A stretch of 48,438 nt of DNA from Chloroflexota bacterium (GCA_013694795.1 JACDBS010000161.1:1-48438), one strand, 5' to 3'. Numbered from the stretch's first letter, positions 1 to 48,438 are shown. Notes: generated by a model from the letters alone, not told the origin. A program made the numbers and translations.

Positions 1-1398
1 CACCTCGCCTCGCGCGACGAGTACGACGATGCGGAGCGCGCCGGGCGTCGGGCGCGCGAGGAGACTGACGCCGCCGAAGCCGCCGCCGCGCGGCACGCGG
101 AGCTGCTCGCCGGCTCTGAGACGGAGCTGGCGGCTCTGTCTGGCGATGCCACCCCATCCGTGGATGCGGGCGTCGTTCACGCGGGGGCCGGCCTGCGCGA
201 CCTCCAGGCGGCCGCCGATGGTGCCCGCGAGCGTCGGGATCGTCTCGCGCAGCAGCGTGACGAGGCGCGGGAGGCATGGACGGCAACCCGCGGAGCGGCC
301 GAGGAGGTCGAAACTCGAACCGCCGGCCTCCGCCGCGAGCGTGGCCTGCGCGAGGCGCGCGTGACGCAGTTCGCCGCCTCCCTCCCCGCCGCGCGGGCCA
401 CGCTGGAACGCCTGACCGATGAGCGCGAGGCGTTGGCCGTGGAGTCGGCGCGCGCTCACCAAGCCGACACCCAGGCCGCAGCGCACCAGAGCGCCGCCGA
501 GGTCACTCGGCGCGCCCGACGCGCGGAGCTGCTCAAGCTGGAAAGTGAGGCCGGTGGCGCCGGCTCGTCCCTTGGCGATCTCGAGCGCGCGGCCCAGGCG
601 ACCGCCATCGAGGCCTCCCGACGCGACGATGCCCTGTCGGCCCTTGCCCGCGAGCGCGAGCTGGCTCTGGAGGGGCTCCCCGAGACCTCGGCCGCAGCGC
701 CGGCCGACGAGATCGACGCGCTCGACGATGAGACGCTCGAGGTTGAGCTGCGGCGCGTGCGACGCACGCTGTCGCAGATCGGCTCGGTCAATCCGTTCGC
801 CGTCGAGGAACACCGCGAAGTGGCGTCCCGGTTGGAGAAGATGACGAGCCAGGACGATGATCTGCGGTCCGCCATCGGTTCGACCGAAGAGCTCATCGCG
901 ACCCTCGACTCCGAGATCAACCAGCAGTTCGGCGCCGCCTTTCGCGCCATCGGTGAGAAGTTCGACGAGTACTGCCAGCTCCTCTTCGCGGGCGGCTCGG
1001 CCTCGCTCCAGATGGCGGAGGAGGCCGATGGCGAGGCACCGGGCGGGATCGAGATCGTGGTGCGCCCGCCCGGCAAGCGCCTCCAGCGCCTTGCCATGCT
1101 CTCCGGTGGCGAGCGCGCGCTCACCGGCGTGGCCCTGCTGTTCGCCATGCTGACCGTGAACCCGGTGCCGTTTTGCATCCTGGACGAAGTCGACGCCGCG
1201 TTGGACGAGGCGAATATCGGCCGTTTCGCGCAGGCGTTGCGCAAGCTGGCGGAATCGATCGATTTCGTGGTCATCACCCACAACCGCGCCACCATCGAGG
1301 TTGCCGACACGATCTACGGAGTGACCATGACCGAAGCGGCCGTCAGCCGCGTCCTCTCGCTGCGGCTGGCCGACGTGCCGGCCGAGATGAGCGTCTAG
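1..1398 (+). CDS. smc: Chromosome segregation protein SMC, C-terminal part (5' end lies outside the window)
   Basis: Frame +1 is open from base 1; the track lists only the part after the ATG at 160. A long Ala/Glu/Arg-rich coiled coil is followed by the ABC signature LSGGERALTGVALLFA and Walker B FCILDEVDAALDE. Gene order is smc-ftsY-ffh. Confidence 0.93.
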   Translation, partial: HLASRDEYDDAERAGRRAREETDAAEAAAARHAELLAGSETELAALSGDATPSVDAGVVHAGAGLRDLQAAADGARERRDRLAQQRDEAREAWTATRGAAEEVETRTAGLRRERGLREARVTQFAASLPAARATLERLTDEREALAVESARAHQADTQAAAHQSAAEVTRRARRAELLKLESEAGGAGSSLGDLERAAQATAIEASRRDDALSALARERELALEGLPETSAAAPADEIDALDDETLEVELRRVRRTLSQIGSVNPFAVEEHREVASRLEKMTSQDDDLRSAIGSTEELIATLDSEINQQFGAAFRAIGEKFDEYCQLLFAGGSASLQMAEEADGEAPGGIEIVVRPPGKRLQRLAMLSGGERALTGVALLFAMLTVNPVPFCILDEVDAALDEANIGRFAQALRKLAESIDFVVITHNRATIEVADTIYGVTMTEAAVSRVLSLRLADVPAEMSV

Positions 1399-1460
1399 TG
1401 TTTCGAGACGACGCGCCGGCACCGACGACGATTGCCCGCCCGCGGCGCGATCCGACCGGG

Positions 1461-2351
1461 ATGGGGCTCCGAGCTCGACCGTCCGGGCTCGGCGCGCGAC
1501 TGCGGTCGATCCTCGGCGCAGGGACTCCCGCGACCGATGCCACCTGGGACGAGGTGGAGGAGGCGCTGATTGCCGCCGACGTGGGCGCAACCACCACGCT
1601 CGAGATCGTGGACGCCGCCCGCGAGCGGTTCCGGCGTGAGAGCGGTGGCAGCGGCGAGGACGCGCGCCGCGCCCTGGCCGCGGAGATCCGTGACCGCCTG
1701 GTGCGCGTGGGATCAGGGCGGTTCGAGCTCGGCCCCGCTCCGTCGGTCATCCTGTTCGTGGGTGTCAACGGCACCGGCAAGACGACAACCATCGCGAAGC
1801 TCGCGGCCAGGCTCAAGGGCGAGGGCCGAACGCTGGTGCTGGCTGCCGCCGATACGTTCCGCGCCGCCGCTGTCGAGCAGTTGCGCATCTGGGGCGAGCA
1901 GGTCGGCGTGCCGGTGGTGGCGCAGCGCGCCGGGGCCGATCCCGGCGCGGTCGCCTTCGACGCGGTCGCGGCGGCCGAGTCACGCGGCCTGGATGCCGTG
2001 CTGGTCGATACCGCGGGACGGCTCCAGAACAAGCAGCAGCTCATGGCCGAGCTGGCCAAGATCCGACGCGTCATCGAGCGACGCCTGCCCGGACAACCGC
2101 GGCACGTGCTGCTGGTCCTCGACGCGACGACGGGCCAGAACGGCATCCTCCAGGCCGAGGCGTTCAGCCGGGAGGCGGGCGTCACCGGCATTGTGCTGAC
2201 CAAGCTCGACGGCACTGCCAAGGGCGGGGTCGCGCTTGCCGCGGCCGACCGCCTGGGCGTTCCCATCCTGTTTGCGGGGGTCGGTGAGGAGATCGACGCC
2301 CTCGCCCCGTTCGACCCGGAGGCGTTCGTCGAATGGCTGCTCAGCGAGTAG
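1461..2351 (+). CDS. ftsY: Signal recognition particle receptor FtsY (short form)
   Basis: SRP-GTPase NG domain: GVNGTGKTTT, DTAGR, TKLDGTAKGG. The track ORF from 1173 runs back through smc. Start placed at ATG 1461; GTG 1398, overlapping the smc TAG, is an alternative. Confidence 0.9.
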   Translation: MGLRARPSGLGARLRSILGAGTPATDATWDEVEEALIAADVGATTTLEIVDAARERFRRESGGSGEDARRALAAEIRDRLVRVGSGRFELGPAPSVILFVGVNGTGKTTTIAKLAARLKGEGRTLVLAAADTFRAAAVEQLRIWGEQVGVPVVAQRAGADPGAVAFDAVAAAESRGLDAVLVDTAGRLQNKQQLMAELAKIRRVIERRLPGQPRHVLLVLDATTGQNGILQAEAFSREAGVTGIVLTKLDGTAKGGVALAAADRLGVPILFAGVGEEIDALAPFDPEAFVEWLLSE

Positions 2352-2356
2352 CTGCG

Positions 2357-2385
2357 TTGCCCGTCCGCGTGGCGACGCCTAGAAT
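2357..2385 (+). promoter_or_regulatory. Candidate sigma70-type promoter upstream of ffh (TTGCCC-N17-TAGAAT)
   Basis: TTGCCC at 2357-2362 and TAGAAT at 2380-2385, read directly in the 90-nt ftsY-ffh gap. No experimental support. Confidence 0.35.
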
Positions 2386-2441
2386 GGGCAGCCGTTTGCC
2401 GGCGCCCGTGTGCCGGGTCTGATTCCCGTATCGGTTCATTC

Positions 2442-3779
2442 ATGTTCGAATCTCTGTCCGCGCGCCTGCAGGGCGTCGCCGAGCGCCTTCGGGGCAAGGC
2501 TCGTATCACCGAGGCCGACCTTGACGCCTCCCTGCGCGAGATCCGGCTGGCCCTGCTGGAGGCCGACGTCAACTTCAAGGTCGTCAAGGGTTTCGTGGCG
2601 CGCGTTCGGGAGCGAGCCGTCGGCGCGGACCTGCTCAGCGGGCTGAATCCAGGCCAGCAGATCGTCAAGATCGTCCACGACGAGCTCGTGGCCGTCCTCG
2701 GCGGCGAGCGCCATCGACTGAATCTGGCCACGAAGCCGGCGGTTGTCATGCTGGTTGGCCTCCAGGGCTCGGGAAAGACGACCACAGCCGCCAAGCTCGC
2801 GGTTCGGGTTCGCAGGGAAGGCAGAAAGCCGCTGCTGGTTGCGGCTGACGTCTATCGCCCGGCCGCGGTCGACCAGCTCGTGCAGCTTGGCGACCAGATT
2901 GGCGCGGAAGTTCACACCCGACCCGTCGGCACGCCGGCGCTCGAGGTGGCGCGTTCGGGCCTGGAGGTGGCGCGCCAGCGCGGGATCGACGTGATGATCC
3001 TCGACACGGCCGGTCGCCTGCACGTCGACGACGCGATGATGGACGAGCTCGTCCGCATCTCCGGCGCCGTGATGCCATCCGAGACACTGCTGGTGGTCGA
3101 TGCCATGACCGGGCAGGAGTCGGTTCGCGTTGCCGAGGCTTTCCACGCCAAGCTGCCTGTCACCGGCCTGGTCCTGACGAAGATGGACGGCGACGCGCGC
3201 GGTGGCGCCGCGCTCAGCATTCGCTCCGCCACCGGCCTGCCGGTCGCATTCCTTGGGACGGGTGAGCGGACCGACGGACTGGAGCCCTTCCATCCCGACC
3301 GCCTGGCGCAGCGCATCCTGGGCATGGGCGACATCCTCAGCTTCGTCGAGCGCGTGCAGGAGAACATCGACACCGCGGAGGCGGAGCGAACCGCGCAGCG
3401 GATGATGGAGAACCGATTCACGCTGGAGGACTTCCGCAGCCAGCTCCGCCAGATCAAGAACGTGGGACCGATCGGCGAGTTGATCGGCATGATCCCGGGG
3501 GCCGGCCAGATGGCAGGCGCCGCGCAGGAGGCGGTCGACTCGGGCCAGATGAAGCGGATCGAGGCGATCATCGACTCGATGACCCCGGAGGAGCGGCGTC
3601 GTCCCGACCTCATCAAGGCGAGCCGCCGCCGCCGGATCGCACTGGGCAGCGGGACCTCGACCGCAGAGGTGAATCGGCTTCTCAAGCAGTTCGTGGAGAT
3701 GCAGAAGATGATGAAGATGCTCTCCGGCGGAAAGGTGCCACGGCTGGGGGGCGGTCTCGGCGCCCTGCTGGGGCGCTGA
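2442..3779 (+). CDS. ffh: Signal recognition particle protein Ffh
   Basis: MFESLSARLQ N-terminus, GLQGSGKTTT, DTAGR, TKMDGDARGG, and a Met-rich M-domain tail (FVEMQKMMKML). Confidence 0.97.
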   Translation: MFESLSARLQGVAERLRGKARITEADLDASLREIRLALLEADVNFKVVKGFVARVRERAVGADLLSGLNPGQQIVKIVHDELVAVLGGERHRLNLATKPAVVMLVGLQGSGKTTTAAKLAVRVRREGRKPLLVAADVYRPAAVDQLVQLGDQIGAEVHTRPVGTPALEVARSGLEVARQRGIDVMILDTAGRLHVDDAMMDELVRISGAVMPSETLLVVDAMTGQESVRVAEAFHAKLPVTGLVLTKMDGDARGGAALSIRSATGLPVAFLGTGERTDGLEPFHPDRLAQRILGMGDILSFVERVQENIDTAEAERTAQRMMENRFTLEDFRSQLRQIKNVGPIGELIGMIPGAGQMAGAAQEAVDSGQMKRIEAIIDSMTPEERRRPDLIKASRRRRIALGSGTSTAEVNRLLKQFVEMQKMMKMLSGGKVPRLGGGLGALLGR

Positions 3780-3783
3780 TCGG

Positions 3784-5346
3784 ATGCAACGCGGGGTCAT
3801 CGCTCTCGTCACGCTCATCGGCCTCACCGGCGCCGCTTTCGTCGCGGGCTACCTGCTGCTCTTCTCCGCATCGACCGATCGAGCCGCCACGCTCGCGCCG
3901 GCGAACAGTGCCTTCTACGTGAATGTCTACCTCCAGCCGTCGACCGGACAGCAGATGAATCTCTCCGGGCTGATCGGCCGCCTGCCGGGCTTCGCGGACG
4001 AGGCCTCGTTGGATGCGAAGGTGGACCAGGTCGTCCAGAACCTGCTCAGCGGCTCGGGCATCGATTACGTCAACGGGGTCAAGCCGTGGGTTGGCAACCA
4101 GGTGGCGATCGCAGGGTGGCCGGCCAGCGAGGACCCGTTGCAGATCGAGGTGGTCGTGATCGCCGAGGTGAAGGACCGCGAGGCGGCCGATGCGGCGATT
4201 GGCGAGCTCGTGGCGGACGGGGGTGCCTCGTTCAGCCCCGAGACCTATGCCGGTGTGGACCTCCAGGTCGACGATGAAGGCGCCTACGGCTTCGTCGACG
4301 ACATGCTCGTCATCGGCACTGGCGCGGACGGCCTGCATGCCGTGGTGGACGCCAGTGGCGATGCGGCGTCGCTTTTCGATCAGGCGGCCTTCCGTGCGAC
4401 GATGGACGCGCTGGCGCCCGACCATCTGGCCTCGGCCTACGTCGACCTGGCGGCGATCGCCGGGTCCGCCGGCGTGGGTGGCCAGTTCGGGAGCTTCAGC
4501 ACCGCGGGCGCCATCCTCGTTGCGGAGCGTGACGGCCTACGGGTGAGCGGGAGCGCCCCGTTCGAGATGACCGCGGCCGCGCCCTCGGCGCGCGACCGCT
4601 TTGCCCTCGGCGGCGAGCCGAGCAGCCTGGTCGACTGGATGCCCGATGGCACACTGGCCGAAGTGGTGGTTTTCGGCCTGGGTCAAACGCTCGCCGACGC
4701 CGAGGCGGCGATCGGTGCCAGCCCGGAGGGGGAGGAGCTCACTGGCCTGCTCGATACCTTCCGCGCCCTCGCCGCCTTCGCGCTCGGAATCGACCTTGAT
4801 GCTGATGTGCTGCCGCTGCTTGATCGCGAGGTGGCCGTTGCTGTGACCGGCCTGGGCGGAACGCTTCCCTCGGGCCAGTTGCTCCTGCGGCCCGACGATG
4901 CGGCTGCGGCCCTCGCAGCGCTCGATCGGATTGCCGAGCGACTGTCGGCGGTCGGGGGTACCTCGCGGACGGAGGATCTCGACGGCACCGAGATCACGGT
5001 GCTCACCATTCCCGACGTCGGGGAGGTCGCATACGCCATGGTCGACGACATCGTCATCCTGGGCCTCGGCAGGGCGGACGTCGCTGCGGCGGTGTTCGCC
5101 CACGACAGCGGCGACTCGCTTGGGAATACCGATGCCTACACTCGGACCTTCGAGGTCGCCGGCACTCGCGCGGGGACGGAGGCATACGTCGATATCGGCG
5201 CGCTGGTGGAGCTCTTGGGGGATGGCGTCGAGCTGGGCGACGACATGCGCGATATCCTCTTGCAGATCGGGACCTTCGGGCTGACCGTTCCGTCCCGAGA
5301 TGATCAGATCGAATTCCACGCGGTGCTGACGGTCGACGAGCCGTGA
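3784..5346 (+). CDS. Membrane-anchored or secreted protein of unknown function, DUF3352-like
   Basis: 520-aa ORF with high GC3. N-terminal hydrophobic helix (VIALVTLIGLTGAAFVAGYLLLF). The segment SGIDYVNGVKPWVGNQVAIAGWP resembles the DUF3352 family as I remember it; this was not searched. Confidence 0.7.
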   Translation: MQRGVIALVTLIGLTGAAFVAGYLLLFSASTDRAATLAPANSAFYVNVYLQPSTGQQMNLSGLIGRLPGFADEASLDAKVDQVVQNLLSGSGIDYVNGVKPWVGNQVAIAGWPASEDPLQIEVVVIAEVKDREAADAAIGELVADGGASFSPETYAGVDLQVDDEGAYGFVDDMLVIGTGADGLHAVVDASGDAASLFDQAAFRATMDALAPDHLASAYVDLAAIAGSAGVGGQFGSFSTAGAILVAERDGLRVSGSAPFEMTAAAPSARDRFALGGEPSSLVDWMPDGTLAEVVVFGLGQTLADAEAAIGASPEGEELTGLLDTFRALAAFALGIDLDADVLPLLDREVAVAVTGLGGTLPSGQLLLRPDDAAAALAALDRIAERLSAVGGTSRTEDLDGTEITVLTIPDVGEVAYAMVDDIVILGLGRADVAAAVFAHDSGDSLGNTDAYTRTFEVAGTRAGTEAYVDIGALVELLGDGVELGDDMRDILLQIGTFGLTVPSRDDQIEFHAVLTVDEP

Positions 5347-5393
5347 GCAATCGAATCAGCCACTCACCGAATCCACACTGAGGTAATCACCAC

Positions 5394-5855
5394 TTGTCAG
5401 TAGCCATCCGGCTGACACGCGTGGGGGCCACGAAGCGCCCCGCCTATCGCGTGATCGCCATCGACAAGCGCCGTTCGCGAGACGGCCGCGCGCTCGAGAT
5501 CCTCGGGTTCTATGACCCGCTGACCGAGCCGGCAACCGTGCAGCTCAACACCGAGAAGATCACCGGCTGGATCGCCAAGGGTGCCCAGCCGTCGGAGACC
5601 GTGGTGAAGCTCATGCGTCAGGCCGAGAGGGCAGCGACAGCTCCCGGCGAGGCGGAGAAGCCGAAGCGGGCCACCCGGCCCACCAAACCGAAGGCGTCGA
5701 GCAAGGCGGCCACCAAGGCGAAGGCAAAGGCAGGGGCCGATGCGGAGGCCGAGGCTCTCGCCACCGAGGAGGCTCCTGCCGATACAACTTCAATTCAGGA
5801 GCTTTCGGCTGCCGAGGAGGCCCCGGTCGACGAGACTGAGAAGGCAGGCGCGTGA
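5394..5855 (+). CDS. rpsP: 30S ribosomal protein S16 with Lys/Ala-rich then acidic C-terminal extension
   Basis: TTG start, with GAGG 9 nt upstream. AIRLTRVGATKRPAYRVIAIDKRRSRDGRALEILGFYDP is the S16 core. At 153 aa it is well beyond the usual ~85 aa. Confidence 0.95.
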   Translation: MSVAIRLTRVGATKRPAYRVIAIDKRRSRDGRALEILGFYDPLTEPATVQLNTEKITGWIAKGAQPSETVVKLMRQAERAATAPGEAEKPKRATRPTKPKASSKAATKAKAKAGADAEAEALATEEAPADTTSIQELSAAEEAPVDETEKAGA

Positions 5856-6091
5856 AAGAGTTCCTCGAATACGTCGCTAAGTCCCTCGTCGACAAGCCCG
5901 ACGCGGTCTGGGTCGAGGTCGATGACGATGCCGACGAGACCGTCCTGACCCTGAGTGTTGACCAAGAGGATATGGGGCGCGTCATCGGGCGGGACGGACG
6001 GATCGCAAACGCCCTCCGCAGCCTCCTGCGCGTGATGGCCACCCGGGATGGGCGCCATGTCGAGCTCGAGATCGTTTCCGACGCCGATTGA
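5852..6091 (+). CDS. KH domain RNA-binding protein (YlqC/UPF0109-like)
   Basis: 79 aa. GTG start overlaps the rpsP stop (GTGA). KH-type MGRVIGRDGRIANALRSLL. Conserved slot between rpsP and rimM. Confidence 0.85.
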   Translation: MKEFLEYVAKSLVDKPDAVWVEVDDDADETVLTLSVDQEDMGRVIGRDGRIANALRSLLRVMATRDGRHVELEIVSDAD

Positions 6092-6581
6092 GCGTCGCCT
6101 GGCGATCGCACGGGTCCTGGGTCCGAAGGGCCTGAGGGGAGGCGTCCGGATCGAGCTGCTGACGGACTGGCCGGAGCGCCTGGCGCCCGGCGTCGATGTC
6201 TGGCCGGAGGGTGACGAGCAGCCGATGCGGATCGCCCGTGTCGAGTTGGGCGGGCGCGTGCCGGTCCTGTACCTCGAGGGCATCGCATCACGCGAGGCGG
6301 CCGAGCTCGTCAGCGGCCGCTACCTCGAGGCCCCCGCTCACGATCTCGACCCCGGCGCGTACTTCTGGAGCGACCTTGTCGGGCTTCGCGTGGAGGAGCC
6401 CGACGGTACGCCCGTCGGCGAGCTAGTCGAGATCTTCCGCGCCGGGGGCAACGAGGTGTACCGCGTCGCCGGAGCCGGTGGTGAGCGCCTCGTTCCGGCG
6501 CTCCGCAGTGTCGTGCGGCGGATCGACCTCGCCGCCGGACTGATGGTGATCGCCGCAGATGACGCCGAGGAGGTCCGCTGA
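6048..6581 (+). CDS. rimM: Ribosome maturation factor RimM
   Basis: [17 protein letters not shown] near the N-terminus, a PRC-barrel-like C-terminus, and a position between the KH gene and trmD. Start is uncertain: ATG 6048 or 6057, both overlapping the KH gene. Confidence 0.88.
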
Positions 6582-6585
6582 GCCG

Positions 6586-7314
6586 ATGCGGATCGATGTC
6601 GTCACCATCTTCCCTGAGCTGTTCGAGCTGCCACTGCGGACATCGATCATCGGCCGCGCCGCAGAAGGTGGATTGGTGGACTTCGGCATCCACGATCTTC
6701 GCGAGCATGGACTCGGCCGGCACCGATCGGTTGACGACTATCCCTACGGCGGGGGAGCGGGGATGGTGATGCGCCCCGAGCCGCTGTTCGGCGCGATCGA
6801 GCCGCTGCGCAACGCCGGTGCGCACGTGATCCTGCTGGATCCGGCCGGCGAGCGCCTGACCGATGCTCTTGCGCGCGACCTCGCGCTCCAGCCACGGCTT
6901 GCGCTCGTCTGCGGCCGCTACGAGGGGATCGACGAGCGCGTCCGCGCCCTGGTCGACCGCGAGGTGAGCATCGGCGACTATGTCCTCACCGGTGGGGAGC
7001 TTCCGGCGCTGGTGCTGATCGACACCGTCGTGCGCCTGCTCCCGGGCGCGATTGCCGAGGCCTCGCACACTGGCGACTCGTTTGCCGCCGGCCTGCTGGA
7101 GCACCCGCAGTACACGCGCCCCGAGGCCTTCCGCAAGATGGCCGTGCCTGCGGTCCTGCTCTCGGGTAACCACGCCGAGGTGGACCGATGGCGCCGCCGC
7201 GAGGCCCTCCGCCGCACCCTGGCGCGCCGGCCGGACCTGCTGGGGGCCGCGCCGCTGACCGATGCCGATCGGTCCATCCTCGAGGAACTGCGCGCGGTCG
7301 ACGAGGAATCCTGA
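6586..7314 (+). CDS. trmD: tRNA (guanine37-N1)-methyltransferase TrmD
   Basis: [48 protein letters not shown]. Start set at ATG 6586, 4 nt after the rimM stop, rather than the track start 6559. Confidence 0.95.
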
Positions 7315-7320
7315 GCCGTC

Positions 7321-7350
7321 TTGCCCGCTTCCGGCCAGCGCTGCTATACT
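7321..7350 (+). promoter_or_regulatory. Candidate promoter upstream of rplS (TTGCCC-N18-TGcTATACT, extended -10)
   Basis: TTGCCC at 7321-7326, TG at 7342-7343, TATACT at 7345-7350, in the 103-nt trmD-rplS gap. Confidence 0.4.
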
Positions 7351-7417
7351 CCCCGGCGTCGCGGCCGCCATGCGCGGTCGCGTTCATGCGTCCCATTGGT
7401 CCGCGAGGTCGCCCGGA

Positions 7418-7765
7418 ATGAATGCCATCAAGGAGCTCGAGCGTGAGCAGCTCCGCACCGACGTACCGGAGATCGCCCCTGGCGACACGGTTCGCGTTTC
7501 GGTGAAGGTGGTGGAGGGCACCCGCGAACGAATCCAGGTCTTCGAGGGCACCGTCATGCGCATGCGCGGCGGTGGCCTGAACAGGGCAATCACCGTGCGC
7601 CGTATTGCCAGCGGCGTCGGCGTGGAGCGAACGTTCATGCTCCATGCGCCGCGCATCGAGAAGATCGAGGTTGTGCGGCACGGCGTCGCTCGACGCGCGC
7701 AGCTCTACTTCCTCCGCGATCGGGTCGGGAAGGCGGCCACGCTCCGCGAGCGCCGCGCCAACTGA
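7418..7765 (+). CDS. rplS: 50S ribosomal protein L19
   Basis: [38 protein letters not shown], 115 aa. The track start 7262 is an upstream extension. Confidence 0.96.
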
Positions 7766-7826
7766 TCCGGTGCGGCGACGCCGCAATCTGCGCTCGCGCG
7801 CCGGAGCCTCCGGATAGACTGAAACC

Positions 7827-8543
7827 GTGACCGATTCCAGGCGCCCGGGACGCATCGTGAAGCCCTCCACGCGCATCGAGCGCACCCACTGGAACGCCGG
7901 CCGCACGCGGCTTGTCGGGGCCGATGCCGTGGGCGTCGCCTGTCTGAGCGGACCGGTGATGGCCGCTGCAGTCGTCATGCCGCCATTCGGCCGTCGCATC
8001 CCCGGCATCCGCGACTCGAAGATGCTGTCGCGTGCCCAGCGCGAGCGGCTCTTCCCCATCATCATGCGACGCGCGTCCTTCGTGGGCATAGGTGCCGCCA
8101 GCGTTGCCGAGATTGACAGGCTGAACATCTACCACGCCACCAACCTGGCCATGCGGCGTGCCATCTGCCGCATTCCCCGACGCGAGCATGTCCTGATTGA
8201 TGGGCTGCGGGTGCATGGGCTCGAAGAGCACGTCGGCTCGTATACCGCCATCGTGCGCGGCGACGCACATTGCTACTCGATCGCCGCCGCTTCCATCGTG
8301 GCCAAGGTGATGCGCGATCGGCTCATGGACCGGCTCGCCGCCCGTTACCCGCATTACGGATGGGAGCACAACGTCGGCTACGCCACGCTCGACCACCGGC
8401 GAGGGATCGAGGAGCACGGCATCACGCGATTCCATCGTCGATCATTCGCGCGCGTCAGAGCGGTCGAGGTGGGCACCCAGCTCGAGCTGGAGCTCAGCGA
8501 CGCCCGGATTGAGTGGCGTGAGGAGCTCCCCGTCCCGGCCTGA
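7827..8543 (+). CDS. rnhB: Ribonuclease HII homologue with degenerate first catalytic motif
   Basis: DSKMLS, EIDRLNIYHATNLAM, LIDG, RGDAHCYSIAAASIVAKVMRD, HRRSF. Syntenic position after rplS. The canonical GxDEaGRG motif reads GADAVGVA here. Confidence 0.85.
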   Translation: MTDSRRPGRIVKPSTRIERTHWNAGRTRLVGADAVGVACLSGPVMAAAVVMPPFGRRIPGIRDSKMLSRAQRERLFPIIMRRASFVGIGAASVAEIDRLNIYHATNLAMRRAICRIPRREHVLIDGLRVHGLEEHVGSYTAIVRGDAHCYSIAAASIVAKVMRDRLMDRLAARYPHYGWEHNVGYATLDHRRGIEEHGITRFHRRSFARVRAVEVGTQLELELSDARIEWREELPVPA

Positions 8544-8633
8544 GCCCATCCCTTCAGTACGGCAGCGTCGGCACCGCGCCGGGATCCAGGCGCGATAAGC
8601 CGCCGGTAAGGGACCGCGTGCGAAGATCTTTCG

Positions 8634-9005
8634 ATGACGAATCCGCGGCATTCACTCGGGCTGGCCGCGGAGGACGCGGTTGCGGTCTGGCTGTCGGCCT
8701 GTGGCTGGCGGTTGGTCGCCCGACGACACCGATCGACGGATGGTGGCGAGGTGGATCTCGTGGCTCTCGATCCAACGCGGGTCCTCGTTGCGATCGAGGT
8801 ACGGGCGAGACGGACCATGCGCAACGGCGCCGCCGCGGCCAGCGTGGATCAGCGACGGATCGGCCGCCTCGGCCGCAGCCTGGCGAGCATCGCTGCATCG
8901 TGCGGCGAGGCCCATGAAGGGCTGCGGATTGATCTCGTCACGGCCGAGCCGGCGGCCGATCAGCCTGGCCGCTGGCGCCTGCGACGCATCCCGGGCATCG
9001 GATGA
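8634..9005 (+). CDS. yraN: YraN family (UPF0102) endonuclease-like protein
   Basis: GGEVDLVALD...LVAIEVRAR core, 123 aa, conserved slot after rnhB. Confidence 0.8.
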   Translation: MTNPRHSLGLAAEDAVAVWLSACGWRLVARRHRSTDGGEVDLVALDPTRVLVAIEVRARRTMRNGAAAASVDQRRIGRLGRSLASIAASCGEAHEGLRIDLVTAEPAADQPGRWRLRRIPGIG

Positions 9006-9012
9006 TCCTTGG

Positions 9013-9891
9013 TCAGCCTCCGAACAGGCGCTCGAGGAGGAGGATCGACGCGATGTACGGACGGCTGACGTTGTAAACGCCGTGGCGATCCGCAGCTGTC
9101 TGGCCCTGATAGTACGCAGCCAAGACCAGATCGCGGTTGCCGGCGTAGCGGGCGAGATAGTGGGCAAGCAGGCGGACGCCAGCGCGCACGTTGTCGCGCT
9201 GGTCGTTGATGTTCACGGGCATGCCGAGCATGCTTTCGCCGACCCAAGCGGCGGTCGCGGGGATGAGCTGCATGACGCCGATGGCGCCGGCGCGGCTGAC
9301 CACGCCCTGCTGCCAGCCGGACTCCTGCCAGGCCACCGCCAGAGCGAAGGGGACAGGGACGCCGTAGCGCGCCGCCTCCTCGACGATCACCTGGCGAACG
9401 GCGTCGCGGCTCGAGACCGCGACGGCCATGGCGGGCGGCATGGGCGCTGTCGTCGGCGCGGGCGCGGGCGCGCTACCCGGAATGATCAGCTGCTGGCCGC
9501 CGAAGATGCGGCTCGGGTTGCTGATGCCGTTGGCGGCCACGATGGCGGCGACGGTGACGCCGTAATGCCGCGCGATGGTGGTCAGGTTCTCACCACGCCC
9601 GACGACGTGGGCGCCGGGAGCGGCAGCGGTCGGCGCGACAGCGGCCGGCGTGGGCGCGATGCCGAGCCGCAGGGTCTGGCCGGCGTAAACGCGGTTCGGA
9701 TTGCTGATCGCATTGAGTTGGACCAGGTCGGTGACAGGGACGCCGTGGCGCTTCGAAATGCCGGTGAGCGTGTCACCGGGACGAACGACAACGGTCGGAT
9801 CGGCTGCCAGCGCGACGGCCCCGAGCATGGGGCCGATGGCCAGGGCTGTGATGAGGCCGCCGACGAGGGCGAGGAACCTGGGGAACGGCAA
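9013..9891 (-). CDS. Secreted LysM-LysM-SLT lytic transglycosylase
   Basis: TTG start, with GAGGA 8 nt upstream. N-terminal hydrophobic signal or anchor. Two LysM repeats (VRPGDTLTGISKRHGV..NPNRVYAGQTLRL; VGRGENLTTIARHYGV..NPSRIFGGQQLIIP). SLT core AVAWQESGWQQ..GAIGVMQL..AAYYQG. Confidence 0.9.
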   Translation of the reverse strand: MPFPRFLALVGGLITALAIGPMLGAVALAADPTVVVRPGDTLTGISKRHGVPVTDLVQLNAISNPNRVYAGQTLRLGIAPTPAAVAPTAAAPGAHVVGRGENLTTIARHYGVTVAAIVAANGISNPSRIFGGQQLIIPGSAPAPAPTTAPMPPAMAVAVSSRDAVRQVIVEEAARYGVPVPFALAVAWQESGWQQGVVSRAGAIGVMQLIPATAAWVGESMLGMPVNINDQRDNVRAGVRLLAHYLARYAGNRDLVLAAYYQGQTAADRHGVYNVSRPYIASILLLERLFGG

Positions 9892-10060
9892 TGCATCGGT
9901 CCTCGGTGGGTGAGGTGGCTCGACCGTTGGGCAATGTGCTCACGGCGGGGCCGATGCTAAGGGCTAACGGAGCTGGGTCAAGGTACGAGCGGACTGCCTC
10001 GGGAGTACGTCGGTACCGATCCATGAAGGGCGGGCATCGGTAGGCCGAATCTGACGCGCC

Positions 10061-10069
10061 TGATATACT
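10061..10069 (+). promoter_or_regulatory. Candidate extended -10 element (TGaTATACT) for rpsB-tsf
   Basis: TGATATACT read at 10061-10069, about 130 nt upstream of the rpsB TTG. The -35 is weak (TAGGCC). Confidence 0.35.
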
Positions 10070-10201
10070 TCAGCCAGCTCGTGCCACGGTGCGAGCCTTT
10101 TCCCATCACACACGCTCGACGGATCCCGCTGGTCGTCGGTGCCCTCGTGAGGGTCGACCCGGGAGCACGAAGTCGAACGGAGGAACAACCGGAGGTATCT
10201 C

Positions 10202-11158
10202 TTGGCTGCCACCAGCATGAAGCAGCTGCTCGAGGCGGGCGTCCATTTCGGACACCAGACCCGGCGCTGGAACCCGAAGATGCGTGATTTCATCTTCGCG
10301 GAGCGCAACGGGATCCACATCATCGACCTTGCCCAGACAGTCTCCCTGCTCGAGTCCGCGCTCGATTTCGTGCGCGAAACGGTTCGCCGCGGCGACAGCG
10401 TGCTCTTCGTGGGCACGAAGAAGCAGGCCCAGGAGGCGCTCGCCGAGGCGGCGACCCGATCGGGCCAGCACTACGTCAACACCCGCTGGCTCGGCGGGAT
10501 GCTGACGAACTTCACGACCATCAAGCGCCGCATCCAGCGCCTCGAGGCGCTGGAGGCACGGCGCGATGCCGGCGAGTTCGAGCGTCTCACCAAGAAGGAG
10601 GCGTCGAAGCTCACCGAGGAGATCAACAAGCTCAACGCAGTGCTCGGCGGCATCCGCAAGATGCGGCGTCTTCCCGGCGCGGTCTTCATCGTCGATCCAC
10701 ACCGCGAGGAGATCGCGGTCGCCGAGGCCCGACGTCTCGAGATTCCGATCGTCGCAATGACCGACACGAATTGCGACCCGGACCTCATCGACTGGGTGAT
10801 CCCTGCCAACGACGATGCGATCCGATCCGTTCGCCTCATCTGCGGGCTGGTTGCCGAGGCGGCCACCACCGCCCAGCAGGAGCGGCAGGCCCGCCTGGAC
10901 GAGGAGTTCGAACAGGCCGAGGCCATGCCGCCGGTCGACGAGACCGCCCTCACTTCGGAGGCGGACTACACGGCCGCTCTTGCGACGGGCGAGGCGCTCA
11001 TCTTCGAGCCGGAGCCGGAGGACGACGAGGAGGAGGAGCGCAAGGCGCGCGCCCGGCGTGCCGCCCATATCGACGAGGGCGAGCCGGAGCACGATCCTGA
11101 CCGGGAGCACGAGCGACAGATTGCCGAGCATGTAAAGGAGCCGCGCCAGCCGGCGTAG
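10202..11158 (+). CDS. rpsB: 30S ribosomal protein S2 with acidic C-terminal extension
   Basis: TTG start, with GGAGG 7 nt upstream. [57 protein letters not shown]. 318 aa. Confidence 0.96.
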
Positions 11159-11172
11159 GCAGCGAAAGGACC

Positions 11173-11805
11173 ATGACGAACACGTTGACGATCAAGCCAG
11201 AGGATGTGAAGCGGCTTCGGGAGCAGACGGGGGCCGGCATCATGGACTGCAAGCGCGCCCTGGAGGACTCCGGCGGCGACTACGACAAAGCCGTCCGCTG
11301 GCTCCGCGAGAAGGGCCTCTCGACCGCTGCCAAGAAGGCCGGCCGCGCCGCCCGCGAGGGCATCGTGACCAGCTACATCCACCACGGCTCGCGCTTGGGC
11401 GTCCTGCTGGAGCTGAACTGCGAGACCGATTTCGTGGCCCGTACCGACGACTTTCAGCAACTCGCGCGCGAAATCGCCATGCAGATTGCCGGCATGACCC
11501 CGATCTACGTCAGCCGCGACGAGGTCCCGGCGGAGGTCGTCGAGGAGCAGAAGCGCCTCTTCGCCGTCGATGCGGACCGCGATGGTCGCCCGGCCGGCAA
11601 GGTGCCGATGATCGTCGAGGGCAAGCTCAACAAGTGGTACGAGTCGGTCTGCCTGCTCGAGCAGCCGTACCGCGACACCGACCGGAAGGTCGCCGACCTG
11701 ATCACCGAGAAGGTGGCCCTGCTGGGCGAGAACATCAAGGTCGCGCGCTTCGCCCGGATGGCCGTCGGTGAGTCGGCCCGGACCGATGGTGACGAGGCCG
11801 CGTAG
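11173..11805 (+). CDS. tsf: Elongation factor Ts (short form)
   Basis: [20 protein letters not shown] (UBA-like N-terminus), [17 protein letters not shown]. Follows rpsB. Confidence 0.95.
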
Positions 11806-11809
11806 AGGA

Positions 11810-12565
11810 ATGACCGATGCGGCCGCCGCGCCGGCAATCACGACGTCCCGCCGGGTGCTGCTGAAGCTCTCCGGCGAGGCGCTCATGGGCGAGCACGAAT
11901 ACGGGATCGACCCCGGCGTCGTGCGCGAGATTGCCATGCAGGTGGCCGATGCCGCCGGTGATGGCATCCAGATCGCCGTCGTCGTCGGCGGCGGCAACAT
12001 CTTCCGCGGGTTGGCTGCCAGCGCCCGAGGCATGGACCGTGCGACCGGCGATTACATGGGCATGTTGGCCACGGTGATGAACGGCCTCGCCCTTCAGGAC
12101 GCGCTGGAGCAGGCCGACTGTCCGACGCGCGTCATGAGCGCCATCGCCATGAACGAGATCTGCGAGCCGTACATCCGCCGACGGGCCGAGCGACACCTGG
12201 AGAAGGGCCGCGTGGTCGTCATGGTGGCCGGCACCGGCAACCCGTATTTCACCACCGACACGGCTGCAACACTGCGTGCCGTAGAGATTCACGCTGGGGT
12301 CATCCTGAAGGCGACGCGTGTGGACGGGGTGTACGATGCCGACCCGGAGAAAGAGCCGAATGCGCGGCGATACAGCAAGATCGGCTACACCGAGCTGTTG
12401 AGCAACCGACTCCAGGCGCTTGATGCCACGGCGGTGAGCCTGGCCATGGACAACGAGATGCCGATCGTCGTCTTCGACATGACCCAGCCCGGCAACATCG
12501 CACGAGCGATCCGCGGCGTGCGGATCGGCACCTTGATCTCAGGAGACCGAACCGATGACGCATGA
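11810..12565 (+). CDS. pyrH: UMP kinase
   Basis: [35 protein letters not shown]. Start set at ATG 11810, just after the tsf stop; GTG 11768 and ATG 11786 are possible. Confidence 0.93.
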
Positions 12566-13112
12566 GGCGCTGAGCACCATCGAACCGAAGATGCAGCGCG
12601 CCATCGAGGCCATGGAACGCGAATTCGCCGGAATTCGGACCGGCCGGGCTTCGACCGGACTGGTCGAGCGCATCACGGTCGACTATTACGGGACCCAGAC
12701 CCCGCTCAATCAGGTCGCCGGCATCAGCACCCCCGACGCGCACCTGATCGTCATCCAGCCGTGGGACCGATCGGTCCTGTCGGCGATCGAGAAGGCAATC
12801 ACCAAGAGCGACATCGGACTGACGCCGAACGTGGACGGCACCGTGGTTCGTCTCAACGTCCCCCCGCTCACCGAGGAGCGACGACGCGACATGGTGAAGC
12901 AGGTTCGTCGCCGCACCGAGGAGGCGAGGGTCGAGGTGCGGAACCATCGCCGCGAGGCTGCCGATGCACTCAAGAAGGGGCTGCGCGACGGAGACCTGAG
13001 CGAGGACGAGGAGCACCGCGAGCTCGAGAACCTCCAGCGCCTGACGGACCGTCACATCGAGGCGATCGACGTGCGCGCCGACCGCAAGGAAGCCGAGATC
13101 CTGGAGGTCTGA
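12555..13112 (+). CDS. frr: Ribosome recycling factor
   Basis: [43 protein letters not shown]. 185 aa. Confidence 0.96.
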
Positions 13113-13115
13113 CCG

Positions 13116-13808
13116 GTGCCGGACGAGGTCCGCCCCCGGCATGTGGCCATCATTGCCGACGGCAACCGCCGCTGGGCGCGCGAGCGCGGCCTTCCGGTGC
13201 TGGCCGGTCACGTCGCGGGCATCGAGGCCATTCGTCCCATCGTGCGCCGCGCGCGTGACCTCGGCGTGGAGACGCTCAGCGTGTACACCTTCAGCACCGA
13301 GAACTGGGCACGCCCCGAGGACGAGGTATCGGGCCTCTTCGGGCTGATCGACGGAGCCGTCCGCCAGTATACCGATGAGCTCATCGACGAAGGCGTCCGC
13401 GTGCGGGTCATCGGTCGACTGCATGAAGCCCCGGCGGACGTGCAGCGTTCGATCCGCGCCGCGCAGGACCGCACCCGTGACGGTAGCCGCATGACGCTGA
13501 ATATCTGCTTCAACTACTCCGGCCGCGCCGAGATCGTGGACGCCGCCCGGGCGCTGGTGGCCGCGAATGCCGATCCCAACGACGTCACCGAGCCGCACTT
13601 CGCTGAGCACCTGTACACCGCCGGACAGCCCGACGTGGACCTTGTGATTCGGACCGGCGGCGACCAGCGCACGAGCAACTTTCTGCTCTGGCAAGCCGCG
13701 TACGCGGAGCTCGTCTTCTGCCCCCAGTACTGGCCCGACTTCCGCGTGGCCGACTTCGATGCGGCCCTGGCCGAATTCGACCAGCGCGAGCGACGGTTCG
13801 GGAGCTGA
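13116..13808 (+). CDS. uppS: Isoprenyl transferase (undecaprenyl diphosphate synthase)
   Basis: HVAIIADGNRRWA, LSVYTFSTENWARP, RTGGDQRTSNFLLWQAAYAEL. GTG start. Confidence 0.95.
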   Translation: MPDEVRPRHVAIIADGNRRWARERGLPVLAGHVAGIEAIRPIVRRARDLGVETLSVYTFSTENWARPEDEVSGLFGLIDGAVRQYTDELIDEGVRVRVIGRLHEAPADVQRSIRAAQDRTRDGSRMTLNICFNYSGRAEIVDAARALVAANADPNDVTEPHFAEHLYTAGQPDVDLVIRTGGDQRTSNFLLWQAAYAELVFCPQYWPDFRVADFDAALAEFDQRERRFGS

Positions 13809-13811
13809 CGC

Positions 13812-14711
13812 TTGTTGCGAACGAGACTGCTGTCCGGAGCCATCGGGGCGCCACTCATCGTGGCAATCATCGTGCTCGGCGAGCCGTGGCTCTCGCTGCT
13901 CATCGGGGTCGTCGCCTTCCTTGCCCTGGTCGAGCTCGTCGCGCTCCTGAACGCCGCCGGGTATGAGCCCGCGCGGGTCCTCACCATCCTTGCCGGCATG
14001 ACGCTCGCCGCCGCCGGCCTGGTCGCGGCCAACGCTGAGGGAGTCAGTGGGCTGCTGAGGCCCCTGCTGACCGCGCTCGACCCGCCCGGAGTGGTGGCCG
14101 CGACCTTTGCCGCGGCGGTGCTGCTCATGGCGGTGGCCGCATTCACGCGGCCGGACCCGCAGGCCGGATTCGTGACGTGGGCCATGAGCTCGTTCGGCAT
14201 CGCGTATGTCGGGCTCCTGCTGCCGATGATCGCGCTGGTGGCACACCTGGCACCTGCCGACGGCTCCTGGGCGACGCCGGTGGGCCTGCTGGGATTGCGA
14301 TCGGGGGTCGCGTGGGGGCTCATGCTGGTGCTGGTGGTGTGGGGCTACGACATCGGTGCCTACCTGACCGGGCGCCTCATGGGACGCCGGCAGCTGATCG
14401 ATCACGTAAGCCCATCGAAGACGATCGAGGGCCTCGCCGGGGGCCTGGTGCTTGCGACCGTCGCCGCCGGGATCGGCGCCGCTCTGATCGGCCTTGAGCC
14501 GTGGCACCCGCTCGTCATCGGTCCGCTGGTGGGTCTGTCCGCCCAGGCTGGCGATCTCGCGGAGTCCATGCTCAAGCGCGCCGCCGGACAGAAGGAGTCG
14601 GGATTCCTGGTGCCGGGGCACGGCGGCATCCTCGATCGCATCGACTCGTTCCTCTTCGCCGCGCCCGTCCTGGCCGGCTACGCCCTGCTCGTCGCCGGTC
14701 GCGTGGCGTGA
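13812..14711 (+). CDS. cdsA: Phosphatidate cytidylyltransferase
   Basis: Polytopic membrane protein with SPSKTIEGLAGG and GHGGILDRIDS signatures. TTG start. Confidence 0.9.
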   Translation: MLRTRLLSGAIGAPLIVAIIVLGEPWLSLLIGVVAFLALVELVALLNAAGYEPARVLTILAGMTLAAAGLVAANAEGVSGLLRPLLTALDPPGVVAATFAAAVLLMAVAAFTRPDPQAGFVTWAMSSFGIAYVGLLLPMIALVAHLAPADGSWATPVGLLGLRSGVAWGLMLVLVVWGYDIGAYLTGRLMGRRQLIDHVSPSKTIEGLAGGLVLATVAAGIGAALIGLEPWHPLVIGPLVGLSAQAGDLAESMLKRAAGQKESGFLVPGHGGILDRIDSFLFAAPVLAGYALLVAGRVA

Positions 14712-15841
14712 CGGGGATCGCGCTCCTGGGTTCGACCGGATCGATCGGGCGCCAGGCGCTGGAGGTCGTCGCCGCACTGGGTGATCGCTTCACGATTCTC
14801 GGCCTGGCTGCCGGACGATCGAGCGAAACATTCACGGAGCAGCTCAGGGCATGGCCCGATGCGCGGGCGTGGTGCGCCGGAGGTCGGCCTGACGCGGCCG
14901 AGGCCGGCCGCTGGGCCGACGGCGGGCTCGAGGAGCTGGCCACGGCCCATGGCGTGGAGCTGGTGGTGGTGGCCACGACCGGCATGGCGGCTCTGCCAGC
15001 AGTGCTTGCCGCTCTGCGCTCCGGGCGGCGCGTGGCGCTGGCCAACAAGGAGACGCTGATCACCGGCGGACACCTGGTGACGGCGCTCCTCGACGAGCTG
15101 GGAGGCGATCCGCTCGACCGGCTGCGGCCCATCGACAGCGAGCATTCGGCCATCTGGCAGTGCCTGGTCGGGGAACGCCTTGACGATGTCACGCGTCTGG
15201 TGCTCACCGCCAGCGGAGGCCCGTTCCGAGGGTGGGCGTCGACCGCGCTCGCATCGGTCACACCGCAGGAGGCCCTGGCGCATCCCACCTGGCGCATGGG
15301 CCCCAAGATCACGGTCGACTCGGCCACCCTGGTCAACAAGGCATTCGAGGTCATCGAGGCCAAATGGCTCTACCGGCTCCCGTACTCTAAGATCGATACG
15401 GTGATTCATCCCCAGAGCGTGGTGCACTCGCTCGTCGAGTTCACCGATGGCTCGTACAAGGCGCAGCTCGGCCTGCCCGACATGCGCCTCCCGATCCAGT
15501 ACGCCCTCACCCATCCACGGCGGTTGCCTTCGCCCGCGCGGTCCTCGTCGCCGGCCGACTGGGGCACTCTCGACTTTCTGACATTGACCGATGCGGACTA
15601 TCCCGCCTACGCCGCCGCCCGCGCCGCCGCCGATGGCGGCGGCAACCGTGGCGTCATCCTCAACGCCGCCGACGAGGTGGCCGTCGCAGCCTTCCTTGAT
15701 GGGCGAATCGCGTTTCCTGCGATCGCCGGTACCATCGCGGCCGCGGTCGAGCGCTGGGGCGCCGCCGATGAGCCGGGCCTGGCCGAGATCACCGCGCTTG
15801 ACGCCGAGGTGCGTGGCGCGCTCGAGGCGGAGCTGGCCTGA
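14708..15841 (+). CDS. dxr: 1-deoxy-D-xylulose 5-phosphate reductoisomerase
   Basis: GTG start overlaps the cdsA stop (GTGA). IALLGSTGSIGRQAL, LANKETLI, PIDSEHSAIWQC, HPTWRMGPKITVDSATL. The track ORF from 14501 is an extension. Confidence 0.95.
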   Translation: MTGIALLGSTGSIGRQALEVVAALGDRFTILGLAAGRSSETFTEQLRAWPDARAWCAGGRPDAAEAGRWADGGLEELATAHGVELVVVATTGMAALPAVLAALRSGRRVALANKETLITGGHLVTALLDELGGDPLDRLRPIDSEHSAIWQCLVGERLDDVTRLVLTASGGPFRGWASTALASVTPQEALAHPTWRMGPKITVDSATLVNKAFEVIEAKWLYRLPYSKIDTVIHPQSVVHSLVEFTDGSYKAQLGLPDMRLPIQYALTHPRRLPSPARSSSPADWGTLDFLTLTDADYPAYAAARAAADGGGNRGVILNAADEVAVAAFLDGRIAFPAIAGTIAAAVERWGAADEPGLAEITALDAEVRGALEAELA

Positions 15842-16968
15842 TGGAAGTCATCGGCACCGTCGCCGCCTTCATCGGCATACTCGTCGTCCTCGTGCTCGTG
15901 CACGAGCTCGGGCACTTCATTGTCGCCAAGCGTGCGGGGATCACGGTGGAGGAGTTCGGGATCGGCTTTCCGCCGCGGATCGCGTCGATGACGTGGCACG
16001 GCACCCGGTACAGCCTCAACTGGATCCCGCTGGGAGGCTTCGTCCGCATGCTGGGCGAGGACGGCGACGTCGAGATCAAGCGCCTGCGCGAGCAGGGCAT
16101 GACCGATGACGAGGTGGAGCATGCCATGGGCGGGGCCTTCAACCGCCGGCCGGTGTGGGTCCGGATCGTCGTCCTTCTCGCCGGCGTGGCCATGAACTTC
16201 GTTCTCGCGGCGGGTCTCTTCGCGGCGGCCCTGAGCATGCCCGAGCTCGTCGGCACCGGATCCCTGACGGTCACCAGCATCCAGCCGGACAGCCCGGCAT
16301 CCGGGCACCTGCGGGTGGACGACGTCATCACCGGCGTCGACGGCAGGACCTTCGAGCTGTCGGATGACCTGACTGAGTACGTCCGCGAGCGTGGGGGCGG
16401 CGCTGTCGAGCTCCAGGTGGTGCGCGATGGTGAGCCGATCGAGGTCACCGTCACGCCTCGCGTCGTCACGCCTGAGGAGCGTGCCCAGGGCATCGGCCCG
16501 GTCGGGTTCGGCTATGACCCCGAGCGCGTGGTCGAGCAACCATCGCCCGTGACCGGGCCGATCGACGCCGTGGCCAGCGGAACCGGCCTGGCGTGGAGCC
16601 TGGCGATCCAGATTCCGGGCGGGCTGGCGGATGCCGTGGGCGGGCTGATCGGGCTCAATCCCGATGCCGGCGACGCTCGTGGCCCCATCGGGATCGCGCA
16701 GGAGACTGGCAAGATCATGGAGGCACCGCTCGTCAGCCAGCTCTTCTTCATCGGCCTCCTCTCGATCAACCTGGCGGTCCTGAACGTCCTTCCCTTCCCG
16801 CCGCTGGATGGAGGCCGGATCGCCGTCGTGCTGGTCGAAGCCGTCCGCCGCCGGAAGCTGCCGGCGGAGCGCGAGGCGCTGATCTATCTCACCGGTTTCG
16901 CCGTCCTGATCGCGCTCGTGATCCTGATCAGCATCCAGGACATTCAGCGCCTCATCAACGGCGGCTGA
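15841..16968 (+). CDS. rseP: RIP metalloprotease RseP (M50 site-2 protease with PDZ)
   Basis: HELGHFIVAK zinc motif and LNVLPFPPLDGG motif in a membrane protein. ATG overlaps the dxr stop (TGATG). Confidence 0.92.
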   Translation: MEVIGTVAAFIGILVVLVLVHELGHFIVAKRAGITVEEFGIGFPPRIASMTWHGTRYSLNWIPLGGFVRMLGEDGDVEIKRLREQGMTDDEVEHAMGGAFNRRPVWVRIVVLLAGVAMNFVLAAGLFAAALSMPELVGTGSLTVTSIQPDSPASGHLRVDDVITGVDGRTFELSDDLTEYVRERGGGAVELQVVRDGEPIEVTVTPRVVTPEERAQGIGPVGFGYDPERVVEQPSPVTGPIDAVASGTGLAWSLAIQIPGGLADAVGGLIGLNPDAGDARGPIGIAQETGKIMEAPLVSQLFFIGLLSINLAVLNVLPFPPLDGGRIAVVLVEAVRRRKLPAEREALIYLTGFAVLIALVILISIQDIQRLINGG

Positions 16969-17075
16969 CTCGGGCCGCCCGGGGGCCGCTCAGTGGCGGA
17001 AATGGGGGTGAGCGGCTATACTCCAGCACGGTTCGACCGGCCAATTGCGAACCAAGAATATTGAACTGAGTGCCT

Positions 17076-17113
17076 GAGACGTGGGTCGGTTCGCCTCCCA
17101 CGTCTCTGTTTGT
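17076..17113 (+). terminator. Terminator/attenuator-like hairpin in the nusA leader
   Basis: Perfect 10-bp stem: GAGACGTGGG (17076-17085) pairs with CCCACGTCTC (17097-17106), 11-nt loop, followed by TGTTTGT. It ends 25 nt before the nusA ATG. Confidence 0.4.
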
Positions 17114-17137
17114 CCCCGTCGCGAGCAAGGAGCGGCC

Positions 17138-18286
17138 ATGAATCGAGACTTCATCGGAGCACTGCTCCAGCTGAACGCCGAGAAGGGTGTGCCGCAGGAG
17201 ATCCTGATCCGAACGCTGGAGCAGGCAATCGAATCGGCATATCGGCGCAACGCCGATGCGCCCGAGAACGTGGTCGTCAGCGTCAACCCCGAAACGGGCG
17301 AGATCAGCGTCGCGCGGGAGTACGAGGTCATGGCCACCACCGAGGAGGTCGAGGACCCCGAGGCCCAGATGTTCGTGGCCGATGCGCAAAAGATCGATCC
17401 GGCCACGGGCGTCGGCGCCAAGGTGCGCATTCCGGAGAACGTGACCCAGGCGCAGCTCGGCCGCATCGCGGCGCAGACGGCAGGCCAGGTCTATCGCCAG
17501 CGCCTGCGCGAGGCGCAGCGGGATGTCGTCTTCCAGCAGTACGCCGCCCGCGAGGGGGAGATCATGACCGGCAACGTGCAGCGCACCACCGATTCGGCCG
17601 TGGTGCTCGACATGGGCAAGGACGTGGAGGCGGTGCTGGCGGTGACGGAGCAACTGCCGAGCGAGACCTACCGCATCGGTCAGCACCTGAAGGTCTACGT
17701 CATGGAGGTCCGTCGCACCACGCGCGGGCCCGTGATCGTAGCCAGCCGCACGCATCGGGGCTTTCTGCGTCGTCTGATGGAGATGGAGATCCCCGAGATC
17801 TACAACGGCACCGTCGTGATTCGGGGCATCGCGCGCGAGGCCGGCAGCCGCTCGAAAGTCGCCGTCGAGAGCCGCCAGGCCGGCGTGGACGCCAAGGGCG
17901 CGGCGGTCGGCCAGCGTGGCGCGCGGATCCAGTCGATCGTGGCCGAGCTCAACGGCGAGAAGGTCGACATCGTCCTGTGGGATGAGGACCCCGCCCGCTT
18001 CGTGGCCGAGGCGCTCTCGCCGGCCGAGGTGATCAACGTGCGGATTGACGACGAGCACAAGATCGCGAATGTTGTTGTTCCGGAACGGCAGCTCAGCCTC
18101 GCCATCGGCAAGGAAGGCCAGAACGCGCGGCTGGCGGCCAAGCTGACGAGCTGGCGGATCGACATCCGCTCGGACGCCGGGGTCGCCACCGCGGCCGCTG
18201 GTGGAGGCGACCATGGCGGCCACGGCGAGCACGGCGAGCACGAGCCGGACGCGGAGGCGCCGGTCGATGCCGAAGCGACGACCTGA
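17138..18286 (+). CDS. nusA: Transcription termination/antitermination factor NusA
   Basis: ATG 17138, with AAGGAG 5 nt upstream. ALLQLNAEKGVPQEILIRTLEQAIESAYRR, an S1 segment and two KH segments (IGQRGARIQ, IGKEGQNARLAAKL). Gly/His/acidic tail. Confidence 0.95.
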   Translation: MNRDFIGALLQLNAEKGVPQEILIRTLEQAIESAYRRNADAPENVVVSVNPETGEISVAREYEVMATTEEVEDPEAQMFVADAQKIDPATGVGAKVRIPENVTQAQLGRIAAQTAGQVYRQRLREAQRDVVFQQYAAREGEIMTGNVQRTTDSAVVLDMGKDVEAVLAVTEQLPSETYRIGQHLKVYVMEVRRTTRGPVIVASRTHRGFLRRLMEMEIPEIYNGTVVIRGIAREAGSRSKVAVESRQAGVDAKGAAVGQRGARIQSIVAELNGEKVDIVLWDEDPARFVAEALSPAEVINVRIDDEHKIANVVVPERQLSLAIGKEGQNARLAAKLTSWRIDIRSDAGVATAAAGGGDHGGHGEHGEHEPDAEAPVDAEATT

Positions 18287-18522
18287 TCACATCCCGACCC
18301 GCACGTGCGCGGTCTGCCGCACATCCCGCCCCAAGCGCGAGATGGTGCGCATGGTCCGCACCACGGATGGGTCGATCCACCGCGACGAGTCCGGCAGGCA
18401 GCCGGGTCGCGGGACGTATGTCTGCCATGAACCGGCCTGCCGCGACCCGCAAAGGGCCGCAGCGGCCGTCAAGAGGGCGCTAGGTGCAGAGCCCGCGCCT
18501 GGAGCGCTCGAAGCCGAGGTGA

Positions 18523-18539
<17 letters not shown>
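18267..18539 (+). CDS. ylxR: YlxR/RnpM family (DUF448) RNA-binding protein
   Basis: PTRTCAVCRTSRPKREMVRMV..GRGTYVC pattern. Slot between nusA and infB. Start ATG 18267 overlaps the nusA end by 20 nt. Confidence 0.8.
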
Positions 18540-20433
<1,894 letters not shown>

Positions 20434-20443
20434 GGGACGTCAC

Positions 20444-20794
20444 TTGAGCCAGCGCACCGACAGGCTCGACAGCCAGATCCGGCAGGAGCTGATGGAGCTC
20501 CTCCAGCGTGAGATGAAGGACCCGCGCGTCGGATTCGCCACCATCACGCGCGTCGAGACCGCACGCGACCTCGGCAGCGCCAAGGTCTGGGTCAGCATTC
20601 TCGGCACGGACGAGGAGCGCGAGCAGACCCTCAAGGCGCTGACTGATGCCGCCCCGTGGCTCCGTCGCCAGCTCGGCGCGCGCCTGACCATCCGCCACAT
20701 CCCGCAGCTCGTCATCCGCCACGACGACTCGATCGAGGCGGGAGACCGCGTCCTGCGCCTGCTGCGGGAGATCGACGAGGAGCGTCCGGAATGA
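20444..20794 (+). CDS. rbfA: Ribosome-binding factor A
   Basis: TTG 20444, 10 nt after the infB stop. RLDSQIRQELMELLQREMKDPRVGFATITRVETARDLGSAKVWVS. Confidence 0.92.
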   Translation: MSQRTDRLDSQIRQELMELLQREMKDPRVGFATITRVETARDLGSAKVWVSILGTDEEREQTLKALTDAAPWLRRQLGARLTIRHIPQLVIRHDDSIEAGDRVLRLLREIDEERPE

Positions 20795-21774
20795 GTCGTG
20801 ATGCGGTGCGCGACGCCATCCTTGGCGCGTCACGCGTCACGGTGATCTGCCATGAGAACCCCGACGCCGATACCCTCGGCTCGGCGCTTGCGTTGCGCAT
20901 GGCCGCCGAGCGTCTGGGCAAGCAGGCGGAGGTCGTTGCCGCCGACCCCGTCCCGCCGTCGCTGGTCGGCCTGCCCCATGCGGACGAGGTCCACGTCAGT
21001 CCGAGGCTCGAGGCCGACCTTGCGGTGGTGGTCGATGGCCCGCTGTCTCGAACGGGTGCCGTGGTGCGAGACTGCGGGGCATGGCTCGAGCGGGCGCGAG
21101 TCGTGAACATCGATCACCACATCTCGAACGACGGCAGCGAGGCGCTCGTCGCCTGGGTCGACGCCGACGCGGCCGCCACCTGCGAGATGGTCGCCATGCT
21201 CATCCCCGAGCTGGGCATCAAGATCGACGTGCAGATCGCGACCGTCCTGACTGCCGGGATCGTGCAGGACACGCACACCTTCTCGCATCCGAACGCGACG
21301 CCGCGCACGCTGCGGGTCGCTGCCGACCTGGTCGAGGCCGGCGCGCCCCTCGCCAGCATTCATCGGTCCATCTACGCCGACAAGCCCTTCAGCATGCTGG
21401 CCCTGTGGGGACGGATCCTGGCCGGGGCAGCGGAGCTCCACGACGGGCGCATCGTGCACGCCAGCATGACGCTCGCGATGCTGGCCGAGACGGCCACTGA
21501 GCCAGTCGCCAGCGAGGGCTTCATCGACCTGCTCGCGTCCACCAAGGCGGCCGATATCACCCTGCTCTTCAAGGAGGCCGATGCGTCCCAGGCACGCGTC
21601 AGCGTCCGCACATCGGCGAATGCCGACGCCGTGGCCATCACCTCGGCCTTTGGTGGTGGGGGCCATGCTCGAGCGGCCGGCTGCACGGTCGACGCCCCGT
21701 TGGCTGACGCCATGGCGCGGGTGCTCGACGAGTGCGAGCGGGAGCTCGCCCGCGCCGATGCTCGGGGTCGTTAA
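20791..21774 (+). CDS. nrnA: DHH/DHHA1 phosphoesterase, NrnA-like oligoribonuclease/pAp phosphatase
   Basis: ATG overlaps the rbfA stop (ATGA). CHENPDADTLGSALAL, IDHHISN, FGGGGHARAAG. Confidence 0.88.
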   Translation: MSRDAVRDAILGASRVTVICHENPDADTLGSALALRMAAERLGKQAEVVAADPVPPSLVGLPHADEVHVSPRLEADLAVVVDGPLSRTGAVVRDCGAWLERARVVNIDHHISNDGSEALVAWVDADAAATCEMVAMLIPELGIKIDVQIATVLTAGIVQDTHTFSHPNATPRTLRVAADLVEAGAPLASIHRSIYADKPFSMLALWGRILAGAAELHDGRIVHASMTLAMLAETATEPVASEGFIDLLASTKAADITLLFKEADASQARVSVRTSANADAVAITSAFGGGGHARAAGCTVDAPLADAMARVLDECERELARADARGR

Positions 21775-22651
21775 CCTCGACAAGCCGGTCGGGCCGACCA
21801 GCCACGACATGGTCGGCTTCCTGCGTCGCCTGACCGGCATCCGACGCATCGGTCACGCCGGTACCCTGGATCCTCTCGCGTCGGGCGTCCTGCCCATCCT
21901 TGTCGGTGCCGCGACGCGCTTCAGCGAGGAGTTGACCGGCGGCCGCAAGCGGTACACCGCGGTCATCCGGCTTGGCGAGAGCAGCGAGACCGATGACGCC
22001 GAGGGCCCGCTCACGGCGATGGACGGTCCGCTCCCCTCCGACGCGGCCGTGACCGATGCGCTGGCCTCGTTCGTCGGCACCTTCGATCAGAGGCCACCGC
22101 TCTTCAGCGCGCGCAAGCACGAGGGTCGGACCGCGCACCGTGAGGCACGAGCCGGCGCGCCGCTGTACGACCTGCCGGCGCGCACGGTTACGGTGGACGC
22201 GATCGACCTGTTGGGCATCGAGCGCGTCGATGGTCTGCTTGATGTGCGAATCGACCTGCGCTGCGGCCCCGGAACATACGTTCGCTCGATTGCGCGCGAT
22301 CTCGGCGAGCGGTTGGGCAGTGGCGGATACCTTCACGCGTTGCGTCGAACCGAAGCGGCAGGGCTGAGCGTCGACGACGGGATCGCACCGGCGCAGCTCG
22401 AGCTGCTGGCGGAGAGCGGTCGCCTGGGGGAGGCCGTCCTCCCCGTCGGCGAACTGCTGCCCCTGCCGCGCATGGTGCTGGAGGCCGATGCGGTCTGGCG
22501 CTTCGTCCACGGCTCCGAGCAGTCGGTGGTCTCCGCTCCGGAAGGGCGCGTGGCAGTCTTCGGGCCTGGCGGCGACCTGGTCGGGGTTGGGCGGGTCGAC
22601 GAAGGACTGTTGCGACCGGACAAGGTGCTTCCGCAGGATGTCGCCCAGTGA
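21758..22651 (+). CDS. truB: tRNA pseudouridine55 synthase TruB
   Basis: GVVNLDKPVGPTSHD, GHAGTLDPLASGVLPI. The start at 21758 overlaps nrnA by 17 nt. Confidence 0.94.
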   Translation: MLGVVNLDKPVGPTSHDMVGFLRRLTGIRRIGHAGTLDPLASGVLPILVGAATRFSEELTGGRKRYTAVIRLGESSETDDAEGPLTAMDGPLPSDAAVTDALASFVGTFDQRPPLFSARKHEGRTAHREARAGAPLYDLPARTVTVDAIDLLGIERVDGLLDVRIDLRCGPGTYVRSIARDLGERLGSGGYLHALRRTEAAGLSVDDGIAPAQLELLAESGRLGEAVLPVGELLPLPRMVLEADAVWRFVHGSEQSVVSAPEGRVAVFGPGGDLVGVGRVDEGLLRPDKVLPQDVAQ

Positions 22652-23604
22652 CGCTCGCCATTCCCTCGATCGGTCCGGCGGTCATCACGATGGGGGTATT
22701 TGACGGAATGCACCTCGGCCACCGGCACCTCTTGGCGCGGACCATCAATGCGGCCCTCGAGCGTGACGCGGCCGCCGTCGCGCTGGTCTTCTCGCCTCAC
22801 CCCGACGAGGTCATCCGGCCCGGCACCAGCGTCCCGCGGCTGCTTCCGCCTGACATCACCCTCGAGCGGCTGGAAGCCACCGGGCTGGATCGCGCGGTCG
22901 TCGTCCGCTTCGACGCCGGACTGCGCTCCATGGCGCCGGAGGAATTCCTCGATGCCCTGGCGCCCGCCATCGAGCTTCGCGGCATCACCATGACGCCGGA
23001 CAGCGCGTTTGGCCGCGGGCGCGCCGGGACCGCGGAACGCGTGGGCCAGATCGGTGCCGAGCGCGGATTCGACGCCATCGTGGTCGATCCGCTGATCGTT
23101 GACGGTGCGCCAGTCTCTTCGTCGCGCATCCGCTCGACGCTGAGCGATGGCGATGTGGCCACTGCCCGTCACCTCCTCGCTGCGACGCCACTGCTGCGCG
23201 GGGTCGTGGTGCATGGTGACCGGCGGGGGAGGGCGCTCGGATTCCCGACCGCCAATCTCGCGTTTGCGTACACGCCGGCGCTACCCGCGCTCGGCATCTA
23301 CCTGGGTCGCGTGGAGGTCGCGGAACGTGGCGTGGGTCCGGGTCATCCCGCGCTCGTAAGCGTTGGTGTGCGACCGACGTTCCACGACGACGGGCGCATC
23401 CTGGTCGAGGTCTATCTCCTCGACTGGGACGGCGACCTGTACGACGCGACACTGACGCTCGAGCTCGAGGAGCGATTGCGCGAGGAGCGACGATTCGAGT
23501 CGGCGGAGGCACTGGTGAAGCAGATGCGGGCCGACGAGGCCGGAGCACGCCGACTCCTGGCTGGCGGTGACGCCGATGGAGCGGGTCGGCACCTCCTCTG
23601 TTAG
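22648..23604 (+). CDS. ribF: Bifunctional riboflavin kinase / FAD synthetase
   Basis: GTG overlaps the truB stop (GTGA). MGVFDGMHLGHRHL, and the kinase part GDRRGRALGFPTANL, LLDWDGDLY. Confidence 0.94.
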   Translation: MTLAIPSIGPAVITMGVFDGMHLGHRHLLARTINAALERDAAAVALVFSPHPDEVIRPGTSVPRLLPPDITLERLEATGLDRAVVVRFDAGLRSMAPEEFLDALAPAIELRGITMTPDSAFGRGRAGTAERVGQIGAERGFDAIVVDPLIVDGAPVSSSRIRSTLSDGDVATARHLLAATPLLRGVVVHGDRRGRALGFPTANLAFAYTPALPALGIYLGRVEVAERGVGPGHPALVSVGVRPTFHDDGRILVEVYLLDWDGDLYDATLTLELEERLREERRFESAEALVKQMRADEAGARRLLAGGDADGAGRHLLC

Positions 23605-23640
23605 ACTTCCGAAGCTTACGGAAAGGATGTGGAGGAATAC

Positions 23641-23910
23641 GTGCCGCTCGCCAAGGATTCGAAGAGCGCAATCGTCGACGAATACGCCACGCACGAGGGC
23701 GACACCGGGTCACCCGAGGTGCAGATTGCACTTCTCACCGAGCGGATCAAGTCACTGACGGAGCATCTGCGGAGCTTCCCGAAGGACAATCACTCGCGCC
23801 GCGGGCTGCTGAAGCTCGTCGGGCAGCGAAGACGGCTGCTTGCGTACCTGGTTCGCAATGACGTGGACCGGTACCGCGCCGTTATCAGCAGCCTCGGGCT
23901 GCGCCGCTAG
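23641..23910 (+). CDS. rpsO: 30S ribosomal protein S15
   Basis: [53 protein letters not shown] 23641 has GGAGG 5 nt upstream and gives the usual 89 aa. The track start 23629 lacks a spaced RBS. Confidence 0.95.
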
Positions 23911-23919
23911 ACATTGCTC

Positions 23920-23957
23920 GCGATCGACCCAGAGCCCACGAGGGACCTGGGTCTCGC
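23920..23957 (+). terminator. Hairpin immediately after rpsO (candidate terminator or processing site in the pnp leader)
   Basis: GCGA-tc-GACCCAG (23920-23932) pairs with CTGGGTC-TCGC (23947-23957), giving an 11-bp stem with a 2-nt bulge. No U tract follows. Confidence 0.35.
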
Positions 23958-24073
23958 ACATCTGCAGACTCATCCACCTGGCCTCCGCCCCTGCCTGACG
24001 CCTGCGCTCGAAGAAAGAGAGCGCGCCACGCAGATCCAGCGCCGGATGCCACCCAAGAACACTGGAGGAATCA

Positions 24074-26683
24074 GTGGCTATCAAACACGAGGCCGAAATC
24101 GGCGGCAAGGTCTTCAGCATGGAGACCGGGAAGCTCGCTGAACAGGCCGATGGCGCCGTCATCATTCGATACGGTGACTCCGTCGTACTGGCGACCGCGG
24201 TCGCGGCCAAGGAGCCGCGCGAGGGCGCCGACTTCTTCCCGCTCACCGTCGATTACGAGGAGCGCATGTACGCTGCCGGCAAGATCCCGGGCGGCTTCAT
24301 CAAGCGCGAGTCGCGCCCGTCCGAGGCGGCCATCCTGGCCATGCGCCTCACCGACCGGCCCATTCGCCCGCTCTTCCCGAAGGGCTACTTCAACGACGTG
24401 CAGGTCGTCCTGACGGTCCTCTCGACCGACCAGGAGAATGATCCGGACATCCTGGCGCTGAACGGCGCTTCGGCGGCGCTGAGCGTCAGCCACATCCCGT
24501 TCGCCGGGCCGGTTGGCGCCGTGCGCGTCGGCCGCATCGGCGGCGAGTTCGTGACCAATCCGACGAACAGCCAGCTTGCCGACAGCGAGCTCGACCTCGT
24601 TGTGGCGGGCACGCGCGAGGCGGTCATGATGGTCGAGGCCGGCGCCAAGATCCTGCCCGAGGAGGTCATGGCCGACGCCATCGCCTACGGCCACAGCGAA
24701 CTCCAGGAGTCCATTGACCTCCAGCACAAGCTTGTCGCCTCGGCGGGCACGCCCAAGAAAGTCCCGTTCGTCGGCCCGAAGGCCGCATCGGTCGCACAGC
24801 TTGGCAAGCTGCTGTCGGAAGGCAAGACCGAGTTCGTCGTCTTCGATCTCGAGACGACCGCCATCAAGCCGGAGAATGGCTACATCGTCGACATCGCCGC
24901 CCTTCGCGTGCGTGACGGCCAGGTGGTCGACCGCTTCGAGTCGCTCGTCAACCCGGGGCGCGCCATCGTCGGGCACCAGGTGCACGGAATCAAGACCGAT
25001 GACGTTGCCAACGCGCCGACCGCCGCAGAGGTGCTGACCAACTTCGTGCAGTGGGTCGGCGACGCTCCGGTCGTGGCGCACAACATCAGCTTCGATCTCC
25101 CGTTCGTGCTTCGCCATCTGCCGAACGACACCAAGTGGGAGCCGAAGGCTGTCTTCGACACCCTCGAGCTCGGCTACCAGCTCTACCCCGATGCGGGCGC
25201 CTACAAGCTCGCCGACCTGATTCGCTTCGTCTTCGGCCGCGACCATGCAACTGCGCACCGTGCCATGCCGGACGCCGAGGCTGCTGCCGAGCTGTTCATC
25301 CACTTCACGCAGGGTCTCGCCGAGCGCCTTGACGCGCTGCGCGAGGACATCGCCGGCGAGGTGCGCCGCGCCCGCGAGAACTACAACCGCGCGGATCAGA
25401 GCGACCAGATGGAGGACATCCGCCGGCGCCATGGCATCGGCTCGGCGCTCATGGATGTCGTCACCAAGTCAACGGTTCGCGAGCTCGTGCTCAGCGAGAA
25501 CATCCGCATTGACGGGCGCGACACCACGACGGTCCGCCCGATCAGCGTCGAGGTCGGCGTCCTGCCGCGCACGCACGGCTCAGGCCTCTTCACCCGTGGC
25601 CAGACGCAGGCCCTCTCGATCGCAACGCTCGGCCCGTCGAGCAACGTGCAGCGCATGGACACGATCTCGCCCGAGACCGAGAAGCGCTACATGCACCACT
25701 ACAACATGCCGCCGTACTCGGTGGGCGAGGCGAAGTTCATGCGCGGGCCCGGCCGGCGTGAGATTGGCCATGGCGCCCTCGCCGAGCGGGCCCTGCTGCC
25801 GGTGCTGCCGAGCGCGGACGAGTTCCCGTACGTCATCCGCGTCGTGAGCGAGTGCGTCAGCTCGAACGGTTCGACCTCCATGGCTTCCACCTGCGGCTCC
25901 ACATTGGCGCTCATGGATGCCGGCGTCCCGATCAAGGCGCCGGTGGCCGGTGCCGCGATGGGCCTCATCAACGACAAGGAGACCGGTCGCTACGCCGTCC
26001 TCACCGACATCACCGGCAAGGAGGATGCCTACGGCGACATGGACTTCAAGGTGACCGGCACGGCCGAGGGCGTGACCGCCCTCCAGATGGACATCAAGGT
26101 GGCGGGCATCACCATTGAGATCATGCGGGACGCCCTCCGGCAGGCCCTCAACGCCAGGATGCACATCCTCGGCAAGATGACCGAGGTCATCAGCGCCAGC
26201 CGCGAGGAGCTGAGCCAGTACGCGCCGCGCATCACGACGCTGAAGATCCCGGTCGACAAGATCCGCGACGTCATCGGCGCCGGCGGCAAGGTGATCCGCC
26301 AGATCACCGCCGAGACCGGGACGCAGATCAACGTCGAGGACGACGGCACCATCCAGATCGCCGCCACGAGCGGCGAGGCAGCCCAGAAGGCGATCGCCTG
26401 GATCGAGGGCCTGACCAAGGAGGTCGAAGTCGGCAAGGAGTACATGGGCAAGGTCACCCGGATCATGAACTTCGGGGCCTTCGTCGAGATCCTGCCCGGC
26501 AAGGAGGGGCTGGTCCACATCAGCCAGCTCGCCGATTACCGTGTGCCGCGCGTCGAGGACGTGGTCAGCATCGGCGACGAGCTGATGGTGGTCGTGACCG
26601 AGATCGACCGCATGGGCCGCGTCAACCTGAGCCGCCGCGCCGCGATGGAGCGCCATATGGCCAAGGCGGGCGACCGAAGCTGA
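24074..26683 (+). CDS. pnp: Polyribonucleotide nucleotidyltransferase (PNPase) carrying an inserted DEDDh exonuclease domain
   Basis: GTG start, with GGAGG 5 nt upstream. PH1 ([30 protein letters not shown]). PH2 ([48 protein letters not shown]). KH ([10 protein letters not shown]). S1 ([15 protein letters not shown]). 869 aa. Confidence 0.95.
24815..25345 (+). other. DnaQ/RNase T-like DEDDh 3'-5' exonuclease domain embedded in pnp (approx. aa 248-424)
   Basis: Exo[10 protein letters not shown] (D258 at 24845, E260). Exo[14 protein letters not shown] (D341 at 25094). Exo[17 protein letters not shown] (H395 at 25256, D400). Domain boundaries are approximate. Confidence 0.75.
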
Positions 26684-26702
26684 GCGGCGCCGGCCGCGCG
26701 CG

Positions 26703-27368
26703 ATGGGTGCCGCGAGCGAGCCATCCGGGGGCGCGATGGCGCTGCAGCAGGTCGCCGACGAGGTCCGCGGCTGCACGCGCTGCGCGCTCTCCGCGGGGCG
26801 CACCAAAGCGGTGCCCGGCGAGGGCAACGTCCGCAGCGATGTCCTCCTCGTCGGGGAGGGTCCGGGCGCCCGCGAGGACGCCACCGGGCGGCCCTTCGTC
26901 GGCCCTGCCGGCCAGCTCCTTGACGAGCTGCTGAGCGCCATCGGCTGGCAGCGAGCGGACGTCTTCATCACCAACGTGGTGAAGTGCCGTCCGCCGGGCA
27001 ACCGTGATCCGGAGCCGGTCGAGGTAGCCGCCTGCGCCGGCTATCTCGACCGCCAGGAACGCGCCCTGGACCCGGCCGTGGTGGTCACGCTCGGCCGGCA
27101 CTCGCTCCAGCGCTACCTGCCCGGCGCGCGAATCGGGGCGGTCCACGGCCACCTGCGTCGCTCATCCTCCGGCCAGCACGTCTTCCCGATGTACCATCCT
27201 GCTGCGGCGTTGCACCAGGCCTCGCTGCGCGAGACCCTGTTCAGCGATATGCGTGGCCTGCCGGCGGCGCTGCTGGCCGCGCGCGAGGCGATCGGCGGCG
27301 AGCGCACGACAGCCGTTCAGGCGGAGTCGACCACGGCCGATGACGTCGAACAGATGACCCTCTTTTAG
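26703..27368 (+). CDS. Uracil-DNA glycosylase, family 4 (Fe-S type)
   Basis: CTRCALS, LLVGEGPGAREDATGRPFVGPAGQLLD, NVVKCRPPGNRDP, MYHPAAAL. Confidence 0.9.
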   Translation: MGAASEPSGGAMALQQVADEVRGCTRCALSAGRTKAVPGEGNVRSDVLLVGEGPGAREDATGRPFVGPAGQLLDELLSAIGWQRADVFITNVVKCRPPGNRDPEPVEVAACAGYLDRQERALDPAVVVTLGRHSLQRYLPGARIGAVHGHLRRSSSGQHVFPMYHPAAALHQASLRETLFSDMRGLPAALLAAREAIGGERTTAVQAESTTADDVEQMTLF

Positions 27369-27376
27369 GAGCACTC

Positions 27377-29041
27377 ATGTCCGAATCCCTGCGCATCATC
27401 CCGCTCGGCGGGGTGGGCGAGGTCGGCAAGAACATCACCGTCATCGAGGTCGACGGTGAGATCCTGGTCGTCGACTGCGGCCTGGCCTTTCCGGAGCCTG
27501 ACATGCTGGGGATCGACCTTGTCATCCCCGACGTCACGTACCTCGCCGAACGGCGGGACCGAGTCCGCGGCATCATCCTGACCCACGGCCACGAGGATCA
27601 CACCGGCGCCCTTCCCTACGTCCTCCCGCAGATCCCCGGTACGCCCATCTACGCCACGCGGCTGACCGAGGGCCTCGTCCAGGGCAAGCTCAAGGAGCAC
27701 AAGCTCCTCGATTCCACTCCGCTCCACGTCATCGAGCCGGGAAACGAATTCGCGGTCGGCATTTTCCGTCTCACGCCGTTCCGCGTCAACCACTCCATCC
27801 CCGATGGGGTCGGCTACGCCATCGAAACGCCGCTCGGCACCATTGTCCACACCGGCGACTTCAAGTTCGACCACACCCCACCCGACGGCAGGCGCGCCGA
27901 CCTCGGTCTCATCGCCGAGATCGGCAACCGGGGCGTCGCGTTCCTGCTGTCGGACTCTACCCGCGCCGAGCGCGAGGGCTACACGCTCTCCGAGATGACG
28001 GTCGGAGACAGCCTGAACCGGTTGGTGGGGGAGGCACCGGGTCGCGTCATCGTGGCCACGTTCGCCAGCAATATCGGTCGCGTCCAGCAGGTGATCGACG
28101 CCGCCTGGGCCCATGGTCGCAAGATGGTTGCCCTCGGGCGCAGCATGGAGCAGAACACGGCCATCGCCCTCGAGCGCGGCTACCTCGACGATCGTGACGG
28201 TACGCTCGTCCGCAAGGAGCAGCTCCAGCGCCTGTCCAAGGAGCAGCTGGTGGTGATGACCACCGGCTCCCAGGGTGAGCCGATGTCCGGGCTGACGCGG
28301 ATGAGCAACCGCGACCACCGCAATATCACCATCGAGCCCGGCGACACGGTGATCGTGTCCGCCAGCCCCATCCCGGGCAACGAGGAGGCAGTAGCCAAGA
28401 CCATCGACAACCTCTTCAAGGAGGGGGCGATGGTCCACTACGAGCCCCTCGTGCACTGCCACGTCTCCGGGCACGGGTCGCGCGAGGAGCTGAAGCTCAT
28501 GTTGGGCCTCGTCAAGCCGCGCCACTTCATCCCGGTGCACGGCGAGTACCGCATGCTCGTGCAGCACGGGCTCCTGGCTGAAGGCGCCGGCGTGGATGTT
28601 GACAAGATCTTCGTGCTCGAGAACGGCCAGGTTGTCGAGTTCGATGGCGAACGGGCAAGAATGGCCGGCACGGTGTCGGCCGGGGCGGTCCTGGTCGACG
28701 GCATCGCGGCCATCGACGGTATCGACGGGGTCGTGCTGCGCGATCGGCGCATGCTCGCATCCGATGGCGTGGTGATGGTGGCGTTGACGATTGATGGAAA
28801 GACCGGCCAGCCGGTCGGTCTGCCGGATCTCGTCAGCCGTGGCTTCCTGTCAGATCCCGAGGATCCGTTGATGGGCGAGGCGCGCGACCACCTCATGCAA
28901 GCACTACAGCAGCGCCGCGAGGACGAGCACACCGCTGAGGCGGGTTACGTGAAGACCAAGATTCGTGACACCCTCAGCCGTTTCTTCCAGCAGCGCACGA
29001 AGCGTCGGCCCATGATCCTGCCGATCGTGATGGAGGTCTGA
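27377..29041 (+). CDS. rnj: Ribonuclease J
   Basis: IIPLGGVGEVGKN, THGHEDHTGALPY metallo-beta-lactamase motif, beta-CASP segment, HVSGHGSREEL. Confidence 0.95.
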   Translation: MSESLRIIPLGGVGEVGKNITVIEVDGEILVVDCGLAFPEPDMLGIDLVIPDVTYLAERRDRVRGIILTHGHEDHTGALPYVLPQIPGTPIYATRLTEGLVQGKLKEHKLLDSTPLHVIEPGNEFAVGIFRLTPFRVNHSIPDGVGYAIETPLGTIVHTGDFKFDHTPPDGRRADLGLIAEIGNRGVAFLLSDSTRAEREGYTLSEMTVGDSLNRLVGEAPGRVIVATFASNIGRVQQVIDAAWAHGRKMVALGRSMEQNTAIALERGYLDDRDGTLVRKEQLQRLSKEQLVVMTTGSQGEPMSGLTRMSNRDHRNITIEPGDTVIVSASPIPGNEEAVAKTIDNLFKEGAMVHYEPLVHCHVSGHGSREELKLMLGLVKPRHFIPVHGEYRMLVQHGLLAEGAGVDVDKIFVLENGQVVEFDGERARMAGTVSAGAVLVDGIAAIDGIDGVVLRDRRMLASDGVVMVALTIDGKTGQPVGLPDLVSRGFLSDPEDPLMGEARDHLMQALQQRREDEHTAEAGYVKTKIRDTLSRFFQQRTKRRPMILPIVMEV

Positions 29042-29046
29042 CTCGG

Positions 29047-31401
29047 GTGGCCACGCGACGGAGGACGTCGTCCCGTCGCCGGACCACGCGGCGCCGTCGC
29101 CAGACGACGCCGTTTGTTCTGCGTACTCGCTTCGTGCGCGAGGGACTGGCGCTCGTGCTTGTCTTCCTGGCCATCATCAGTGTGATCGCCCTCTTCTCCG
29201 GCGACGATCCGAGTGCCGGCGCCATCATCGGTCCCTGGCAGGACCTCCTCACCACGCTGCTCGGATGGGGGATCGCTTTCGCGGCGCCTCTCCTGGCGGG
29301 CTTCGCCGTGATGCTGTGGATGAAGACAATGCCCGCTGAGCGCTGGATGGCGGCCACAGGCGCCGCGGTGGTGGCGCTGGCCGTGCTGGGCATGTTTCAC
29401 CTGGCCGTCGGGGGTGGCGCCGATGCGGTCGCCACCGGTGAGGGCGGAGGCGCACTGGGCTTCGCGGTGAGCGGCCTGCTCACCGGAGCCGTTGGCAGCG
29501 CCGGTGCCTGGGTGGTGCTCGTGCTGCTGGCCGTGGTCGGGTTGCTTCTGTACTTCAACATGACCGTCGGCGATCTCGTGGCCGCCTACCTCGCGGGCCG
29601 CGACGAGCGCCACGAGCAGGAGGCCGACGCCGCTCGCCGCGCCGCGAAGCGCGCGACAACGGAAGGGCGCGGCCGCGGCGAGGCGTCCGCCGAAGCGGAT
29701 GGGCGACCGGGCATCATCGATCGCATGCGGGATCGCCTCGCCGGCGGCGGTGACGTCGACGATGAACCGCCGGTCATCCTGCGCCGCGAGCGGCCGGCGC
29801 CTTCCATGAACGGCGCACCGCGGGCAGCGGCACCGACCGCGATCGCGGACATCGCGGGCGACGAGCTCGAGCCTGGCGAGGAAGCGCTCCTGGCCGAGGC
29901 GGGGGAGAGCGCGAAGGCCGATGCGGCACTCGAGACCGTGAACCGCTCCTGGGAGTTGCCGTCGCTCGATCTTCTGGCCGACGCGCCGGAGTCATCCGCG
30001 GCGCAGATGGATCTCAGCGCCAAGGGGCAGCGCATCCGCGAAACGCTGGCCCACTTCGGCATCGGCGTAAAGGTGGCGCGCATCCAGGAGGGCCCGGTGG
30101 TCACCCAGTACGCGCTGGACGTGGCTGACGGGATCAAGCTCAGCCGTATCGAGGGCCTGTCGGACAACCTGGCTCTGGCCTTGGCGGCGCGCAGCATCCG
30201 GATCGAGGCGCCCATCCCCGGCGAGCCGTTCGTCGGCGTTGAGATCCCGAACTCCGCCTTCGACCTCGTGACGCTCAAGGAGGTGCTCGCCAGTCGCAAC
30301 TTCGCCGATGCCTCGGGCAAGTCGAAGCTCGCCTTCGCACTCGGCCAGGACGTGGCCGGCCAGCCATTCAGCGCCGACCTGGCCAAGATGCCGCACCTGC
30401 TCATTGCCGGCGCGACAGGTTCCGGCAAGAGCGTGTGCGTCAATGCGCTCATCGACAGCTTCCTGATGAACGCCACGCCGGCCGAGGTGAAGCTCATCCT
30501 GATCGACCCCAAGCGAGTCGAGCTGGCGCAATACAAGGGCATCCCGCACCTGCTGACCGAGGTGATCGTGGAGCCCGACAAGGCGGTCAACGCACTGAAA
30601 TGGACGGTCGGCACGATGGAGGGCCGATACGCCGAGTTCGCCGCTCGGGGCGTCCGCAACATCGGCGGCTATAACGAGGCGCTGCGGGCGGGCGAGCCGC
30701 GCATGCCGTACATCGTGATCGTCATCGACGAGCTGGCCGACCTGATGATGGTCTCAGCCTACGAGGTGGAGGCCACCGTCACCCGAATCGCGCAACTCGC
30801 GCGAGCAACCGGCATCCACCTGGTCGTGGCCACGCAGCGGCCGAGCGTGCAGGTCATCACCGGCCTCATCAAGGCCAATATTCCGTCGCGCATCGCGTTC
30901 GCCATGACGTCGGGGATCGACTCTCGCACCATCCTCGACGCGAACGGCGCCGAGGACCTGCTTGGACGCGGCGACATGCTCTACCAGCCGATCGACGCGC
31001 CGCGCGCCGTGCGCCTCCAGGGCGTACTTGTCACGGACCCGGAGATCGAGGCTGTCGCGCACCATTGGCGTGCCCAGGGCGGGCCCCAGTACCGGCCCGA
31101 GATCACCGCGCCGAAGCGCGACGGCAAGCCGGGCGGCCGCCCGGGCGAGGGCGACGAGGAAGACGACGCTGATGCGCTCCTGAGCCAGGCGGTCGACATC
31201 GTGCGCCGCTCCGACAAGGCCTCGGCGTCGCTGCTGCAGCGGCGGCTGCGCATTGGGTACGCGCGCGCGGCGCGCATCCTCGACCAGATGGAGGACCGCG
31301 GGATCGTCGGGCCTGCGGACGGCAGCCGCTTCCGCGAGGTGCTCGTCACCAGCGACGGCTGGGGTGGCGATGTGGCGCCGGACGAGGAAGACCCCGCGTG
31401 A
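29047..31401 (+). CDS. ftsK: DNA translocase FtsK/SpoIIIE
   Basis: Arg-rich N-terminus plus four TM helices. Motor domain with AGATGSGKSV and VIVIDELADLMM. C-terminal gamma winged helix (LLQRRLRIGYARAARILDQMEDRGIVGP). Confidence 0.95.
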   Translation: MATRRRTSSRRRTTRRRRQTTPFVLRTRFVREGLALVLVFLAIISVIALFSGDDPSAGAIIGPWQDLLTTLLGWGIAFAAPLLAGFAVMLWMKTMPAERWMAATGAAVVALAVLGMFHLAVGGGADAVATGEGGGALGFAVSGLLTGAVGSAGAWVVLVLLAVVGLLLYFNMTVGDLVAAYLAGRDERHEQEADAARRAAKRATTEGRGRGEASAEADGRPGIIDRMRDRLAGGGDVDDEPPVILRRERPAPSMNGAPRAAAPTAIADIAGDELEPGEEALLAEAGESAKADAALETVNRSWELPSLDLLADAPESSAAQMDLSAKGQRIRETLAHFGIGVKVARIQEGPVVTQYALDVADGIKLSRIEGLSDNLALALAARSIRIEAPIPGEPFVGVEIPNSAFDLVTLKEVLASRNFADASGKSKLAFALGQDVAGQPFSADLAKMPHLLIAGATGSGKSVCVNALIDSFLMNATPAEVKLILIDPKRVELAQYKGIPHLLTEVIVEPDKAVNALKWTVGTMEGRYAEFAARGVRNIGGYNEALRAGEPRMPYIVIVIDELADLMMVSAYEVEATVTRIAQLARATGIHLVVATQRPSVQVITGLIKANIPSRIAFAMTSGIDSRTILDANGAEDLLGRGDMLYQPIDAPRAVRLQGVLVTDPEIEAVAHHWRAQGGPQYRPEITAPKRDGKPGGRPGEGDEEDDADALLSQAVDIVRRSDKASASLLQRRLRIGYARAARILDQMEDRGIVGPADGSRFREVLVTSDGWGGDVAPDEEDPA

Positions 31402-32687
31402 CCGAGCAGGTGCACAAGCTCGGGGAGGTGCTCCGCGCCGCCCGCGAGGCAAAGAGCGTGGACCTGGCGCGCGTAGAGCGCGATACGAAAATCCGGGAGC
31501 GATATCTGAGCGCCCTCGAGCGCGGCGAGTACCGCGAGCTCCCGGGATCGGTCTACACCAAGGGCTTCCTGCGCAACTACGGCTCGTACCTCGGGCTCGA
31601 CCCCGAGTACCTGATCGACCTGTACCGGCTCGAAACGTCGGTGACCACGGAGCGGCCTCGCATGCCGGCACCTCCGCGGCCCCTCGGCACGCGCGGCTCG
31701 CGTACCTTCGTCATCACGCCTGGACTGGTATTCGCCGCGCTCTTGACGGTCGGCGTCGGTGCCTTCATCGCCTACATCGGCTATGAGCTCGCCAACTTTG
31801 CCCGCCAGCCGGAGCTGCGCATCATCGATCCGGCGACCAACGTCAGCGGATACACCGGGTCCAGCATCACGCTGAGTGGCGTCACCTCCCCGAATGCCAG
31901 CGTGACCGTGAGCAACCTGACCCAGAATCCGACCGTGACGGCCGACGCGGCGGGCAACTTTGATGTCACCGTTGACCTCCTCCCAGGGTCGAACGTGATC
32001 GAGCTGACGGCCCGCGATCCGGTCACGAATCGCGATTCGGAGACCGAGCGGCGCACCGTGGTGGTCGTCAACGAGCTTGCTGCCAGCCCGTCTCCGGCTG
32101 AGGGGGTCGTGACCCTTGAGCAGCCGGCCGCCGATGCCACCCTGACCGCCCCGCTACCGATCGTGGGCACGGCCGCCCCATCGACCGCGCTTCAGACAAC
32201 CGCGACGCTGGTGACGGCCGCGCTGCCGAGCTTCGCCGTCGCCGACGCCGCCGGGGGAGCGGTCCCGATTCAGCCGGAGCCACCCGCCGCGCCCGCGGCG
32301 CTGGCCCTCTCCACAGATGTCGCCGGCGCCTTCAGCGGCAGCCTCAGCCTGCCAGCCGGCACGTGGGAAGTGACCGTGACGCCGACCGGCGGCGAGCCAA
32401 TCACGCGGCGCGTGACGATCCAGCCCGGAGCCGGGCTGACGGGCACGCTCGAGATCGTGGGCGGCGAGTCGTACGTGGAGGTGGAGCAGGACGGAACGCC
32501 GGTCGCGGAAGTGTCCGGCAGCATTGCCGTTGATGGCGACACCATTGCGCTCTCCGCCATCGGCGAAGTGCGCATTCGGGCAGGCAACGCCGGCGCGGTG
32601 CGCCTGACGCTCAACGGGATCACCATCGGCGCCATGGGGCCCGACGACGCGGTGGTCGAATGGCGCATCACGCGTTCAGGAGGATAG
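31398..32687 (+). CDS. RodZ-like HTH membrane protein (HTH + TM + Ig-like + DUF4115-like C-terminus)
   Basis: GTG overlaps the ftsK stop (GTGA). LGEVLRAAREAKSVDLARVERDTKIRERYLSALERGEY..PGSVYTKGFLRNY. One TM helix. Thr/Val-rich Ig-like repeats. C-terminal beta domain. Confidence 0.8.
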   Translation: MTEQVHKLGEVLRAAREAKSVDLARVERDTKIRERYLSALERGEYRELPGSVYTKGFLRNYGSYLGLDPEYLIDLYRLETSVTTERPRMPAPPRPLGTRGSRTFVITPGLVFAALLTVGVGAFIAYIGYELANFARQPELRIIDPATNVSGYTGSSITLSGVTSPNASVTVSNLTQNPTVTADAAGNFDVTVDLLPGSNVIELTARDPVTNRDSETERRTVVVVNELAASPSPAEGVVTLEQPAADATLTAPLPIVGTAAPSTALQTTATLVTAALPSFAVADAAGGAVPIQPEPPAAPAALALSTDVAGAFSGSLSLPAGTWEVTVTPTGGEPITRRVTIQPGAGLTGTLEIVGGESYVEVEQDGTPVAEVSGSIAVDGDTIALSAIGEVRIRAGNAGAVRLTLNGITIGAMGPDDAVVEWRITRSGG

Positions 32688-32693
32688 AGACGT

Positions 32694-33185
32694 ATGGCAT
32701 CGGACTCATCGTTCGACGTGGTCAGCGACTTCGACCAGCAGGAGCTGGTAAACGCGCTCGATCAGGCGCGGCGCGAGATCGCGACGCGTTACGACTTCAA
32801 GGGCAGCAAGGTCGCCTACGAGCTGGGCAAGGACGCGATCACCCTGACCGCCGATGACGAGTATCGGGCCGGCGCCGCCAAGGACCTGCTCGAGACGAAG
32901 GCGGTCCGCCGCGGGCTCTCTCTGAAGATCTTCGACTGGGGCAAGATCGAGCCTGCCGGCGGGGGCACGGTTCGCCAGCAGATCAAGCTGACGCGCGGCC
33001 TGACCAGCGAGCAGGCCAAAGAGCTGTCGAAGCGGATCCGCGAGGCCTTCCCCAAGACCAGGCCGAGCATCCAGGGCGACGCGGTGCGTGTTTCGGCCAA
33101 GTCGAAAGACGACCTCCAGGCGATCATCGCCGACCTCAAGGCGCTCGACTATCCGGTCGCCCTCCAGTTCACCAACTACCGATGA
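32694..33185 (+). CDS. yajQ: YajQ family (UPF0234) nucleotide-binding protein
   Basis: [34 protein letters not shown]...ALQFTNYR. 163 aa. AGGAGG lies upstream. Confidence 0.9.
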
Positions 33186-33200
33186 GCGGACCGCCCCAGG

Positions 33201-33395
33201 CCGATGAGGCCCATCTCCCATCAGATGAGGCTTGCCGCAGCGCGGTACAGACCGATGCGGTCTATCTCTCCTCAGATGAGAACTAGACGGCGAAATGCCC
33301 GCGAAACGGCCATTTCTCCCACCTCACGAGAAATACCGCCTGACGGGACCGCCTTGCGCGGTCGTGCGCGTCGGAAGACTCATCTCGCGAGAGAT
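33201..33395. repeat. Array of degenerate hairpin-forming repeats in the yajQ-pncC gap
   Basis: 33201-33231 and 33252-33282 are 24/31 identical by hand alignment. Further hairpins: ATTTCTC-N9-GAGAAAT (33312-33334) and ATCTC-gcga-GAGAT (33382-33395). Confidence 0.6.
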
Positions 33396-33413
33396 AGTCA
33401 CGATGGTCGCGAC

Positions 33414-33929
33414 GTGAGCCAGGACCCGCCGCCGACTGAGGAGGAGCTCGACGCGGCTGCCCGAAGGCTCGGACGGGTCCTCGTGAAGCGGGGCTGGCAG
33501 ATGGCGAGCGCCGAATCGTGCACCGGTGGGTTGGTCGGCCACGTGATCACGCAGGTGCCGAAGTCGAGCGACCACTACCTTGGTGGCGTCGTGAGCTACT
33601 CGAACGCGGCCAAGGAGGAGCTCCTCGACGTTCGCAGTGAGCTGTTGGAGCGAGTCGGCGCGGTGTCGGCCGAGGTGGCCGAAGCAATGACCGATGGCGC
33701 CCTCAGCTGCTTCCCGGTCGCGCGTCTGGCGGTCTCGGTCACCGGGGTCGCCGGCCCGGACGGTGGTTCGCCGGACAAACCAGTCGGGCTTACCTACGTG
33801 GCTGCCGCAATCCGCGGCGGCCCGGCGGTCGTCGAGCGCCACACCTGGTCATACGACCGCGCCGGCAACAAGCGCGCCTCGGCTCTGGCGGTTCTGGAGC
33901 TGGCGACGCGCGTGGCCGGCGGGGAGTAG
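33414..33929 (+). CDS. pncC: Nicotinamide-nucleotide amidohydrolase PncC (CinA C-terminal domain only)
   Basis: MASAESCTGGLVGHVIT, VVSYSNAAKEELLDV, AVSVTGVAGPDGG. Start placed at GTG 33414. The track start 33204 adds 70 Arg-rich residues encoded by AGG/AGA/ATA codons across the repeat array. Confidence 0.85.
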   Translation: MSQDPPPTEEELDAAARRLGRVLVKRGWQMASAESCTGGLVGHVITQVPKSSDHYLGGVVSYSNAAKEELLDVRSELLERVGAVSAEVAEAMTDGALSCFPVARLAVSVTGVAGPDGGSPDKPVGLTYVAAAIRGGPAVVERHTWSYDRAGNKRASALAVLELATRVAGGE

Positions 33930-33940
33930 GGGAGTAGGGA

Positions 33941-35353
33941 GTGGTCGAGCACGGTGAGCGCATCCACGTCATCGGTATCGCGGGATCGGGAGCAGCGGGC
34001 ACGGCGCTCCTACTCCAGCAGGCTGGCGCGGTGGTGGACGGCTGCGATATTGACGCGCCATCGCCGTACACGCCGCAGCTCGACGCGGCCGGCATCCGCT
34101 ACATCATCGGCCATGACACCGCGCACATCGATGGCGTCGACCGGGTGGCCATCACGCCCGCCCTTCGCGCGCTGCCGCACCACGAGGAGCTCGAGGCCGC
34201 CGAGGCTCGCGGCATCCCGACGCTCACCTGGCAGGCGCTGCTCGGCGAGCTTCAGGGGGCTCCGGGGCGCATCGGCCTGGGCGTGACGGGCACGCACGGC
34301 AAGTCGACCACGACCGCCCTGCTCGGGCACCTGCTCGTGGCCGCCGGGCTGGATCCGACCGTGGAGGTCGGAGCCTTCATCGGTGCCTGGGGCGCATCGG
34401 TCAGGCCGGGGCAGGGCGCTCCGTTCGTGGTGGAGGCCGATGAGTTCGGCGACAACTTCCTGAATTACCACCCGGCCGGGGCCATCATCACCAACGTGGA
34501 GATGGACCATCCCGACTACTTCGCCGATACGGCCGCGGTCATGGACTCGTTTGAGCGTTTCGTGCGCGGCATGGGCACCCATCCCGCCCTCAGCGGGCGG
34601 TTCATGGTGATCGCCGCCAATGATGCGGGGGCCAACGAGCTGGTCGCACGGCTGCGCGGTTGGGAAGGCCGCATCCTGCGCTATGGGCCGGGCGGGGAGG
34701 TCGAGGCCACGCAGGTGGCGTTCGGACGCGAAGGCACCGGCTTCACACTCTTCGATCATCGCTTCGAGATGTCGCTGGCGGGCGAGCACAACGTCCTCAA
34801 CGCGACGGCGGCGCTGATCATGGCCCGCACGCTCGGTGCCGACATGGACGCCTTGGCCGAGGGGCTCGGAACCTTCGCCGGAGCCGGGCGCCGCATGGAG
34901 CTGATCGCCGATACTGCGGCGGTGACGATCTACGACGATTACGGCCATCATCCCACCGAGGTCCGCGCCGCTCTGGCCGCCGCGCGCCAGAATGTCGGTC
35001 CTGACCGTCGACTTTGGGCCGTTTTCGAGCCGCACATGTACTCGCGCACGGCGCTGCTGATGGACGAGTTCTCGACTGCCTTCACCGATGCCGACGAGGT
35101 CGTCATCGCCGACATATTCGCCAGCCGTGATACGCCGGAGGCCATGGCCTCCACCGGCGCCGAGACGTTAGCCGATGCGATCGAGCGCGCCTCTGGCATC
35201 CCGACCATCGCGACCGGCGACGTTGACGCCACCATGGAGTACGTGGCCGATCACCTGGGGGCCGGCGACGCGGTGCTGGTCATGGGCGCCGGCAAGTCGT
35301 ATCGCATTGCGCGGGGGCTGGCGGAGCGGCTGGCGACGGAGCCGCGGTCGTGA
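33941..35353 (+). CDS. murC: UDP-N-acetylmuramate--L-alanine ligase
   Basis: IHVIGIAGSGAAG, GVTGTHGKSTTTALL, EADEFGDNF, NVEMDHPDYF, DDYGHHPTE. GTG start, with GGGGAG 6 nt upstream. Confidence 0.92.
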   Translation: MVEHGERIHVIGIAGSGAAGTALLLQQAGAVVDGCDIDAPSPYTPQLDAAGIRYIIGHDTAHIDGVDRVAITPALRALPHHEELEAAEARGIPTLTWQALLGELQGAPGRIGLGVTGTHGKSTTTALLGHLLVAAGLDPTVEVGAFIGAWGASVRPGQGAPFVVEADEFGDNFLNYHPAGAIITNVEMDHPDYFADTAAVMDSFERFVRGMGTHPALSGRFMVIAANDAGANELVARLRGWEGRILRYGPGGEVEATQVAFGREGTGFTLFDHRFEMSLAGEHNVLNATAALIMARTLGADMDALAEGLGTFAGAGRRMELIADTAAVTIYDDYGHHPTEVRAALAAARQNVGPDRRLWAVFEPHMYSRTALLMDEFSTAFTDADEVVIADIFASRDTPEAMASTGAETLADAIERASGIPTIATGDVDATMEYVADHLGAGDAVLVMGAGKSYRIARGLAERLATEPRS

Positions 35354-35727
35354 TCGGTGCCCGTTCGGCCTTCCTGGGCGCTCTGCTCGCCCTGGCCGTC
35401 GCGATCGCCTACCAGGGCGTCGTGCGCCTTGTGGAGGCATCCGGCGCCCGCGATCAGCCCGCCCTCATCCTGATCCTGCTGCTCGCCGCCTTCCTGGGCG
35501 TCCTAACCGCCGTGATGACACGCATGCTGCGCCTGCCCGGCGCCACTGCTCCCACCGTGCTGGTCCTGGGCTGGACCTTGGTCCCGGTCATCCTGGCGGC
35601 GATCCCCAGCGCGGCCACGCAGCTTTTCGGCGGAGACGGAGCCCTGTCGGCGGGCCAGGCCCTGGCCCTCGCGACCGCGACCGTGGCCGCCGCGGTGACG
35701 CTCGGGGTCCCAGCAGAACGCAGGTAG
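35350..35727 (+). CDS. Hypothetical membrane protein (about 4 hydrophobic helices)
   Basis: GTG overlaps the murC stop (GTGA). Ala/Leu-rich hydrophobic segments. No recognisable motif. Confidence 0.55.
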   Translation: MIGARSAFLGALLALAVAIAYQGVVRLVEASGARDQPALILILLLAAFLGVLTAVMTRMLRLPGATAPTVLVLGWTLVPVILAAIPSAATQLFGGDGALSAGQALALATATVAAAVTLGVPAERR

Positions 35728-35755
35728 TTGCATCCGCAACCATTCGTGGTATGCT
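35728..35755 (+). promoter_or_regulatory. Candidate promoter giving a leaderless pirin mRNA (TTGCAT-N16-TGgTATGCT)
   Basis: TTGCAT at 35728-35733 and TATGCT at 35750-35755, with TG at 35747-35748. Only 6 nt (ggcgac) separate the -10 from ATG 35762, and there is no RBS. Confidence 0.45.
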
Positions 35756-35761
35756 GGCGAC

Positions 35762-36763
35762 ATGCCCGCCATCACCGTCGACGACATCACCGTTCTGCCC
35801 CGGATCGCGGCTCTCGATCCCGCCACAGCGCGCGAGCGCCCGGTGGCCAGCATCACCAATGCGCCGAGCGGCTTCGAGGGTGAGGGATTCCCGGTGCGCC
35901 GGGCCTTCCATGGGGTGGACCTGGGGATGCTCGATCCGTTCATCCACCTCGACCAGATGGGGGAGGTGGAGTACGCGCCGGGCGAGCCGAAGGGCACGCC
36001 CTGGCATCCGCACCGTGGCTTCGAGACGGTCACCTACATCATGGACGGCACCTTCGAGCACAGCGACTCGAACGGGGGTGGGGGAGTCATCACCAACGGT
36101 GACACGCAGTGGATGACCGCGGGCGCCGGCATCCTGCATATCGAGAAGCCGCCGGAATCGCTCCTCGTCAGCGGCGGCCTGTTCCACGGCATCCAGCTGT
36201 GGGTGAACCTGCCGAAGGCGCAGAAGTGGTCGCCGCCGCGCTACCAGGACATCCGCGCCGGCGAGGTCGGCCTGCTGGCATCCGCCGATGGGGGAGCCCT
36301 CGTGCGGGTCATCGCCGGCGAGCTGGCCGGCCATACCGGTCCGGGCTCCACGTACACGCCGATGACCCTGGTGCACGCCACGCTCAGCCCTGGGGCAGAG
36401 CTGGCGATGCCGTGGCGGGCCGACTGCAACGCCCTCGTATACGTCCTTGCCGGGCACGGCACCGTCGGGGCTGAGCGCCTGCCGGTGCAGACCGGACAGC
36501 TTGCCGTGCTGGGTCCCGGAAACGTGCTGCGAGCGGCTGCGAGGCCCCACCAGGAGAGCCGCAGCCCGAACCTGAACATCCTGGTCCTCGGCGGCCGGCC
36601 GATCCGCGAGCCTGTCGCCTGGGCTGGCCCCTTTGTCATGAACACCCGGGACGAGGTGATCCAGGCGTTCGAGGACTACCAGGCCGGCCGACTGGGATCG
36701 ATTCCTGCCGTCCACGGCGCACCGAGCACCCTGACCGTATCCTTGCCGACTGACGCCACCTGA
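35762..36763 (+). CDS. Pirin family protein (bicupin)
   Basis: GFPVRRAF, FIHLDQM, PWHPHRGFETVTYIMDGTFEHSDS, WMTAGAGILHIE. Second cupin half present. Confidence 0.92.
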   Translation: MPAITVDDITVLPRIAALDPATARERPVASITNAPSGFEGEGFPVRRAFHGVDLGMLDPFIHLDQMGEVEYAPGEPKGTPWHPHRGFETVTYIMDGTFEHSDSNGGGGVITNGDTQWMTAGAGILHIEKPPESLLVSGGLFHGIQLWVNLPKAQKWSPPRYQDIRAGEVGLLASADGGALVRVIAGELAGHTGPGSTYTPMTLVHATLSPGAELAMPWRADCNALVYVLAGHGTVGAERLPVQTGQLAVLGPGNVLRAAARPHQESRSPNLNILVLGGRPIREPVAWAGPFVMNTRDEVIQAFEDYQAGRLGSIPAVHGAPSTLTVSLPTDAT

Positions 36764-36795
36764 AGCCGACGTCTAGCTCGCCTCGGTCGTCGGCT
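36764..36795 (+). terminator. Hairpin directly after the pirin stop
   Basis: AGCCGACG (36764-36771) pairs with CGTCGGCT (36788-36795), with a 16-nt loop. No U tract follows. Confidence 0.3.
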
Positions 36796-37002
36796 CGAGC
36801 GCATGGGCGCGCCGTCCGCGATAGCCCCAGTCCGCTGGCTGACCTCCCATGTGTAACATAACATGCATTTGCGGAAGTGCCCGTGCTGGCGCGACTGAGT
36901 AGACGGCGGACATCGGCTCGCCTGAGCCTGCCGCCAAGGTCACATGCCCGTTGCACCGATGGTCCTATGCGATCCACGGGCGCGCGAGCGTAGCCTGCAG
37001 GC

Positions 37003-37248
37003 ATGCGACAGTCCTTGTGGTCCTTGGCGATTGGCGGACTAGGCCTCGGGAGCCTCGGCATGGTTGGTGGCACGGCAATCGGCGGCGAGCTCGGACCGCT
37101 GGCCATCGGCTACGGCCTGCTGGTCGCGCTGAGCGGCCTGTACCTGGTTGCGGGCCTTGCTATTCGCGAGCGCGTCTGGACACGCCTGGCCCGACCGATG
37201 CCGACCACCACGCAGCCCGATCGACTGGCGGGACGGCGCGTCTTCTAG
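37003..37248 (+). CDS. Small hypothetical membrane protein (2 Gly/Leu-rich helices)
   Basis: 81-aa ORF with high GC3 and two hydrophobic stretches. Its end overlaps the convergent SpoU-fusion gene stop. No homology recognised. Confidence 0.45.
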   Translation: MRQSLWSLAIGGLGLGSLGMVGGTAIGGELGPLAIGYGLLVALSGLYLVAGLAIRERVWTRLARPMPTTTQPDRLAGRRVF

Positions 37249-38627
37249 CTCGCGGCGTTCCCTCGGCGCTGGCGTAGCGCCTCGAAGCCGATGATGGCTG
37301 CCGCCGCGGCCGCCCCCAGGTCCGGCGCCTTATCCCGCCCGTAGCCGATGCGCACCTGGAGATCCGCCTGCTCCACGAATGAGCGCGTGACTCCACGCCG
37401 CTCGCCGCCGATGAGCAGGAACAGCCCGCCCGTCAGATCGGCCTCGTGCAGCTCTGATGCATGCGCGCCTGAGACGGCGCACGCAACCCGCATCCCGGCC
37501 ATGCGGCACGATGCGGCGGCGCTCTCGGCGCTCTCCGTCACGGCGGTCGGCAACAGCTCGCTGGCACCGGCCGAGGCCCTCGTCACCGTCGCCAGCGCCG
37601 TCTCCCAGCTGCGCCGCACGGCGAGGCCGCCCACGCCAGCGGCGTACAGCGCCCGGACGGCCTGGCCGAAGTTGAAGGGATCCTCGATGCCGTCGAGCAT
37701 GACCAGCAGGGACCCCTCCCCCACCTCTGCCAGCAGATCGGGCACCGAGCGCTCACGCCGCGCGCCGACCAGCGCGATGACGCCACCATGCGTCCGGCCG
37801 CTGGCGAGCTCATCGATGATGTCGGCCTCGACCCGATCGATGGTCACGCCGCGCGCGCGCGCCAGGGCACGGAGCCGACCCAGGCGGCGATCGCCGGGGC
37901 GCACGGCCCACACCCTCTGCACAGGTCGAGCGCCGGCCTCCAGGACCGCCTCGACCGAAACGTGGCCTTCAACCAGCATGGGCCATTGGTTCACCGGAAT
38001 CGAGCCGCGGTCCGGGCCATATGGGATGAGGTCGCCTTCGGCCAGGTACGGCGTTTCAGCGGCGACGGATGGCAGGCCGATCTCGGCGCGCCGTACCTCG
38101 AGCTTGGCGGCATCGGCTACGGGCAGCGGAAACTCCGGCTCGCCGTCTGAAGCCAGGATGACGATGGTGCCGTACGTCTGCTGCTCGCCGCCGACCGCAG
38201 CCACGCGATCGGTCAGCGTGGCGAGGTGGCGCGGGTCGGCGTCCCCGGAATCGACGGCCGCGCGAAGGAGCGGCAGCCATGCCCGGCGCTCCTCGTTGGA
38301 GCGGTCGGCATGCTGGGCCAGCATCCAGACGGCATCGGCCCCATCGGCTCCGACCCTGCGCAGCCCCGGCCAGCCGTCGGCGAGCAGATCAGTCAGGCGG
38401 TGAGCGTTTGCCTCGTTCACGCCGAGCAGCGTGGCACCCTCGGGCGGCGCATCCTCCCACTCCGCCAAGGCGGCGATGAGCGGGGTGACCGGGCCGCCCA
38501 AACGTCGATCGAGCTCAGCTTCGAGCGCAGGCTCGTCGGCGACGCGGGAGAACAAGGCATCCGCGGCGGCCAGCTCGCGGGCGGCCATGTCGAGCAGCTC
38601 GTCGCGCAGGCCGCGATCCTGTACCAC
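37245..38627 (-). CDS. Fusion protein: DUF6624-like N-terminal domain + SpoU/TrmH-family RNA 2'-O-methyltransferase
   Basis: C-terminal SPOUT motifs LLVMLDGIEDPFNFGQAVRALYAAG, LFLLIGGERRGV, DLGAAAAAAIIGFE. N-terminal ~200 aa carry GWPGLRRVGADGADAVWMLAQHAD..YGT. The GTG start abuts the hflX stop. Confidence 0.85.
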   Translation of the reverse strand: MVQDRGLRDELLDMAARELAAADALFSRVADEPALEAELDRRLGGPVTPLIAALAEWEDAPPEGATLLGVNEANAHRLTDLLADGWPGLRRVGADGADAVWMLAQHADRSNEERRAWLPLLRAAVDSGDADPRHLATLTDRVAAVGGEQQTYGTIVILASDGEPEFPLPVADAAKLEVRRAEIGLPSVAAETPYLAEGDLIPYGPDRGSIPVNQWPMLVEGHVSVEAVLEAGARPVQRVWAVRPGDRRLGRLRALARARGVTIDRVEADIIDELASGRTHGGVIALVGARRERSVPDLLAEVGEGSLLVMLDGIEDPFNFGQAVRALYAAGVGGLAVRRSWETALATVTRASAGASELLPTAVTESAESAAASCRMAGMRVACAVSGAHASELHEADLTGGLFLLIGGERRGVTRSFVEQADLQVRIGYGRDKAPDLGAAAAAAIIGFEALRQRRGNAAS

Positions 38628-39932
38628 TCAGGCTTGGCGTGACGAGGCGGAACGCCGCCTGCCGTTGCGGCCAGCTGCGGTCAGCTCTGAGGCGATGGCC
38701 GGCGGCAGGTGTCCGCTGACACGGACCCCAGTCTCCTCGTAGTTCTGCTCGACGTCACCGGAGCTGCGAGCGCGAGCCACGAGCTCGCCGAGCTCATAGG
38801 GCACGACCGCGTCAACGGCCACCATCGTGCCGCGCAACGCCTCCGCGATGCGCTCCCGCAGCAAGTCGAGACCCTCCCCCGTCATGGCGCTGACGAATGC
38901 GGTCGTCTCGCTGGCCGGCGGGGCGCCCCCATCGGCCGGCAGGAGGTCGATCTTGTTGAAAACGGTGATGCGCGGCTTGTCGCCCGCGCCAAGCTCGTCG
39001 AGGACGCTCTGTACGGCGGCCTGCTGACCGACGAAGTCGAGGTCAGCGGCGTCGACCACCTCCAGCAGCAGATCGGCCCGCTTGACCTCCTCCAGCGTGG
39101 CACGGAATGCGTCGACCAGGTCGTGGGGCAGCTTGTTGATGAATCCGACCGTATCGGTGACCACCACTTCGCGCCCGCTGGGCAGGGTGACCTGGCGGCT
39201 GGTCGGATCGAGCGTGGCGAACAGCATGTCGGCGACGTACAGGTCGGCATCGGCGAGGGCGTTGAGCAGCGTGCTCTTGCCGGCATTCGTGTAGCCAACC
39301 AGCGCGACGCTGGCAACGTGGTTCCGGTCTCGCTTGCGGGCTGCCGTGGCCCGATGGCGCTCCACGTCGGCAAGCTCGGCCCTCACCTTCTTGATCTTGT
39401 CGCGGATGAGGCGCCGGTCCGTCTCGAGCTGGCTCTCGCCGGGTCCGCGCGTGCCAATCCCGCCGCCGGTGCGCGACAGGTGGGTCCACATCCGCGTCAG
39501 GCGCGGGAGGTGATACTCGAGTGCGGCCAGCTCGACCTGGAGGCGGCCTTCCTTGGTCTTCGCGTGGCGCCCAAAGATGTCGATGATCAGTGCCGAACGG
39601 TCGAGCACCTTGCAATCGAGCAGCTTCTCGAGGCTGCGCTGCTGATTCGGCGCCAGCTCATCGTCGACGATGAGCAGGTTGAAGTCGCTGGCCACCTTCT
39701 CATCCAGCAGCTCGGCTGCGCGACCTTTACCGAAGTACCAGACCGGGTCGGGGCTCGGTCGACGCTGAGAAGCGCGGCCCACCACGGTGGCGCCGGCGGT
39801 CTCGGCCAGCGCGGCAAGCTCCGCCAGGGAGCGGCCCACCGGCCATCGGCTGTCGGACGGATCGTCGAGTCCGATGAGGAAGGCGCGCTCGACCGCGGTG
39901 GTGAGGTCGATGGTGCGTGCGCGTTCGGACAT
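38628..39932 (-). CDS. hflX: GTPase HflX
   Basis: HflX N-domain (IFGRHAKTKEGRLQVELAALEYHLPRL, GPGESQLETDRR). G domain VALVGYTNAGKSTLLNAL, DTVGF, NKID. Confidence 0.95.
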   Translation of the reverse strand: MSERARTIDLTTAVERAFLIGLDDPSDSRWPVGRSLAELAALAETAGATVVGRASQRRPSPDPVWYFGKGRAAELLDEKVASDFNLLIVDDELAPNQQRSLEKLLDCKVLDRSALIIDIFGRHAKTKEGRLQVELAALEYHLPRLTRMWTHLSRTGGGIGTRGPGESQLETDRRLIRDKIKKVRAELADVERHRATAARKRDRNHVASVALVGYTNAGKSTLLNALADADLYVADMLFATLDPTSRQVTLPSGREVVVTDTVGFINKLPHDLVDAFRATLEEVKRADLLLEVVDAADLDFVGQQAAVQSVLDELGAGDKPRITVFNKIDLLPADGGAPPASETTAFVSAMTGEGLDLLRERIAEALRGTMVAVDAVVPYELGELVARARSSGDVEQNYEETGVRVSGHLPPAIASELTAAGRNGRRRSASSRQA

Positions 39933-39943
39933 ATGTCGAGCTC

Positions 39944-39972
39944 ATGGTATCCGATAGGTACGAAGGTCCCAA
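39944..39972 (-). promoter_or_regulatory. Candidate hflX promoter (TTGGGA-N17-TACCAT) giving a very short leader
   Basis: The minus-strand -35 is the complement of 39967-39972 and the -10 is the complement of 39944-39949. The -10 ends 11 nt before the hflX ATG. Confidence 0.3.
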
Positions 39973-40043
39973 TTGCCACAATGCCGCCGCTCTGCGATAC
40001 CAGACCTCACCGGATCAAACAGGGGCACTCGGAGACGGCCTGC

Positions 40044-41642
40044 GTGGCTTCCACAAATCCCAGCGCGACGCGCCCTACCGCCAGTGCAGGCGGTCTGACA
40101 CGACGCCTTCTTGCCGGGGCCGTGCTCGCCGTGCTCGTCTTCGCGTCCGTCCACCGGCTCAGTCTGGCGCTGCTCGCGAATGACGAGGCGACCGCGATCG
40201 TCGTCGCATCGGTGAGTGCCATCGCCTTCGCCGCGCTCGCTCTGCGGCGCACCATCACACCGCTGCTGGCGACCCAGGCGGATCTCCAGGTCCGCTACGA
40301 GGCGGCGCTGGCCGACGCCCTGCTCGATCCCCTGACCGGCCTCGGCAATCATCGGGCGTTCCACGAGGAGCTGGACCGCCAGGTTGCGGCTTCGCTGCGC
40401 TACGAGGCACCACTTGCGCTCCTGCTCATCGACCTCGACGAGTTCAAGGCCATCAATGATGGCCGCGGTCATGCCGGCGGCGATCGAGTTCTGCGCGGGT
40501 TCGGCGAGCTGCTCGGCACTTCAATGCGACTGGTGGATCGGGCCTTCCGTGTCGGAGGAGACGAATTTGCCGTGCTCCTTCCGCATACGGATGTCGAGGG
40601 CGCCCGGGTCGCCGCTCGTAGGCTGCTGGCCCAGGCGCTGCAGCCGAGTGCCCGCAGCAGCAACCTTGAAGTGATCTCGTTTTCGGGTGGCATCTCGGCT
40701 CTGCCGGAGCTCGCGCTCGGACCGGCACAGTTGTATTCACAGGCCGATGCGGCCCTGTACGCGGCCAAGCGCGGTGGCCGGACCGACATCGCGACCTTCG
40801 ATCCCACGATGGCCGCCGAACGTGAGGACTCCGACACGTCGTCCTCCGCCGTGGCGGAGGTGATCGCCCGCGGCCAGCTGCGCGCGGTGTATCAGCCGAT
40901 CGTCTCCCTCGCCAGCGGACACATCATCGGTGTCGAAGGCCTGATTCGACCGATGCCGCCGGCACCGTTCGCCAACCCCGCCGAGCTTTTCGCGGCAGCG
41001 GAGGCGAATGGACGGCTCGTTCAACTGGACCTGGCGTGCATCGAGACGATTGTGGCAGGGGCGCGCGACCTGCCGTCGGACCAATTTCTCAGCGTCAACC
41101 TCACGCCTTCGACCGCCGAGGCGCCCGAGTTCGGCAGCGGCGCCCTCCTTGCCGTCCTGGCGCGGCATGGGTTCCCGCCGGATCGGCTCGTGGTCGAGCT
41201 CACCGAGGGACAGCAGCTGCACGATCTGAATCGCGTTCGATCGCGGCTGGGGGCCTGCCGTCGAGCGGGGATTCGCTTTGCCGCGGACGATATCGGGGCC
41301 GGCAACGCCGGCCTGCGGCTCCTTGCCGAGATCCGCTTCGACGTCCTCAAGGTGGACCTGACGCTGGTGCAGCGCAGCGCGTCCGAGGGACAGTCCAGCG
41401 CCGTCCTCAGCTCGGTGGTCGAGCTTGCTGCACGCACCGGCGCGCTCGTGATCGCCGAGGGCATCGAGTACGAGCGACAGCTCGACCCCCTGCGAGCCTT
41501 GGGGATCACGGTCGGACAGGGCTTCTACCTTGGTCGGCCCGGTCCGTTGGTCCCCGCGGTCGCTGCACGCCAGATCCCGGAGGTACCCCTCGCCGGCGTC
41601 TCCGCCTGGCGGCAGTCGATGGGCCTGCCCTCGGTCAGGTGA
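40044..41642 (+). CDS. Membrane-anchored GGDEF-EAL protein (diguanylate cyclase/phosphodiesterase)
   Basis: Two TM helices. GGDEF domain (LTGLGNHRAF, RVGGDEFAVLL, with an RLVD I-site 5 aa upstream). EAL domain (VEGLIRP, SVNLT, VVELTE, DDIGAG, KVD, AEGIE, GQGFYLGRP). Start is uncertain: GTG 40044 has GGAGA 8 nt upstream; ATG 39981 and 39933 are alternatives. The upstream part of the 977-aa track ORF is antisense to hflX. Confidence 0.88.
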   Translation: MASTNPSATRPTASAGGLTRRLLAGAVLAVLVFASVHRLSLALLANDEATAIVVASVSAIAFAALALRRTITPLLATQADLQVRYEAALADALLDPLTGLGNHRAFHEELDRQVAASLRYEAPLALLLIDLDEFKAINDGRGHAGGDRVLRGFGELLGTSMRLVDRAFRVGGDEFAVLLPHTDVEGARVAARRLLAQALQPSARSSNLEVISFSGGISALPELALGPAQLYSQADAALYAAKRGGRTDIATFDPTMAAEREDSDTSSSAVAEVIARGQLRAVYQPIVSLASGHIIGVEGLIRPMPPAPFANPAELFAAAEANGRLVQLDLACIETIVAGARDLPSDQFLSVNLTPSTAEAPEFGSGALLAVLARHGFPPDRLVVELTEGQQLHDLNRVRSRLGACRRAGIRFAADDIGAGNAGLRLLAEIRFDVLKVDLTLVQRSASEGQSSAVLSSVVELAARTGALVIAEGIEYERQLDPLRALGITVGQGFYLGRPGPLVPAVAARQIPEVPLAGVSAWRQSMGLPSVR

Positions 41643-42579
41643 GCGCGGCGCGTACGATCCCCTCGACCCGTACGACCAGCTCCGGGACATTCGCCGGCAA
41701 CTCGCCGGCCGGGACCCACAGGATGCGCGTGTCACGCCGGAACCACGTGAGCTGGCGCTTCGCATATTGGCGCGTGCGCCTGGCCGTGACGTCGAGAGCC
41801 TGTTCAAGGCTCCACTCCCCCGCCAGGTGACGGGCCGCTTCGCCGTATCCGTGCCCGGTCATCGGGTGCAGGTCGGTTCCATATCCGGCCTCGAGCAGTT
41901 CTCTCACCTCCTCCAGAAGACCCCCGCCTTCGAACATCTGTCTCGCACGCTCATCGATACGTTTGTACAGCACCGCTCGTGGCCGGCTGATGCCGATGAG
42001 ACCCAGCCGCCCGGCGTAGGGCTTCAGCGTCGGCACCGGTCCCCCACCATCGAGGCGCTCCAGCGCCCGAAGCACCCGCCTTGGGTTGCGGGCGTCGATC
42101 CGCTCCGCCCAGGCGGGGTCCAGGTTGCGCAGGCGAGCGGCCAATTGCTCGAGGCCCTCGGCCTCGAGCTCATCGGTCAGGCGCTGACGGAGCTCGGGCG
42201 TCTGTCGCTGGGCAGCGTAGTCGTGCCCGTCGACCAACGCCGACACGTACAGCCCGGTGCCGCCGACGACCATCGGCAGATTTCCCCGCCCGACGATCTC
42301 CGGGACGAGCTCGCGAGCGCGCGCGACCCATTGGGCGACGCTGAAGGCCTCGTCCGGCTGGACGAGGTCAAGCAGATGATGCGGCACGGCGCGCTGCGCC
42401 GCGGCGTCGGGCTTCGCCGTCCCGATGTCCATGCCGCGATACACCTGTCGCGAGTCCGCGACGAGAATCTCGACCGACAGGCGTCGCGCAAGGGCCAGCG
42501 CCAGGTCAGTCTTGCCCGAGCCTGTCGGCCCGACGATGGCCACCAGCGGCGATGGAGCGGACGACGAGCCGCGCCCCAA
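41635..42579 (-). CDS. miaA: tRNA dimethylallyltransferase MiaA
   Basis: VAIVGPTGSGKTDLAL, ADSRQVYRGMDIGTAKP, VGGTGLY. Confidence 0.94.
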   Translation of the reverse strand: MGRGSSSAPSPLVAIVGPTGSGKTDLALALARRLSVEILVADSRQVYRGMDIGTAKPDAAAQRAVPHHLLDLVQPDEAFSVAQWVARARELVPEIVGRGNLPMVVGGTGLYVSALVDGHDYAAQRQTPELRQRLTDELEAEGLEQLAARLRNLDPAWAERIDARNPRRVLRALERLDGGGPVPTLKPYAGRLGLIGISRPRAVLYKRIDERARQMFEGGGLLEEVRELLEAGYGTDLHPMTGHGYGEAARHLAGEWSLEQALDVTARRTRQYAKRQLTWFRRDTRILWVPAGELPANVPELVVRVEGIVRAALT

Positions 42580-42583
42580 CGCC

Positions 42584-43393
42584 CTACACCTCGATCAGGC
42601 GCTGGACACGCTCGATGGCGCTGGCGCGACCGGTGCCGGGCGACGCGGTGATCACCACCGCATTCAGCGAAACGGGACCATCGGCGACGGCAAAGCGGGT
42701 CGGAAGATGGCGGGTGAAGCGCGGCAAGACGGTTTCGAGCGAGAAGCCGATGATCGAGTCGCGCGGCCCGGTCATGCCGACGTCGCTGATGTAGGCGGTG
42801 CCCTTGGGCAGGATGCGGGCATCGGCGGTGGGAACGTGGGTGTGGGTGCCCACCACGCCGGACACCCGTCCATCGAGATACCAGCCCATGGCGTTCTTCT
42901 CGGAGGTGATCTCGCAGTGGAAGTCCAGGATCCGGATCGGCGGCAGAGGGTCCGCGGCGCCGTCCAGCAGGTCGTCAAGCTTGGTGAACGGTGAATCGAG
43001 CTGGTTCATGAAGACTCGACCCATGGCATTGATGACGGCGATCTCGTCGCCCTCATCGGTGTGGTGGACGAGCCAGCCACGCCCGGGAGCCTCGTCGGGG
43101 TAGTTGATCGGTCGCAGGACGGGCCGATCTGTGTCGAGGTAGTCGTAGATCTCGCGCTTGTCCCAGATGTGGTTGCCGCTCGTGATGACGTCGATCCCAC
43201 CGCCCAGCAGCTCCTCCGCCAGGCTGGGCGTGAGACCGGCGCCCGCGGCGGTGTTTTCGCCATTGGCGATGACCACGTCAAGCTCGAACTCGCGCCGCAG
43301 CTCCGGGAGCGCCTGCATCACCGCCAGCCGACCTGGCTTGCCGATGATGTCGCCGATGACGCAGATGCGGACACCGCCGTCGGCGGAGCTCAC
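42584..43393 (-). CDS. ymdB: YmdB-like metallophosphoesterase (TIGR00282 family; 2',3'-cyclic-nucleotide 2'-phosphodiesterase)
   Basis: [54 protein letters not shown] overlaps the rny stop (GTGA). Confidence 0.9.
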
Positions 43394-44919
43394 CGGGCGT
43401 AATCGACGGCGCGCGTCTCGCGGATGACGGTGACCTTTATCTGCCCCGGGTACTGGAGCTGTTCCTCGATCTTCTTCACGACGTCGCGCGCCAGCCTGCT
43501 TGACGCGAGGTCATCGATATCGGCGGGACGAACGAGAATGCGGATCTCGCGGCCGGCCTGGATGGCGAAGCAGCGCTCGACGCCCGGGAAGCTGAGCGCG
43601 ATCTGCTGAAGATCGTCCAGGCGCTTGACGTAATTGTCCAGGCTTTCGCCGCGAGCGCCGGGCCGCGAGGCGCTGATTGCATCGGCGATCTGCACGACCG
43701 TCGCCTCGACCGACTCCTGTTCCACCTCCTGGTGGTGCGCCGCGATGCAGTTGCAGACCACGGCATTGACGCCGAAGCGCTTGGCGATGTCGCCACCGAT
43801 GAGCGCGTGCGGCCCTTCGACCTCGTGATCGACCGCTTTGCCGATGTCGTGCAGCAGGCCGCCCTTCTTGGACTCGCTCACGTTGGCGCCGATCTCGGCC
43901 GCCAACAGACCAGCCAGACGCCCCGTCTCAATGCAGTGGTCGAGCACGTTCTGGCCATAGCTGGTGCGGTACTTCAGGCGGCCGAGAAGCTTGATGAGCT
44001 CGGGATGCAGGCCCGGCACACCGGCGTCATAGGCCGCCTGTTCCCCGGCCTGGCGCATGACCACCTCGATTTCGGAACGGCACTTGGCCACGGTCTCCTC
44101 GATGCGGCCTGGATGGATGCGTCCGTCGCTGATGAGCTTGAGCAGCGCCATGCGCGCGACCTCGCGGCGGACCGGGTCGAATCCGGAGAGCACGACCGCC
44201 TCCGGCGTGTCGTCGATGATGAGATCGACACCAGTCGCCTGCTCCAGCGCGCGGATGTTGCGGCCCTCGCGCCCGATGATGCGTCCCTTCATCTCTTCGT
44301 TCGGCAGCGGAACGACGGTGATCGTGGTCTCGGAGGTGTGGTCGGCAGCGATGCGCTGCATGACCGTGGTCAAGACGCGGCGAGCCTTGACTTCGCCCTC
44401 CTCATGGGCGTGGCGCTCGATCTCGCGCACGCGGTGCTGCGCCTCGGCCTGTGCTTCGTCCACGATCTGGCCGATCAGGCTCTGCCTCGCCTCGGCGGCG
44501 GTGAATCCGGAGACACGCTCAAGTTCGAGGACCTGGCGCTGCTGAAGCTCGGCCAGGCGGACCCGTTCGGCGTCGATCTCCGCGAGGCGGTTCGACAGGG
44601 CACTCTCGCGTTCCTCGAGGGCGGCCACCTTGCGGTCGTGCGCCTCCTCGCGATCGAGCAGGCGCCTTTCCGAGCGCTGGAGCGTCGCGCGCTGCTCGCG
44701 CGCTTCCTCCTCGGCGGCGCGGCGCAACTGAAGGGCCTCGTCCTTTCCGTCGAGGACGATCTCCTTCTGCTTGGCTCGCCCGTCTGCCAGGAGCCGCTGT
44801 GCATGTTGCTCAGCGTGCTTCACGGCATTCGTGGCGACGAACTGGCGCGCCACGAAGCCGATGAGCACGCCGGAGACGACGGCAACGGCCGCCACCATGA
44901 TGACGACGAATTCAGGCAT
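43390..44919 (-). CDS. rny: Ribonuclease Y
   Basis: ATG at 44919, with GGGAG 5 nt upstream. N-terminal TM helix, coiled coil, KH ([15 protein letters not shown]), HD ([12 protein letters not shown]). The track start 44979 is an extension. Confidence 0.94.
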
Positions 44920-45072
44920 TTCGGCTCCCGCTACGCGTTGGAGCCCGTATGGGCGGTGTCGCGCCCGCATCGCGGGCACGTCGGTCGATCGATCAGGTGG
45001 GCCGTTCGGGCCCGGAAAAGGCGAGTGTAGCGCAAAGGGACCTCTCCCTCCCAGACGCGGCTCGGAGCGAGG

Positions 45073-46026
45073 TCAGCCTGCGAAGATGCGGCCCATCAGA
45101 CGCACGTGGTCGAGATCGCGCGGCAAGAAATCCTGGAGCATGATGCGCTGCGTACCGTTCTTCTCGAGCGCCCGCACTCGGGCGTGCGCCTCGTCAGGCG
45201 TGCCCATGATCCAGCGCTTGCGTCGCTCCTCCAGCCAGGCCTCGCCATCCTCGTCGCCCTGCCCCAGGGCGGTTAGCAGGTCGGCGACTCGGATCCGCAG
45301 GTCAGCTTCGGTCTCGGCCACGAGCACACCGGTCATCGCCGAGTAGACGATCTCGTCCGGGTCGCGCCCGATCTTCCGCGCGGCGGCCCACACACGTGCA
45401 TAGGCCGGCGATGCGTCGTCAGGCGATGCGGAATTGAGGTTGAACTCGTCGCCGTAGCGCGCCACCAGCGCGGCCAGACGCGGGCCACCCTTGCCGCCGA
45501 ACAGGATGTGCGGATGCCGCCGGCCGCCGCGAGCGATCTGCCCATGGGCACGAGAGCCGCGCACCTGCCAGTAACTGCCCTCGAAGGTCCAGCCGTCGGG
45601 TTCGGTCCACAGGCCATGAATGATCGCCATCTGCTCGGCGAGCCTGTCGTAACGCTTGGCGATGGGAGGGAATGCGATGCCCAACTGGGCATGCTCGTCC
45701 GCATTCCAGCCGGCGCCGAATCCAGCCTCGACCCGTCCGCCGCTCATTTCGTCGACCGTCTGGATCACCTTGGCGAAGGTGCCCGGCACCCGGAAGGTCA
45801 CTGGTGAGACGAGAACTCCCAGTCGAATCGTGCTCGTCTCGCGGGCCAGGCCAGCGAGCGTCGCCCATGCCTCGGTCGTCGGCAGGCCGGCCTCGCCCGG
45901 AAAGCTGGCGAAATGATCGGAGCGGAAGAATGCCTCGATCCCCGCCCCTTCGGCCGCTCGCGCAAGGCTGAGGATCTCGTCGTACGACAGCCCCTGCTGG
46001 GGCTCGGTCATGAGTGCGAATCGCAT
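45073..46026 (-). CDS. LLM-class F420-dependent oxidoreductase (Rv1855c-like family)
   Basis: MRFALMTEPQQGLSYDEILSLARAAEGAGIEAFFRSDHF and a luciferase-like TIM-barrel pattern. Family assigned from memory, not searched. Confidence 0.9.
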   Translation of the reverse strand: MRFALMTEPQQGLSYDEILSLARAAEGAGIEAFFRSDHFASFPGEAGLPTTEAWATLAGLARETSTIRLGVLVSPVTFRVPGTFAKVIQTVDEMSGGRVEAGFGAGWNADEHAQLGIAFPPIAKRYDRLAEQMAIIHGLWTEPDGWTFEGSYWQVRGSRAHGQIARGGRRHPHILFGGKGGPRLAALVARYGDEFNLNSASPDDASPAYARVWAAARKIGRDPDEIVYSAMTGVLVAETEADLRIRVADLLTALGQGDEDGEAWLEERRKRWIMGTPDEAHARVRALEKNGTQRIMLQDFLPRDLDHVRLMGRIFAG

Positions 46027-46074
46027 GCCGGTAAGCGTAGACGGCTGCGCCGTGCGGCGCGTCGAAGCCTCGAC

Positions 46075-46266
46075 TCAGATCTGGGTGGGGCGCCCGTAGC
46101 CCACGCGCGAGGCGCGCTCACGCCAGCGCGGCTCGGTGCTGCGCAGGCGGTCGGCGGGAGCGAGCAGGTCCTGCTCCTCCCAATCATTGGTCGATTCGGC
46201 AACCGGCCGTTCGAATGCGTCAGTCGGCAGGCTTCGATACTCTTCGAGCCAATCGGCAAGCTTCAT
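46075..46266 (-). CDS. Small hypothetical protein (63 aa)
   Basis: ORF MKLADWLEEYRSLP... with GC3 similar to its neighbours. GGAG lies 3 nt upstream of the ATG at 46266. No family recognised. Confidence 0.4.
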   Translation of the reverse strand: MKLADWLEEYRSLPTDAFERPVAESTNDWEEQDLLAPADRLRSTEPRWRERASRVGYGRPTQI

Positions 46267-46337
46267 TCGCTCCACCCTAGCAAGCAGGAGGCCAACAAGC
46301 ATCCGGGAAACTACGGGGTCTGCTACGGATTGGCGCC

Positions 46338-46910
46338 TCAGTGTCCCGGTGCCCCGATCTCGTCGGCGTTCCCGTCAGCATCGGCGCCAGCGGCCCGAAT
46401 CGTTGCGCGCACCGTATCCGGATCGAAGCCCCGGCGCATGAGAAACATCCCGATGCGCTGGAGAGACTTCGAGTCGGTCGGCAAGGGGCGCCCGTGCAGG
46501 TGCCGGTCGAGCGCTTCGCGCGCTCGCTCCGGCTCGCTCCCTGGCAGCGCCTGATCTTCCGGAGCGCGTGCCGGCGCGGCGTGCTCGCCGCGGTACGCCT
46601 CGATCACTTCACGCGGTACGCCGTGTTGACGCAGCTCCGCTTCGATCGCGCGCTGGCCGCGCGGCGCATGACGGTCACGCTGCTCACCCAGCCAGCGCGC
46701 GAAGGCGGCGTCATCGAGGTAGCCAAGTTCGGCAAGCCGCTCGAGCGTCGATTCCACGACGGGTTCCTCGACGCTGGCGCGGCGCAGCCGGCGTTCGATC
46801 TCCCATCTCGTCCGGGGACGTGTGCTGAGAAACCGCACCGCGATCTCCATCGCGGTCGAGGGATCGGGCGGCTCGGCCGATTCGCGCCGGCGAGAGCCGC
46901 GGTCGCGCAT
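46338..46910 (-). CDS. recX: Recombination regulator RecX
   Basis: Three-helix repeat pattern (AVRFLSTRPRTRWEIERRL, LGYLDDAAFARW, RAIEAELRQHGV). Sits 9 nt downstream of recA. Confidence 0.88.
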   Translation of the reverse strand: MRDRGSRRRESAEPPDPSTAMEIAVRFLSTRPRTRWEIERRLRRASVEEPVVESTLERLAELGYLDDAAFARWLGEQRDRHAPRGQRAIEAELRQHGVPREVIEAYRGEHAAPARAPEDQALPGSEPERAREALDRHLHGRPLPTDSKSLQRIGMFLMRRGFDPDTVRATIRAAGADADGNADEIGAPGH

Positions 46911-46919
46911 CGGTCTGGG

Positions 46920-47987
46920 CTACTGCGCTTCGCTGATGCCCTCGACGCCGACCTCGATGCTCGCGACCTTCCCGCGGATCTCGTCGTCGATCTTTTGGGC
47001 GATCTCGGGATTCTGCTTGAGGAAGTCGCGCGAGTTCTCGCGGCCCTGGCCCAGGCGGATGTCGCCGTAGTTGAACCATGCGCCGGTCTTCGAGAGGATG
47101 CCGGCCGCGATGCCGACGTCGAGGAGGCCACCTTCCACGCTGATGCCCTCGTTGTACATGATGTCGAACTCGGCCACCCGGAAGGGGCTGGCAACCTTGT
47201 TCTTCACCACCTTGACGCGCGTGCGGCTTCCGATAGCGTCGGTCCCGGTCTTGAGCGTCTCGATGCGGCGGATGTCCATCCGCACGCTGGCATAGAACTT
47301 CAGCGCACGACCGCCGGGCGTGGTCTCCGGGCTGCCGAACATGACGCCGATCTTCTCCCGCAACTGGTTGGTGAAAATGAGTGCTGTCTGGCTGCGGTTG
47401 ATGGCTCCGGTCAGCTTGCGCAGCGCCTGGCTCATGAGCCGAGCCTGGAGGCCGACGAAGGCGTCGCCCATGTCGCCCTCGATCTCGGCTCGCGGCACGA
47501 GCGCGGCAACCGAGTCCACGATGACGACATCGACGCCACCGGATCGGATGAGGGTCTCGGCGATCTCAAGCGCCTGTTCGCCGGTGTCCGGCTGGCTGAC
47601 CAGGAGCTCGTCGACGTCCACGCCGACGTTCTTCGCATAGCCGGGGTCGAGCGCATGCTCGGCGTCGATGAAGGCCACCACTCCGCCGTTACGCTGCGCG
47701 TTGGCGGCCACGTGGTAGCAGAGCGTCGTCTTTCCGCTCGACTCCGGGCCGTAGATCTCGGTGATCCGGCCGCGCGGGACACCGCCGACACCGAGGGCAA
47801 GGTCGAGCGCGACCGACCCCGTGGAGACCGCCGGGACGTTCTGTGCCACCCGGTCGCCGAGGCGCATGATCGCGCCGCGTCCGAACTGCTTTTCGATCTG
47901 GAGGATGGCAGCGTCGACCGCGCGGCTTCGCTCGCCATTTCCGTTCTTCGTCGCCGGGCTCTCGCTCACGGCCACCGGTGCATCCAT
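46920..47987 (-). CDS. recA: Recombinase RecA
   Basis: [58 protein letters not shown]. Start placed at ATG 47987. GTG 48041, which forms a GTGA overlap with the upstream small ORF, is a real alternative. Confidence 0.96.
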
Positions 47988-48037
47988 CGTTTTCGTTACG
48001 CTCCTCGTGCGATGCGGTGTGCCCCGGTGGCGTTCGC

Positions 48038-48226
48038 TCACTCCTCGTCCTGGGGCTCAGGTTCTGGTGTTCGTTCCTTGCGCCTCGGCTTGATCAACTC
48101 GACCGGGCGCGTTGGAGGTTGGTAGCTCGGCGCGGTCGAACTGGCCGATCCGGGCTGGATCTTGGGCGCCTTCTCCTTGGCTTTGCGCTTGGGCTCCTTG
48201 CGTGGTCGATCTCGACCCTTTGCCAT
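48038..48226 (-). CDS. Small, highly basic, Pro/Lys-rich hypothetical protein upstream of recA
   Basis: 62-aa [25 protein letters not shown]...[14 protein letters not shown] lies 8 nt upstream of the ATG. No family recognised. Confidence 0.45.
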
Positions 48227-48372
48227 CGCTCGAACCTCCGAATGTGTGAGCCGGTCGAGCTTGCGACGATCATGCGCCGCCGGCCCTTACCCGACGCTTA
48301 CCGGGCGCTTACTGGCGCCCCGATACGGTCGATTCTACGCTTCGCGTCGTGACAGCTTCCCCGTCGCGATTC

Positions 48373-48400
48373 ATTCTACACTGGCGTCATACACTGTCAT
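48373..48400 (-). promoter_or_regulatory. Candidate promoter for the small ORF-recA-recX unit (ATGACA-N16-TAGAAT)
   Basis: The minus-strand -35 is the complement of 48395-48400 (tgtcat) and the -10 is the complement of 48373-48378 (attcta). About 146 nt upstream of the small-ORF ATG. Confidence 0.35.
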
Positions 48401-48438
48401 ACGGCTGTTCCGGGCAGCCGCGCCGATACGTCGCCGTT

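Follow-up and report, generated by a model that had tools for sequence, protein, structure and literature searches.

A PNPase gene from a Chloroflexota bacterium encodes, within the all-alpha linker that joins its two RNase PH-like cores, a complete DEDDh 3'-5' exonuclease domain. The best overall explanation, with a joint probability of roughly 0.75, is that a Candidatus Limnocylindria bacterium has here its only PNPase gene, with a housekeeping role, that a complete epsilon/PolC/DinG-type DEDDh domain entered pnp once, in the ancestor of the class, and that the polypeptide now carries two catalytic centres, so that one particle would combine phosphorolytic and hydrolytic 3'-5' decay. PNPase is among the most studied and most conserved enzymes of RNA decay, and to our knowledge the same five domains are taken to make up the enzyme everywhere, from bacteria to human mitochondria. 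In this case an entire class of bacteria that abounds in freshwater and soil is predicted to have on the PNPase polypeptide an additional 3'-5' exonuclease centre with a different mechanism. If the module is active, nature would here have joined phosphorolytic and hydrolytic 3'-end decay covalently.

A PNPase interrupted in its helical linker

The window, meaning the whole 48,438-nt stretch of DNA that was analysed, contains the features collected in Table 1. The reading frame proposed in a preliminary description was confirmed at its full length, and its product is, judged by sequence, a bona fide PNPase. It matches the PNPase models TIGR03591 (982.6 bits against a cutoff of 525) and NF008805 (978.4 bits against 471), in both cases as two stretches split by the insert. 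Its best PDB matches are PNPases (E 1e-199 to 4e-215), with 37-41% identity to the solved enzymes and target-normalised TM scores of 0.8-0.88; the full-length predicted model has low confidence for the S1 domain and some loops. The Pfam domains follow the order that had been expected, with RNase_PH at residues 14-142, RNase_PH_C at 145-208, RNase_T (PF00929) at 255-408, a remnant of the alpha domain at 458-483, a second RNase_PH/RNase_PH_C pair, KH at 721-778 and S1 at 784-855. The alpha remnant (PF03726) is below threshold, at 19.3 bits against 24.6. Both PH cores and the KH and S1 domains are thus intact, as described earlier, the PNPase motifs cited there do not vary within the family, and the PH2 motifs listed in Table 1 are invariant among 240 family members. 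The E. coli residues R399/H403, S437-S439 and D486/D492/K494 presumably correspond to R562/H566, S600-S602 and D651/D657/K659.

Table 1. Coordinates of pnp, its domains and motifs, and the adjoining rpsO gene in the window
Feature	Coordinates	Strand	Basis and remarks
rpsO (ribosomal protein S15)	23629..23910	+	93-aa ORF; directly 5' of pnp
pnp CDS	24074..26683	+	869 aa, GTG start; PNPase with embedded DEDDh domain
First RNase PH-like core (PH1 and PH1_C)	24113..24697	+	PF01138, PF03725; dN/dS 0.133
N-terminal part of all-alpha linker (aa 211-251; predicted helix 237-248), then 4-residue connector into insert	24704..24826	+	AF2 secondary structure
Inserted DEDDh 3'-5' exonuclease domain (aa 252-412)	24827..25309	+	PF00929 (RNase_T 255-408), AF2, TM, dN/dS
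ExoI, D258 and E260 (FVVFDLETT)	24845..24853	+	D258 in 239/240, E260 in 240/240; aligns with ExoI of 2p1j, PolC, DinG
ExoII, D341 (AHNISFD)	25094..25096	+	240/240 sequences; aligns with HNxxFD of PolC, DinG
ExoIII, H395 (general base) and D400 (HRAMPD)	25256..25273	+	both 240/240; aligns with HRAxxDA of PolC, DinG, epsilon
C-terminal part of all-alpha linker (aa 413-475; predicted helices 415-432, 439-453, 457-475)	25310..25498	+	AF2 secondary structure; dN/dS 0.212
Second RNase PH-like core (PH2, catalytic)	25499..26173	+	second Pfam stretch; phosphate- and metal-binding motifs; dN/dS 0.124
PH2 motifs GRREIGHG (560-567), SNGSTSMAS (597-605) and a ten-residue motif (650-659)	within 25499..26173	+	invariant in 240 sequences
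KH and S1	26234..26638	+	PF00013 46.2 bits, PF00575 70.1 bits; dN/dS 0.097

The linker between PH1 and PH2 is present and interrupted, the insert lying between its first and second helices. The preliminary description rightly recognised the tail of the linker after the insert, but part of the linker is also retained before it. Alignment to solved PNPases stops near residue 233 and restarts at about 415-456; where S. aureus PNPase (5yjj) has 32 residues, this protein has 181, so that the extra segment, correctly placed and first put at about 170 residues, is a net gain of about 150. The interval originally assigned to it, 24815-25345 (aa 248-424), encloses the DEDDh domain. The connectors are very short, with four residues before the insert and two between the last DEDDh helix (397-412) and helix 415-432. 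Canonical bacterial PNPases (E. coli, S. aureus, C. crescentus and Streptomyces GPSI) share the PH1-linker-PH2-KH-S1 order, the phosphorolytic motifs and the rpsO-pnp synteny, whereas the Limnocylindria protein has in its linker some 150-160 additional residues that form a complete DEDDh domain. None of the solved PNPase chains (505-784 residues) contains a DEDDh insert.

The inserted domain and its relatives

PF00929 matches the insert over its entire profile (positions 1-164 of 164) with 83.7 bits in the context of PNPase and 87.7 bits when the insert is searched alone, against a cutoff of 24. In the predicted models the insert is a compact, confidently folded domain (pLDDT 83-95 by block in the full-length model, 91.5 when modelled alone), and the insert-only model adopts the RNase H-like alpha/beta DnaQ fold. 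Its closest structural match is the S. aureus DinG exonuclease (TM 0.85, rmsd 2.0-2.1 A), followed by DnaQ (0.83) and by PolC and epsilon (0.82). The three Exo motifs, the last of them HRAMPDAE, can be aligned position by position with those of PolC, of DinG and of 2p1j, the PolC exonuclease domain of T. maritima (E 9e-21), which bears out the catalytic set D258/E260/D341/H395/D400 named in the preliminary description.

The ranking of family profiles agrees with this placement. The profile of the insert family scores 124 and 122 bits against 2p1j and PolC 9qpc and 107 bits against DinG, compared with 35-46 bits against RNase T chains and at most 25.7 bits against Orn/REXO2 chains, the latter over profile positions 5-31 only, that is, the ExoI motif; the TM score to REXO2 is 0.67. 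RNase T is absent from the 25 best NCBIfam families, and the best NCBIfam model for the exonuclease of the protein is the DEDD exonuclease family PRK07883. The nearest relatives in sequence and structure are all DNA exonucleases: the PolC and DinG exonucleases, Cas2-DEDDh, DnaQ and ExoX. On these profiles and the predicted fold, the insert belongs to the PolC/DinG/epsilon (DnaQ) clade and is not close to oligoribonuclease or RNase T. An Orn-like or RNase T-like identity was rejected on the same profile and fold ranking, and the initial label "DnaQ/RNase T-like" is best narrowed to the PolC/DinG/epsilon type.

Clade membership does not make the insert a replicative proofreading subunit or a DinG enzyme. 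The Pol III epsilon model TIGR01406 gives 75-78 bits against a cutoff of 222.7, the PolC equivalogs are far under theirs (NF001688, 117-120 against 873; TIGR01405, 110 against 1043), and the domain is flanked by PNPase domains only, with no polymerase, PHP or clamp-binding parts. The DinG model NF005981 likewise gives 113-118 bits against 789, and there is no helicase domain. The PolC exonuclease (T. maritima 2p1j; PolC 9qpc) is the best sequence match of the insert and shares its DEDDh motifs, but PolC has a polymerase as host, and here the host is a phosphorolytic RNase. The DEDDh domain of PolC is itself inserted into a PHP domain, a domain within a domain, and this precedent indicates that the fold tolerates insertion. 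The N-terminal DEDD exonuclease of DinG (S. aureus 8zef/9ii8; B. subtilis DinG), the best structural match with 30% identity, is attached to a helicase, whereas the Limnocylindria domain is internal and without one.

Conservation of the exonuclease centre

Identity between the inserts of different lineages has drifted to 37-47%, yet the five catalytic residues are kept in 239-240 of 240 sequences, and both the phosphorolytic PH2 site and the two-metal hydrolytic DEDDh site are conserved. The insert is under purifying selection (dN/dS 0.165) comparable to that on the PH cores (0.124-0.133). Because its catalytic residues are conserved under such selection, the DEDDh domain is very probably an active exonuclease, as far as sequence can tell.

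The module could instead be catalytically silent, a structural, regulatory or protein- or nucleic-acid-binding appendage of the helical linker, and inactive DEDD-fold domains are indeed known in other proteins. No part of the protein is under weaker constraint than the flanking linker (dN/dS 0.21-0.36), whose N-terminal segment (aa 211-251) is, at 0.357, the least constrained of all pnp segments, and the PNPase linker tolerates variation between species (PMC2723993). Such a role is nevertheless very improbable, given that 239-240 of 240 sequences retain the catalytic residues together with their contexts (TT in ExoI, HN-FD in ExoII, HRA-DA in ExoIII) although identity elsewhere in the domain falls to 37%, and given the constraint on the insert itself.

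Distribution and origin of the fusion

The preliminary description had called for the spread of the fusion to be established and for a chimeric assembly to be excluded. Relatives were collected as two sets of the best 120 90%-identity clusters, drawn from ENA, JGI, NCBI and Logan assemblies and representing hundreds of independent contigs of up to 2.2 Mb. All 120 best matches to the window protein (87-98% identity) combine PF00929 with RNase_PH, KH and S1, and the 120 best matches to a divergent Limnocylindrus protein (P0143) have the same architecture without exception. Together these 240 best relatives span Ca. Limnocylindria, including Limnocylindrus and Limnocylindrales, and synteny around the fused pnp is kept in eight named Limnocylindria MAG loci.

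An artefact confined to one contig, be it an assembly chimera, a newly acquired horizontal insertion or a mobile element, is therefore barely conceivable. Nothing was found in its favour, the GC content of the insert being only slightly under that of the core (0.648 against 0.671). It is opposed by the in-frame architecture of 240/240 best clusters from four independent data sources, by the conserved synteny, by a dS of the insert similar to that of its flanks, and by a GC3 (0.87) that equals that of the neighbouring genes (0.86). Base composition and codon usage of the insert also fall within the range of other parts of pnp, in line with the original remark that it is in frame and uses codons like its flanks. 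Chimeric assembly and recent horizontal transfer were accordingly rejected.

The fused gene is the resident rpsO-pnp orthologue, since rpsO adjoins pnp here and in relatives; the rpsO product is 89-100% identical across loci L001-L007, and Pfam Ribosomal_S15 is found at the equivalent position in L014 and L015. The inserts of the fused proteins are more closely related to one another than to any stand-alone DEDDh protein, which argues for a single origin. When the insert was searched against 1.84 billion 50%-identity representatives, the best 150 of 25,680 matches comprised only Limnocylindria-type fusion pieces, and no fusion outside Limnocylindria was seen among them. This census is a lower bound, because full-length fusions may cluster under canonical PNPase representatives; among the matches listed there was no full-length representative close to the window protein. 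An exact peptide-word scan of genome contigs returned close relatives only.

The literature search found no paper describing a DEDDh domain within PNPase, which agrees with the preliminary description, whose author was aware of no such PNPase. In public databases, on the other hand, the architecture is common, and its automatic annotation reads "PNPase" in some entries and "DNA pol III epsilon family exonuclease" in others. The architecture is thus undescribed rather than unseen, and it offers a clean synapomorphy, or shared derived marker, for Ca. Limnocylindria.

Possible substrates and mode of action

In published PNPase structures the helical linker and KH/S1 are on opposite faces of the ring, and the linker forms part of the wall of a side pore that leads to the active site (PMC2723993). 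If the Limnocylindria enzyme forms the usual PNPase trimer, three DEDDh modules would sit on the face away from the portal through which RNA enters. The likeliest role of the insert is exonucleolytic hydrolysis of 3' ends, independent of phosphate and in cooperation with the phosphorolytic sites. It would hydrolyse single-stranded 3' ends without phosphate, and its targets may be those on which phosphorolysis cannot begin or be completed, such as short limit oligonucleotides and PNPase-resistant, deoxy or hybrid ends.

There is about an even chance that the main DEDDh substrates are RNA-decay intermediates, and a smaller, still appreciable one that they are single-stranded DNA or RNA:DNA hybrids. 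Homology gives an RNA substrate no support, because, among characterised enzymes, those closest to the insert are exonucleases of DNA and not RNases, and sharing of a substrate with PH2 is not obvious, because the DEDDh domain would be opposite the KH/S1 RNA portal. The DEDD-type domain of B. subtilis DinG cuts single-stranded DNA, the RNA strand in hybrids and, with Mn2+, single-stranded RNA (PMC12525004). DEDD partners that act in trans beside PNPase are documented as well: REXO2 clears short RNAs from the human PNPase-SUV3 degradosome (PMC7261184), and in Caulobacter the degradosome contains RNase D as well as PNPase (PMC4245959).

As the insert is of the DNA-proofreading/DinG type, the fusion bears on the debated roles of PNPase in DNA repair and R-loops. 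The domain might act as a 3'-5' exonuclease on DNA ends or RNA:DNA hybrids and extend the moonlighting of PNPase in DNA repair and recombination. The closest relatives in sequence and structure and the best NCBIfam model fit such a role. In addition, B. subtilis PNPase degrades single-stranded DNA 3'-5' and takes part in double-strand-break repair with RecN and RecA (PMC2709576, PMC3241651), a part in homologous recombination has been ascribed to E. coli pnp (PMC5379764), and R-loops are removed by the DEDD domain of DinG (PMC12525004). This role is nonetheless doubtful, since the host gene is a housekeeping rpsO-pnp gene in a translation and RNA-processing cluster and the sugar specificity of DEDDh enzymes is not predictable from homology. 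The sole DNA-repair neighbour is a UDG-family gene, which in the window abuts pnp, 20 bp downstream, but in the Limnocylindrus and Limnocylindrales loci asd separates the two and the UDG gene stays beside rnj. A DNA-repair operon link through this gene was rejected for that reason.

A special case of the RNA alternative would be a built-in oligoribonuclease that finishes the 2-5-nt limit products of PNPase, as Orn does in E. coli and REXO2 in mitochondria. Short oligonucleotides are left over by processive exoribonucleases, and dedicated nanoRNases are needed to deal with them (PMC10570053; PMC9779919). Orn and REXO2 belong to the DEDDh superfamily like the insert and act as functional partners of PNPase in E. 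coli and in human mitochondria (PMC7261184, PMC9779919), although Orn is a stand-alone homodimer; the insert, for its part, would be at the distal face beside the active-site pore, where released fragments could concentrate. Such a finishing role is unlikely, however, as the family profile reaches no more than 25 bits against Orn/REXO2, in the ExoI motif only, compared with 107-124 bits against PolC/DinG, and the fold is closer to DinG than to REXO2 (TM 0.85 against 0.67). The cell may moreover already own a nanoRNase, because an NrnA-like DHH/DHHA1 gene, five genes upstream of pnp, is conserved in the cluster in every lineage examined.

The preferred function, hydrolysis alongside phosphorolysis, has parallels in larger assemblies. 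The eukaryotic exosome consists of a PH-like ring with the hydrolytic Rrp44 opposite its S1/KH cap and with the DEDD-type Rrp6. Both the exosome and the Caulobacter degradosome, in which PNPase and RNase D are assembled on RNase E (PMC4245959), combine a PH-type ring bearing an S1/KH cap with a hydrolytic 3'-5' exonuclease, as here, and the Limnocylindria DEDDh domain would be on the same face as Rrp44, distal to S1/KH. In Limnocylindria, by contrast, ring and exonuclease are covalently united as parts of a single polypeptide, and the phosphorolytic sites of the ring are retained. Furthermore, the partners are not of the epsilon-type DEDDh kind to which the insert belongs, Rrp6 and RNase D being DEDDy enzymes and Rrp44 an RNB enzyme. 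By this analogy, the likeness concerns a possible working mode and not membership, and there is no homology to the partners.

Taken further, the comparison suggests that bacteria may here have, in a single polypeptide, an equivalent of the exosome hand-off, in which a substrate captured by KH/S1 and led into the ring of the trimer would pass to the phosphorolytic PH2 site or, through the channel or the linker-lined side pore, to the distal hydrolytic DEDDh site; this is a speculative and quite unlikely scheme. Were it true, the enzyme could switch between energy-conserving phosphorolysis and phosphate-independent hydrolysis, which could help in phosphate-poor freshwater or soil, and it could clear RNA:DNA hybrid or deoxy ends that stall PNPase.

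Elsewhere, PH-type rings have independently gained hydrolytic exonucleases as partners, namely exosomal Rrp44 and Rrp6, Caulobacter RNase D and mitochondrial REXO2, and the fusion would be a parallel to these cases. It is well suited to studying why such pairings arise, how substrates are split between two chemistries, and whether the little-understood linker and side pore of PNPase serve as a functional port.

The leader region

An Rfam scan of the whole window gave no match. In the rpsO-pnp leader hairpins form, at a level not significantly better than in shuffled sequence (z = -1.8). A GGAGGA ribosome-binding site is present in the sequence 5 nt 5' of the pnp GTG start.

Domain architecture and predicted fold

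The 869-aa PNPase, whose GTG start is preceded by a GGAGGA ribosome-binding site, carries a DEDDh exonuclease domain in frame within its all-alpha linker. Pfam places RNase_T/PF00929 between the first PH pair and the alpha-domain remnant, the order anticipated in the preliminary description, and the NCBIfam PNPase model TIGR03591 scores 982.6 bits (cutoff 525) in two stretches either side of the insert. The boundaries that had been read from the sequence, 24815-25345 (aa 248-424), and all the motifs quoted with them proved correct. Alignment of solved PNPases to the protein ends at about residue 233 and restarts at 415-456, so that 181 residues stand against 32 in S. aureus 5yjj, a net increase of some 150. 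Taken by itself, the insert can be aligned over its full length with the T. maritima PolC exonuclease domain 2p1j (E 9e-21); it was also aligned to PolC and DinG, with stretches, including HRAMPDAE, that coincide with the ExoI, ExoII and ExoIII motifs. The protein shows all the defining features of PNPase, and all those of the DEDDh superfamily, that could be tested. A 453-aa ORF antisense to pnp, which exactly overlaps its 5' half, is a shadow ORF of the kind typical of high-GC DNA and does not indicate a gene.

Features of the pnp region and of the remaining window (nucleotide positions unless marked aa)
Feature	Position	Strand	Remarks
Long ORF, 426 aa	8680-9960	+	no Pfam match at E <= 1e-5
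Long ORF, 825 aa	12303-14777	-	no Pfam match at E <= 1e-5
DHH/DHHA1 gene (NrnA-like nanoRNase / pAp phosphatase family)	20656-21774	+	between infB/rbfA and truB
Long truB ORF	21581-		overlaps DHH/DHHA1 gene 3' end
rpsO-pnp intergenic leader, 163 nt	23911-24073	+	two stable hairpins, MFE -64.4 kcal/mol
Antisense ORF, 453 aa	24071-25432	-	shadow ORF
pnp ORF, 869 aa	24074-26683	+	GTG start
RNase_PH (first)	aa 14-142		Pfam
RNase_PH_C (first)	aa 145-208		Pfam
RNase_T/PF00929	aa 255-408		Pfam, 83.7 bits (gathering score 24); profile positions 1-164 of 164
PNPase alpha-domain remnant	aa 458-483		Pfam, sub-threshold
Second RNase_PH/PH_C pair			Pfam; after alpha-domain remnant, before KH
KH	aa 721-778		Pfam
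S1	aa 784-855		Pfam
UDG-superfamily (uracil-DNA glycosylase) gene	26703-27368	+	20 bp after pnp stop, 9 bp before rnj
RNase J	27377-29041	+
GGDEF-EAL protein (c-di-GMP turnover), 977 aa	38709-41642	+
RNase Y	43393-44979	-
Long ORF, 594 aa	46341-48125	+	no Pfam match at E <= 1e-5

The AlphaFold2 model of the full protein (mean pLDDT 76, pTM 0.73) represents S1 and some loops poorly, and the DEDDh region with confidence (block pLDDT 83-95; 91.5 when the insert is modelled alone). This region is flanked by helix 237-248 on one side and by helices 415-432, 439-453 and 457-475 on the other. Because predicted helices stand on both sides, the linker is not replaced; the model places the domain between its first and second helices. 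The tail of the linker is thus retained after the insert, as had been noted, and a helix is also kept before it. The domain's connectors, just 4 and 2 residues long, suggest that it is mounted rigidly and not tethered flexibly. The PDB structures matched by the full model (target-normalised TM 0.8-0.88) are all canonical PNPases, and the extra domain is absent from every one of them.

Distribution and conservation of the fusion

The fusion is real and not an artefact. All of the best 120 90%-identity clusters matching the protein, drawn from ENA, JGI, NCBI and Logan assemblies with some contigs above 1 Mb, combine PF00929 with PNPase domains (87-98% identity, lengths 854-895), and the names of their sources indicate Candidatus Limnocylindria, a class of Chloroflexota. 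The same gene order, NrnA-like DHH/DHHA1, truB, ribF, rpsO, pnp, UDG, rnj and ftsK, recurs in 8 species-representative MAG loci with 73-87% identity across the junction region. No compositional step was seen at the insert: its GC3 is 0.87 against 0.86 in neighbouring genes and its codon-adaptation value falls within the range of windows across pnp, in agreement with the earlier impression that its codon usage resembles that of its flanks. At one locus, L001, single HSPs within 5392-8600 cover only aa 1-574 of pnp and aa 112-185 of UDG, a pattern that suggests frameshifts or assembly errors and not a different architecture.

An exhaustive HMMER search with the insert against 1.84 billion 50%-identity representatives returned 25,680 matches, and the census of fusions, taken from the best 150 of these, is a lower bound. 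Among them was P0143, a divergent full-length Limnocylindrus protein of 864 aa (RNase_T at 254-408) with the same architecture and an insert only 37% identical to that of the window. DEDDh fragments running on into PNPase sequence were also found; altogether, 14 of the best 150 representatives show this extension. The fusion was seen only within Limnocylindria among these 150, none of which is a full-length protein close to that of the window; full-length fusions may therefore have been grouped under canonical PNPase representatives. The best 120 relatives of P0143, named Ca. Limnocylindrus and Limnocylindrales, all carry the fusion, in a cluster of nusA, infB, rbfA, DHH/DHHA1, truB, ribF, rpsO and pnp. 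In reciprocal BLAST, inserts of the fusion lineages are mutual best matches, ahead of stand-alone or DinG/PolC-embedded DEDDh domains. A single ancestral insertion followed by vertical descent is the simplest reading.

The catalytic residues are retained almost without exception: D258 is kept in 239 of 240 full-length family members, and E260, D341, H395 and D400 in all 240. Between lineages the insert is only 37-47% identical, compared with 74-79% for PH2; the ExoI D-x-E-T-T, ExoII H-N/S-x-x-F-D and ExoIII H-R-A-x-x-D-A contexts are all kept in 14 aligned inserts filtered to <72% mutual identity. Pairwise dN/dS among six orthologues is 0.165 for the DEDDh segment, compared with 0.133 for PH1, 0.124 for PH2, 0.097 for KH-S1, and 0.357 and 0.212 for the helical pieces before and after the insert. 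The phosphate-binding and metal-binding motifs of PNPase are invariant in the family. Given this residue conservation, the dN/dS values and the invariant PNPase motifs, both catalytic centres appear to be maintained by selection, and both are presumably active. The probability that the architecture is as described and that catalytic capacity is retained is put at roughly 75-85%. Occasional variants occur, with Y replacing D258 (nt 24845-24847) in one of the 240 proteins and, in the ExoII H-N motif (aa 336 and 337; nt 25079-25084), S replacing N337 in 25 and Q replacing H336 in 2; these may be sequencing errors, lineage-specific tuning or inactivation.

Full-text literature searches combining PNPase with DEDD/DEDDh, DnaQ, fusion, Chloroflexi or Limnocylindria found no such enzyme described, as the preliminary description had supposed, and hundreds of copies stand in databases under generic names given by automated annotation. 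By sequence, this is a well-known enzyme with a putative second catalytic domain that is undescribed, ancient and class-wide.

Type of exonuclease and possible function

The insert-only model is closest to the S. aureus DinG exonuclease domain (TM 0.85, rmsd 2.0-2.1 A), followed by S. thermophilus DnaQ (0.83), PolC (0.82), Pol III epsilon (~0.8), RNase T (~0.75) and REXO2 (0.67). A profile of 14 inserts scored against PDB chains, ordered as in the structural ranking, gave 124 and 122 bits for PolC exonuclease chains, 107 for DinG, 83 for Cas2-DEDDh, 66-78 for DnaQ/epsilon, 50 for ExoX, 35-46 for RNase T and <=25 for Orn, where only the ExoI motif matched. The best NCBIfam models, PRK07883-type DEDD exonucleases, PolC and DinG, all score far below equivalog cutoffs, and family-level tests for membership in the epsilon, PolC, DinG, Orn and RNase T families failed. 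On these rankings and scores, the insert is an epsilon/PolC/DinG-type DEDDh module that belongs to none of these named protein families. The initial reading is therefore supported, with 'DnaQ/RNase T-like' standing as a DEDDh assignment and narrowed to the PolC/DinG/epsilon-like kind.

Homology of the insert points to DNA or RNA:DNA hybrids as possible substrates. The DEDD domain of DinG cuts ssDNA, the RNA strand of hybrids and ssRNA with Mn2+ (PMC12525004), and PNPase is documented to act in the processing of ssDNA ends and in recombination (PMC2709576, PMC3241651, PMC5379764). RNA is suggested by the nature of the host enzyme, by its KH and S1 domains and by the genomic setting, with RNase J and RNase Y also encoded in the window. 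A role as a dedicated nanoRNA finisher is less likely, since the insert is far removed from Orn and the pnp cluster has a conserved NrnA-like gene.

In E. coli PNPase the helical linker lies on the torus face opposite S1 and KH, where passage of nucleoside diphosphates and phosphate through the linker-side pores has been proposed to be controlled (PMC2723993). Should the enzyme of Limnocylindria assemble into the usual PNPase trimer, three DEDDh modules would sit on the face away from the RNA portal, adjoining these pores. The favoured role would be that of a phosphate-independent hydrolytic 3'-5' exonuclease that works on single-stranded 3' ends as a complement to the phosphorolytic sites. 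Hydrolytic enzymes are likewise mounted on a PH-type ring in the eukaryotic exosome. For pairing of PNPase with a DEDD exonuclease in trans there are precedents: REXO2 acts alongside the degradosome of human mitochondria (PMC7261184), and the Caulobacter degradosome includes RNase D (PMC4245959).

Gene neighbourhood

The rpsO-pnp leader might be autoregulatory like its E. coli counterpart; its fold is only marginally better than that of shuffled sequence (z = -1.83, below a convincing level), and an Rfam scan of the whole window, leader included, gave no match. Functional coupling of the UDG gene to pnp cannot be claimed, because in other lineages (the Limnocylindrus and Limnocylindrales loci L014 and L015) asd sits between the two, with UDG-rnj-ftsK unbroken. 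The ~530-aa N-terminal region of the GGDEF-EAL protein has no Pfam match at E <= 1e-5. Some of the three Pfam-negative ORFs may be spurious antisense ORFs in GC-rich DNA and others uncharacterised proteins. The DHH/DHHA1 gene lies five genes upstream of pnp, a position kept in all Limnocylindria loci examined, and since the long truB ORF overlaps its 3' end, truB itself probably begins further downstream. Both RNase J and RNase Y are encoded less than 20 kb from pnp, so that the 48-kb window, PNPase included, has three major RNA-decay enzymes of Gram-positive type.
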